A stretch of 64,000 nt of DNA from Eutreptiella sp. 'Long Island Sound 2002' (lineage: Eukaryota > Protista > Euglenida), in assembly GCA_964036045.1 (NCBI GenBank), contig OZ038379.1:10788001-10852000 (forward strand). Reading direction: 5' to 3'. How positions within the stretch are numbered: position 1 is the first letter of the stretch; every line of letters begins with the position of its first letter. This document shows positions 1 to 64,000 of this stretch, one piece after another. The translations under genes and the position numbers were made by a program. The notes beneath the pieces were generated by a model. The model worked only from the letters and a program-made list of their open reading frames with translations, was not told where the DNA came from and searched no databases.

Positions 1-3000
1 TTTGGGGTGTGGTTAGGGATCCTTACCACTTTTGTGTTCCGGGAGGGACCCTTGACGTGTCCCCAACACAAAAGTGGCAAAGATCCCTTGTCACACCCCA
101 AAGATCCTTGAAAGATCCTTGGCCACACGTCAAAGATCCCTCAAAGAAGCCAAGCGACCGGAATATTTGACGTGTGGCCAAGGATCTTTCAAGGATCTTT
201 GGGGACTGGCTCGGGATCTTTACCACTTTTGCCCTCTGTGAGGGACCCTTGACGTGAGACCACCACAAAAGTGGCAAAGATCCCTCGCCACACCCCAAAG
301 ATCCTTGAAAGATCCTTGGCCACACGTCAAAGATCCCTCAAAGAAGCCAAGCGACCGGAATATTTGACGTGTGGCCAAGGATCTTTCAAGGATCTTTGGG
401 GACTGGCTCGGGATCTTTACCACTTTTGCCCTTTGTGAGGGACTCTTGACGTGAGACCACCACAAAAGTGGCAAAGATCCCTCGCCGAACCCCAAAGATC
501 CTTGAAAGATCCTTGGCCACACGTCAAAGATCCCTCAAAGAAGCCAAGCGACCGGAATATTTGAGGTGTGGCCAAGGATCTTTCAAGGATCTTTGGGGTG
601 TGGCTAGGGATCTTTACCACTTTTGCCCTCTGTGAGGGACCCTTGACGTGAGACCACTACAAAAGCCACACCCCAAAGATCCTTGAAAGATCCTTGGCCA
701 CACGTCAAAGATCCCTCAAAGAAGCCAAGCGACCGGAATATTTGAGGTGTGGCCCAGGATCTTTCAAGGATCTTTGGGGTGTGGTTAGGGATCCTTACCA
801 CTTTTGTGTTCCGGGAGGGACCCTTGACGTGTCCCCAACACAAAAGTGGCAAAGATCCCTTGTCACACCCCAAAGATCCTTGAAAGATCCTTGGCCACAC
901 GTCAAAAAACCCTCAAAGAAGCCAAGCGACCGGAATATTTGACGTGTGGCCAAGGATCTTTCAAGGATCTTTGGGGACTGGCTCGGGATCTCTACCACTT
1001 TTGCCCTCTGTGAGGGACCCTTGACGTGAGACCACCACAAAAGTGGCAAAGATCCCTCGCCACACCCCAAAGATCCTTGAAAGATCCTTGGCCACACGTC
1101 AAAGATCCCTCAAAGAAGCCAAGCGACCGGAATATTTGACGTGTGGCCAAGGATCTTTCAAGGATCTTTGGGGACTGGCTCGGGATCTTTACCACTTTTG
1201 CCCTTTGTGAGGGACCCTTGATGTGAGACCACCACAAAAGTGGCAAAGATCCCTCGCCGAACCCCAAAGATCCTTGAAAGATCCTTGGCCACACGTCAAA
1301 GATCCCTCAAAGAAGCCAAGCGACCGGAATATTTGAGGTGTGGCCAAGGATCTTTCAAGGATCTTTGGGGTGTGGCTAGGGATCTTTACCACTTTTGCCC
1401 TCTGTGAGGGACCCTTGACGTGAGACCACTACAAAAGCCACACCCCAAAGATCCTTGAAAGATCCTTGGCCACACGTCAAAGATCCCTCAAAGAAGCCAA
1501 GCGACCGGAATATTTGAGGTGTGGCCCAGGATCTTTCAAGGATCTTTGGGGTGTGGTTAGGGATCCTTACCACTTTTGTGTTCCGGGAGGGACCCTTGAC
1601 GTGTCCCCAACACAAAAGTGGCAAAGATCCCTTGTCACACCCCAAAGATCCTTGAAAGATCCTTGGCCACACGTCAAAAAACCCTCAAAGAAGCCAAGCG
1701 ACCGGAATATTTGAGGTGTGGCCAAGGATCTTTCAAGGATCTTTGGGGACTGGCTCGGGATCTTTACCACTTTTGCCCTCTGTGAGGGACCCTTGACGTG
1801 AGACCACTACAAAAGTGGCAAAGATCCCTCGCCACACCCCAAAGACCCTTGAAAGATCCTTGGCCACACGTCAAAGATCCCTCAAAGAAGCCAAGCATCC
1901 GGAATATTTGAGGTGTGGCCAAGGATCTTTCAAGGATCTTTGGGGTGTGGCTAGGGATCTTTACCACTTTTGTGTTCGGGGAGGGACCCTTGACGTGTCC
2001 CCAACACAAAAGTGGCAAAGATCCCTTGTCACACCCCAAAGATCCTTGAAAGATCCTTGGCCACACGTCAAAGATCCCTCAAAGAAGCCAAGCATCCGGA
2101 ATATTTGAGGTGTGGCCAAGGATCTTTCAAGGATCTTTGGGGTGTGGCTAGGGATCCTTACCACTTTTGTGTTCCGGGAGGGACCCTTGACGTGTCCCCA
2201 ACACAAAAGTGGCAAAGATCCCTTGTCACACCCCAAAGATCCTTGAAAGATCCTTGGCCACACGTCAAAAACCCTCAAAGAAGCCAAGCGACCGGAATAT
2301 TTGACGTGTGGCCAAGGATCTTTCAAGGAGCTTTGGGGACTGGCTCGGGATCTTTACCACTTTTGCCCTCTGTGAGGGACCCTTGACGTGAGACCACCAC
2401 AAAAGTGGCAAAGATCCCTTGCCACACCCCAAAGATCCTTGAAAGATCCTTGGCCACACGTCAAAAAACCCTCAAAGAAGCCAAGCGACCGGAATGTTTG
2501 ACGTGTGGCCAAGGATCTTTCAAGGATCTTTGGGGACTGGCTTGGGATCTTTACCACTTTTGCCCTCTGTGAGGGACCCTTGACGTGAGACCACTACAAA
2601 AGTGGCAAAGATCCCTCGCCACACCCCAAAGATCCTTGAAAGATCCTTGGCCACACGTCAAAAAACCCTCAAAGAAGCCAAGCGACCGGAATATTTGAGT
2701 TCTGGCCAAGGATCTTTCAAGGATCTTTGGGGTGTGGCTAGGGATCTTTAACACTTTTGTGTTCCGGGAGGGACCCTTGACGTGTCCCCAACACAAAAGT
2801 GGCAAAGATCCCTTGCCACACCCCAAAGATCCTTGAAAGATCCTTGGCCACACGTCAAAAACCCTCAAAGAAGCCAAGCGACCGGAATATTTGACGTGTG
2901 GCCAAGGATCTTTCAAGGATCTTTGGGGACTGGCTCGGTATCTTTACCACTTTTGCCCTCTGTGAGGGACCCTTGACGTGAGACCACCACAAAAGTGGCA

Positions 3001-6000
3001 AAGATCCCTCGCCACACCCCAAAGACCCTTGAAAGATCCTTGGCCACACGTCAAAGATCCCTCAAAGAAGCCAAGCGACCGGAATATTTGAGGTGTGGCC
3101 AAGGATCTTTCAAGGATCTTTGGGGTTTGGTTAGGGATCCTTACCACTTTTGTGTTCCGGGAGGGACCCTTGACGTGTCCCCAACACAAAAGTGGCAAAG
3201 ATCCATTGTCACACCCCAAAGATCCTTGAAAGATCCTTGGCCACACGTCAAAAAACCCTCAAAGAAGCCAAGCGACCGGCATATTTGACGTGTGGCCAAG
3301 GATCTTTCAAGGATCTTTGGGGACTGGCTCAGGATCTCTACCACTTTTGCCCTCTGTGAGGGACCCTTGACGTGAGACCACTACAAAAGTGGCAAAGATC
3401 CCTCGCCACACCCCAAAGATCCTTGAAAGATCCTTGGCCACACGTCAAAGATCCCTCAAAGAAGCCAAGCGACCGGAATATTTGAGGTGTGGCCAAGGAT
3501 CTTTCAAGGATCTTTGGGGTGTGGCTAGGGATCTTTACCACTTTTGCCCTCTGTGAGGGACCCTTGACGTGAGACCACCACAAAAGTGGCAAAGATCCCT
3601 CGCCACACCCCAAAGATCCTTGAAAGATCCTTGGCCACACGTCAAAGATCCCTCAAAGAAGCCAAGCGACCGGAATATTTGAGGTGTGGCCAAGGATCTT
3701 TCAAGGATCTTTGGGGTGTGGCTAGGGATCTTTACCACTTTTGTGTTCCGGGAGGGACCCTTGACGTGTCCCCAACACAAAAGTGGCAAAGATCCCTTGC
3801 CACACCCCAAAGATCCTTGAAAGATCCTTGGCCACACGTCAAAAAACCCTCAAAGAAGCCAAGCGACCGGAATATTTGACGTGTGGCCAAGGATCTTTCA
3901 AGGATCTTTGGGGACTGGCTCGGGATCTTTACCACTTTTGCCCTCTGTGAGGGACCCTTGACGTGAGACCACCACAAAAGTGGCAAAGATCCCTCGCCAC
4001 ACCCCAAAGATCCTTGAAAGATCCTTGGCCACACGTCAAAGATCCCTCAAAGAAGCCAAGCGACCGGAATATTTGACGTGTGGCCAAGGATCTTTCAAGG
4101 ATCTTTGGGGACTGGCTCGGGATCTTTACCACTTTTGCCCCTTGTGAGGGACCCTTGACGTGAGACCACCACAAAAGTGGCAAAGATCCCTCGCCGAACC
4201 CCAAAGATCCTTGAAAGATCCTTGGCCACACGTCAAAGATCCCTCAAAGAAGCCAAGCGACCGGAATATTTGAGGTGTGGCCAAGGATCTTTCAAGGATC
4301 TTTGGGGTGTGGCTAGGGATCTTTACCACTTTTGCCCTCTGTGAGGGACCCTTGACGTGAGACCACTACAAAAGCCACACCCCAAAGATCCTTGAAAGAT
4401 CCTTGGCCACACGTCAAAGATCCCTCAAAGAAGCCAAGCGACCGGAATATTTGAGATGTGGCCCAGGATCTTTCAAGGATCTTTGGGGTGTGGTTAGGGA
4501 TCCTTACCACTTTTGTGTTCCGGGAGGGACCCTTGACGTGTCCCCAACACAAAAGTGGCAAAGATCCCTTGTCACACCCCAAAGATCCTTGAAAGATCCT
4601 TGGCCACACGTCAAAAAACCCTCAAAGAAGCCAAGCGACCGGAATATTTGACGTGTGGCCAAGGATCTTTCAAGGATCTTTGGGGACTGGCTCGGGATCT
4701 CTACCACTTTTGCCCTCTGTGAGGGACCCTTGACGTGAGACCACCACAAAAGTGGCAAAGATCCCTTGCCACACCCCAAAGATCCTTGAAAGATCCTTGG
4801 CCACACGTCAAAGATCCCTCAAAGAAGCCAAGCGACCGGAATATTTGACGTGTGGCCAAGGATCTTTCAAGGATCTTTGGGGACTGGCTCGGGATCTTTA
4901 CCACTTTTGCCCTTTGTGAGGGACCCTTGACGTGAGACCACCACAAAAGTGGCAAAGATCCCTCGCCGAACCCCAAAGATCCTTGAAAGATCCTTGGCCA
5001 CACGTCAAAGATCCCTCAAAGAAGCCAAGCGACCGGAATATTTGAGGTGTGGCCAAGGATCTTTCAAGGATCTTTGGGGTGTGGTTAGGGATCCTTACCA
5101 CTTTTGTGTTCCGGGAGGGACCCTTGACGTGTCCCCAACACAAAAGTGGCAAAGATCCCTCGCCACACCCCAAAGATCCTTGAAAGATCCTTGGCCACAC
5201 GTCAAAGATCCCTCAAAGAAGCCAAGCGACCGGAATATTTGAGGTGTGGCCAAGGATCTTTCAAGGATCTTTGGGGACTGGCTCGGGATCTTTACCACTT
5301 TTGCCCTTTGTGAGGGACCCTTGACGTGAGACCACCACAAAAGTGGCAAAGATCCCTCGCCGAACCCCAAAGATCCTTGAAAGATCCTTGGCCACACGTC
5401 AAAGATCCCTCAAAGAAGCCAAGCGACCGGAATATTTGAGGTGTGGCCAAGGATCTTTCAAGGATCTTTGGGGTGTGGCTAGGGATCTTTACCACTTTTG
5501 CCCTCTGTGAGGGACCCTTGACGTGAGACCACTACAAAAGCCACACCCCAAAGATCCTTGAAAGATCCTTGGCCACACGTCAAAGATCCCTCAAAGAAGC
5601 CAAGCGACCGGAATATTTGAGGTGTGGCCCAGGATCTTTCAAGGATCTTTGGGGTGTGGTTAGGGATCCTTACCACTTTTGTGTTCCGGGAGGGACCCTT
5701 GACGTGTCCCCAACACAAAAGTGGCAAAGATCCCTTGTCACACCCCAAAGATCCTTGAAAGATCCTTGGCCACACGTCAAAAAACCCTCAAAGAAGCCAA
5801 GCGACCGGAATATTTGAGGTGTGGCCAAGGATCTTTCAAGGATCTTTGGGGACTGGCTCGGGATCTTTACCACTTTTGCCCTCTGTGAGGGACCCTTGAC
5901 GTGAGACCACCACAAAAGTGGCAAAGATCCCTCGCCACACCCCAAAGACCCTTGAAAGATCCTTGGCCACACGTCAAAGATCCCTCAAAGAAGCCAAGCA

Positions 6001-9000
6001 TCCGGAATATTTGAGGTGTGGCCAAGGATCTTTCAAGGATCTTTGGGGTGTGGCTAGGGATCTTTACCACTTTTGTGTTCGGGGAGGGACCCTTGACGTG
6101 TCCCCAACACAAAAGTGGCAAAGATCCCTTGTCACACCCCAAAGATCCTTGAAAGATCCTTGGCCACACGTCAAAGATCCCTCAAAGAAGCCAAGCATCC
6201 GGAATATTTGAGGTGTGGCCAAGGATCTTTCAAGGATCTTTGGGGTGTGGCTAGGGATCCTTACCACTTTTGTGTTCCGGGAGGGACCCTTGACGTGTCC
6301 CCAACACAAAAGTGGCAAAGATCCCTTGTCACACCCCAAAGATCCTTGAAAGATCCTTGGCCACACGTCAAAAAACCCTCAAAGAAGCCAAGCGACCGGA
6401 ATATTTGACGTGTGGCCAAGGATCTTTCAAGGAGCTTTGGGGACTGGCTCGGGATCTTTACCACTTTTGCCCTCTGTGAGGGACCCTTGACGTGAGACCA
6501 CCACAAAGGTGGCAAAGATCCCTTGCCACACCCCAAAGATCCTTGAAAGATCCTTGGCCACACGTCAAAAAACCCTCAAAGAAGCCAAGCGACCGGAATG
6601 TTTGACGTGTGGCCAAGGATCTTTCAAGGATCTTTGGGGACTGGCTTGGGATCTTTACCACTTTTGCCCTCTGTGAGGGACCCTTGACGTGAGACCACTA
6701 CAAAAGTGGCAAAGATCCCTCGCCACACCCCAAAGATCCTTGAAAGATCCTTGGCCACACGTCAAAAAACCCTCAAAGAAGCCAAGCGACCGGAATATTT
6801 GAGTTCTGGCCAAGGATCTTTCAAGGATCTTTGGGGTGTGGCTAGGGATCTTTAACACTTTTGTGTTCCGGGAGGGACCCTTGACGTGTCCCCAACACAA
6901 AAGTGGCAAAGATCCCTTGCCACACCCCAAAGATCCTTGAAAGATCCTTGGCCACACGTCAAAAACCCTCAAAGAAGCCAAGCGACCGGAATATTTGAGG
7001 TGTGGCCAAGGATCTTTCAAGGATCTTTGGGGACTGGCTCGGTATCTTTACCACTTTTGCCCTCTGTGAGGGACCCTTGACGTGAGACCACCACAAAAGT
7101 GGCAAAGATCCCTCGCCACACCCCAAAGACCCTTGAAAGATCCTTGGCCACACGTCAAAGATCCCTCAAAGAAGCCAAGCGACCGGAATATTTGAGGTGT
7201 GGCCAAGGATCTTTCAAGGATCTTTGGGGTGTGGTTAGGGATCCTTACCACTTTTGTGTTCCGGGAGGGACCCTTGACGTGTCCCCAACACAAAAGTGGC
7301 AAAGATCCATTGTCACACCCCAAAGATCCTTGAAAGATCCTTGGCCACACGTCAAAAAACCCTCAAAGAAGCCAAGCGACCGGCATATTTGACGTGTGGC
7401 CAAGGATCTTTCAAGGATCTTTGGGGACTGGCTCAGGATCTCTACCACTTTTGCCCTCTGTGAGGGACCCTTGACGTGAGACCACTACAAAAGTGGCAAA
7501 GATCCCTCGCCACACCCCAAAGATCCTTGAAAGATCCTTGGCCACACGTCAAAGATCCCTCAAAGAAGCCAAGCATCCGGAATATTTGAGGTGTGGCCAA
7601 GGATCTTTCAAGGATCTTTGGGGTGTGGCTAGGGATCCTTACCACTTTTGTGTTCGGGGAGGGACCCTTGACGTGTCCCCAACACAAAAGTGGCAAAGAT
7701 CCCTTGCCACACCCCAAAGATCCTTGAAAGATCCTTGGCCACACGTCAAAGATCCCTCAAAGAAGCCAAGCGACCGGAATATTTGACGTGTGGCCAAGGA
7801 TCTTTCAAGGATCTTTGGGGACTGGCTTGGGATCTTTACCACTTTTGCCCTCTGTGAGGGACCCTTGACGTGAGACCACTACAAAAGTGGCAAAGATCCC
7901 TCGCCACACCCCAAAGATCCTTGAAAGATCCTTGGCCACACGTCAAAGATCCCTCAAAGAAGCCAAGCGACCGGAATATTTGAGTTCTGGCCAAGGATCT
8001 TTCAAGGATCTTTGGGGTGTGGCTAGGGATCTTTACCACTTTTGTGTTCCGGGAGGGACCCTTGACGTGTCCCCAACACAAAAGTGGCAAAGATCCCTTG
8101 CCACACCCCAAAGATCCTTGAAAGATCCTTGGCCACACGTCAAAAACCCTCAAAGAAGCCAAGCGACCGGAATATTTGAGGTGTGGCCAAGGATCTTTCA
8201 AGGATCTTTGGGGACTGGCTCGGTATCTTTACCACTTTTGCCCTCTGTGAGGGACCCTTGACGTGAGACCACCACAAAAGTGGCAAAGATCCCTCGCCAC
8301 ACCCCAAAGACCCTTGAAAGATCCTTGGCCACACGTCAAAGATCCCTCAAAGAAGCCAAGCGACCGGAATATTTGAGGTGTGGCCAAGGATCTTTCAAGG
8401 ATCTTTGGGGTGTGGCTAGGGATCTTTAACACTTTTGTGTTCGGGGAGGGACCCTTGACGTGTCCCCAACACAAAAGTGGCAAAGATCCCTTGCCACACC
8501 CCAAAGATCCTTGAAAGATCCTTGGCCACACGTCAAAAACCCTCAAAGAAGCCAAGCGACCGGAATATTTGACGTGTGGCCAAGGATCTTTCAAGGATCT
8601 TTGGGGACTGGCTCGGGATCTTTACCACTTTTGCCCTCTGTGAGGGACCCTTGACGTGAGACCACCACAAAAGTGGCAAAGATCCCTCGCCACACCCCAA
8701 AGATCCTTGAAAGATCCTTGGCCACACGTCAAAAAACCCTCAAAGAAGCCAAGCATCCGGAATATTTGAGGTGTGGCCAAGGATCTTTCAAGGATCTTTG
8801 GGGTGTGGCTAGGGATCTTTACCACTTTTGTGTTCGGGGAGGGACCCTTGACGTGTCCCCAACACAAAAGTGGCAAAGATCCCTTGCCACACCCCAAAGA
8901 TCCTTGAAAGATCCTTGGCCACACGTCAAAAAACCCTCAAAGAAGCCAAGCGACCGGAACGTTTGACGTGTGGCCAAGGATCTTTCAAGGATCTTTGGGG

Positions 9001-10320
9001 ACTGGCTTGGGATCTTTACCACTTTTGCCCTCTGTGAGGGACCCTTGACGTGAGACCACTACAAAAGTGGCAAAGATCCCTCGCCACACCCCAAAGATCC
9101 TTGAAAGATCCTTGGCCACACGTCAAAGATCCCTCAAAGAAGCCAAGCGACCGGAATATTTGAGTTCTGGCCAAGGATCTTTCAAGGATCTTTGGGGTGT
9201 GGCTAGGGATCTTTACCACTTTTGTGTTCCGGGAGGGACCCTTGACGTGTCCCCAACACAAAAGTGGCAAAGATCCCTTGCCACACCCCAAAGATCCTTG
9301 AAAGATCCTTGGCCACACGTCAAAAACCCTCAAAGAAGCCAAGCGACCGGAATATTTGAGGTGTGGCCAAGGATCTTTCAAGGATCTTTGGGGACTGGCT
9401 CGGTATCTTTACCACTTTTGCCCTCTGTGAGGGACCCTTGACGTGAGACCACCACAAAAGTGGCAAAGATCCCTCGCCACTCCCCAACGACCCTTGAAAG
9501 ATCCTTGGCCACACGTCAAAGATCCCTCAAAGAAGCCAAGCGACCGGAATATTTGAGGTGTGGCCAAGGATCTTTCAAGGATCTTTCGGGTGTGGCTAGG
9601 GATCTTTAACACTTTTGTGTTCCGGGAGGGACCCTTGACGTGTCCCCAACACAAAAGTGGCAAAGATCCCTTGCCACACCCCAAAGATCCTTGAAAGATC
9701 CTTGGCCACACGTCAAAAACCCTCAAAGAAGCCAAGCGACCGGAATATTTGACGTGTGGCCAAGGATCTTTCAAGGATCTTTGGGGACTGGCTCGGGATC
9801 TTTACCACTTTTGCCCTCTGTGAGGGACCCTTGACGTGAGACCACCACAAAAGTGGCAAAGATCCCTCGCCACACCCCAAAGATCCTTGAAAGATCCTTG
9901 GCCACACGTCAAAGATCCCTCAAAGAAGCCAAGCGACCGGAATATTTGACGTGTGGCCAAGGATCTTTCAAGGATCTTTGGGGTGTGGCTAGGGATCTTT
10001 ACCACTCTTGCGTTCTGTGAGGGACCCTTGACGTGACACCAACACAAAAGTGGCGAAGATCCCTTGCCACACCCCAAATATCCTTGAAAGATCCTTGGCC
10101 ACAGGTCAAAGATTCCGCAAAGAAGCCAAGCGACTTGAATATTTGAGTTCTGGCCAAGGATCTTTCAAGGATCTTTCGGGACTGGCTAGGGATCTTTGCC
10201 ACTTTTGCATTCTGTGAGGGACCTTTGACGTGTGGCCAACACAAAAGTGGCCAAGATCCCTTGCCACACCCCAAAGATCCTGGAAAGATCCTTGGCCACA
10301 CGTGAAAGATCCCTGAATGA
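1..10320. repeat. 197-bp satellite DNA array (~52 monomers, runs off the left edge), with palindromic monomers and higher-order repeats
   Basis: The same sequence recurs every 197 bp (ORF-track starts 23, 220, 417). A 181-bp deletion variant gives a 772-bp 4-mer (795-23, 1567-795, 4504-3732). Longer periods are ~1180 bp (7836/9016, 8229/9409) and ~4103 bp (1764/5867, 2944/7048). The last monomers (~9990-10320) are degenerate. Confidence 0.98.
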
Positions 10321-11189
10321 AGGATCACCAGTTTCTGACATGCATGTTTGGTGTCACGTGCATCTTGTAGACCCCCAAATGATTGTTCTCTTATTTCGCC
10401 TTCAAGAAGAGGCCTATCCTGATGCCTCCGGGATCGATTGCTCTTACGTGTGATCGCATGTGATCGCTTGGTACAACTTGTGCTGCTTTGCATACAACTT
10501 GCAATTTAGGATGGAAGAATCAACCCCTGTCAAATCAATTCCCAAGTGGTAAAATACACCAAACAAAACTTGTTCTGTTCCTCTGGTGTTGAATACGAGT
10601 GCTTGTGTACCAAAGAGGTCTTGGGTATCCAAAGGTTGTCTCAAAAGGTGCCCCACTGCGTCACTTCGGATGCAGTGTCTTTTTGTGGTGATACTTGAGG
10701 ACAAATGTGGAGGTGTTGCAGTGATTGCAGGTGCTTCCTTCAAACCTGCAAGGGGATGTGCACCAGTGTCCCCCATCTTGCTGCTAGCCGCGCATTCTAG
10801 GGACATTGCATGCAATACTGGCATGCGTAACTTGGTCATCATTTGCAGACGGTCACATTCACGTTGAATTCTTAAATGCTACAATGCCCGTGCTGCAATG
10901 CATTCTATAGTCGACTGCGCATATGGTAGCATGCCTCCGTCCCTCAAAAGTTAGAGATACAATGCAACACATCCACAGCCAACTCATGTAATTTGCACGA
11001 AAATAGGTCGCTGCAAACACAAAGACCATGCAAACAATGTATATCTGAAAGAAAAACAGCACCAACATTGCCTCACTCAAACCCCAACTTAAGGAGAAAA
11101 TTTCATCCAACATGCACACAAGATGCCCCCCAAACCATGTTTGCACTGCACACTCTGACTTTGCATGTTGGGTACAACAAAGCCACCCA

Positions 11190-11490
11190 AAAACAGAGTG
11201 CGTAGGTGCTTCCTTCAAACCTGCAAAGGCCTGCGCCCCACTGTCTCCCATATAGCTGCCCCAAAGAGCCAAAACGAAAGTGCGCAGTACAGGTGCTTCC
11301 TTCAAGCCTGCAAGGGCCTGCACACTACTGTCTCCCATATAGCTGCCCCAAAGATCCAAAACCAGAGTGTGCAATGCAGGTGCTTCCTTCAAACCTGCAA
11401 GCGCCTGCACACTACTGACTCCCATAGCCACCCCAAAGATCCAAAACCAGAGTGTGCAGTGCAGGTGCTTCCTTCAAACCTGCAAGGGCC
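11190..11490. repeat. ~87-bp tandem minisatellite (~3.5 copies, plus a stray partial copy near 10728-10790)
   Basis: GGTGCTTCCTTCAA.CCTGCAAG recurs at 11205, 11292, 11379 and 11464. Confidence 0.9.
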
Positions 11491-11880
11491 TGCACACCAC
11501 CACACCGTGTGTACATAGGAATGCAAGTTTTGTAAGCCGGTACCAATCTCCCTTGTTTGTCTTTTAAGCTCTTTTGCACCTTGCGGAGGTCCACGTGGAC
11601 GTGGCACTTGTCCCACTGTCCCACTGTATACACTGGTGTAAGATCTCAAAGTCCAAGTAGACGGTCCCACCACCATGGGCGGCTGGTGGAAATTCCACAC
11701 AGGACAACCCATGTAGTACTTTACCTCCCACGGTCCGGTCACACTGTCCGAGCACGTACCAGGCACACGTAAGCCCGAGAACAAAAAAGAGGAAGCAACA
11801 TTTCCCCATAAATGGCCGGGGCAAGTGGGCCAGTTAAGGGTGCCTCCCATGTCGTTCTCCCACGTCGTGTGTTGAGTGTG

Positions 11881-12177
11881 TTTCATGAGGTTTCCCCCCA
11901 AAGTAGATCAATTGTAGTCCTTGTCTGAGTTTCCAGAGATCGGTGGCTCGTCACGTTTTGCAGGTGACGATGTGAAAATCCTCTGTTTCATGAGGTTTCC
12001 CCCCAAATTAGATCAATTGTAGTTCACGTCGCTAGCCGATGGCATTGCGAAGCCCGATGAATCATCCATCAGAGCCGTGCACCGGAAGAGTCAAACCCAC
12101 CGCCGTGGCCGGAAATCGTCCTTGTCTGAGTTTCCAGAGATCGGTGGCTCGTCACGTTTTGCAGGTGACAATGTGAA
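11881..12177 (+). repeat. Local segmental duplication just upstream of the NAGLU start codon; each copy carries a TTTTGCAG splice-acceptor-like site
   Basis: Block A is at 11881-11917 and 11986-12023. Block B (GTCCTTGTCTGAG...TTTTGCAGGTGAC.ATGTGAA) is at 11917-11976 and 12118-12177. Confidence 0.85.
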
Positions 12178-12185
12178 CTCCTCAG

Positions 12186-12380
12186 ATGACCTTCATTACC
12201 TGCCTTTTGTTTGCACTTCTTGTTGGGGTCGCAGCCCCGGGCCCAAGGGACATTCATGCGGCGTACGACCTCCTCGATCGAGTCCTGCTAGGCTCAAGTT
12301 CCCATTTCGTCTTGACTTTGGGGGCCTGTCCGGGGCTCGAGCCGCCATGTTACGTGATGGCGGACATTGCAGATGGGAAG
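12186..12380 (+). CDS. NAGLU: NAGLU exon 1 (signal peptide and start of the N-terminal domain)
   Basis: [17 protein letters not shown] is a hydrophobic leader, followed by [16 protein letters not shown]. Donor is AAG|GTTCTC, in phase 0 with exon 2. Confidence 0.8.
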
Positions 12381-15300
12381 GTTCTCCCTCTTCCATAAAC
12401 CGCCCCACGTCAAAGTAATCTTGACGTGCGCTACATTTGGGGCAATTTGGTGAGGGCAGTGGCAGTAGGACGCACTTGGGGCAATTTGGTGAGGGCAGTG
12501 GCAGTAGGACGCACGCGCGTTTTCGCGCAGAGGCATGCGCACATGCGCACATGTGCGTGTTCGCAGGCACAGGCGCCGCGCAGATGGACCTGCACAGGCG
12601 CAGACATGCGCGTACATGCACACATTCTCATGCACACACACGTGCACACACAGACACACACGACGTGTTGTGTTGCCTCTGCTGCATGTGGTGATTCTAT
12701 GTGTGTGATCTCGGTGGTGGTCCACAGCTGGCCACGTTATTTTGTTGCCCCCCCCCCCCCCCCCCCAGCCCCTAGCCCTGGCCCCCCTGCCCCTGGGCCT
12801 TGTTCCTCTGTTACACCCTCCGACATCAGATGTGGTGGAGAGCGCCCTCTGCCTGTGCACATGGGCACGTCTCTTGAGAGAGCGAAGCGAGCGAGGAAGG
12901 TGCATAGGAGCAGGTCTCGAGTGAGCGAAGAGAGCGAGGAAGCTGAATAGGGGTAGGTCTGGAGTGAGCGAAGTGAGCGAGGAAGGCGCACAGGGGCTGG
13001 GGGGGGGTTAGTTGCTGCTTAGCGGCGGTCTGTGACGTATTGCTGCACCCTATTGCTCTACTCTGCAGGTTAGTGGTCAGCCCACTGGCATCTGTATGTC
13101 CCTCTTTTGACAGAAAGGTACCTATGATCTTTTAGGCCACTGACGAGCCAATTTTCTTTCTGTGATTCCTTCGGGGGGTTACCACAATAGGAGGTGGGGG
13201 GGGGTGGCGCTAACGGGGCGCGCGCCGAGCCTGATTTGTGCCTCGTATAACAAGGCAAGCAGTTTCAGCCAAAGTCGGTCTAGAGTCTGCCGGGAGAGGG
13301 CGAGTATCAATCCCCCTTGCGAATCACATTTTCAGGTGTCGATCACAGCCTCTGCAGTTTCAGAGTTGGCGGCAGGCGTGGGACATTACCTTCGGGATGT
13401 GTGCAACTTCACCATCGAGTGGCCCCGTGGTGGCGGCAGCAACATCTTTATCCCTGATCCATGGCCCAAGATTGGGACTCCCATTGGCCGCCGGAGATTG
13501 GTGTGCCCCTTTGCTCAAGAGAGTGTCCCTGCGCGCGCCCTGTGGGCAGGCAACAGCTGTGGTAATCTCCCGTGTCAGGGTCAGGGGAGTGGTCTGGCTT
13601 CGGGCGCGATGTGGCGATCATTTTGAGGCAGATATGTTGGGGTTCGGGGGCCACTGGATATTTGAGGCCCGAGGTGTGCGTGTGTGCGTGTATGTGGGGT
13701 CCCCAAAGGGGCTCAAACGGACTCCACACCCTGCAAATTTTTGCTCGTGCACCCGTTGCATCGCCACTCTCCTCCCGCTTCCCTTGCGGCACTTCCCGAA
13801 CTCTTCCCGGGCTCCTCCCGGGCCCCTCCCGAGCTTCAACCCCCAGAAGCTGTGCAGAAGAACATGAGTCGAAGGCACGAGACACCTACAGAATGAGAAC
13901 AGGTGAGTGTTCAGGGCCCTGCGTGTCAACGAGGCGACAAACGGTCGTGCAAGGGGTGGTCACACTTTGATTCTTCACACGTACTGTGCCCCATTTTCTG
14001 GGGGTGCCGTGCGGTGCTCCGTGGCATTGGCTTGGCACCACTTCACCCTTCACCTTGGAGTCGGAAGCAGGGGCCCCGTACCTTGGGTAAGGGCACAACC
14101 CCGTGTGTACATGAGGCACAAGCAGAAGCTCCATTTTCAAGTCAGAAGAGACATGTCAGGCCGGCAGACAAACGGTGTGGACAGAACCTCCGGAAGACTG
14201 ACTTCGGTCACCGAAGCCGTTCCTCAGCCTCAGGAATGCAGCCACTCCCGGGCACACAAGGGTGTCACATTGTTTTTGTGTCTGGCACCCCTTCTTTGTG
14301 TCTGGGAATCACCTTGTGTACATGCCCTTGTGGATTGCCCTCTGTCGGAGTGCCCTCTGACTGCGTGCATCGTCACTGCTGCCCACATCAATGTACGCAG
14401 GTCCCATGGTCGTACATGATGAACGTGGTCACACACAGCTATTCCTTTGTGTGGTATTCTTGGGCCGACTGGGAGCGTCTGATTGACTGGATGGCGCTGA
14501 GTGGAATCAATTTGGTCTTGGCCACCACTGGGCAAGAGGAGGTGCAGGTAATGGATGTCAGGGGCCGGACGGGGATTTCCGGAGAGGCACGACATCCGGC
14601 GTGTCGTGTGCAGGTGAACCCGAGAAATGCAACGGCGTGGTCGGCTTGGTGCTAGGCTTTGGCCAGGCGGTCCTCGTTGAACTCAGCTTCGTTTGAGGTT
14701 TTGGCAGGAACTACCGTCGTTAAACACACATTCCAACCGCCTTTAACAGCTGTCAACCATCGTCAACCGGAAATTGTCAGCCAGCCAACATGTCATGCCT
14801 TTCATGGCACATGCCAACAATGGCAGCCAAAAGCCAGTCGAGTACCCATTACCCACTGCCGACCGCCAGTCACTTCCCCTGTCTGGGTCTGGGCGGGAGG
14901 TTCCACTACGGCGAGTCAGTTCCCACATGGCACAATCGTGCGGTGTCCAGTGTCATGTCCTTTGTGCGATCTGCTCTTGTCAATCGAGGTCTGTCTCTCT
15001 CGAAGGCCCACTCCGGTGTCAGCCCTGGCTTCGCATGACGCCGTTCCCAAGGCCGTGAAGGTGGGAGGGTGCTCGCCCCATCTGATGCGTAACACAGGGC
15101 CCGGGGAGTTCGGGATCGCCAAGTGTGACACACCATCCGCCCGCGATCACTTGCCTGTGATTTCCGGGTGCGTCCATCGCCCCATCGCCAGCGGTGCATG
15201 GCCCCACTTCGGTGTGCCGAACTCGTGTTCTGCAGTCAGCCCCAGCGCCATGCACCTCTTCGACGCTCTCTTTGTGACACGGCGGCAGCGAGAACACTCA

Positions 15301-18300
15301 GCAGCATCTAAACGGTTCAGCCACATGAACACCGGAGCACGGCCTGTGGTGTTGGGGGGCAGATCTGCGGAAGACAACGACGGAGATGCCCGAGGGACCC
15401 AAAGGATTGGCGCTGTGGGTCTCAATTGCGCGCACGTGGGCGGGGGGTTATGGTTAGAACAGCTGCTTCGGCGGGACATTATGCAGGACCTCAACGGCCC
15501 AGGCATCTCCCTGACCTGCTGGGCCTTGGCCAAGGTAGACATGCCCCACCCGGAGCTGAGGGAGGCGCTTGCAACACGTGTGACGGATGACCGTATGATT
15601 CGACCGCTCTCCGCCCGAGATATGGCCAACACGGTGCGGGTCTTCACCGGTGCTTGGACCCCCACCCACGAGTGGAGGATTCCCTCCGTAAAAAGGTGAA
15701 CACATACGTACACCCGGACGTACTAATCGGTACAGTCACTCCCCCTTCACCCCCCCCCCCCCCTCTTACTTCTCTTTTGAGAGTCAGTTGCCCAGTGGCG
15801 ACCAAGAAAGCCCACAAGCGGAGGGCAGCAAAAGTGCCGACTTTTTTTTGGTAAATTGACCCCCCCCCCATTTTTCACCCCAGCTTGTGCATCTCAAAAG
15901 GATCAGGGCGACGTAGCGATCATTCTCAGGTATGATATGTTGTGACCCCGCAACTCCGCATTGGGGTAGGGCCTACAAGTCCGCGTCCGAGCACGTACAC
16001 GTTGGGTAAAACGAGTTGCAAGTCACCGCCGTGAAGGCCCCCGGGCAACAGCACCAGGCCGTGGCTTCAAGTTTACTTTTGGCTCTGGCTCTGGCTTTGG
16101 CATTTATCTTGGCCTTTGCCTTTGGTGGGGCTTCGGCTTGGGCTTCGGCTTTGTCTTTGGCTTCAACTAACAGTTGTAGGAGATCTTCTACCGGTTTCAT
16201 GCCTCAGCACTGCAAGGGTTATGGTGAGGTTTGGTGCTCTGCATTGGTGTGCTGCTCCCTTCCGTCTTCTTCAGTACAAGGTGTTTCGCCAATTTGGGCT
16301 GACAGACCTCGAGATTCGCTGCTGGTTCAACGGCCCTGCATTTCTGGCGTGGAGCCGCGGCCAGAACGAGTATGGCTCGGGCATCGCAGGGCCCCTGCCG
16401 CGCTCATGGATGCAATCCCAGTGGGCCTTGCAGCGGCAGATCCTCGCGCGCTATCGCGCGCTGGGGATTGTTGGGCAGTTGCCGGGATTTCAGGGCGTTG
16501 TGCCCGCGGCCCTAGCGTCCCGGCACCGGGACAGCAACATCACCGTGGCCGGGGAGACGGGGTGGATGGATAGTCTGGACCCGTTCTTCGGGCGCATCGC
16601 AGACGTTTGGATGCAGACGTTGCTGGACGACTTTGGGACGGATCACTGGTACCAAATGGACGGACTGTTTGATGGCACGGCAAGCCCTTGGATGGAGAGT
16701 ACCCCGGACCTCATGTCGGGCGGTGTGAACGGGGAATGTGCGTCGAGTCTGCAGGCAGACGCGCGCGAGGGCAGCACGAGATGTGTATTGGACAGGGGTT
16801 AGACCATGTGCAATGACCCATGGGTGATGCCGACGTTCTTTGCAACAGCAACAGGGCGCTGGCTTCGGCTCAACCTTTAGCTCTGCCTTCGCTTAATTTA
16901 CCTCCGCCTTCGCTTTCGGTTTTTGTGCAACTATTTCCCATCGTACGTAGCTTTACCAGACCCCAGCGCGGCTTGTGTGGGGCCCATAGCAGTGGCATCA
17001 GGCATCAGTGCACCCATGAACTGGCTTCGTGCAGATCTGGACTGCCACAATACAGCGACAGACAGGTGGCCTTTCAAAGTAGGGGCGGTGATGTGTTTGA
17101 GGAAAGGCAGTGGCTTGTTTGTGGGGAGGGAGCGAGGTATGTGTGAGGCGGGACAGTGACACGCTGTGCAAGGCACAAGGCAGAAAAAGATGCGTCTCGG
17201 TTCGTGGGTCCAACCCTCTTACGCGCCGCGAGGTGGTTGGAGGTGATTCGGGCGCGACCCGCCGACACATGCCTGCCTGCCACTCGTCAGGTGGGAGTAC
17301 AGCCGTGTCTGAAACCCCGTCAGATTGCGTTGCCTACCGCAGGGCCGCTGCGGCGTACCAGGGGCTGAATCGGACCGACCCCCATGCGGTGTGGAGCTAC
17401 CAGGGGTGGGCCATCCTGAAGTGGAGGTCGCAAGAGCAGAGGGCGCGGTTCAAGGCCGTGGTGGCCGCAGTGCCCGAGGGCAAGTTCAACGTCATCGATA
17501 TGGATACCAATGGCGCGGGGCAGTGGAAGAATTGGGGAAACTACAGCTTCTTTGGCGCCAGGTCTCATTTACGGTTTCGGTGTCGTTTGCTGGTGTGAGA
17601 GTGTCGTGTCTCTGCCTCTCCCCCCGATGGTTGTGTCTCGGTCTTGGTGTGCCAGCCGTTACGGCGTTCCCCGTGCAAGGCGATCGCTGACAACGGGCGG
17701 GACAGACTTTCCAAAGGAATGGCCGATACGGCCGCGATGACCACTGCGACACGCGTGGCTGCACGTTCTTCGGCACCAAGGGAGGCGGCTGGAACACGCG
17801 GTGGTGCGCAGCCACGTGCTTGTCTTGGCACGGGAACCCGTGGTACCAATATTTGGGAGCCCCGCTGCTCGAGGGCCGCGGGCACAAGGGGCCCTCCAAA
17901 ATCATTCTCCCCCGGCTCCCCATGCCTGAGGCCTTGTGGATTGAGAGCCATGCATGCCCATGCGTTCACGCCCTCTCTGGGCATGTGGTATCGTCCACCT
18001 TGCGGAACCTTGCGAACAGCATGTGAGCATGCACGTTGACTCACTTTGGCGCCAATTGACATACACGAGGGTACCCGCGCCAGTCTGTGCCGATCAGCAT
18101 CACTGACTAGCAACTGAATGCTCGAGCCCTCGCGCATTGGGAGGCCGGCAAACTCATTTTTTTCGGGGTTGATCTCCTCGTGCCCGTGGCAAGAAACACC
18201 GAGGACCCACTCGACAGACATCCGTATCATTGTTAATAGGCCTGAACGCTAAGCTTTACTCATGTTTGGACAATGGGGGTGTTCCATAGTGACTGGTTTG

Positions 18301-20039
18301 GGCACCGTGTGGTACTAGTGTACGGGTGTCCAGTGCTATGTCTATTGTGGGTTGAGGTCCGTTCTAGAGAGCAATACGAGGGGTTGGGGGGTGCGGATGT
18401 AGGTCTGTGGGTGAGGGGGGGATGCTTCTCCCGCTGCTGCCAATCGGCGCAAGGGAGGGACGGAGGGAGGGGCGTAGTAGAACGAAATCCTTGGGCACGT
18501 TCGGGGCGGTCTGGTGAAAGGGGTGGCCTCGGTGGGCGGATGCGCAGACTTGGGCTGTGGCTGCGACTGGGGCTGACGTCGCACTTCACCTCAGGTTCGT
18601 GTGGACCACGTTGCATAACTTCGGGGGCAATGATGGCATTGCCGGCGACTTGGGCATTCTCAACGACATCCCATGGGCTGCGCTGGCGCCGGACACCCCC
18701 ACGTCAGTGTGGGGGACCGGTTTTACGCCCGAAGGCATCGACCAGAATCCCCTGTACTACGATTTCATGCAGGTCTCCGTGTGCCCCCCCCCCCCTTTTC
18801 CCCGGTGCAGCAGGTGCAGGTCCGCTCGACTACAAGACATGTTCCTCTTTCGCCTCAACGATGTTTCGGAGGCTGACGGCCATCGTCAGTCTTATGGCCG
18901 GTGCACGGCCTGTAAACACCAGAGAGACCTTCCACAGAAGCCATGCGTTGTGGTTCAAAACCAGGCTCAGAATCCGCGTGCTGCACGTAGCCCTAAAACG
19001 CTGTGCGGCAGGACAGTGCTTCTGCGCAGCGCTGCCCAAAATACGCACCCCCACCCCCCCAAAAGAATTAGTGTGCCACTCTCTTTATGGAGCCATGTGA
19101 CAGAGTCAGTGCCCCGGGGTGCAGGTGTTTTCATATCATTTGGAGGGGGATCGTTCATTTCGGACCTTAACTCGACTGGAGACCCAATGCGGTGATCCAT
19201 TGACTTGCCCCGGCCAAGCGCTGCGTTGCACAGATGCCGCCGACGCCGCACCGCAGTCGTGCGCGCATTGGGTCCGGCCAGCCCTCGTACGGAGCCCTGG
19301 TCCCGCATGGGTCAGACTTGTGAGCTGCGCGGGCTGAAGGCTCATGCCCCTCGCCGTTGGAGTGCGTTTGGCGATGGGATGGCCACGCTGTGCCCCCGCT
19401 TCGCGTGCCAAGCCCTTGGGTTCCGCCCGGGCGGCAGGACATTTCAGGGGGGCCCACCGGACCCGGTCCGCGGACGCGACCCCCCGTACACCCTCCCTTT
19501 TGACAGTTCGGTGCCCGGCAGTGATCAACACAACCCCCACGAAGGGGGGCGCTCAAGGCGCCGGACACTTTGCGCCGGGGCTCACCCCCCCCCCCCCTTC
19601 CCCATGTCTGTGGACAGACATTGCAGACAATTTCCTCCTGCAAACTCTACCCCGTGAGTACACGCGCAGTCGCCCCCCCGGCACACTTACTCCGCCTTCA
19701 TGGCACCCTGGACCCCCCCCCCCCCGCCCTCCGCGCATCCAGTCATCCAGGGGCTCCGTTGACACGACCAAAACACGTTCGGACCCACAGAGGGTCAGAA
19801 CGTGCAAGGGCGAGAGGCCAATAGGCGCCGCCAAAGGCACACCAGCTATCCCCATGGCCTCGTGCCGGACCCCCTTCGCGCGGAAAGCACGCTCAGTCAC
19901 CCCCCGGGGGGTGGGGGTATGGCATTGATGTAGTTGTTGTGCAGGGGTGTGGGGGTGTTGGGGTGTGGGGGTGTTGGGGTGTGGGGGTGTGGGGGTGTGT
20001 GGGGTGTGGGGGTGTGGGGGTGTGGGGGTGTGGGGGTGT

Positions 20040-20073
<34 letters not shown>

Positions 20074-23000
20074 GAGGAGCGCCTGCCGCGGTCCCACGTA
20101 CGGTGAGCCTTGGCGTCGTCCCCCGGGGGCCCCACGCAGGCACAGCCGAGGGAGTCCTCCGTCTTACCTCCGCTAGAGTAAGACGAATCTCGTCGCACAC
20201 CTGAGAACGCCCCTCCCAGCAGGCCGTCTGGGTCAAAGCGCCGGTGTACGACAACGCTACGGTCCGATCTGCTCTCCGGTCCCGGCCACCGACCGCTCCG
20301 AACTCTCCTGGGTCCACCCGAGGTAGCGTCCCAGGATCAACGGGCACGGAAGGTGTGGGTCTCCCGGGGCATCACCCCCGACTTGAAAACGTCGCCGGGC
20401 TAAATAGAACGCGGCCCAGCACGACTATGCGCACTGCCGGCGGGCTGAGTACCGCCGGCGTCGCGAGTACGGTCACGCTACACGATCACGCGCACCGCCG
20501 GTGGCCTGGGTACGCCCGGGTTCTGTGAGTGCGGGACGTGCGTCACAGCCATAGCACCACGGTGGTGCACCGCCGTGGAGGTCACCGACGACGCCCGGCC
20601 GCAAAGGCCGAGCCCAAACGACGAGCCCTACGATACGTGCACCGAGACGGCACGTGACCGAGAAAGTGGCACCACGATGGTGCCCGAGTGAGACGGCGAC
20701 GTTCGCCGATGGCACGTGAGGCGGTGAGTACCGCCGATGACTCGTCACCTCTACACGGGGTGTCACGGAGGGTGGCGGAGCGTCAGGTGCAGACCCCGCC
20801 ATGGTGCCTCGAGTATTGGCCTGGAGGACACACCATGGCCAGGCTGGCGCACGAAGACCGTTTGGGCAGCGCCACGGTGGCGCTCTGCCCTGAAGGTTGC
20901 GCCACGACGGCGCACGTGTACGTTGACTGCACCACGGTGGTGCCACGTCACTGAACTGGCGCCACGTCGGCGCAGGGCTGTCTAGGCAGCGCCGCGGTGG
21001 CGTTCTGCCCTGAGGATTGCGCCACGATGGCGCACATGTACGTTGGCGGCACCACGATGGCGCTCTGCCACTGAACTGGCGCCACGGAGGCATAGGGCTG
21101 TCTGGGCAGTGCCACGACGGCGCCGTGCCCCGAACACTGCGCCACGGCGGCACACGTGCACGTTGGCTGCACCACGGTGGTGTGATGCCACTGAAGTGGC
21201 GCCACGTTGGCGCTGGATTGTTTGGGCGGCGCCGTGGCGGCGCTCTGCCGAGAAGGCCGCGCCACGACGGCGTTCTGCCCTGAAGGCCGCGCCACGACGG
21301 CGCACGGGTACGTTCGCGGCACCACGATGGTGCCCTGCCACTGAGCCCGCGCCATGTCGGCGCAGAGCTGTCGGGGCAGGCGCCACGTTGGCGTCTGGCG
21401 GTCGGGGGGAGGCCACGTATGTGCATCTGTCCCCCACAGGACTGCATGTCTGGCCCAGGGAGGGGTCCTGGACGGTTGGCGGGCGGGGTGGGCCCGGCCT
21501 GACACAGGGAAGACGCACGAGAAATCGAGACGTATCACGACTAGCTTCGAGCGTGGCAGTGCGTGTGGGCAATCCGTCCCACAGCTACCATCCTGAGGGT
21601 TTTTAGACTGGTGCCAGGTCACCAGATGTTGGGGTGTGGGGGTGTTGGGGTGTGGGGGTGTGGGGGTGTGGGGGTGTTGGGGTGTGGGGGTGTGGGGGTG
21701 TTGGGGTGTGGGGGTGTGGGGGTGTGGGGGTGTTGGGGTGTGGGGGTGTGGGGGTGTGGGGGTGTGGGGGTGTGGGGGTGTGGGGGTGTGGGGGTGTGGG
21801 GGTGTTGGGGTGTGGGGGTGTTGGGGTGTGGGGGTGTGGGGGTGTGGGGGTGTTGGGGTGTGGGGGTGTTGGGGTGTGTGGGTGTGGGGGTGTGGGGGTG
21901 TGGGGGTGTGGGGGTGTGGGGGTGTGGGGGTGTGGGGGTGTGGGGGTGTGGGGGTGTGGGGGGTGTGGGGGTGTTGGGGTGTGGGGGTGTGGGGGTGTGG
22001 GGGTGTTGGGGTGTGGGGGTGTTGGGGTGTGGGGGTGTTGGGGTGTGGGGGTGTGGGGGTGTGGGGGTGTGTGGGGTGTGGGGGTGTGGGGGTGTTGGGG
22101 TGTGGGGGTGTGGGGGTGTGGGGGTGTGGGGGTGTTGGGGTGTGGGGGTGTTGGGGTGTGGGGTGTGTGGGGGTGTGGGGGTGTTGGGGTGTGGGGGTAT
22201 TGGGGTGTGGGGGTGTTGGGGTGTGGGGGTGTGGGGGTGTGGGGGTGTGGGGGTGTGGGGGCGTGGGGGCGTGGGGGTGTGGGGGTGTGGGGGTGTGGGG
22301 GTGTGGGGGTGTTGGGGTGTGGGGGTGTGGGGGTGTTGGGGTGTGGGGGTGTTGGGGTGTGGGGGTGTGGGGGTGTGGGGGTGTGGGGGTGTGGGGGTGT
22401 GGGGGTGTGGGGGTGTGGGGGTGTGGGGGTGTGGGGGTGTGGGGGTGTGGGGGTGTGGGGGTGTTGGGGTGTGGGGGTGTGGGGGTGTGGGGGTGTTGGG
22501 GTGTGGGGGTGTGGGGGTGTGGGGGTGTTGGGGTGTTGGGGTGTGGGGGTGTGGGGGTGTTGGGGTGTGGGGGTGTGGGGGTGTGGGGGTGTGGGGGTGT
22601 TGGGGTGTGGGGGTGTGGGGGTGTGGGGGTGTTGGGGTGTGGGGGTGTTGGGGTGTGGGGGTGTTGGGGTGTGGGGGTGTGGGGGTGTGGGGGTGTGGGG
22701 GTGTGGGGGTGTGGGGGTGTTGGGGTGTGGGGGTGTTGGGGTGTGGGGGTGTGGGAGTGTGGGGGTGTGGGGGGTGTGGGGGTGTTGGGTGTGGGGGTGG
22801 CTGTTGAGGGCTGTGATGCCAAGTTACGACTTACCAAAGTCCCACATGAGTCCCTCGAAAAGGGCAGTCGGACCGGTGATGGCCCATGAAGTGGGACGCC
22901 AAGCGGCCCCGAGGGGACTTTCCCCACGGTACATCCCCCCGACAGAGTCAGCGCGTCACGGGCATCGGCTGCCACTGGTCAGTGCCCATGCTGCGCCCCT

Positions 23001-23815
23001 TTGCCGCTCGCCCCCGAGGGTTTGCCTTGTAACTCCGGCGTGCGGTCACCCTCCGCAGGGGGCCCCGTTCCGCGATTCCCGTGTGGCAAATCTTACCGAA
23101 TGGGCCGTGACCTGGGCGCATCGCCGCTACGGATTGGCGGCCCCCGTGCGGCACGTCGGCCGCGCCTGGGCCCTGTTGCGGGCCGGCCCGTACGCCGCCG
23201 ACCGTGCGGTGCAGGACAACACGGGGGTGTCCCACCTGCCCGGCACGTCACGCCAGTTCAGGCCTGACCGTACGACCCCCGGCCCTACTCTGTGCACCGT
23301 CTTCGCGGCCTGGGGGCACTTACTGGCGTCCGTGCCTCATCTCGACCCCAGGCTCGCACCATTTCAGTACGACCTTGTGAACGTCGGACGTGAGGTGGTG
23401 CCCCTTCCTGAGCGGCCTTCCGTGCCTCCCTGCACCCGCCAGTCATATCCGGATCCATACCCCCCACCCCTGCAGTTCCACGGCCATTGCCCAGTGTTCT
23501 GTGTGGCAGTGTCTCCCAATGCAATGCGAGACACGAATGCACTGTGGTGCAACGCACAAGACTTGGTCGCCTGAGGTCGGTGTTGGGCTGTGCGGGCACG
23601 TACATGCACTTGCACACACGGACCCATCCATTTGCAACCTAAGCCGCACCCAAGGAGGATGGAGTAGTGTTACCTACGGTAAGGCAGCTCAGCCTGTCAC
23701 CGAGGCATGAAAACACTGAGGGCATGCGGTTCAGGTGATGCGTAGTAAGTTCGGAGTTGCACCTCACAGTTCGTGCTTGATTTTGAAGTTGCCTTGCGCA
23801 TCACACGCACACACG

Positions 23816-23866
<51 letters not shown>

Positions 23867-25834
23867 TATTTGGCGACCCTGGAGACGGCGAACCACATAT
23901 GGTGCTGCCGTGCGCAGGCGCACAGGTGGCGATCCGCACGCCAGCACGTGGCACAGTTGCTGGACGCCCAAGTGGGCCCACAGGCGGACACGGTCCGCCA
24001 GCAGCTCTGGGACCTGAGGGCTTTTGGAGCAGCTGGCAGCGCCGCCCCTACAGCAGGCCTGACGCACCCGCAGGGTCCGGGGGTTGTGCTACAGCCGCCG
24101 GGTCGTCTCCGAGTCCCTGTACGTCTGGCATGCCCATGCCCGGGCACAGGGTACGATGGCCTGGGCGCTGCACGAGCTGCAGCCCCACCAGCACGGGGTG
24201 CCCCGCGCTGCCCGGGACTGACGGCCGCGAGGCGCAGCGGCCCTGCCAGATCGGGTCCGAGGGCGGGCAGGGTCTCCCTGGCCCACAGCCGAAGGGGTTA
24301 AGGCTAATTTTTAGGGTTCAGGTTCCCGTGGACCAGTTCCCAGTGGTACGACATGCCGGCCATCGCCAGTCCGGTACCAGCGCCTTCGGCATACACACAC
24401 ACAGACACACAGACACACACACACACACACGTACACATTCACACGCGCTGACACATGCGCGCGCACACACGAGCGCGCGCGCGCACCCACACGCACACGC
24501 TGTTGCGACTTAGGCATGGACGGAACAGCACATGGACCAGGAGTGGCTGCCTGCAGGTGTCTTGGGGCTCCCTGGATGTTCAGCCGGGCAGGATGCGCCT
24601 GCCGTGCCCCGTGCAGTCCGTAATGGCAGCAGTAATGTCTCTGTCCAGGGCGACCTCTGCAGGGTCCTCTGGTGTGCGAGCGTGTCGCCGAGTGGTCCCT
24701 GAGCAGAGCGTCAACGAACAGAATTTGTCGTGCTTACAGCTCCATTGGTCTCGGGCCCCAGCCCGATTTTTCCGGTGAGTTGGGGAGTGTTGGTGGTGGT
24801 GGTGGTGGTGAGCTAACAGCCTGCATCCCTGGCCCATGTACCCCCTCGCGAGAGGAACGCCCCTGTCAGAGCAACAGCCCAGGGAGGCTGCCGCACCTTT
24901 TGGAGGCAGATTTTGGCGGTTCTTTCTTCTGGTTGTCCGTGACGATCACGTTTTTCTGTGATTTGGGGCCCGGGATGGTACTTCAGGGATGCTTATCGCT
25001 GTCCTTGCCCCCCACCTTCACCCCTTCTTGTCCTTTGGAGGCAGAGATCGGGGAATCACCTGATCACTGGCACGTTCATGACACAACGGCTTTTGACTGC
25101 CGCAGGCGTGACTATGTCTCATGCCCCGAAGCCACTGTTGTACCGGGCACCGGAGGCGTTTCTTTTCCGTCGCTTTCAACGATCCGCGTCCTCCGGTGCA
25201 GGTCCTGGCGCAGCTGGCCACACCCGTGTCCCAGAACTTCAGCCGCGCGGTTGCAGCTCCGGTCCCTGACCCCCGGCGCATCCGTTCGACCGGCGGGCGC
25301 TACGCCACTCTCCTGCGGGACATGGACCTCCTGCTCGCGACGCACCCCGCTTTCCTGCTTGGGCCATGGCTCGCGGCCGCGCGGCGGTGGGGCATGGGCG
25401 CGGCCGCACACGACTGCGCGTCCGTCTGCGGAGGCAGTACCGGAGGCGGTCCGGGCCCCGGCGGTCCCAATGCCACAGACTGCGCGGCATTTTACGAGTG
25501 GAACGCGCGGGTGCAGCTCACGACGTGGCACCCCACGCCCCCGGGCGCGCGGGCCGTCCCCAAGGGGCCCGTGGACTACGCCGCCAAGCACTGGAGCGGC
25601 CTCGTGGGGGACTACTACGGGGGGCGGGTGGAGCTGGTGCTGGACCAGGCCCTCCTGGACGCCGCCCAGGGCCGGCCCGTGGACTGGGCCGCGGTGCGGG
25701 CCCGGGAGGCGGCGCATGCGCATGGCTGGACCACGGCATCGGGCCGATACCCACTGGCGCCCGTAGGGGACGCGGTGGGTGTGTCCCGGGCATTGTACGA
25801 CAAGTACTCGGGGTATTTCAGGGCGTGTGCATAG
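12186..25834 (+). CDS. NAGLU: Alpha-N-acetylglucosaminidase (GH89), 8 exons, ~790 aa, with N-terminal signal peptide
   Basis: Exons 12186-12380, 13336-13500, 14401-14547, 16275-16722, 17291-17561, 18595-18772, 23059-23394 and 25202-25834 join through GT-AG introns in compatible phases (2373 nt = 791 codons). GH89 motifs: [100 protein letters not shown]. Confidence 0.93.
12437..12514. repeat. Perfect 39-bp direct tandem duplication in NAGLU intron 1
   Basis: TTGGGGCAATTTGGTGAGGGCAGTGGCAGTAGGACGCAC occurs at 12437 and 12476. Confidence 0.9.
13336..13500 (+). CDS. NAGLU: NAGLU exon 2
   Basis: TTTTCAG acceptor. [23 protein letters not shown] resembles the GH89 N-domain (A.GL..YLR..C). Donor is TTG|GTGTGC. 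Confidence 0.85.
14401..14547 (+). CDS. NAGLU: NAGLU exon 3
   Basis: [49 protein letters not shown], bounded by CAG and GTAATG. Confidence 0.92.
15463..15633 (+). pseudogene. Isolated exon-like fragment of an OPR/HPR (RAP/FAST-kinase-type helical repeat) protein inside NAGLU intron 3
   Basis: [40 protein letters not shown]...LSARDMANT resembles helical-repeat motifs (WALAK...P.L..AL; LS.RD.AN). It is flanked by AG and GTGCGG. Confidence 0.55.
16275..16722 (+). CDS. NAGLU: NAGLU exon 4 (TIM-barrel; 3' boundary less certain)
   Basis: [10 protein letters not shown]...[12 protein letters not shown]...[14 protein letters not shown]. The phase-1 donor G|GTGTGA is compatible with exon 5. Confidence 0.88.
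17291..17561 (+). CDS. NAGLU: NAGLU exon 5 (alternative in-phase acceptor at 17323)
   Basis: [22 protein letters not shown]...[11 protein letters not shown]...YSFFGAR. The phase-2 donor AG|GTCTCA fits exon 6. Confidence 0.88.
18595..18772 (+). CDS. NAGLU: NAGLU exon 6 (contains the nucleophile motif PEG)
   Basis: [17 protein letters not shown]...[20 protein letters not shown]. Donor is CAG|GTCTCC. Confidence 0.92.
19944..20078. repeat. Short (G/T)GGGGTGT array followed by G9 and (GGA)n
   Basis: Read directly from the sequence. Confidence 0.9.
20550..21385. repeat. 30-bp-period array: 15-bp palindrome GCGCCACNRTGGCGC plus a 15-bp spacer, with spacers cycling over a 120-bp period
   Basis: The palindrome is in strict 30-bp register from 20869 to ~21370, with degenerate copies back to ~20555. 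Confidence 0.88.
21627..22800. repeat. ~1.17-kb G-rich minisatellite, 8-bp unit (G/T)GGGGTGT, ~146 copies, G-quadruplex-prone
   Basis: Continuous GGGGGTGT/TGGGGTGT units inside NAGLU intron 6. Confidence 0.97.
23059..23394 (+). CDS. NAGLU: NAGLU exon 7
   Basis: [14 protein letters not shown]...[10 protein letters not shown]...[11 protein letters not shown], bounded by CCGCAG and GTGGTG. Confidence 0.9.
23866..24300 (+). mobile_element. Probable 3' fragment of a non-LTR retrotransposon ORF, flanked by (CA)n microsatellites
   Basis: [17 protein letters not shown] resembles the ETxxHxxxxC tail of the zf-RVT C-terminal zinc knuckle of LINEs. The frame breaks downstream. Confidence 0.45.
25202..25834 (+). 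CDS. NAGLU: NAGLU exon 8 (C-terminal domain, stop TAG)
   Basis: [22 protein letters not shown]...[13 protein letters not shown]...[18 protein letters not shown]...YDKY. Confidence 0.93.
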   Translation, partial: VLAQLATPVSQNFSRAVAAPVPDPRRIRSTGGRYATLLRDMDLLLATHPAFLLGPWLAAARRWGMGAAAHDCASVCGGSTGGGPGPGGPNATDCAAFYEWNARVQLTTWHPTPPGARAVPKGPVDYAAKHWSGLVGDYYGGRVELVLDQALLDAAQGRPVDWAAVRAREAAHAHGWTTASGRYPLAPVGDAVGVSRALYDKYSGYFRACA

Positions 25835-26324
25835 CATTGAGGGTCCGGGTGATTTGCGGTGGGTGGCCGGTTTAGGGCTGGAGCTGCCACGAGCGTCCGT
25901 CAAGGCAGGCCCAATGAGGTGGAGCAGGGCCCTACTGAGCCCTGCACCGGATGCGGCAAGTTCCGAGCGAGTGCTGGTGATGAGTGGGGCAGGCATTGCT
26001 GCGTGGCACATTGTAAAAGGGCTGATTCCCAACGAGACCCGGACCTCCTGCCAGAAGCCAGTGGCATATCTCTTTGGGTTTCGGCCAACGCACCAACGGG
26101 CGGAGGGCATACGTTGGCTCTGTCGTGGATTTCTGCAGACATATGTGGTCCAACTCCGACCAGGGGTCCGGCCCTTGACCCGCGGCGCTCCTGCGCACCC
26201 TGTCTTTCTTTTCTTGCGCTAAGTAAGGCCGGAGGGATGCGCAGAGTCGGGCGATCCTGCAACAGAAAGAACAATTGGAGAACTTCACGGGGGGGGGGGG
26301 GGGCACAGGATGCTCAGGCCAGAT

Positions 26325-26575
26325 ATGTACGTATACACGTGTATACGTGTATGCATGTATACAGGTATACGTATACGTGTATATGTATACGTGACATATA
26401 CGCGACATATAGCGTATACGTCCAGTCTGTGGACACTGTGCATGGTTTGTAGACACTTTGCATAGTTTGTAGACATTGTGCACATACACGTTTACCTGAG
26501 TATAGTCTGTAGACACTGTGCACCACAAGTAGACACGGCCTGCTAATTGTAGACACTGTGCACATGTTGTAGACG
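26325..26575. repeat. Purine-pyrimidine alternating tract followed by degenerate TGTAGACACTGTGCA repeats
   Basis: GTATAC/ACGT alternation at 26325-26420; ~7 copies of (T)GTAGACAC at 26427-26575. Confidence 0.75.
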
Positions 26576-28130
26576 CGAAGAGACAATATGTGGGAAGAGG
26601 GTCTTCGGCCCCCTTCCCTAAAAAACGTCCGCTGACGGCGTTTACCCGTGCACAAGGGCATGTATACGCATATACGTACAGCCCTGGCTCAGGCCGTCTC
26701 GCTTTCAGTGTGCCCTGGGGCTGGGGTCCGTAACTGCACTTTTGCTGCAGGCTTTTGGGCGGTGAGGTGCGTGCGTGCCACAGTGGGAGCAGACACCAAG
26801 TGCATGCCGCACAGCAATGGAAGGCCCCTGGGGTGGCCGCAAGAACCCCGTGAACTTCAAGAGGTCTATGTAAGGTACACAGCCCCGATTGTGCACTGGG
26901 GTCTCATGGTGACCCTCAATCAACGCAAGAGCATTGGGATTTTTCACGGCTCCACCGTGTGCTCCAAGGTTGCTCTATTTGGAGGTTGTCCTTGTGTTCT
27001 TGTGGAAGGGGTGATGTGCCCCCCCTTCCTCCTAAACCAAATCCCTTTCTACCAAATTCATCCCCCTTCTTAATTAGGCCCCGCCCCCCGCCGTCAAGCT
27101 CAGGCAGGACCAAGAAAATCCATTTTCCTGGGGTCTATGCACCTCGTACATGCCGACCTCTTCAACCTGATGACCGTCCAAATCGTCCCATGCTCAGCCC
27201 ACTGTCATCACTGTGGCTGAGCCAAAGGAAGGGTGCGATGCTATGCCATTACATGGCGGCCGGGGGGGGGGGGGGGGCGGGGGGGCAATCTGCAATGGGC
27301 CCCGTGCATGTGAGTTCAAGTTCCACGAGCGATGTGTGGCCTTTGCTGGCAGTCTGGGCCGTCCGGCACACCATAACACAAGGGGGGGGGGGAACAATGA
27401 GCAAACAGGACATGGGACTGGGTTGCACCAAAAAGTGGCAGGAACAAGGCAGTATAACGGAGGTTCTTGCGGTTCTGGGCCATCTTGGCGCTCAACAGGA
27501 TGAACAGCTTGTCACCTGAAGACATGACGTCCGTGCGTTGACGTGGATCAGTCAATGACCCACAAGGGCGTGGTGGGGGAATGGGGTGCAAGGGGCCGCT
27601 GGAAGTTGATACACAGGGGGCCACGGGAAAAAAAATTCGCAGAATTTTTTTTCCGTACCCCCCCCCCCCTCCCGGGGTACCCCCTGAAAAAAAGGTACTG
27701 CACTTGTTAGGAAATTTTTTCACAAGCAGAACCCAGGGAAGTGCCCGACTGTTGGCGCCAAAGGCGCCATAAGAAAATTTTCCTTGATGCCGCGGAGGGT
27801 GAAAAAATGGTTTTTCACCCCATGTATCGTCTTATTCTTTACTGTGTGCCAATTTGAAAGGCATGAGAGATATCTTTTACTCTGCTTTTGCACTGCAAGT
27901 GGCGAATGAATTACTTTGGGTGTTGCCCTTTTGCTACTGAGCACACCAATTTCTTTCCCTGAGGCAACACAACCAAATGGTTGAAGACTTCTCCTCAAAG
28001 GGTCCGTGGTAAAACTAAGTAAAAAAAAATTTTTTTTAAATTTTTTTTTACTCAGTTTCAAAACTGAGTAAAAAAACAATTTGTTACTCAGTAAGTGGGG
28101 TTTCTACTCAGTTGCGAAACTGAGTAAAAA

Positions 28131-28492
28131 ATTTTGCCCACTTGTGGGCCACTTCTGATTTTGCCCCCCGCTCTGAAGCGGTGGGGATCCCCGAGACGGC
28201 AGGGGTGAGGTAGCCATTTTGCCCACTTGTGGGCCACCTCTGATTTTGCTCCCGTGCTCTGAAGCGGTGGGGATCCCCGAGACGGCAGGGGTGACATAGC
28301 CACTTTGCCCACTTGTGGGCCACTTCTGATTTTGCCCCTTGCTCTGAAGCGTTGGGGATCCCCGATACGGCAGGGGTGAGGTAGCCATTTTGCCCACAAG
28401 TGGGCCACTTCTGATTTTGCCCCCGGCTCTGAAGCGGTGGGGATCCCCGATACGGCAGGGGTGAGGTAGCCATTTTGCCCACAAGTGGGCCG
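28131..28492. repeat. 85-bp tandem repeat (~4.3 copies), each unit with two internal palindromes
   Basis: Units start at 28131, 28216, 28302, 28387 and 28472. Each contains GCCCAC(TT/AA)GTGGGC and GGGGATCCCC. Confidence 0.93.
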
Positions 28493-28494
28493 CC

Positions 28495-29560
28495 ACAAAC
28501 ACTGCTCCCACATTGGGGCCCGCGAGAAGGCAGTTGTTTGAAACCACCCTATTGATTGGTTTCCGCCTTGGGGACCCCGAGACGGCAGTGGTTATTAGCC
28601 ACATTAATTGCGCATCCCCTTGAGGACTCTCCAAAGAGGGGGTTTACGTAGGCCCATCGATTGCTCACCACATTAGAGACACTAATAAGGCATGGGTAAT
28701 GTAGCGACATTGATTGCTGACCATCTTGGGAACACGGAGAAGCCAAGGGTTATGTAGCCATAGTCATTGCTCTCACATTGGGGGCCGCGAGAAGGCAGCT
28801 TTCCTGTAGCTGCATTGATTGCTCCCTGCTTTGGGGACCTCGACAAGGCAACGGTTAGGAATGCACATTGATAGCTCTCACTTCTAGGGAAGTTGCAAAG
28901 CTGTCATTTCGGAGCCGCATTGGTTGCTCAACACTTTGGTGACACTCAGAAGGGACTAGATACATTGCTTTTAGCTTTGGTGACCCCGAGGAGGCATTGA
29001 TGGTGTCGCCATGTTGATTGCTCCACTCTTTGCGGATAGCAAGAAGGCGGTCGTTACGTCATGACTTTGATTTGTCCACTCTTTGGGGATCTTGCAAAGA
29101 CAGGAGTTATGTAGCCACATTTACTGCTCCCCCCTTTGGAGACCCCGAGAAGGGTGAGCTGACTTAGGCACGTCCATTGGTCCCAACTATAGGCGGCCCA
29201 CCAAGGAAAAGACTATCTAGCCACGTTGCTTACTCCCCACTTTGGGGATCGTGGGAAAGCAACCGCTAGGTAGGTGCATTCATTGTGTCCCATCGTGCGG
29301 ACTCCAAGAAGGCGTTTGTTATCTAGCCAATTTAATTGCTACACATTTGCGGATCGCAAGAAGGTAGTCATGATGTTTCCACACCGATTGCCCTGCACTT
29401 TGGGGTTCCCGCTAGGCCAGGAGCTGTAGAGCCCCGCTTATTGCTCCCTACGTTGGGGCTTCTATAAGGTATGGGTTTTGTAGCCACATTGGTTGCCCAC
29501 CATGTTGGGGACCCCGAAAAGGCAGGGCTTTGCTACACCCCAGGGATTATTTGTGGCGTG
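28495..29560. repeat. Degenerate ~60-bp-period repeats related to the 85-bp unit
   Basis: Recurrent TTGGGGACCCCGAGAAGGCA and TAGCCACATT motifs with many mismatches. Confidence 0.65.
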
Positions 29561-29929
29561 TTTGCAGTTGGTACAGCTTGCATCTGAAGGCATACTTAGG
29601 GGTCACCAAAACCTGGCCAACCCCTATGGGATGTGCATGGTGAGCACGGGTTGTCAGGTGATGTATTCTGTGTAGGGACGGGGTATATTGTGTGACCCGG
29701 GTTGCTGATGATGCATGTTTACATGTGTGTGCCCGAGGGTGCAGTAGCCGCTGACCATAAGCTTGGGATTAGAATGTCAAGTTGGTTGGCAGCACCCGGT
29801 ACCTCATATGCTGCCAATGCCATATGTGCACTGTGCCGTGACATGCTGGAAAAAAACACAAACAACAGCTCTCTTTGTCCCTCTCCCTCTGCTTCCTCTC
29901 TTTTGCTTTCTCTTTCTCTACCCCCCCTA

Positions 29930-30062
29930 TTCCTCTCTCTCTCTCTCTCTGTCTCTCTCTGTTTGTTTGTGTGTTTCTGTCTTTGTGCATATCTGTGTGT
30001 GTTTGTATTTCTATCTGTCTGTCTGTCTCCCTTGTCTCTGTCTTTCGCCCTGTTTGTGTCTC
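29930..30062. repeat. (CT)n/(GT)n compound microsatellite
   Basis: Read directly from the sequence. Confidence 0.8.
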
Positions 30063-30716
30063 TGGCTTTGCATGTGTCTGTTCACAGTCAGCCCGTTCAC
30101 AGCCAGTTCACACCTGTGAGAGCCCACAGTGGTATCATGGCAATGTCATTTTGTCCCCTTTTTGGGGGCCCCACGAGAAGGGAGGGGTGTCGTAACAACT
30201 TCTGATTTTGTGCCCTTTTTGGGGGACCCCCGAGAACACGGGGGTCAGGTAGCAATTCCGCCCAATAGTGGGCCCCCGAGAGAGAAGGGGGAATGTAACC
30301 ACTTCTGATTTTGGCCGCTCTTGTGGGAAGTGATGTTTATAGCGTAAACACAAAGGTTTTGAGCTGTTGTCGGAATGACCTTACACGCAAGGGTAATGAC
30401 AGTCTTGGGTCTTGGGGTAATGTTTGGCTAGGATAGGTGGGGATGCAGTGTGCTTGCTATGTGTTTCCGGTTTGTCTTTTGATTTGTTGTCACGGTGGAT
30501 GGGTTAGATACCCTGGAGGCCAAGGTCTTGCTTGAATTTGCAAGCAATGTTTTTGATATACAGGCAGAGTATCTAGGAAATACTATTTTGAGTCGGGCAG
30601 CAAATGCCACTTGGAGAAGACTGAATTCAGCTGAGGGCGGCGCCGGCTCAGTGTCTGAAGCGTTGGAGAATATGTTTCCCGCCCATCAAGGTGAACAGCA
30701 AAAGTTGTGGAACCTC

Positions 30717-32040
30717 CTAACGGCTTATGAACCGCGGTTTGGCCATATCCTGCGAGGCAATGATATGAGGCTCAAGGGTTTGATTGAGACTGCCTGGCCA
30801 TCTTGTCCAAGTGCCTCCCTTTTTGCGGCGTAATTTCTCCGTTGACTTTGCGAACACCCAATCTGCCTCCTCTACCACTAGCGACACCACGCCTCCTTTT
30901 TCAACCACCTTGATCCCCGATAATTGCTTCTTGACGGGGCCCTCAAAGAATCCCTCTGTAGCAATTTGCAGGAGCCTACCATCTAGTGCCTCCCCGGGTC
31001 GCAGCCATCCGTGTATCCCGCTGTACTGCAAAATATTCTTGATGGCCGCCACATATCCATCGCGCATCCCCTTCTCCAACCGTGCCTAGACAATCAACCG
31101 GTAGCTCTCTCCGAATTACCCAGACTCTGCCGCGGCAAACTCCTCCAGTCCATTTCGCATCTTTTGTGCCTCTTCATTCATGTGCAATCCCCCGACCCCC
31201 CCATCCCCCCTTTCCCCCACGATTCATTGGCAAACAAATTCACAGGCTTGGCCGCTCAGTGTTGCCTTCTGCAGTAACGACACGCCTTTGCTGGGGGTGA
31301 CGAACAATCTTGCCACTGTCTCCGCATGAGAAAATGGTGTTTCCCGTTTATACACTTGAATTTGAATTCACTCGGTCTTGACCTCCTCGACGCCGGATTA
31401 GACGATTTTCTGGATCTTCGGTGCTTCCCATCGCTGCTGCTATCACTGTTGGATCCCGACGAGGAAGACTACTAGATGATGAATCAGACGACGATGACTC
31501 AAAGCTACTAGCATCACTATTCCTCCCCTTCTTCCAAGACTTCTTCGGGTTTTTCTGATCGCGAGCCATCCTCTTTTTCTGCTTCTTTTTCTGCTTTTTC
31601 TTGCTAGATTCCTTCGCCCTTCGCACTTTTTCCTCCTCCTTAATGCACTTCTTGCCTTTCTCATCGTAGCACAACAGAACCTCCCATATTTTCACCTCCA
31701 CCATGCCAAACTCTGCCGCCGCCTCGCTCTCACTAACCATCTCCCGGATCAGTTGAGGAAACTTGCGAACATACTTGGGAGCTCCAGGTCACTTCCTCCA
31801 AGGCTTCAAGTTTTTCATCTACAGAACTCTAGCCGATCTCACCTCCGCATCTCCACTGCTCAACGTCAAATTGCTCGTCCTCAAGCATGCTCTCATCTCC
31901 TTCTGGTAGCGCTGCCCCAAAGTCGATACTGTCCACTGCTGCTCCACTCTTCGGTTTCTCCGACCGGGTCGACCTCTATGCGGTCCTCATGTTATTCACC
32001 TTCTCCAAAACTACGCTTCTATACTGCTCGAGCTACATAG
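30717..32040 (-). pseudogene. Interrupted charged/Lys-Ser-rich ORF (possible gag-like ORF of the YR element)
   Basis: ORF pieces at 31348-31740 and 30717-31079, plus a stop-interrupted frame at ~31760-32040. The function is an inference from position only. Confidence 0.35.
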
Positions 32041-32617
32041 CCCAGGGATCGTGTATGAAATCATAGCAGCGAGAACCAATTTTTCATGGCCAAAGATGAA
32101 GTGCATGGCGTTGGCAGTCTTGTCATTATGCAACCTCCTCGGGAGGCTAGGGAGGCATGCACAGCCCACAGAAGTGGGTTGGGTCAACTGGTGTTCAGAG
32201 GTAAGAAGAGTAGGCATCCAAGTAAAGGACGCGGGGCCATGGCCTGACAGATGGCTACGATTCTTGGATGAAGAGCGGCGACGGCGAGGGGCATACCCAA
32301 TAGTCCCGAATTCTTTTGCGTCACCGAGCAAGCTGGAGGCGCAGTGGATTCAACTGGTCAGTATCATGAACCAAAAGCAATTGCGATGGCATGGTCACAG
32401 GAGATGTGGGTCAGCACAGGCATTAGTGGCGGGAGGGCGGGGCCCGTTGCTGCAGCTCATGGGAGGATGGTGCACGCCGGCGGTGGCGGTATTGTACGCA
32501 ACGCCGACAGGACATATGAGAGTAGGAGGCGTCAGCCCGTGCCCGTCCGTTCCGGTGGCGAGTACGAGGCCTCCTACGGATTGTGGACCTCGGGACACTG
32601 GTGGGCGACGTGGATGA
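31900..32617 (+). pseudogene. Tyrosine recombinase (phage-integrase family) C-terminal catalytic region
   Basis: LRWHGHRRCGSAQALVAGG..LLQLMGGWCTPAVAVLYA carries an HxxR box, a GxW motif and a candidate catalytic Tyr at the expected spacing. Confidence 0.7.
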
Positions 32618-33995
32618 GAAGGGAAATTCGAGAACTCGGTTTGGGGGAGACGGAGAATGGTAAAGTATTGGGAGCCCCTTACGCGTCCCGCAAGAGAGCC
32701 AAGAGGGGTTCCACAGGAGCAAGAGATTTCCGGTTCGATCCCGAAGAGGTGGGCGATTCAGGAGATTCAGGAGGCATAGCTTGGGCCGGATGCGGGTAAC
32801 AACTGACGTGGATGTGCTGAGCGTGGTGGACAATTTGGCTGTGTCCACGCCTAAGGGGTTTCGGGCAAAAGTGGCATAAGGAGCACTGGTGTTGGCTGCG
32901 GGATTGCAGGACATCGCTGGTCCGGTCAGGTGCAAGGTTGTTTTGCTTAGGTAGGCTCATGGCACGGGCAGGGCAACTTCACATTCACACATTACTAGCC
33001 CTATCACCGTGCTTTTTACATAGGTCCTCGAAACCTGCATCTTTGTAGTCCTTCCCAAATTTGTTTCACTAACCAATGCCTGCCACTTCAACAGTTTGCT
33101 AGTATGATCCAGCCCAAAATGAAGATGAATATGCAATAGAAGAGAGCGTTGGATTTACCCTAATGTATCTCAAGCTTCATGCACAACAACAGGTTGTGGA
33201 GTTTACGACATTTTGATAGCATGCCTCGGTAGGATGCAAAATTGGATGCTGTTATATTATCTCACTCCACTTAAGGATGGACGTAGCTCGTGAGGATCCC
33301 AAAGCTATTGAAGAATGAAAATATTAAAGCATCTAGCAGCAAGGGCATTCAACTCCAACAGGGCATTTGTGTTATTCCCGGGTGCATCCGATTGACAAGA
33401 AGAAGAATCCAACCACTGACCGCACCTTTGAGATGCCCACAACCTCTCTAGTTTGCTTTTTTTCCTTTTGCAAGCGTTTACACTGCCCACATGGGGGTGG
33501 GTGTTCATGCATCACTTCAAGCCAATGGTCCCCCCCAGTCTGTGCGTTGCACTAAGTTTTGAACCATAAGCCTTTTCATCACCATCTGACATCCTATAAT
33601 CCCATGGGACTGTGCTCCACTGATCCAGCGTTGTTGTCCTGGATGACCCCAGGCTGTGGTTCAACCCCCCCCCCCCCCCCCTCAATGGCAGGCCAGGTGC
33701 CAGGTCACACAGCCTCTCAGCTCTGTCACACACACAACCACACATGGGGCCGAATAGTCAGCCTCTAAGGCCAGAAGAGTGTCAGGGGCGACTAGCAGGG
33801 CCACCTGTGTTTGTGAGGTTTAAATGACTTTGTCCCATACAGATAGCCTTGGTCTGTCAATGTGCGCGAAACTTCGAAGCAAAGGTGAAGCCATGTTGCT
33901 ACGTAATGGTTCGCAACTGTTTCTGCAAAACAGGTCCACGAGGAGGACGTGGATGCACTCTGCAAACCCCCTGTACCCCCCCCTCCTGTGCAGAC

Positions 33996-34441
33996 CGATG
34001 GAATGTGAACTGTCAGCCCCTTTCCACTCGGGCCCAGTCCTCCCCGTCACCAGCGACCCCATGTTCGCCATCCCGCGGTCCCTAGGGCTCGGCGGCCGGA
34101 GCGTCTGCACCTCCTGCCTACGCCAGCTGCTGGAGGTGGGGGCCCTCATGCAGCCCCCGCCGCCCCCTCCTCCTCCGCGACCCCCCCTGCCACCACCGCC
34201 ACCCCCACGCGCCGCCCTGGCAGACGCCCCCGCCATGTCCTCTGTGTCATACACTGCGTATGCCCCCTCGATACCGGGCCCCAGCATCCCTCCGGTCTGG
34301 AGCCACTCAAGGGGGGGGGTGCCATGCGCGAGCCTGTCGCAGGGGCGCAGCTCCTGCACGGCCTCCCCGGTGCACGCGGTGGATGCGGGCGCCGAGGCCT
34401 CACACTCGCTGACGGTGCGCACCAAGCTCACGGTGTGCACA
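33996..34441 (-). CDS. Probable exon of an unidentified minus-strand spliced gene (other candidate exons near 26700-26980, 27290-27560 and 34870-35090)
   Basis: Open frame with GC3-rich codons (VHTVSLVRTVSECEASAP...), a CAG acceptor and a GTCTGC donor. No family was recognised. Confidence 0.35.
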
Positions 34442-35129
34442 CTGTGGCCTGGGAGGCAGGGGGGGGGGGGGCTGGGGCACAGGCTGTCGTGTGCAACGGC
34501 AGCCCCCTCTTTGTGGAGGGCTGGCGCGGGAGTGCCCTGTGTGTGTGGCCCCTGTGTCTTGGAAAGGGTCAGGGGCTTGGCATGCAGCCTGGGCCGTGGT
34601 CGGGTAGGTCACCAAGGGGCAGAAGTAGCGCCTGCGAGCAGAGGGACAACCGTCCCCCTCTAAAGGCGTGTTCCCCACCGGCTAATGCAGGCAATGTGCT
34701 CGGGAAGCCCCAAACCGGTGCATGCGCCGGGAAATAGCAACCGGCACGTTTGCCTCGCCTTCATGGCAGCCCCCCCCCCCCCCCCTCACCCCCTTGCACT
34801 CTGTGTATCGCTGTGCGGCTGGGGTCCACACGATGCGCCTCGTTGTATGACAGATTTTGTTGTGCTACCTGCCCTGTTTTGCTGAATGTGGCGCCGGGCC
34901 CCGCAGTGGTCTGCACGGCTGGTGCCAAGAGCCTGAGGCACAGGCCAGACGGTCCGCCTTGCCCGACGCAGTATGCAATGGCACAGCGTGTGCGGGAGCA
35001 TAGTGTCGATGTTCCCGGGCCAGTCCACGGCAACAGTGGCTGGAACGGGGACGGGGGACAGCGGGTGGCGGTGGACCACCACCCAACCCCATGTGGTCTA
35101 CTCGCCGGCCAAGATCCGTGCCAAGGTAA

Positions 35130-35525
35130 CACCCCCCCCCCTCCTTGTCCTAACACGGGCTTGTCCAAACACAGCGACCCCGTGTTTCTGCACTTTCGGG
35201 TCTTTTTAGAACCATCTTTTTTGCGGTTCCAACCCAACAGAGAATGTGTTTGTCGCTGTGTGCAGGCTGCAGGAAGGGTCAATATGGGTGTCAAAGTGTT
35301 GGTGTCGCTGTCATTCCATGTGCTCTTGTTTTCTGAGGTGTACTCTGGCCTGTTTCTTTGTATTGTCATGTTTTGAGGGGTAGGGTTGGCTTATGTCTGC
35401 AACATGTGTTTTGTGGTACGTGCCACGCGGTAACATGGGCTTGTCCAAACACGGCAACCCCATGTTTTCGCACTTTTGCCTCCTGAAGCAGAACCTGGCC
35501 TGTGTTAGGACGGAGGGGGGGGGAT
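35130..35525. mobile_element. MITE-like element with imperfect terminal inverted repeats and an internal duplicated motif
   Basis: polyC-TCC..GTCCTAACAC near 35130-35156 pairs with GTGTTAGGAC.GGA-polyG near 35500-35523. GGGCTTGTCCAAACAC occurs twice. Confidence 0.45.
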
Positions 35526-36129
35526 TGAAAGTGGGACAACCCAACAGCCACAATGGGAGGCAGGGAGCGACATGCTGCACCCCCGGCACCGCCACCCCCC
35601 CCCCCCCTCCCTCTACAAGGTACCCACGTACTCCACAAGGGCGGGGGCTGCGCCCCGCGCGCCGGGAGGTGCCCGCCACGGGAATGGCAACAGGGCCATG
35701 ACCAGCCAACCGCGCACGGGACAGTCCACGTCGTACGGAGATGTGAAACCCTCGTACGGGGGGGCAGGCGGGTGGGGCAGGAGTGCGTGTGCGAAAGGGG
35801 CACCAAAGGAGCGCCAACAGACAGGGGGAGGAGCAACACAGACACACAGAATGCGGGAGCCACACCAGGAGGGACAAAGGCGAGCACAGCAGACAAGGAG
35901 GAGGGGCGCAGCAAGGCAGGAGAGGCAACCAGAACAGCGGGAACAGGGAACCAGAATGGAGGGGATGGGAGAGCGTGCGCATGGGAGGCAGCGACAACAA
36001 AGGGGATGGCCTGGCCAGCCAGCCCCGGCGCTACTGGGTGCCAGGGCAACCCCTGCTCAACCGGCATCAGGTGGGCCGGCATCAGGTGGGGGTTGTCTCC
36101 CGCAGCCCAGATGGGCTGTTTGCACAACA

Positions 36130-36570
36130 GGAGCGGGAGCCCATCAGGGGCAGACCAGCCGTGAGGGGGAAAAGGACATATGGTGGACGGCTGGGACAGC
36201 GCGTGGAGGAACAGCGCACCTGGGCCTCACGCACACAGAACCACAGAGAGGCAGGCTATGGACGGCCTGTGGACAGAGGCGCGTGGACAGCAAAAACAGT
36301 CAAACGACCCCGGCAACAACCAGCACATCCTCAGTACACCAACTATTGGGCGCCGCTGACGCGCAAACGGCACACCATGCCACATCCAGCACAGCCCCAA
36401 CACACCAAATCCTGGGCTCCGCGAACGCGGAAACGACACCAGCAAGAGCACCGGCCGCAGCGGCCAACAGAAAGCAGCAACCGGATGCAACATGCGAATG
36501 GAAGAACGGGTGACTGTCCAGGGCCCCGTAAAGGAACAACAACCAGACGGAATGTCACACAGGGGGTGTA
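36130..36570. repeat. C/A-rich repeat-like segment with an internal ~66-bp tandem duplication
   Basis: CCAGCACA...CACCAA...TGGG..CCGC..ACGC..AAAC..CACC occurs twice between ~36319 and 36440. Confidence 0.45.
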
Positions 36571-37020
36571 GCTGCCACCCGAGGGGTGCGTGTCCGAGGG
36601 GGTCTGAAACATCGAATCCGGGGGTGGCATCACACAAGTCAAACCGGTGCATACCCCCCCGGGTACCACCGCAAGCACCACCGTTCCGTCGGACCATGTC
36701 TGGCAGGCAGGCAAACGGTGTGGAAGGAGCCTCCGGAACGCTTACCTTAGTTAGTCAAGCCCCCAAGCGCTTCACTCGAAGGGGCATAAGTGTGGCCCAT
36801 GGGCTTTGCGTCGTGTTGTTTGTCGTTTTTCCTCCAGGGTGCCGTCACTTGTTGGGGGGGGTGCGCCCCAGTTTTCCACGGTTTGCTACAAAGCCTGGCT
36901 GTCAGCTGCAATCAGGTGTTGGCGGGGGGGAAGGCATGAATGTATGTGCCACTGACGAGTTCTCTCTTCGTGGTGTGTACTGAGTGCTCAACCGACAGCA
37001 ATCCTTCGGGCGGCTCTGCA

Positions 37021-37212
37021 ACACCACACCACACCACACCACACCACACCACACCACACCACACCACACCACACCACACCACACCACACCACACCACACC
37101 ACACCACACCACACCACACCACACCACACCACACCACACCACACCACACCACACCACACCACACCACACCACACCACACCACACCACACCACACCACACC
37201 ACACCACACCAC
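37021..37212. repeat. (ACACC)n pentanucleotide microsatellite, ~38 copies
   Basis: Read directly from the sequence. Confidence 0.97.
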
Positions 37213-38066
37213 AGGACACCACACTGCACCGCATTGTGGCAGAAGGTGCCTAGGGTCCCTCGTAGCCGCCGACGACCCCTGCTCTCTGTCTCCTGTGCTG
37301 GTGCTTGCTCGCGCACTGCACTGCCTCAAACAGACCTCGTCGTGGAGTCATTCAGGGGGCCCGGAAGGCAGCAAATGTCTCCTGGTGCTAGTGTGTACAA
37401 GATGGCCTTTGGGTCTGCACTGCACAATGTGTTGGTGTTGTTGGTTGACCCAGTGTTGCTGATCGAGGTCCCTTGTGAGAGGCAGTGTTTGTTGGTGGAG
37501 CGAAGGGGGTTGGGGGTGTGATTTTGCGGGTGATAGTGGAATGTACATCGCCACCGCTGCTCACAGCTGCTCCACCCCCCCCCCCCCGTCGCGTGCACCC
37601 CCCCGCCAATACTCTCGCGACTATCTCGGCCGCAGTGCTGGTGCCATGACTCGTCGCAGTGGTCAGACCCGGGGGGGGGGGGGGGCTGGGTGTTGGACGG
37701 GCGAATTGGCCTTACTGAGACACCCCACCCATGAGGGGGGGCGCATTGGGGGCGGGTGGGCTTGGGCTGTGGCTGCGTCGCCCAGGTCTTTCCGCACCCG
37801 GTTTCTGTTTGTTTGCCGCAGACCATCCCTCCTCAAAGACTGTGCTCTTCCGGAAGGTCGGCAGTCATCCTCTCACCGCCGTCGGTTAGCCTCCTGCGGC
37901 TGTCAGTCACCTTCCAACCGCCAGGCTGAGTATTTACGGATGCCGAACTCTTTTCCGTTTGCTGTGCAACACCGCGGTGGCCCCCCGTGCGCGCCCATCT
38001 CCCCCCAACGCCCCTTCTCACACCCAGGCCACCGCAACGGCACCGAGGGGCAGCCCTTGCCACCGG

Positions 38067-38605
38067 ATGGAGTTTGCGGAGGTGAGTGTGGAGGTGGACG
38101 TGGACGACGATGAGCCGTGGACCCCCGAGCCCCACCCCCCGCAGGACCGCAGTGTGCCGGGCTTTCACAGCCCCATGGCCAACGGGCGCAGGGCCGACGC
38201 CGCAGCGTTCGATGCCAGGCAGCCCAAGCGGCCCCGCGGGGCCGACAAGGACGACGACGCGGACTACGTCATGTCCTCCCACTCCTCCTCCGACGAGGGG
38301 TACCCGCGGCTGCGGGTGCCGTCCGGCCGTCGGACGCGGGGGCGGCCCCGGAAGCGCAGGGCCTGCAACGGGGAGAGCTCGGGCTTCGCCGACACCGCGG
38401 CGCTGCCGGCGGAGCATTACGTGCTGTACAGCGACTGCACCGTCGTGGACGCGGCGGGGAACGAGTGCCCCTTCGTCGTCCGGCACGGGCAAGTGGTGGT
38501 GGGGACGGATCAGGTGTGGCGGCGCGAGGCGGTTACCCCCCCCCCCCTTGTGCGCAGGCACGGCCTTGTCTTAGCACGACGACCCGGTGTTGCTGTACCC
38601 TCTGG
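38067..38605 (+). CDS. HDAC gene first coding exon (acidic N-terminus, AT-hook, start of RFTS-like domain); may hide a 42-nt intron at 38516-38557 or extend upstream to the acceptor at 38027
   Basis: GC3-rich codons, the AT-hook motif [11 protein letters not shown], and [17 protein letters not shown]. Confidence 0.65.
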
Positions 38606-41600
38606 GACCAGGCTATTGCTTAGTGGGCAAAATACCCCCCCCCCCGGATGGGGGGGTGGGTGGGTGTAGAGATGGGTGGGTGGGTTAGCGCCAAAATTCA
38701 GCATTTTGGGCTACCAGCCCCCCCCCCCCCCCCGCCGGGGGTGCGGGTGCGCTTTTTGGGGGATTTGGGTTGTGCAGGGCTCTGAGACTGGTCTGAAATT
38801 TTCAGGCATTTTTCACATTTTTTTCCATACGATGTCAGACCTCGGAACCCTTTGTTGCACAGCTTGATTGGAACCGGCTGTTAGCTGAGTTGGTTGTGGA
38901 ACTGAGTGCAACTTTCAAGGTCCTGGGGTCCAACCCCAGTGGAAGCCACTTTTTACTCGTCAGTTTTGCTCTGTTGTTCCAGAGATTTTCACTACAGCCG
39001 ATGGGGGCTTCTCAATCAAGTGCTTGTACCCCCCTTGTATGTGACTGTGGATGGAGGGCATAGACGGGGGGGGGGGGGTAGGGTGGGTGGGTGGGTGGGT
39101 GGCTGAGCCCTGGCCGAGGCCCAAACTAACCCCCCCCCCCCCCCCCCAGGGTCACTAAGCAATAGCCTGTCTGGGACCGCCAATTTTGTGGTCCGGAAGG
39201 TGAAGCCACAAGACCGTGAGCCCTGTGCCTGGGAAGACACGCCGCCGACGGGTGGTGTAGCCTCTGTGATTGGATATGATGGGGTCGCCGAGGACACGGC
39301 CAAGGGCCCCCTTTGGGTAAAGTTAAAGAATCAAAAAAAAAATGGTTCGTTGGTGTTGAATGGCAAAAAGACCGAAGAGTAGCCTAGGCCTGCACCATCA
39401 AAGCTGCCGATCACTGTGAAGAAAAAAAAACGCACCTGCAGCCCCGGGAAGCCCCCCCCCCCCCCCCAAGCCCAATAGATAAAAGGAATGTGCAGCGGAG
39501 ACCCCTTTCTTCACACAGGCTTCCGGCTGTAGTCCCCAGTGGGATCCACCAGAACTGTCCATTGTCTCCACACCCTCGAACTGTTGCAGCATGACTGATG
39601 CTCGTGCCCCCCCCTCCCTCCACCCTGGACCCCCCCGGTCTGAGATCCCCGGCAGGGGCCTGCAGGGCAGTCCATGAGGTGTCACACGCATGAACAGCAA
39701 ACATGGTCTACAGCCTCGTGTGGACTTGGCCTACTGGATGTCAGCCTTCAGTGCACAACTGCCACCAGTGAACTCGGGGGCTCCACTCCAGTGGCCAGGA
39801 GCATTGCGGCGACACGCAAGGAGGGGGCTTGGCAATGGCGCTTTGCGCAGCACTGGGGGGTCGTGGTTGATGCTCGTCGAGGTGTGCCACGTTTTCAAAG
39901 TGGGACTTGCCATGCCACGCCACGCCGTTTCATGAGCCAACACTGGCCAATCGGGTCTTTGCCGCCATGGCCGTGATAACACATGCGTCACTGGGTAGGT
40001 ACAGCGTCCCAAATTCATCATCGCCTCCCTTTGGGGGCCCGATTCCTTTTTTGCCTTTGAGCCCCCACGACAGGACAGCAGGAGACCACTCACCAGCGTG
40101 CTTTCGCCCCCCCCCCCCCTTTCCTGGCTGAACCTCCTGGGCACGGAACCACGGGGAACTGCCTGGCGTATGGCGCAGGGGCACACTCCCCAGGCGACAC
40201 CGAAGGCAAACGGCCTGGAAATGTAGCGCACCCTCGTGTATGACACTTCGTGACTCGCAACCCTCTGGCCCTGTGTCTTGGGGGGGGGGCACTTGACGCG
40301 ATGCATCTGGGGGCACCGCCGCCACCAAGCAACACCTCCGGCAAATGTCGAGGGGCAGCACGGACTTGATGGCCACATAAACATGCAAATCCAGCTCCAG
40401 ATTGCGGGGAGGCAGGGAATGTACATCCAGAAGTCTCCACCAAAGATATGTTCTTCATGGGTGGCCCTGGCACCAGCCCGTACCATCCCTCAAGGGGGGC
40501 CAAAAAGCCTTTAAACCCTCACCCCTCCCCACCTTGTATTGTGACCCCCAACCCCCCTCCCCCTGTTCCCAGGGTGGCGGATCCATTCTTCAAAGCTTTA
40601 GAATCCATCTTGGTCACATTTCCTCGGATTGGGGCTCAAGCCACGTGGCAACCAGGAATTCAACATATCGGTGAGCCAAGCCCTACCTCAAAATCGCATT
40701 GAAAGCCGGTTTTATGCCACTTCAAAGAGACAACATACCCCTACCTCCGCGACGATGCTGAAGCTGAAAATGCGGTTCGTGGATGGAGCACCCTCCCCCC
40801 AAGAAACGGTAGCGCCCAGTGTGGAAAAGAATCTCTCGGTAATGCCCAGAACACTGATTTGGTGGTCTCGCCCTTGGCCCATGACCAGTGACAGTTGGTG
40901 ACTGACAGGAGCGCAGCTGGTTGAGCCACGGCGGTTGGCAGAGAACCGACGGCCGTCGGTGCTTAACCGTCAAACTTCAGCCGTTTCCTGCCAACAATTG
41001 GGGGCGGTCTTGAAAGGCTGTCCTGAGTTGCTGATTGCCGATCTGAATTTTGTTGGAGGGGGAGGGGAGTCCACTGGTGTTGAAGGGCCCTCATGCCCCA
41101 TTGCGCCTTGTATCCCGCCCCGCGCATCGCAGTACGGCAACGGAGAGGGGCACGACGTGGACATTGTCTACTGCCGGAGGCCATTCGGGGGCTACGAGGT
41201 GGCCAAGCTGCCGATGCCGAAGATGTGGCCGCGTCGCTTCCGAGTGCAGGCGGGCCCTCGACACCCCCCAGGTGTGCGGGGCTGTGCAGGGAGGTCTGTC
41301 TGGGCGCTCCGCACTCGGGCTCCGGGGTCCACAGCCGAGTACAGAGGGGCCGGGAATCGGCTGGCCTATGGCAAAGGGTGTACGCTCTACGAGCGACACC
41401 ACGGGCGAAATGCCCGGAAATGCACCGCTGGTGTCTCCCACTTGATGACCCGGAATCCCCCGGCCCCTGTGCTCTCATAAGTGGGGGGGGGGTATTTAGC
41501 CTTCAACAGCCCAGCCCGCCCCAAAGGCCTGTGGGTCATTGCCACCAACTGCTGCACAACACGCCTTCTGAGGGTGTGGTATGGTACGCCTGAACGTCGA

Positions 41601-44600
41601 CGGGGCTTCAACATGAGTTGTGCCCCAAGGGCTGTAGGTCGAGCAGTGGAGGTATTGGTGGCGTAGCGCCCAGCCCCCCCCGTATCAGGGCCACTTCCTG
41701 GGCGAACGGCGCCAGAGGGGGTCGGAGTGCCGTAAAGGCCGAGGAAGTGCAGGTGTAGCCCTGCGGACGTCGTCTCCCTGACCTCGGCCGCGCTTGCACA
41801 AACCGTCAGTGGGGCAATGGGGGGGAAGACGGGTCGCTGCAACGGGTTTTGTTCTGAACCAGCGCCCGGTCGCGCACCCGTCCTGTGTCCCTCGACAGGG
41901 CAGCCCTTCTGCACCGGACTGACGTACGACGACAAGATGCTGCTGCTGGGCACCAGCGGCTTCGACCAGCCGAACCGCATCCGGGCCATCTGGGACATGC
42001 TCCACGCCACGGGCCTTGTGGCCAAGTGTCGCGTGTACAAGCCGCGCCCCATCACCGACGACGTTCTGGAGCTGGTGCACAGCAAAGGGCACATCCACAG
42101 AGTCGAGAATGGTGTGCCAGCTGCAGCGACCCCCTGGGCCCTGGCACTGGGGTGGGCAATAGCAGTAGGCGTGGCCTGGGCTTTGGGGGGGGAGGGGTAA
42201 AGGCTGAGTGACTATGCCGGTCGCTATGTCCGGGCGCACATACTTGCACCTCCACGCGTCGGTGGGTGGGTGGGCTGTCCCCCCACTGGGGTGGGGGTGA
42301 TGGGGGCGGGTTCAAAAATTGGTGGGGGGGGGGGCTGGGGAGGCGTTCATAATACACCGCGACGATGTCCCCATTGTGTAACCCCCCTCCCCCCTCCGCC
42401 GCCGGCATCATCTTTTTTGGGGCGGGCGCCTGGTATTTTGCCTCCCCAAAGGGCACATATCTCGGTTTTCGACTGAGGGGGGGGGTCATTGGAAGGTTTT
42501 CTATTTTCTCTTTTTTGGGGGGGTGCAGTTGTTTGGGGGAGAGCGGGGGGCGGTCATCGTTGGTTGTGCTGGCGGCTCGTTGGTGTGCCTGCTGTTGGCA
42601 CCGTGACCCCCCCCAACCCCATTCTGTGGTGCGCAACAACCCGCAGCACGCGATACCAGTGCGGCGCATGACACTACCAAAGGTTGGGCCGCCCGATTCT
42701 GAAACGCGTACCATGTACGTCCCAACCCAAAGCCCCGCGCCCCGCCGAACACGCTCACACGGGGGAGATTGCAGATGATCCGCCTCCAGTCAAGAACCAC
42801 TGCTCCGCCTGCCACCCCCAAACCCACACACCGCCCGGAGGTCCGCCTCCACAAAACATAACCGAGTGCACTAAAGCGGTAGTACCTACCAACTGGCAAA
42901 CTTAATCCACCCTAACCCCCCCCCCCCCCGCCTGTAGTAGCACGACTTGTCTGGCGACGCTGTCTGACCGCAGTTTTGTGGTCAAGAACGTGAGATGACC
43001 GTGGGCCGGTTGAAGTGGGAAAGGGGGGCCGGGTCATGTGCGTGAACAGTAGTTCCTGCTCACCACAGCCTTGCGTCTTAAGACTGTCCTTGTGGTTAGG
43101 GTGCAGTTTCTGAGTGAACCACAATTCTCACTCGCCAACTGGCAAAGCAAACACGGTATTTGACCTTTTGAGGTTCCTAATTTGCCTATTGTGCCTGTTG
43201 CCCCTATCCCGAGTTCTGTGTTAAACGCCGCATGGTGCGGCATCTGATTGCACCATCACATCGCAGTAACAATGGAAGTAGTTGGAACGACACCGTCAAA
43301 ACCAATGACAAGAACATACCAAGAAAAGGAACAGCATTTTCTGGGGCCCTGAGACCGGACTGTTCAGCAAGGTTTCATTCCAACGCCCTACACAGTGTGC
43401 ACGTGCACGGCCTCTCCCTACGGTCAGTGGTTCACCCCCCCCCCCCCAAAGCTGACTGAGTGCCAAGCATTGCCAGCATCGGCATGGCAGAGACACCAAG
43501 AAGCAGAGGCAGCACGTGTAAGCAGAGGGATAACTGTCCCACCAAAAACGCTCTTCCCCAGTGGCCTGGGACAGGTGGTGCAAACGATTTCCTCCTGAAA
43601 ACCAGTGCGTACGACGGGATACACCACCCGGCACGTCTCTTCAGCCCGCGATTTGAGCGGTTTGAGCTGTAACCCCAATACCTCAGTGCTGCATGGCCGA
43701 AGGTGTGGCATTGTATCTGAGATGAGGACGTCGACCACTTGCCCTCTCAGTGCCATGCCTCTGTATCCTTCTCCGCAGGTGCATACCACAACCCACCAGA
43801 CTTGTGTGTGTCAGAGCACACGCCAGGCTGCGCACGCATCGCTGCCATCGCTGCTGGAAGCGTGGTAGAGATCACCAATGCGGTGTTGGCGGGGGAGGTG
43901 CTGCGCCCTCCACAGTCCTTGCCCCCCCGCCTTCAACCGTCTTACACCTCTCGGCACCCTCCTGCCCGCTGCACCCCCTCTGCACTTCTCTACAACCCTC
44001 TGCATTTCCCCAGCTCAACAGGTGCACATAGAAGGCCCCAGTCCGGTCGCAGTCCTGCCACCAGACACACCCATATCAATAGTATCAGTGAAGTTCAAAA
44101 GGTCGTCACAAACGATATGCCCCCAGTATAACGGCTCGATTGACCCTCAAGGCAATCGTGCGTTGCAAAACCGAAATAGGTTGCACGGTCTCGCCTGAGG
44201 ACAGCCGCCTGCTGAACGCTGAACATAAGGTGAGGCGCCCAGGAAAAGTGCTGGGGGGATGCAGGGCGCGGTTCCTCCGCCTTGGCCAGCCCCCTGCCCT
44301 CCTGGCCACCCCCTACAGCCGCGGTGAACTCGTCAAGACCCAGCACTTTCGAGGCCTGACACAGCGCGCCCGGGGGGGGGGGGGGGCCTCCCACTGCGCG
44401 AGGCCGGTCCGCCGCACTTTTGCGGGCCCTTCCATTTGCAGCAGTCCAATGCCCAAATCGTGACCCAGCTCCAACTGGGACCCGAGGCCACGCTTGGAGT
44501 AGGTTTTGCAGCCGCCCACCACATGTGGACATGATGTGCTCTGGGCCGGCCATGATGATTGCGATTGTGCTGCTCCTGGGGCATGGGGGGGTGGGGGTGA

Positions 44601-45132
44601 TTCCCCCCCTCCACAGGGCGTGCGGACCCTCTGAGGACTGACTGCCTGGCCCATGGCGCACTGTGCTGCTACGGTACACCACCGCGGGTCCAAAACAACG
44701 AATGCGATATACAATTTGACATGTATGCAACTCCTTCACAAGGATTTCCCCCCCAACAGAGTGGCAATAGAGGCCCCACTCCCCCCTACCAGGGCCGACT
44801 CGGAGGGAGGGGGGGGGGGGGGGGGGGCTGCAACTCCCCCCCCCCCCCGAGTTTTGAAAGATAGCGGTGCCGGGGCCATGGCGCCAACGGCACCAAATTT
44901 TTTGTCCCGTGCTTAGTTGAGGGGGGTACTATGCCTTTGGTCCTTAAGACCCTTAAGACTTTCTTCCTGGCAAAGACGAGAAATTGCTATTATTGCATAC
45001 ATACCTCCATACTCCCATGTCCCCAAACACACACACCCCCTTGAGGTATGCATGTGGTAGTAGTAGGTCGCGCGCCCCCCCCCCCCCCTCTTGGGACCCC
45101 CCCCCTCCCGCCGACCCCCCCCCCCCGCCCCA

Positions 45133-45191
<59 letters not shown>

Positions 45192-48100
45192 GTTTTGACA
45201 GATAGCTGGGGCGTGGGTCGCATCAGGACCGATTGTAGTTGCCCCCCCGTGGCAACTGCACGGGGGGAAATTCTGCGGGGGAGAGGGGCGACCCTGCGCC
45301 GCGCGGACCTTGACCCTGTGGAGATCCTGCAGCGCTGTCCTGGAAAGGAGATCAGCCGTTCTTCGAGCTGCATTCTCTCCGCACAGCAGCTGTTCCTTCT
45401 CCTCCACAACACTGAGACCGGCACTCGGCGTGATCGCCGTTGGGCTTCACAAATATGAGGGCAGGGGCAAGGGCGGAGGCGGCGGGGGCGGTGGCGAGGG
45501 CGGGGGCCATGACGCATACCCCCTTAATTCTGTTGCAGTTACGGAATGGCTTTGCAGTCGTCCGCCCCCCGGGCCATCACGCGTGGCGCACCCGGACACG
45601 GGGCTTCTGCTATTTCAACAACGTGGCAGTGGCCGCTCGGGTATGTGCGCGCAAAGGGGCGTTGGTGGGTGTCCGGGGCTGGCCAGGGCCCAGGGATGGT
45701 GCGCCGCAGCAGAGAAGTGTGTGGGGCGCGTGCAGTACTGCTCGGAGGGGTCCTCTGTCCCAAGGCTCGGGGCATCTCAGAGACCACCAGTTCGCCGTCT
45801 ATGGCCTGTGGACTAAGCGCTTGTTGGCCCTTCTTAGGTTGCCCTCCCGGAAGCAGGTCGGTGTGCAGTTTGTGGCTCATTTTCCTGCTGCGCAGGGGGA
45901 GGCGCAGACGCTGACGAACGAAGAGAAGTTGGATTTTCGCTTAAGCGCAGGGGGTCATGGGAGACCCCCAAAATTTGAGCGGGGGGGGGGGGGGGGGGCT
46001 GTCTTGGAAAAGGGCTCCAATGACAGGGACCATTCACCCTTGGCGCCAAGGGTGCCAAACGGAAAATTTTGTCAATGTTGGTCTATGTAAAGAGGGTGAT
46101 GCATGCAGAGGGTGTTGCTAGAATGATACACTGTATGGTTCTCACCCTGGTATATGCATTGAACAGCAGGTATGTTGGTTACCCAAGTAGCCTTAGGGAT
46201 AGGAAATTGCACTTTTTGTTGGTGGACCTCAGGGGAGGGGCAGGCAATTCCCATTTTTCTCCATTTGGAAACAAAAAAGAATGGTGGGCATCTTTTGCAG
46301 CCCAGTCTCACAGGGAAGTGACAGCGAGCAGGTGGAATCAGGTACGCGTATCACCACCACAGGACAGGCCAGCCTGGGGAGGCCCTGAGACTGGGAGCTC
46401 GACCTCAAACAGGGAGGGGCAAATGGGGGAAATGGGTAGTTGTTTGCGCTCTCTTTGGGAAGATGGAACCGTGTTGCCCCACAAACACCAAAATTACAGT
46501 CTGTGTTGCCCCCCCCCCCCCCCCCTCTCTTGATTGCACACGTATTGAATAACTAGGTCCGACCAGCATGCCCTTTTTTTTTATAAAATGCAATGTCATG
46601 CGGTCTCACACACCACATGTTTAACATCGTGCCTGAGGAAACACTGTTGCACAAGACATGGCTTCTGCCCCTGTCCCAACTCCCAAACCCCAAACCAGAG
46701 AGATAACAAGGCAGTTTTTGCATATTGTTCTCAACCTAGGCCCTCCCCGCCACAGCCCGCCCAAGTTCCTCCTGCCCAGCCCACTCTCCAAGCGTTGGTG
46801 CACCATTGCCCCACCTCCCTACTGCATTTCCGTCGGGTGCAACAAAAACATTTTCCCATTCCGCCCTTTTGTGCCACCTAGTGTCGTGCAGGGGGGACAT
46901 TCTCATCCTTGAAGTGGGTCCATGATGAACGGCAGCAAGACATGAAGGAAGCACCGCACCAAGCTGCATGTCTTGTGCATTTCAATGGACTGGTGGAGTG
47001 AACTTGACGCATTCTATTTTGCTTTGTGTTTTTTTGTTTGAGGGTCACGCACTACATGGGTTTTCACGGCAGCAGGATCAGGACAACAACCTCAGCACAA
47101 CCCTGAAGCTCAGAACAGCACCTGGTTTTTTGGCCCGAATGGAGTCACAACGGCAAAACATTCTTCGAAGAACATTCTTTGGTTTTGGTGTCCCCCGGTT
47201 TTCACCATGTTCACGTTGGGCTGCCTAGGTTTCCCCCACCCCCCCCCCCCCCCCAGTTCCCCCCACTTTTTCTAGGGCCCGGCACTTTAAGGGGCCAACC
47301 CAGCCAGGCGCTTCTGAGGCCTGTTCTAGCCCTTTTGGGGGGGAGGAGTGTCCAGGCAGCGGGCTCCAATGATCCCCCCCCCCCAAAAGTGAAAGTCCGA
47401 GCACCCGAAGCAGAATCAGGATATTTGCAACGGATTAGTTTGGGACCATTGGTGCGTTGTTCCGCTCCACTTCGAGGGAATGATGGGATGGGATGTGTCG
47501 GATCGTCTTGGGCATCGGCCCCGTGGTTCACCGCTGGCCAATGGAAAATGAAAGCACATCCAACGACGGGACCGCAAGCACCGGAACGGGCCACGTGACG
47601 GACTTGAACACACTCCACAAGAGGCGGTTCAGACTGCCACAGAGGCAGAGGCGGAACAGCACCCAGCCAAGAGGCAGAACAAGCACCATACTCAGGCGGG
47701 CCCAGCACCCCATCCGTTGTGGTGGAGGGCCATGGTCCTGGGAGTTGATGTAGGGCTGCTGAGGCGGTGGGTGACAGGGCCAAAGTCTGCTCTGGTGCTG
47801 GCATCCCTAGACCTTCCGCTGCACCTCCGTGCGCTTGTTGACAGGCAGCCCTGCAGCACCCGGCCATCCAGCGGGTGCTCATCCTGGACTGGGACGTCCA
47901 CCACGGCGATGGGACGCAGGACATCTTCTACGACGACCCCAATGTGGTGTACTTCTCCATCCACCGGGGCTCCTACTTCCCGCTGGTGGACAATCTCGAC
48001 CTGGGGTCTCATGAACGCATCGGCGGATTCCGTGATTATGAGGTCTGTGCATGGCCCTTCAACAACAAGAAGGACCCCCCTTCTTGTCTCATATATCGCC

Positions 48101-51100
48101 ACCCTGCCATTTCACATATCAGTCATAATCATGTCTCAGAACCCCTCCCCTCTCCCAGACGAAGGGTTGGCGCGCGAGTCGGGCCTGTGTGGTACAACGA
48201 GTGGTGCAGCCTTGGCCGTGCAGCACCACCCATGCCTTGCCCACTACGTCTCCTGAGCATACCCCACGTTCCCACACGTAGGACAGAGCGCAGCAGCTGA
48301 GCATTCGGCCGATGGCCCCGACGAACGGAGACGCGGAACCTTCGCCCTGGTGGGTAGCGATTGCCCCAAGACAGGCGTTAGAGAGCAAGGGAGCTGCCAT
48401 TGCACCCTCCACAGGCACCCCCACCCCCCCCCCACCCTTTGGAGGCCTGGTGAAGTCAAGACCGCACCGCTGCTTGCACTCCTGGGGCACTCCGCCATTG
48501 CACTCTGCTACTGTACCGAAGATTACTGCGGTGTGGAGCCTTAATGTGTTGGTGCCACGACCAGCCACCGATGGAGAAGTGGTGGGCCAACAAAGCGGTT
48601 TGTTGGATGTTCGTGAGTGGCGAGAAGTTGATTGACGCCGCCAACTGCCGGGAGAGCAGCAACACCTGAGGGCTTTGCCCCCCCCCCCCCCCCCCGCCTC
48701 TCCCGTATTGGCAGCCAAATTTCGCATGTACGTTCTGTGGAGTTGTTGATATTCCGGGGAACGCTTAAATAAAAAAATGGTCCGAAATTTGCGTGATTTG
48801 ATTTGGCTGATCAGAGGATACATGTTGTTTTGTGTTTGTTGTGCAGATTGACGCAATGAGACCCTCCCCCCCCCCCCCAAAGCGGTCATTTGGGGTCATT
48901 TGTCTTCTGTTGATCAGTCTTCCCGGCGAGGAAACCCTAATGTTGCTGAGGGCCCAGCTTTCTATGTGTCTGTTTGCTCTGCACGGGCCAACAATTTCTT
49001 CGCCGAGTGTGGGATGCCCACCCATGCCATCGCACTTTGCACTCTGCCGAACCCCCTGCCAGCCCCAGCGCAGAGGGAACCCGAAACATTGCGCCCCAGC
49101 AGATGTTGGGGGGGGGGGGGGGCATGGGGTGGAAGGAGTGTGCACGATAAAGGAGGTGGTCCGCAAAGGGCCTGCGAGTGGTCCCATTCATCATCATTCA
49201 TCACCACAAGGGTCCACAAGGCACTGCTGCAGGGCACCAGAAGTGGGCAAGAGCAGGGCCTGGGTATTTGCCGGTCCTTTTGAGCGCCAGTTTTGGCCAT
49301 TTCTTTGACCCACAAAGGGAGTATTTGAGGCTACTCGGGTCGCAAATTTACCAAAGAGGTTCGGTGAAGTGAAGTAAGGTGCGGGTGTGAGGTTGTCCGG
49401 TAATACCCAGGCCATGCCCTTTATCCCTCGCACCGTACCATCTCCTTCGGGGGGGGTGGGCCTGCGGGCGTGTAGCGTGCGCGCTTAGTTTGCCTTGCCT
49501 CCAGGCTGAGGGTTACTGGGCGACTATAGAGCCACGGGGTTGGAGCCACCACATGCGGGTGGGGCTTTTCATCCGCGGCCACCGGGTGGGTGACAACCAC
49601 CAGCGGGGGGGGATGGTGGTTGGAGAATTGCGGCTGGCCCAGCACTGGTAAGAGGCCACCACCAGCGGGGAGTCTGCATGACGAGCCACCGTGTTGATGC
49701 GGCTGCCATTCCCTTGGAACCAAGAGTCAGTGCCTGGGGGACGGCACCGATGTCCACAAGGTCTCGGAGGGCGGAGGCCCAGAGGAAGGCGCGTCAGCCA
49801 ACGTCCTCTCCTCGGGGCCTGCTGCGGTCCTCCGGCCGTGCCGCCGAATCGGTGTCCGCTAGTAGTAGGACGGACGTGGGGCCCACCGCCTGGCGGGGTC
49901 ACGGACAGCATAGGGCCTCGGATCATGCATTCGTGCCTGTGCCACGCTTGGGGCTCGAACCACGGAACACTGGTTCACGTGTCATGCGCTCTGACAACTG
50001 AGCCACGTCACCTCGTTAGGTCTGGGGGAGGAGTTGAGGTTGGGAGGGGGCGGGGGCTGGCGCAGACCGCCGTTTCACTTCTTCACGCATTGCCCCGCCC
50101 TGCGTTACTGCATCTCCCACAGTATGACGACGGAAGTGGACCCGATCAGGCCAAGGCCCAACAGGAACCGATGCTGGATGCAGCGCCACAGCCCCACTCT
50201 CCCGAGGTATCAGACGCGCCGTGGGAGCAGTGCATCGCTGCCAAAGGTGTGTCATTTCCAGAGGGAACCTGTGTCCTGGCCAGTGCTCGAACGAGGACGG
50301 GTATCCGAGCATGCGCTGGGACCCCACTGCCGTTTGGGCTGACACTATATCCGCCCCAACCCGCTCCGTCTGCCCCCAACGGCCCACCAACCGTCGTGTA
50401 ACCGCCAGACTTTTGCCCCCCCCCCCACCGCCTTTCCAACCCCCAGTACCCCTGGAGGGTCATCTCTCCCTTGCTCAAAAGCAACCGCGACGGGCTCCCT
50501 CTCCATAGATGGCACAGCACCTCCAGCGCGTTCCGCCACAAACCCTGTCCATCAGCCACCATCTTGCGCACAACGGCGTCATGGACCCCCCCCCCCCCAA
50601 GGGTTGGGTGGTGCTGGGTCTGTAGGACTCGCACCTGCACTGGTATGATCTGGAGCATCGGCTCAGGGTCACCCACCCCACAATTGACCACCAGTCGTCG
50701 TGGGGGGAGGGGACTGGGTGCCCGCCTCTTTCTGCCATAAGCCACGGCCGCCGGAAAAAGAAGGCTGGTCCCCGGTGCCAGGGGGCGCTGGGCACTCTCC
50801 CCCTCACGTCGTGCACAGGCTCCAGAGGTCTAAACTCCTTCTGCGGAGCACGTGAACGAGGTCTATGTAGGGCTTCTGGGGGGGTTTCCACATTTTGATG
50901 GGCGTGGCCCCAATGCAGCATGTGATATGTAGCCATGACTCCAGGTGTGGCGCCGATATGGCAAGGGGTGTACGTGGCAATGTGTACATCTCACGTGCGC
51001 ACGAGAGCCGTTCCCAGACTCCACCCCATTCCATCATCCCCCCCGTCTCCACATCCACCTTGGCTTCCATCTCGCGCCCTCTGTGCGCTCCAGGGGGTGC

Positions 51101-52066
51101 CATAAGGACGCTCACCCTTTTTTTTTTGCTATGGCATCCACTCTCTGATGTTTGGTGGCTACCCACCAACCGCCATCGGTTACCCACCAACCGCCATCGG
51201 TTACCTACCAACCGCCATTGGTTACACACCAACCGCCATCGGTTACCCACCAACCGCCATCAGTTACCCACCAACCGCCATTGGTTACACACCAACCGCC
51301 ATCAGTTACCCACCAACCGCCATTGGTTACACACCAACCGCCATCGGTTACCCACCAACCGCCATCGGTTACCCACCAACCGCCATCAGTTACCCACCAA
51401 CCGCCATCGGTTACCCACCAACCGCCATCAGTTACCCACCAACCGCCATTGGTTACACACCAACCGCCCCATCGGTTACCCACCGGCCGCCATCGTAGGG
51501 CGTACTGGACACTCCGAGTTTTTTTTTTCCTTTCATTACGGCACCCCCTGGTGCGCTCTACGCGCCCACTCTGCGGGCACTATGCGCCCTTTGTCCCCTT
51601 CTCTGATTGACGTGCATCCCCCGCAGGAAAGAACATCAACGTCCCCGTGCCCGGGGGCTGCACTGACGACGACTACTGCACCATTTTGGAGGAGCTCCTG
51701 CTGCCCATCGCCGCCCAGTTCGCCCCCGATCTGGTGCTGGTGTCCTCCGGGTTTGACGCGCTCAAACAGGACCCCACGGGCAGCGTCCAGACGCGCAGCC
51801 ACGCGTCGCACACGTGCCTGACGCCCGCGGGGTTCGGCAAGATGACGCAGATGCTGATGCCGTTGGCGGGGGGGAGGCTGGTGCTCGCGCTGGAGGGCGG
51901 CTACGACCACGACTGGACCGCCAGGGCCGCCACGGAGTGCGTGCGCGCGCTGCTGGGGCTGCCACTGCTCGGGCAGCCGGAGTACGTCCCGGGGCCGCAC
52001 GTGGAGTTGCCTCAGGTGATCAACAACGTGAAGGATCAGCTCCGAGGCTCGTGGGTATTCAAGTGA
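38067..52066 (+). CDS. Zn-dependent histone deacetylase (class II-like, single catalytic domain) with N-terminal AT-hook and putative RFTS domain; 9 exons, ~671 aa
   Basis: Exons 38067-38605, 39175-39316, 41133-41271, 41899-42111, 43779-43897, 45539-45640, 47845-48042, 50123-50246 and 51627-52066 join in compatible phases (2016 nt = 672 codons). HDAC motifs: [61 protein letters not shown]. Confidence 0.88.
38609..39169. mobile_element. 561-bp hAT-type MITE inserted in the HDAC coding sequence; candidate non-conventional intron (38606-39174)
   Basis: Perfect 17-bp TIRs CAGGCTATTGCTTAGTG (38609-38625) and CACTAAGCAATAGCCTG (39153-39169). The 8-bp direct repeat TCTGGGAC sits at 38601-38608 and 39170-39177. 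Confidence 0.9.
38876..38948 (+). pseudogene. Degenerate tRNA-like sequence (SINE-head-like) inside the MITE
   Basis: A-box-like TAGCTGAGTTGG, variable loop AAGGTC, T-arm CTGGG-GTCCAAC-CCCAG, and ends GGCT.../...AGCCA over 73 nt. The anticodon arm does not fold cleanly. Confidence 0.45.
39175..39316 (+). CDS. HDAC gene exon 2 (RFTS-like region)
   Basis: TANFVVRK...[22 protein letters not shown]. The phase-0 donor TGG|GTAAAG fits the next exon. Confidence 0.6.
41133..41271 (+). CDS. HDAC gene exon 3
   Basis: [27 protein letters not shown]..., with a GCAG acceptor and a phase-1 donor G|GTGTGC. Confidence 0.7.
41899..42111 (+). CDS. HDAC gene exon 4 (start of the deacetylase domain)
   Basis: [11 protein letters not shown]...[13 protein letters not shown]...[10 protein letters not shown] matches the class II HDAC TG..YD..M / E.P.R / VHS pattern. 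Confidence 0.88.
43779..43897 (+). CDS. HDAC gene exon 5
   Basis: [22 protein letters not shown], with phase 1 and phase 0 boundaries. Confidence 0.85.
45137..45189. repeat. 53-nt poly-C homopolymer
   Basis: Read directly from the sequence. The length may be inflated by sequencing or assembly error. Confidence 0.85.
45539..45640 (+). CDS. HDAC gene exon 6 (HH catalytic dyad)
   Basis: [34 protein letters not shown], bounded by TTGCAG and GTATGT. Confidence 0.93.
47845..48042 (+). CDS. HDAC gene exon 7 (Zn ligands D, H)
   Basis: [37 protein letters not shown]. Confidence 0.93.
50123..50246 (+). CDS. HDAC gene exon 8 (low-complexity loop insertion)
   Basis: This was the only candidate found that bridges the phase-0 donor at 48043 to the phase-1 acceptor at 51626 (CCCACAG ... 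G|GTGTGT). Confidence 0.55.
51161..51497. repeat. 21-bp tandem repeat ACCCACCAACCGCCATCGGTT (~16 copies) in the last HDAC intron
   Basis: Units start at 51161, 51182 and so on. Each has an AACCG/CGGTT mini-hairpin. Confidence 0.95.
51627..52066 (+). CDS. HDAC gene exon 9 (second Zn-ligand Asp, catalytic Tyr, stop)
   Basis: KNINVP...[19 protein letters not shown]...[11 protein letters not shown]. Confidence 0.93.
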
Positions 52067-53184
52067 AGTGGTGCGGGCCTAAGTGGGGGGGGGGGGGGGA
52101 TTGCATTCCCGGCAGCAGATATGCGTGGGGGAGGGTGTGCAACACGAGGGGGGGCATAGGCAGAGGTGCAGCAACTCGGGGATGGCGCGCCACTTGGGGG
52201 TGTGTGGTATGTTTGTGATCTCAGGCAGATACACATGTATTTTTTTTTGTGTTTCTCTTGCGTCTTGTCATGAGGCTGCTGGTTGATCCATTTCAAGAGT
52301 CTAGGGCAGAACGTGGGTTGGATGAGATACTTTGCTGGGGAGGAGTGGGAACTGACGCAGATGTGCTGTGAGGAGTTGCTTCGGGTTCCTCTCCGCTCTC
52401 GCTCTTGCACCCCTTCGCTGGCAGCTATAACGGAGGCAACGGATGTGGACGGGGTCCCAGAGAGGGGGGGGGGGGGGGGCAGCCCCCAATCCTGTTCTCC
52501 TTCGTCTCGCCAGTCCAGCCATGCCCCCTGAACAGCCGTATCCACAAGCGATTCACGGGATGGCCGCAGGGCATCAGTTTGCTCCAGCGCCCGCCACTGC
52601 GCCGCGCCCACGGGCAGTGCACCGGTGCTGTGCTCATAGTGATGAGGGACGTGCTCTCACATCTGCATCTCGCCCCATACCACGGACTGCCGCCTTCAGG
52701 TGACAGTTCAGAACGGCAGTATAGAGCGCCCATAACGTCACTGCACTCCATCACCGATTGACGACTCCAGAGGCGAATCCAAACAGCCGTCTGTGACTCG
52801 ACATTCGAACGGGAAAGGCGGCTGCGAGGCACAAGGGGTGTTTTATGAGGGCGTCCAGAGCAACCCCCCCCCCCCCCCTATTTCACTAGTGGTGAACCCC
52901 AGTCAGCCATGGTAACCCCCCGCCCCCAAGTGGATTTTTTGGACGGAGACGACAACTGCCTGTCTGCATTCACCCCTTTCGTAAGACAGCCAGGGGGTAG
53001 GGGGAGGAGAGGGCTCTGTCTTCTTCCACACCGGTCACGCCATGGGTGATACCGCCGGCCGGTGCTGGCGACGACAAGGCCCGGTGGGTATCCGGCCGTA
53101 TGGAGGGGGTGGTTGGGGGGCAGCAATGGGGCTGGTGCTTGGAGGAGCCGGATGAATTGACAGATGCAAGACACAGGGGCACGC

Positions 53185-53321
53185 TGTGCGTGCGTGCATG
53201 CGTGTGTGCGTGCGTGCGTGTGTGTGTGTGTGTGCGTGTGTGTGTGTGCGCGCGTGTGCGTGCGTGCGTGTGTGTGTGCGTGCGTGTGTGTGTGCGTGCG
53301 TGCGTGTGTGTGTGTGTGTGC

Positions 53322-53363
<42 letters not shown>
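53185..53363. repeat. (TG)n/(TGCG)n microsatellite
   Basis: Read directly from the sequence. Confidence 0.95.
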
Positions 53364-53366
<3 letters not shown>

Positions 53367-56300
53367 ACTGACGTTACTGCTGCAAGTTGCGCTCTGATTT
53401 GTTTTCGAACACCGCCATCCAAGGGTGGCGGGGCCAGCCATTCCCCCCACAACAATTGTACCGTGTGGCTGCAGCACCGGGCGCTGCGTCATGGTGATTC
53501 CTGAAGTTTGTGGCTGGGTACTGCTGTGCAATTGCTGTTCATGGTAAACCGTCCGGGAAATGTTCAGCTGTGGTGCCGGAGTTGCCAGCTGTGCAAGTTT
53601 TGCTTGGCAACATGGCAGGCATTTGGCAAAGTTCCTGCAGACAAGCAGCTCGCCGTGCCCTTGTACATGACCTAGCACCCTCTGTGGCCGGACATCGTTG
53701 TTGCTGTCCGACACCGGGCATGACTGCGGATGCGGGTCACCAAGCGTGTGACGCCGATGGTAAGCACATTTCCACATTGGCAAAGCCCCACACGTCCTGT
53801 GGCCCCATTCGGGCCCTGCACCCGAAACCTTCATTCCCACCCCACCCCCAGCCTTGGCTAAGTACGGCGACTTTCTGCCGAACAAGCAAGAGATTGCAGT
53901 TACATTGTACTGTGATTGATTTGCTCTGGGTGACCGCCATCACAGGGGGCGCCCAGTTGTAGCCTTTGACGTCGACCCCCACCCATTCCCTCAAGGTGGA
54001 CAAGGTCTCGACTACATTTGGCGCCACAGACGCGAGAAAAATTTTTTCGCACAGGGTGGGGGGGTAAAATTTCGTTTTTGCCCCGTGTGTGTGTATACTC
54101 AAAATGCTCAAAATTTCACAGGGGAATCCAAATGTATGCAAAGACCCCTAACCTCCCCCATCCAAGGGGCCGGACCCCCTAGTGGCTAAATTTTTTTTCA
54201 AAGCCCCCACATATGTGTGTTCAACATGATCAGTGCGACGACGGGATCATTTTGAGGTACCCGGGACCCCAGCCCGGCTGCCCCTCAACCCCCACCCACC
54301 CCTCCAGCCCCCCCTTCAGGGGGCCAAAATGTTTAGCGGCTGTCGACGTCGGACGCTGCACCTTGGGGCCCCCGTGACCGCCATTGTCAGATTACGGCTC
54401 AGCACGGTGACCCCATCTGATCATTTTCTGACCGCAGGTTCTGTGGACGAGAATTTGAGATGCCATGTCTTTGAACTGGTCATAGCGTGGGCGAGGGGCT
54501 GGGTCGTGCCCGTCAAGAGTTGATGCTAATAACAACATTCTGCTTTGCTTTGAGCCTGCCAGTTGGTTTTGCTGTGATTGGCAGCGAATGTTGCTGCTCT
54601 GGGGCCCAAACCCCCCCAAAGAGCCGCTTGCCTCTGAGTCCCGCATACGCAGGATCTTTTCTGAGCACGGAATCCCCGTCTGACCGTCCTTCTCCCTAGT
54701 TTGGCGGTGCTTGGCCATCAGGGAACAAGTGACTCAAAACATGCATGCGATCTACAAGCGTCTCCCTCCGCCCCTTTGTGACCCAGCAGAGTTGACAGGT
54801 TGAGTACTGACGCATGCAGTTGGGTGGGGCCATGGATTTGTACCCTCTCCTCAGCTCATGTGCAAATTGCGCCTTGATTTTGGTGGGGTTTTTTTGGCGG
54901 GGGGGGGGGGGGGGTGGCAATGCAGCGTTGCCGTGTCGCATCGCATGAGACAGACCACTCCGACTGGCAAACTGTTCACACTGCTAGGCCCTACGGCACG
55001 ACGCTCACAGTTGCAATGCACACCACAGAATTTTTCAGGGGTCAGGGGTCCAACACCTGCCCCTTTGAGCATTTGTTCTTTCGGAGTGCCTTGGGATATG
55101 GAGATGGAGGTTTCGTTTCCTCTCTGCCAATCCCAAGCCGGACTTCCCGGCAGTGTTTGGTTGTGCAATGCATCCGCAGTGGGGCACAGTTGCCCTCCAG
55201 CACCTGCCTGGCCACCACTCTGTGTGACCCACCCACATCTTCTTGGGGTTGGACAGGCCCAACGGCCCCAGGCGGCAGCCGGCGTACAGGCAGGGGGGGA
55301 TCTAAGAAAAGAAGGCATGTTTTCGTGACAGCGACAACTGCTGTTGCCAGAAATGGTTGGATTTTGGGCATGGCAGGAGTCTGCTTTGGTGCCATTGTGA
55401 GAATGCAATGTCCTGTGCACAGCGGTACCCAACCGTACCTCAGTGTTCATGAGCCAGACTCTGCACCATTTGCCCAAGCCCCCCCCCCCCCTTCCTTGAA
55501 GCCCAGTTACTCCATGGGTTCATTGTTTGGGCGAGCTGACGCTGTGTGCATGCTACCTGTGTGAGGACGTCCCAAGCAGAGAAAAGAATTAGGCATAGTT
55601 TCGGGTTCCGGTGGGATTGTGTGCCATCGTTTTGAGCACCACTGATTTCAGTCCTTTTGAAGGTATTATCGCCCAACAAATGGTCATAGTCCAGGCTTTC
55701 GGCCTGGGTGTCCCCACTGTCAGATTCCAATACAAAAGTGGAGGGGTGGAGAGTTCAAGGAGCCGTTCAAGTACAATCAAGTTCAATTACACTCATTGGC
55801 TTCAGGGAATGAGGAAGGAGGCCCTTCTTGATGGTGGAGGAGGAGGCGGAGCAGGAGGCGCATGGGATCAAAGAGGTCAGCAGCTGGAAGCAAGTGGGAG
55901 GGTATGAAACAGGAGGGGCAGGGTGGAATCACAAGATATAAGGGGGAGAAGGAGGGGGTGGAAGGGAGTTGGACCCTTGTAACCAACAGTGTCTTTTTCC
56001 GGGGGTGCTTCCATTGAGGACAGTGTGCACCAACATCCCAATTTTTCAGAATTTTGCTCAGAAACTACGCTCTGCACAGGCTCAGCCCCCCTGGGTATGG
56101 CATGTTTGTAACATCAGTGGGAGCAACTTTTTGGACAAACATCCAGTACAGAGTTGCCATTGGTTTTTGGCAACGAAAAAAGATGCCTCTGGCAACTGTT
56201 GCTCACTCAGGCAGCCTCCAGCAGAATCATGGGGTCACCTCCGACGACCTCTGGCAGAGTTTCGGACCATATTCGGCAGTGGTTGATTAAATGCTACTCT

Positions 56301-56540
56301 CCCAAAAGGAAATAAGGCTTTTTTTGACAAGGCTGTAGGGTCCGAAGTTTGGGACCGTCCACCTACCACAGAGGGGGTCGTTTTCCTCCAAAAGCCTGGG
56401 AGAGCGCCATGGAATCAATTTTTAGGCAAATAAGCAACATTGTCAACATTAAGGGACGTTCAGACCAGGTTGCCCTCACCTGGCAGCATCCAGCAGGGAG
56501 TTGCTCTCGCATCTGCTTAGGGGAGTTGCTCTGCATCTGC

Positions 56541-57448
56541 TTGGGGGGGGGGGGGGGGGCATTATGTGGTCCATGTATTCCCACATATTTGCACATATTT
56601 ACCACATATTTCTTGATGGTCCCTTAGGTTATTGTCAGAGAGGAATGATGCTTACCGTTGTGCTTAGGAGGATTTGGTGGGAACACAAAAATTTTCCCCG
56701 CAAATTGAGGAGTCACTGTCCGTCATGTCCAACCCCACTGCCCTTCAACAGTTGAGTCTTCAAATCGTTTGTTGAAAGGATTCATGGCAAAAGAGGCAAA
56801 ACAGGGGGCCTTTTTCAAACAACTGTGGATTTTGAACCCCACCACTTATGTGATTTGTCTCCGTGATTACCCAGAGTTGCAGTCAGACAGTTTTCCAGGA
56901 GTGCAGGATGAGTGGGCTGCCTATGTTGAAACCACTTTTCACGACATCACAGGCCCAACACACCTTGTTGAATGGTGGGACTCTCGCCCATCATCTGCCC
57001 TCAAAGATTATGTGTTGTTCCTCATCACCATGATGGGGACCGGCAGTGTTGAGCGCCCTTTTTCATTTGCCAAGTACACAGATACAGACCAGCGACATGG
57101 TGTGGATGACAATGGCCGCCGGCAAGCTTTCATGACACACTATAATGGAGATCTGGAAGGACAATTGGACTAGAGGCACGGCTTCAGATAGACTGAAAGT
57201 GTTGTGGTTTGCTTGTGCCCATGGAACACCAGAGATTCATAGCATGCATGGGTCCCCCCAAGAATTAATGGCATCCATCCAAAGAACACCAAGAAATAAA
57301 ACTGGCCATCCAGGCCCATGTATTTGGGAAATTTTTGATGGCTAGAAGTCCACACATTTTATCACATATTACCACATATTTCCACATAATACCGCATTTT
57401 TGCCACATTTTTGTCTATTGCTGCTTGTCACGTAACCCCCCCCCCCCA
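56541..57448 (+). mobile_element. Internally deleted hAT DNA transposon
   Basis: It carries a transposase C-terminal fragment and polyG/polyC ends, with CACATATT subterminal repeats at both ends. Candidate 8-bp TSD: GCATCTGC (56533-56540) and GCATCTGG (57449-57456). Confidence 0.65.
56769..57173 (+). pseudogene. hAT transposase C-terminal dimerisation domain fragment
   Basis: LVEWWDSRPSSALKD...GSVERPFSFAKYTDTDQRH matches the WW...L...S.ER.FS......D.R pattern of Dimer_Tnp_hAT. Confidence 0.72.
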
Positions 57449-59713
57449 GCATCTGGTGATTTCATGGGGTTGCCTTCACAACAGGTCTCTTGCATGCCAG
57501 CAACTGATGGCACGTCTTCCTCCAGCTTTGTGGGTCTGCAATTTGATACAGTGCTTTTGAGCCCCAGTTGTGGATTCTTCTCTTGTTGGTCCAATAATCA
57601 CCCTGGGGAGCTTTTCCACCCATCTTGTCATTGTCCCGAGAACTCCTACAAGGCAGCGGGATCTGCTGTTGGACCTCGTTTGGCACTAGAAGTGCAGATG
57701 GAGCATTAATGAAGCATGTTGTGTCCCTCTTCCCATGACATGGTTCTCCCAATCAGATGGAAATGAGCATAGTGAGCTTGCATATTCTTCACAGGATTGA
57801 AAGACTTTCACATTCGTTGGATAAATGAGAAGTGTTTGCCTTGTTGCACAGCATTATTCATATGCATGCCACACAGGGCTGCACTGGGCTGCAAGTATCT
57901 GGTGTAGGGCTGCACAGAAACTGGGCAGTGATAAATTTGAATACAAATACGTTACAATGCTTTGTCTCTGGTATCAGCCGGCTTCTGTAGCGGGCAGCAA
58001 CCTCTTCTGCTTCTCTCTTGTTTTGCCTGCGACCTCCCAGCGAATTTTGTTTTGCGCTGCGGGCCACCATTTTGGTCAAATTGCCCCATCTGGGGGTGCA
58101 CCCTGGCGGAATGTCCCCATGCACAGTTTTTTCCCCTTGCCTCATAGGACCTGGGGTGTGCAGGGAAGCACAGTATGAGTAAGTCTAGAGGGTGAGCTGG
58201 CTGCATTGTACTGAGCTGGGCACATTCATTGCACATAAGCTGGGTTGTGGACCACGCCAAAATGGTGCATTGTTGACATGTTGAACGCCAAATTTGGCGT
58301 GAACTGGGATGAAAAAAGTGGCATTCTGGAAAAAATTTTGTGGTAATAGTTGAGGCAGGCATCGGCTGCATTGGCCACCTGAGGCAGGCATGTTGTGAAT
58401 GCTTCACCCAAGGTATTTCTGGTTGTAATTTAGATTTTGCCAATGACTTTTCGGATAATCACACCATGACGTGGTGCACAACACATGAGAACAGTTGGGT
58501 TTTTTTTCGGTTTGTTTGGATTGATGAATGGATCGATTCATTGAAAAGGTGCTCATGAAAGAATCAAGTGAGGTGCCAAAAGGTGGAATCGTGTCCAAGA
58601 CCCCGTGCTGTGTTTGCGAGCATTTGCTTTTTTCCTCAAAATGTGTAGCAATTAAATTTGTGGTCCTCCAAAGTTTTTAGCAGCTCATTTCTCGCCCAAA
58701 GCAAAGATTACTGTTTGCATCACATTGGGAACTCTCAGAAACCAGCTCACCGATATTGGATTTAATTGCATCAAGAACACCCACTAGTTGAACGCCATCG
58801 TTGGGAATCTCTCTAACATAGCGTGAACAGTTTGCAAAGAAGGCCCGAACTCTACATTTCCCGAAGAAGCATCTAAACAAGGTATTGGCAATGGTCGCCC
58901 GTCAATTATAGGGCACATAGGGACCAAAACCGCAGCAGAGCCTATCAAGGGTCATGCCAAGACCCATTTACGTACACCCGAAGTTGGTACTTGGGGGGGG
59001 AACAGCGGCTCTTAGGCGAAGCAGGTGGCACCCCACAACATGAATCATGCAAATTCGTCAGCAAACTTCTAAAAAAAAACCAGGCACAATAGCAAAGAAT
59101 ACCACGTGATGCCATATGGCAGCTAGTTGAGCACTTTCAAATCTTGCTGTTGCCCTACACATTGCAGCAAAGGAAAATGATCTAAACGATTTTATGGCGC
59201 CGGAACGTGCCACTGCGCAAATGACACACAAGACACCTTGTTTGTGGTGGTTACAAAGTCAGGATTTTTGAGAAAAAATACTCCTTTTTTGTTATTTTGC
59301 CCATTTTTTGGCCGTTTTTCCTTGTTTTTGGCGGGGGCCCGGGGGGGAAATACTTTTTTAGCTGCGAAAACGTTTTTTTAGATGCGCTAAAATATAATAG
59401 AACCTCTCAAAAAAAAAACATCTAACATTTAAAACAAAACATCTCAAAAAAATGTCAAAAGTGACTAAAATTTTAGACGGCTCTCGAAAAAATAATCCGC
59501 TGCAAATCCAAAAAAAATAAAACAACATTTCACAAGCAGACTTTGGGATTTAAAAAAAAATGCAACCTGTAAAAAAACAATCCGCATCTAACAAAAAATA
59601 ACGGATAACGCTACCCGCACCTCCCTGCCCTGCCCCTACAGGCAACATGCAATAGAAACCAATGATTCACACTGTCCGTTACATCTAGGGACAACATGAC
59701 TCCCAGCATGACA

Positions 59714-60270
59714 CTACTGCCAGCAGGATTGCCTGATGCCAAATGCACTTTCCGAACGTGCTGTCGCAACAAACTGTAGATTAGGTAAGGATGACAGATA
59801 ATGCAACCCACTTGATGGCGTAGGAGCCTGCCACTGTGCAACTGATGCACAAGACGCCTTCGTTGTGGACAAGGGCGGAGTGCCATGGATTTTTGGAAAT
59901 GACCCAAACAACCAGCATTCCTGCCTGTGTGCACCTTGATCGGCCTGTGTTGACCCATCATCTGAAGACATTTGGAAAGAGCAAGACTTGAGCATGAAAT
60001 TATGGGCAAAATTGTGCACCCACTGAGTAGTGCTTGAAAACAACCTCTCCGAGGCAGAACCACTCGTCTTTGTGCACCGAATAATGCCTCTGAGCATAGT
60101 TTGAGCAAGGAATTTGGAACTTGGGTCTGCCTGGGCAGACTGCGAAAGCCGTAGAAAATGAGCATTTGAAGCACGAACTTTTGTGATGGGATGCAAGGTT
60201 TTAAAGAGTTGATCACTATGGCTATCAGACACTGCAGCACAGGCACGTGGGTGGCGTGTTGTACTGCCAA
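59714..60270 (-). pseudogene. Second, more decayed hAT-like transposase fragment, flanked by A-rich element ends (~59160-59600 and ~60990-61140)
   Basis: FLAQTMLRGIIRCTKTSGSASERLFSS resembles the hAT dimerisation motif SA.SERLFS. Confidence 0.45.
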
Positions 60271-63244
60271 AGAAATGAGCAGAAATAGCTTTGCTGGATC
60301 ACTCTGGTCTGGGTATTCTGCTGAGCAGCTTAGCTTAGGGACGTTTTTGGTTCAGTAGCTTGGTGGTCAGACTCCGGATACAAAAGGGCCTCTAAGGCAC
60401 TATCCGAACTTGGAATGCTATGAAAGGCAGAAAGAAACACATCCGTAATATAATGGGAATGGGGTTTATTTTCTGTGTGCCACTTGATCGTGCACTCCGA
60501 GCCCTGCACTGCGGACACCTTACCCCAACCCTTAAAACCGTGCCCCTTGGCTCTGGCCCAGGTGGCTGAGTACCTCACTTCACAAAATTGAAGCATCATG
60601 TATGATCCGTTCAAATGACCCGTCTGCATAGGTTCCCCAGCGAAGGAAGACTCCTGTTCTCTGAGCCGATGAAACTGTGCACATGGGCTCTAGCCAAGGT
60701 GGCTCAGTACCCTACTTTACAACATTCAGATAGTACATGTGATCCTGTGTGATGAACTCTCGGCATAGGTCCCCCTGCTCCAAAGGGGGCCCTCCGTTCT
60801 GAGCATCATTGTTAGTTGAAGATAATCTACATCACTTGAGCAACATGGAGTTGTGGGGGGGGGGGGGTCAACTCAAACTTGCCTCATGACCCGTGCCGTC
60901 ACGGGGTCCCCGCACACACCACGTTCCCCCTCAGGTGCCTAGGGAATCAATCGCCCATAACACTTTTTTGACCGCCTCTAAAATTTGCGGCATTCGCGCT
61001 AAAAAAAAATACTCCACGCAGAAAAAAATGTCTGAGTATTTTTCTTTGGCGCAGAATATTTTTTTGGTGCAAATTATTATTTTTAGCTAAAAAAAATACA
61101 ACCTCAAAAGAAAATAATCCGCTTCTTGAAAAAGATACAGGACCGGGCTCAAGGGGGGGGAGGTTTATATGTTATTTGATTTTTTAGGTTTGTCATGGTA
61201 GGATTTGGTACAAAAACCACTTTTGGCTCCGAGGAAGCATTGTTTTGTTTAATTTTTTTACTACGACTTGCCTTTCTAGCGTCTATTACCAAAGGGTGAT
61301 GGCATCAAATTGTTTGGATTCCGCCAAACCATTTCATTTTGGGGGCTTACTTCGCTCCCTTTGTAAGTTAAACAAGTGCAGAGGTGTTGAGTTTCCATGG
61401 AATCGGCAACATGCATGTGGGACATTTGTCGTGCTTTTGCGGCTTTTCTTCATGGTGCCAAACATTATGAAAAGAAAAGTGTTGCTGCATTGAAACAATT
61501 GTGTCGGTACTTAGTGTGCATTATCTATAGCAAATGCAGGCTAGAATTGGCAAGTAAGGAAAGAAACGGTTCATCTTCACAAAAAAATGCAAATATTTGC
61601 TCGGATAAGTTGTGTACCTTCCAGCTCAACTGAAGAAAGGTCGGGAAAATGACCTACACAACGTCAATACGGTGCAAACTGAAAAATTCTCAGCTTGGGC
61701 TTACTGTGGCGCATTTTGATGAACCAAAAGCTGATTTTGATTCATTTTTATGCTATTTCACTTTTTGACGTCAAAGAGGCGTCATGAGACGCTCAGTGTT
61801 GAAAACTAAAAGGTCATTACGAGAATTTGCCTAAAATGAAAATAAAGTACAAAAAAAGCTTGTGCGGCATTCATTATAAATCACTTCTTGGATGTAGATT
61901 CTGGAGCCCATAGGTAATTTTGGATTTGCTAGGCCTTTTGGAGGGCAAGCAGACATGGGGCCAGATTGTTGTCGCATGGGCCGGCAAACAATTAATTTTT
62001 CACCACGATTTCCTTAGAGGTCTGACTTGTGACTTTTATGCATTGCTATTTGGCACCTAAACTTTGCTGGCGCACTTACCCTACCCTACCTTATCCAGAG
62101 TTAGTGGATGCTAAATGTCGCAGTATCAAAGTGTTGAGGCTAATAAGTTTCCAAAAAGGGTACAATTCATGAAAAGAAGAATTTAGCATGTCAATCATCT
62201 CATCGAGGTGGTCATTTTGAAGAGTTGTCTTGGTAGGTTTCCAAATGCGTTTTGTTTCATCGTGCGTTACGCATATAATGGCATAAGGAGGCCTTTTTAG
62301 AGGGAAGCACAGTCCCCTTCATCCGACTCGCACATAGGAAGCCCCCATGGGTAAAGAATTCAACCAGGCGACGACAACGGCTTATTACCGTCCACAATAC
62401 TTGCACACACTACCTGGGATAGCTTCTCGGGTCAATGAAACCAAATCCACCCGCCTGTGCCGATGCGGGGTAACATTACACAATGGGTCCCTCTAGCTAG
62501 AGTTTTGCCTTTGTGCATGCTGGGTGTCATCGCACCCATGGCTTGGCACGATGTGACAATGGCAATTGTTGCACATTATGATGAGCTTGAGAGTATTCTT
62601 AGACGCTGTCAACATGGGCGCATCAAACTCATGCAGTCAAATCTTTCGGCTTCCTTTGTAACCCTATACACCGACGTGCTACCACAAATTATTGATGTTG
62701 CCCACGAGAAAGAACGGTGTTCACCTCCCAAAGATGTGTTGGGTGATGGTCAGGCAGACCGGCTAGCTGAATAATAGTTGTCAGGACAAGTATTCCGGAA
62801 GAGACGCGCGGATGTACGAAAAGGTGTAGGTCTTGTTTGATCCAAAGCACGGGACGGAGAGACAATGTGTGACGTTTCGTATACAATGACGTGTGAAGGC
62901 AGCGTGTTGCTTCATCATCTTAGGGGATGTCAAATTCTCAAATTCCTATTTGATGCTTTTCAACGACTAGACTTCCTAGCCGAATGAGCACCCCCTACCC
63001 AGCCCGTGCACCGGCAGCCGCAATCGCCATTGGGAATGTTCCGTAAATGGACCATTATTGGAGGAGGCTTGAAAGAAAGACGTGTGCACTAGGTTTCTCA
63101 TCGTACCAGACAGGATGCGCCAAATTCAGTGTGCTCAACCGACGTGCATGTGACTCAACACGAGCGGCGCCGTCGGGGCCACTAGTGAGAGAGTTGCGAG
63201 CAGGTCCGGCGGCAGGACAGCCTAAATCTCGCCCTAGTTCCGGG

Positions 63245-63480
63245 CATAAAACCACCCCTCAATGGGGGATGAAGCCACCTTTAAAACCACCCCGAGTGGT
63301 TTTGTGCCCATTTTGAGAGCGCAAAGACACACCCCTTTTGGCGGATAATAACCACCCCTTTGGGGGGATACAACCACCCGTTTTGGGGAATAAAACTACC
63401 GCCCATGCTTAAACTACCCCACTCGGGGTTTTCAAACTACCCCGCTGGGATTTTATGCCACCAAAGCAGCAAAAGACATA
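63245..63480. repeat. Cluster of AAAC(C/T)ACCCC motifs, resembling DNA-transposon subterminal repeats
   Basis: About 8 copies of AAACCACCC/AAACTACCC within ~240 bp, with further copies near 63850. Confidence 0.55.
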
Positions 63481-64000
63481 GGATAACAAGCAAATGTAGT
63501 CTGAAAAATGGCGCCACAAAAGCAATGCATATTGAATGAGATGAATAGCCATCCCAAACCATGTTTGAATTCCCATCTTAGACCTCAGATGTACAATTGG
63601 CCCCGACCTAGCCAGACATCGTACAACACATATAGATAGAGCAATGTGAAGCAAAACACGGAGTGAAAAACCATAAGTCGTTCCTTGACCTTCTCTCAGC
63701 TCTCCTACCTAAGTATCCGAACGGAAATCGGGCAAGCCCACCCCCCTATCCCCAACGGTGTTCTTTTAACAGCACAACATGTAGACGTAAAGCAACTTGT
63801 CTTCCGGTATTGTGGTTGTTAGTTACAGAATAAAATGACCGAAAAAGAGGATAAAACCACCACAAATGGGTGATACCCCCCCCAATTGCCCAATGGGGGC
63901 ATAGAATCAGCCCTGAGGAGGAAAAACTACTCGTTTGAAGGGATAAAAGCACTTTTCCCCTCCAAAATGGGACGGATGGAATCACTCCGGAGTGTCATAA

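Follow-up and report, generated by a model that had tools for sequence, protein, structure and literature searches.

The origin of the non-conventional (NC) introns of Euglena and the odd geometry of their ends are open questions, and in E. agilis such introns make up 72% of all introns. The locus studied here holds a short TIR element whose borders have the layout of an NC intron. The question is whether this copy is an intron caught at birth, as the sequence-only reading proposed when it placed the element in a coding exon of a histone deacetylase gene, or a passenger in an intron of the ordinary kind. The latter is the better explanation: with a probability of about 0.7, judged from the sequence, the element lies in an ordinary 2.6-kb first intron (38514-41132) and not in a coding exon, and it would be removed passively by the spliceosome. 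All positions refer to the window, the whole stretch of 64,000 nucleotides that was analysed, and the features are collected in Table 1.

Table 1. Features of the host gene, the element and the second element of the window.
Feature	Position	Strand	Basis
Exon E1, 149 codons, GC3 0.93, AT-hook	38067..38513	+	composition; ends at consensus donor CAG|GTGTGG
Inferred conventional intron, GTGTGG ... C-rich tract and CAG; contains the MITE and 'exon 2' of the sequence-only reading	38514..41132	+	splice sites, composition
Left TSD copy, 8 bp, TCTGGGAC	38601..38608	+	direct repeat
Putative hAT-like MITE, non-autonomous TIR element, 561 bp	38609..39169	.	ends, TSD and family
Left TIR, 17 nt, CAGGCTATTGCTTAGTG	38609..38625	+	sequence
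C18 tract then AG, inside right end of the MITE	39131..39149	+	partly inference
Right TIR, 17/17 complementary to left	39153..39169	+	sequence
Right TSD copy, 8 bp, TCTGGGAC	39170..39177	+	direct repeat
'Exon 2' of the sequence-only reading, GC3 0.65	39178-39316	+	inside inferred intron
Exon E3, phase 0 join with E1, GC3 0.83, donor CAG|GTGTGC, ends in phase 1	41133..41271	+	
Exon E4, start of histone deacetylase domain (Pfam PF00850), acceptor phase matches E3	41899..42111	+	
Second CAGG...CCTG element, unrelated; 11-bp TIR, perfect 8-bp TSD GTGCGCTC, internal 21-nt tandem array	51091..51550	.	strict scan

The structure of the element was reproduced as first described, with a length of 561 bp, TIRs that agree at 17/17 positions and the 8-bp TSD TCTGGGAC at both sides. 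The TSD has an apparent length of 9 nt only because C is both the first base of the element and the base that continues the right flank. The 17-mer of the TIR has just two matches in the window even when three mismatches are allowed (0.11 expected). A strict scan for structures with CAG...CTG ends, a TIR of at least 9 and a TSD of at least 7/8 returned two in the window and none in each of five shuffles. The interior consists of poly-C/poly-G hairpin modules and includes no protein domain. When the element was folded as RNA, a terminal stem closed the whole of it both in the MFE and in the centroid structure (z = -3.7 in comparison to shuffles). The Rfam search of the element gave sub-threshold G/C hairpins only, and a proposed tRNA-like core was rejected as ARAGORN gave no confirmation. 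The C18 tract followed by AG resembles a Euglena-type 3' splice site; used with the donor at 38513, it would lead to a stop two codons further on. In the second, independent public assembly (ENA ERZ25074135, locus L001) the poly-C length was the sole difference, and the site is filled also there.

Related copies were searched via ORFs called inside element copies, the first round leading to one diverged copy. Altogether 11 loci were retrieved, nine of them with both ends, one with the left end only and one with the right end only. With the window copy included, ten two-ended copies of 520-913 bp were compared. The second round, with the 120-aa ORF of this diverged copy as the query, gave 20 related ORFs, all on other contigs of the second assembly, and the family appears to number about 20 copies or more in the genome of this euglenid. 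The TIRs are near-identical among the copies, 17-20 bp long, and the starting CAGGC is kept in all of them, the termini thus reading CAGG...CCTG. All ten two-ended copies have an 8-bp TSD (eight perfect, one 7/8 and one 6/8), as the sequence-only reading had expected of other copies. The interiors are 80-85% identical to the window copy, but the TSD halves mismatch at just 3/80 positions across the copies, which indicates that the insertions took place long after their source copies had diverged. Youth in the sense of a recent burst found no support, as the copies are only 80-85% alike although their TSDs are intact.

The composition of the TSDs is roughly palindromic, nYYnnRRn, among the ten copies. 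Pyrimidines occupy position 2 in 10/10 copies (T and C in 5/10 each) and position 3 in 9/10, a purine is found at position 6 in 8/10, and A at position 7 in 7/10. hAT elements are usually recognized by an 8-bp TSD and short TIRs starting with (C/T)A(G/A)NG, e.g. CAGG, and their target consensus is nTnnnnAn. The present element is short, non-coding, bounded by TIRs, multi-copy and flanked by a TSD, as MITEs are. With the hallmarks of the proposed hAT type present in every two-ended copy, its sequence identifies it as a true, hAT-like MITE, the assignment to hAT being made from two features alone, the 8-bp TSD and the CAGG termini. A hAT transposase with the same TIRs, which the sequence-only reading had recommended looking for, was not found, and there was no transposase domain among the neighbours of locus L004. 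A 5.8-kb candidate for an autonomous element at 28109-33919 (TIR 11/12, TSD 6/8) was likewise rejected; it has no transposase domain and may be a chance structure.

The code of NC introns, defined via knock-ins in E. gracilis, is 5'-N3CDG.../...CH'GN5-6|R (Nomura et al., PMC12501133). At the 5' end no spacer length other than 3 nt is accepted, while the 3' spacer has its optimum at 5 nt; the pairing beside CAG/CTG, of at least 12 bases in the published code, is essential, and also fully synthetic introns that comply with the code were spliced (PMC12501133). The consensus of E. gracilis NC introns has CCAGG at +3..+7 and CCTG at -9..-6 (PMC11170887), and euglenid NC introns are known to be released as full-length circular RNA, later than conventional introns (PMC11282704). 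When the element is cut at 38606/39174, CAG falls at +4..+6 and CTG at -8..-6, with a purine (G) following at 39175. The element with its TSD thus reads GAC-CAGG...CCTG-TCTGG|G, matching the code and both consensus strings exactly. The required pairing is present as 17 perfect base pairs, and no GT-AG is found at these borders. The geometry claimed earlier, with the 3+5 spacer nucleotides equal to one TSD, therefore held in every sequence feature of the published code, and the element could be excised alone if it were exonic, though no feature of the locus calls for such an excision or demonstrates it. Given that 3+5 = 8, any TIR element with CAG...CTG ends and an 8-bp TSD complies with the spacer rule by itself. 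Judging by the ten copies, the target preference would also tend to provide the required purine in either orientation.

The second structure found in the strict scan departs from the purine rule, position 6 of its TSD being C. Its ends are CAGGGGGTGCC.../...GGCACCCCCTG, and it follows a probable exon that ends in ...GGRGL-G|GTGCCC and precedes the acceptor CAG|GAAAGAAC of the exon encoding KNINVP.... With a donor and an acceptor on its flanks, this element is probably also in a conventional intron of the same gene.

Whether the first element is exonic depends on its flanks, and their composition argues against the claim that it interrupts a coding exon. GC3 is 0.93 in E1 (38067-38513) but 0.61 in the tail 38514-38606 and 0.65 in 'exon 2' (39179-39316), while the other confident exons of the gene have 0.83-0.93 and the nearby non-coding DNA 0.58-0.59 (overall GC). 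The pooled exons differ from the two flanks of the element with p = 7e-9 in the Fisher test. Codon log-odds were -5.5 for the upstream and +6.7 for the downstream flank; in the calibration, coding windows had a mean of +22.5 (minimum 7.2) and non-coding windows a mean of -3.2. Two short genuine HDAC exons have a GC3 of just 0.71-0.74, so that a value of 0.64 across the 77 codons, though improbable for coding DNA, might still occur there.

The break in composition at 38513/38514 coincides with CAG|GTGTGG. Conventional introns of E. gracilis have the 5' consensus GTGTG and at the 3' end a C-rich tract with CAG (PMC11170887). The donors of E3 and E4 are CAG|GTGTGC and ATG|GTGTGC, respectively, while that of 'exon 2' at 39317 is GG|GTAAAG. 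A C-rich tract with CAG lies just before position 41133, splicing to 41133 from 38513 skips the element, and E1, E3 and E4 are in frame with matching phases, the predicted junction of E1 and E3 being GATCAG|TACGGC. The drop in GC3, the consensus donor and the in-frame exons together indicate that the element is probably 95 nt inside an intron. The GTGTG motif occurs twice more within E1 and is thus alone no proof that the 38513 donor is used; we infer its actual use from the coincidence with the composition break and the matching frames.

The unspliced ORF (37959..38669) does stop at 38669, inside the element, and the deletion of 569 nt, i.e. the element and one TSD copy, leaves the upstream frame open across the joint and into E3, both as first reported. 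However, 15.7% of 77-codon windows in the non-coding DNA of the gene region are free of stops by chance, so the restored frame is not above chance expectation and is weak evidence. When the empty sites of the other copies are rebuilt, open stretches of 60-99 codons run across them too, and the flanks of these copies are non-coding.

The locus may be explained as follows. Duplicating 8 bp of the target, a copy of the MITE would have entered at a point about 95 nt past the donor of the first intron of a gene in which an AT-hook N-terminus is apparently fused to a class II histone deacetylase, and the ordinary spliceosome would take the MITE out along with the conventional intron. Since the insertion probably lies inside such an intron, the MITE is most likely removed passively with it, and as it is probably intronic, the locus does not document the birth of a new intron. 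The copy is most likely an ordinary intronic insertion and not citable as an intron caught at birth.

In the reading that the sequence-only proposal implies, the translated exon would consist of 38067-38608 and 39178-39316, and the NC machinery would remove the MITE precisely as a newly born intron. We consider this unlikely, although the 569-nt excision leaves a frame continuous with E3 and E4, every sequence requirement of the experimental NC code is found at the element, the purine included, and the downstream stretch scores best, if weakly, in the predicted frame (+6.7 vs -6.5 and -13.6). Both flanks resemble non-coding DNA in their GC3 and codon scores, and this reading needs the non-consensus GTAAAG donor at 39317 despite the consensus donor at 38514. 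Moreover, the open frame is expected by chance with a frequency of about 0.16, and the flanks have neither homologue nor domain: Pfam and PDB gave no match to them, so that an RFTS domain proposed there found no support. None of the nine other two-ended copies is in coding-like sequence. The related claim that the family is an introner likewise found no support, as both flanks are coding-like in 0/10 two-ended copies, in a small sample chosen through called ORFs. The mRNA junction that the exonic reading predicts is 38605|39175 (...CCCTCTGG|GACCGCCAAT...). Among the public sequencing runs three carry the locus, all as contiguous genomic DNA, and in the small RNA run nothing was found at it; the empty-site joint was not among the 15 joints inspected, of 153 in all. 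A permissive scan for NC-type intron pairs gave 1797 matches and was uninformative, and a stricter one gave no clear solution for the HDAC exon D/E junction.

The other two readings are less probable still. The upstream ORF might be a gene of its own or a non-functional remnant, with the MITE in 3' untranslated or intergenic DNA and the HDAC gene starting downstream. E1 would agree with this in having no Pfam domain and, by phmmer against 1.84 billion representative proteins, no match except its own genomic read-through ORF, but its coding composition is strong, and three consensus GTGTG...CAG introns connect E1, E3 and E4 in one frame and in fitting phases, which makes such a separation improbable. 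Even more doubtful is an exonic insertion that is retained and truncates or inactivates the N-terminal part at the stop at 38669. The read-through indeed ends 20 codons into the element, yet the insertion site is not coding-like by composition, and the exons downstream have intact frames and high GC3. The passive removal of the MITE with a conventional intron therefore remains the preferred reading.

The interest of the family extends to the origin of NC introns in general. An origin of these introns from MITEs was proposed in 2013 (PMC3935182) and restated in 2016 (PMC4770533), 2024 (PMC11282704) and 2025, and the 2024 review also describes TSD-like repeats and TIRs at NC introns (PMC11282704). 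In these papers neither a transposon superfamily nor a TSD length is specified, and in the literature on Euglena NC introns no publication was found that names hAT or connects the 3+5 spacers with a TSD of 8 bp. The family offers a concrete, countable candidate: its copies end in CAGG...CCTG, and their strict 8-bp TSD has the length of the 3+5 spacers fixed by experiment. With concrete ends and a TSD length, the MITE-origin hypothesis becomes testable on existing intron annotations. It may be that NC introns are largely old hAT-like TIR insertions, that the splicing machinery counts 3 nt before CAG and 5 after CTG since the two add up to one 8-bp TSD, and that families like this one are the living source, a proposal for and against which the case is about evenly balanced. 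Removal of the element with one TSD copy would then restore the pre-insertion mRNA exactly, and the target preference, with pyrimidines at TSD positions 2-3 and purines at 6-7, would provide the required purine whichever way round the element had inserted. The equation of the 8-bp TSD with the 3+5 spacers is plausible, being backed by the family statistics and by a published case. It refines the long-standing MITE-origin hypothesis and does not define a new class; the refinement is apparently unpublished.

In comparison to the non-autonomous, Ac/Ds-like hAT MITEs, the family has in common the 8-bp TSD, CAGG TIRs of the YARNG type, dispersed copies without coding capacity and a roughly palindromic target preference. 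It differs from them in its interior of long C and G homopolymer hairpins, and no autonomous partner was found. With the introners, the transposon-derived introns of Micromonas, Symbiodiniaceae, Amoebophrya and others (PMC11282704), it shares the TIR and TSD structure and ends that, with the TSD, would supply exact removal at the RNA level. However, classic introners are removed by the spliceosome and have many spliced copies in exons, while none of the ten two-ended MITE copies is in coding-like sequence. The NC introns of Euglena and the element agree in their ends, spacers, purine and terminal stem, but NC introns lie between exons and are absent from the mRNA, whereas the flanks of the element look non-coding.

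The closest published counterpart is intron 4 of gapC in E. agilis ACOI 323, a strain-specific and hence recently gained NC intron with 'eight nucleotide direct repeats' (PMC4770533). Its sequence is GTCCC|aac-cattaccttg...caaggtatg-gtccc|AAC (PMC4770533, Table S3): the 8-nt repeat GTCCCAAC surrounds imperfect inverted ends, and by the authors' borders the left copy contributes 3 nt and the right copy 5 nt to the intron. To the authors, the repeat reflects the repair of a double-strand break and not a transposon TSD (PMC4770533), but by our analysis the layout would be exactly what a TSD-making TIR element leaves behind. The 8-nt repeat, the inverted ends and the 3+5 layout are common to this intron and the MITE at 38609. 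Unlike the MITE, gapC intron 4 is a verified intron in a conserved gene, with ends CAT...ATG instead of CAG...CTG, and it supports the general 3+5 idea more strongly than the present locus does.

No GT-AG sites explain the junction between the exon ending in ...HRGSYF(P) and that encoding ...GSGSPTPQ...GGRGLG in the histone deacetylase (HDAC) gene (window 47980-50720). The frame is kept if the exons are joined at a CTG...CAG pair (47983 and 50555; 10 paired bases), but the product then has 30 extra residues that are not expected. The HDAC gene probably contains at least one non-conventional intron in this region.

A second element with CAGG...CCTG ends, unrelated to the 561-bp hAT-like element of the window (MITE), probably lies within a conventional intron of the same gene and includes a 21-nt unit repeated in tandem 16 times. 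The longer candidate element, set in a block of lower GC content, may be a chance structure; no transposase domain was found in its ORFs.

Features of the window, with their positions, terminal sequences and flanking repeats
Feature	Window position	Ends	Flanking repeat
CAGG...CCTG element	51091-51550	11-bp TIR	perfect 8-bp TSD GTGCGCTC
Candidate 5.8-kb element	28109-33919	CAGTTGCGAAAC/GGTTCGCAACTG, 11/12	6/8
C/G homopolymer tracts	38635-38735, 39066-39148, many others (e.g. 45097-45189)		

Homopolymers of C and G, 11-18 nt in length and in one case ~90 nt, are dispersed across the MITE and the entire locus, and the long tracts form G/C hairpins. Read mapping at these homopolymers produced numerous false joints, and the depth showed spikes that reached thousands. 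Also an ACACC microsatellite of 41 copies is present at 37021-37224; the first coding exon lies ~850 nt downstream of it.

At its right end the MITE has a C18 tract and then AG (39131-39149), a sequence that resembles the Euglena 3' splice site, a C-rich polypyrimidine tract with CAG. A join of the conventional donor at 38513 to this AG would meet a stop two codons later, and the insertion of the MITE may therefore have created a cryptic acceptor.

One MITE family copy of the second public assembly (L004, 2041-2402) is reduced to the left 380 nt, and an ORF that encodes a SANT/Myb (DAMP1-like) domain lies ~100 nt upstream of it. The target site duplications of ten family copies, the window copy included (the others among loci L002-L012), show a roughly palindromic target preference, nYYnnRRn. 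In either insertion orientation this preference would supply the purine that is required after the 5-nt spacer in the non-conventional splicing code of Euglena.
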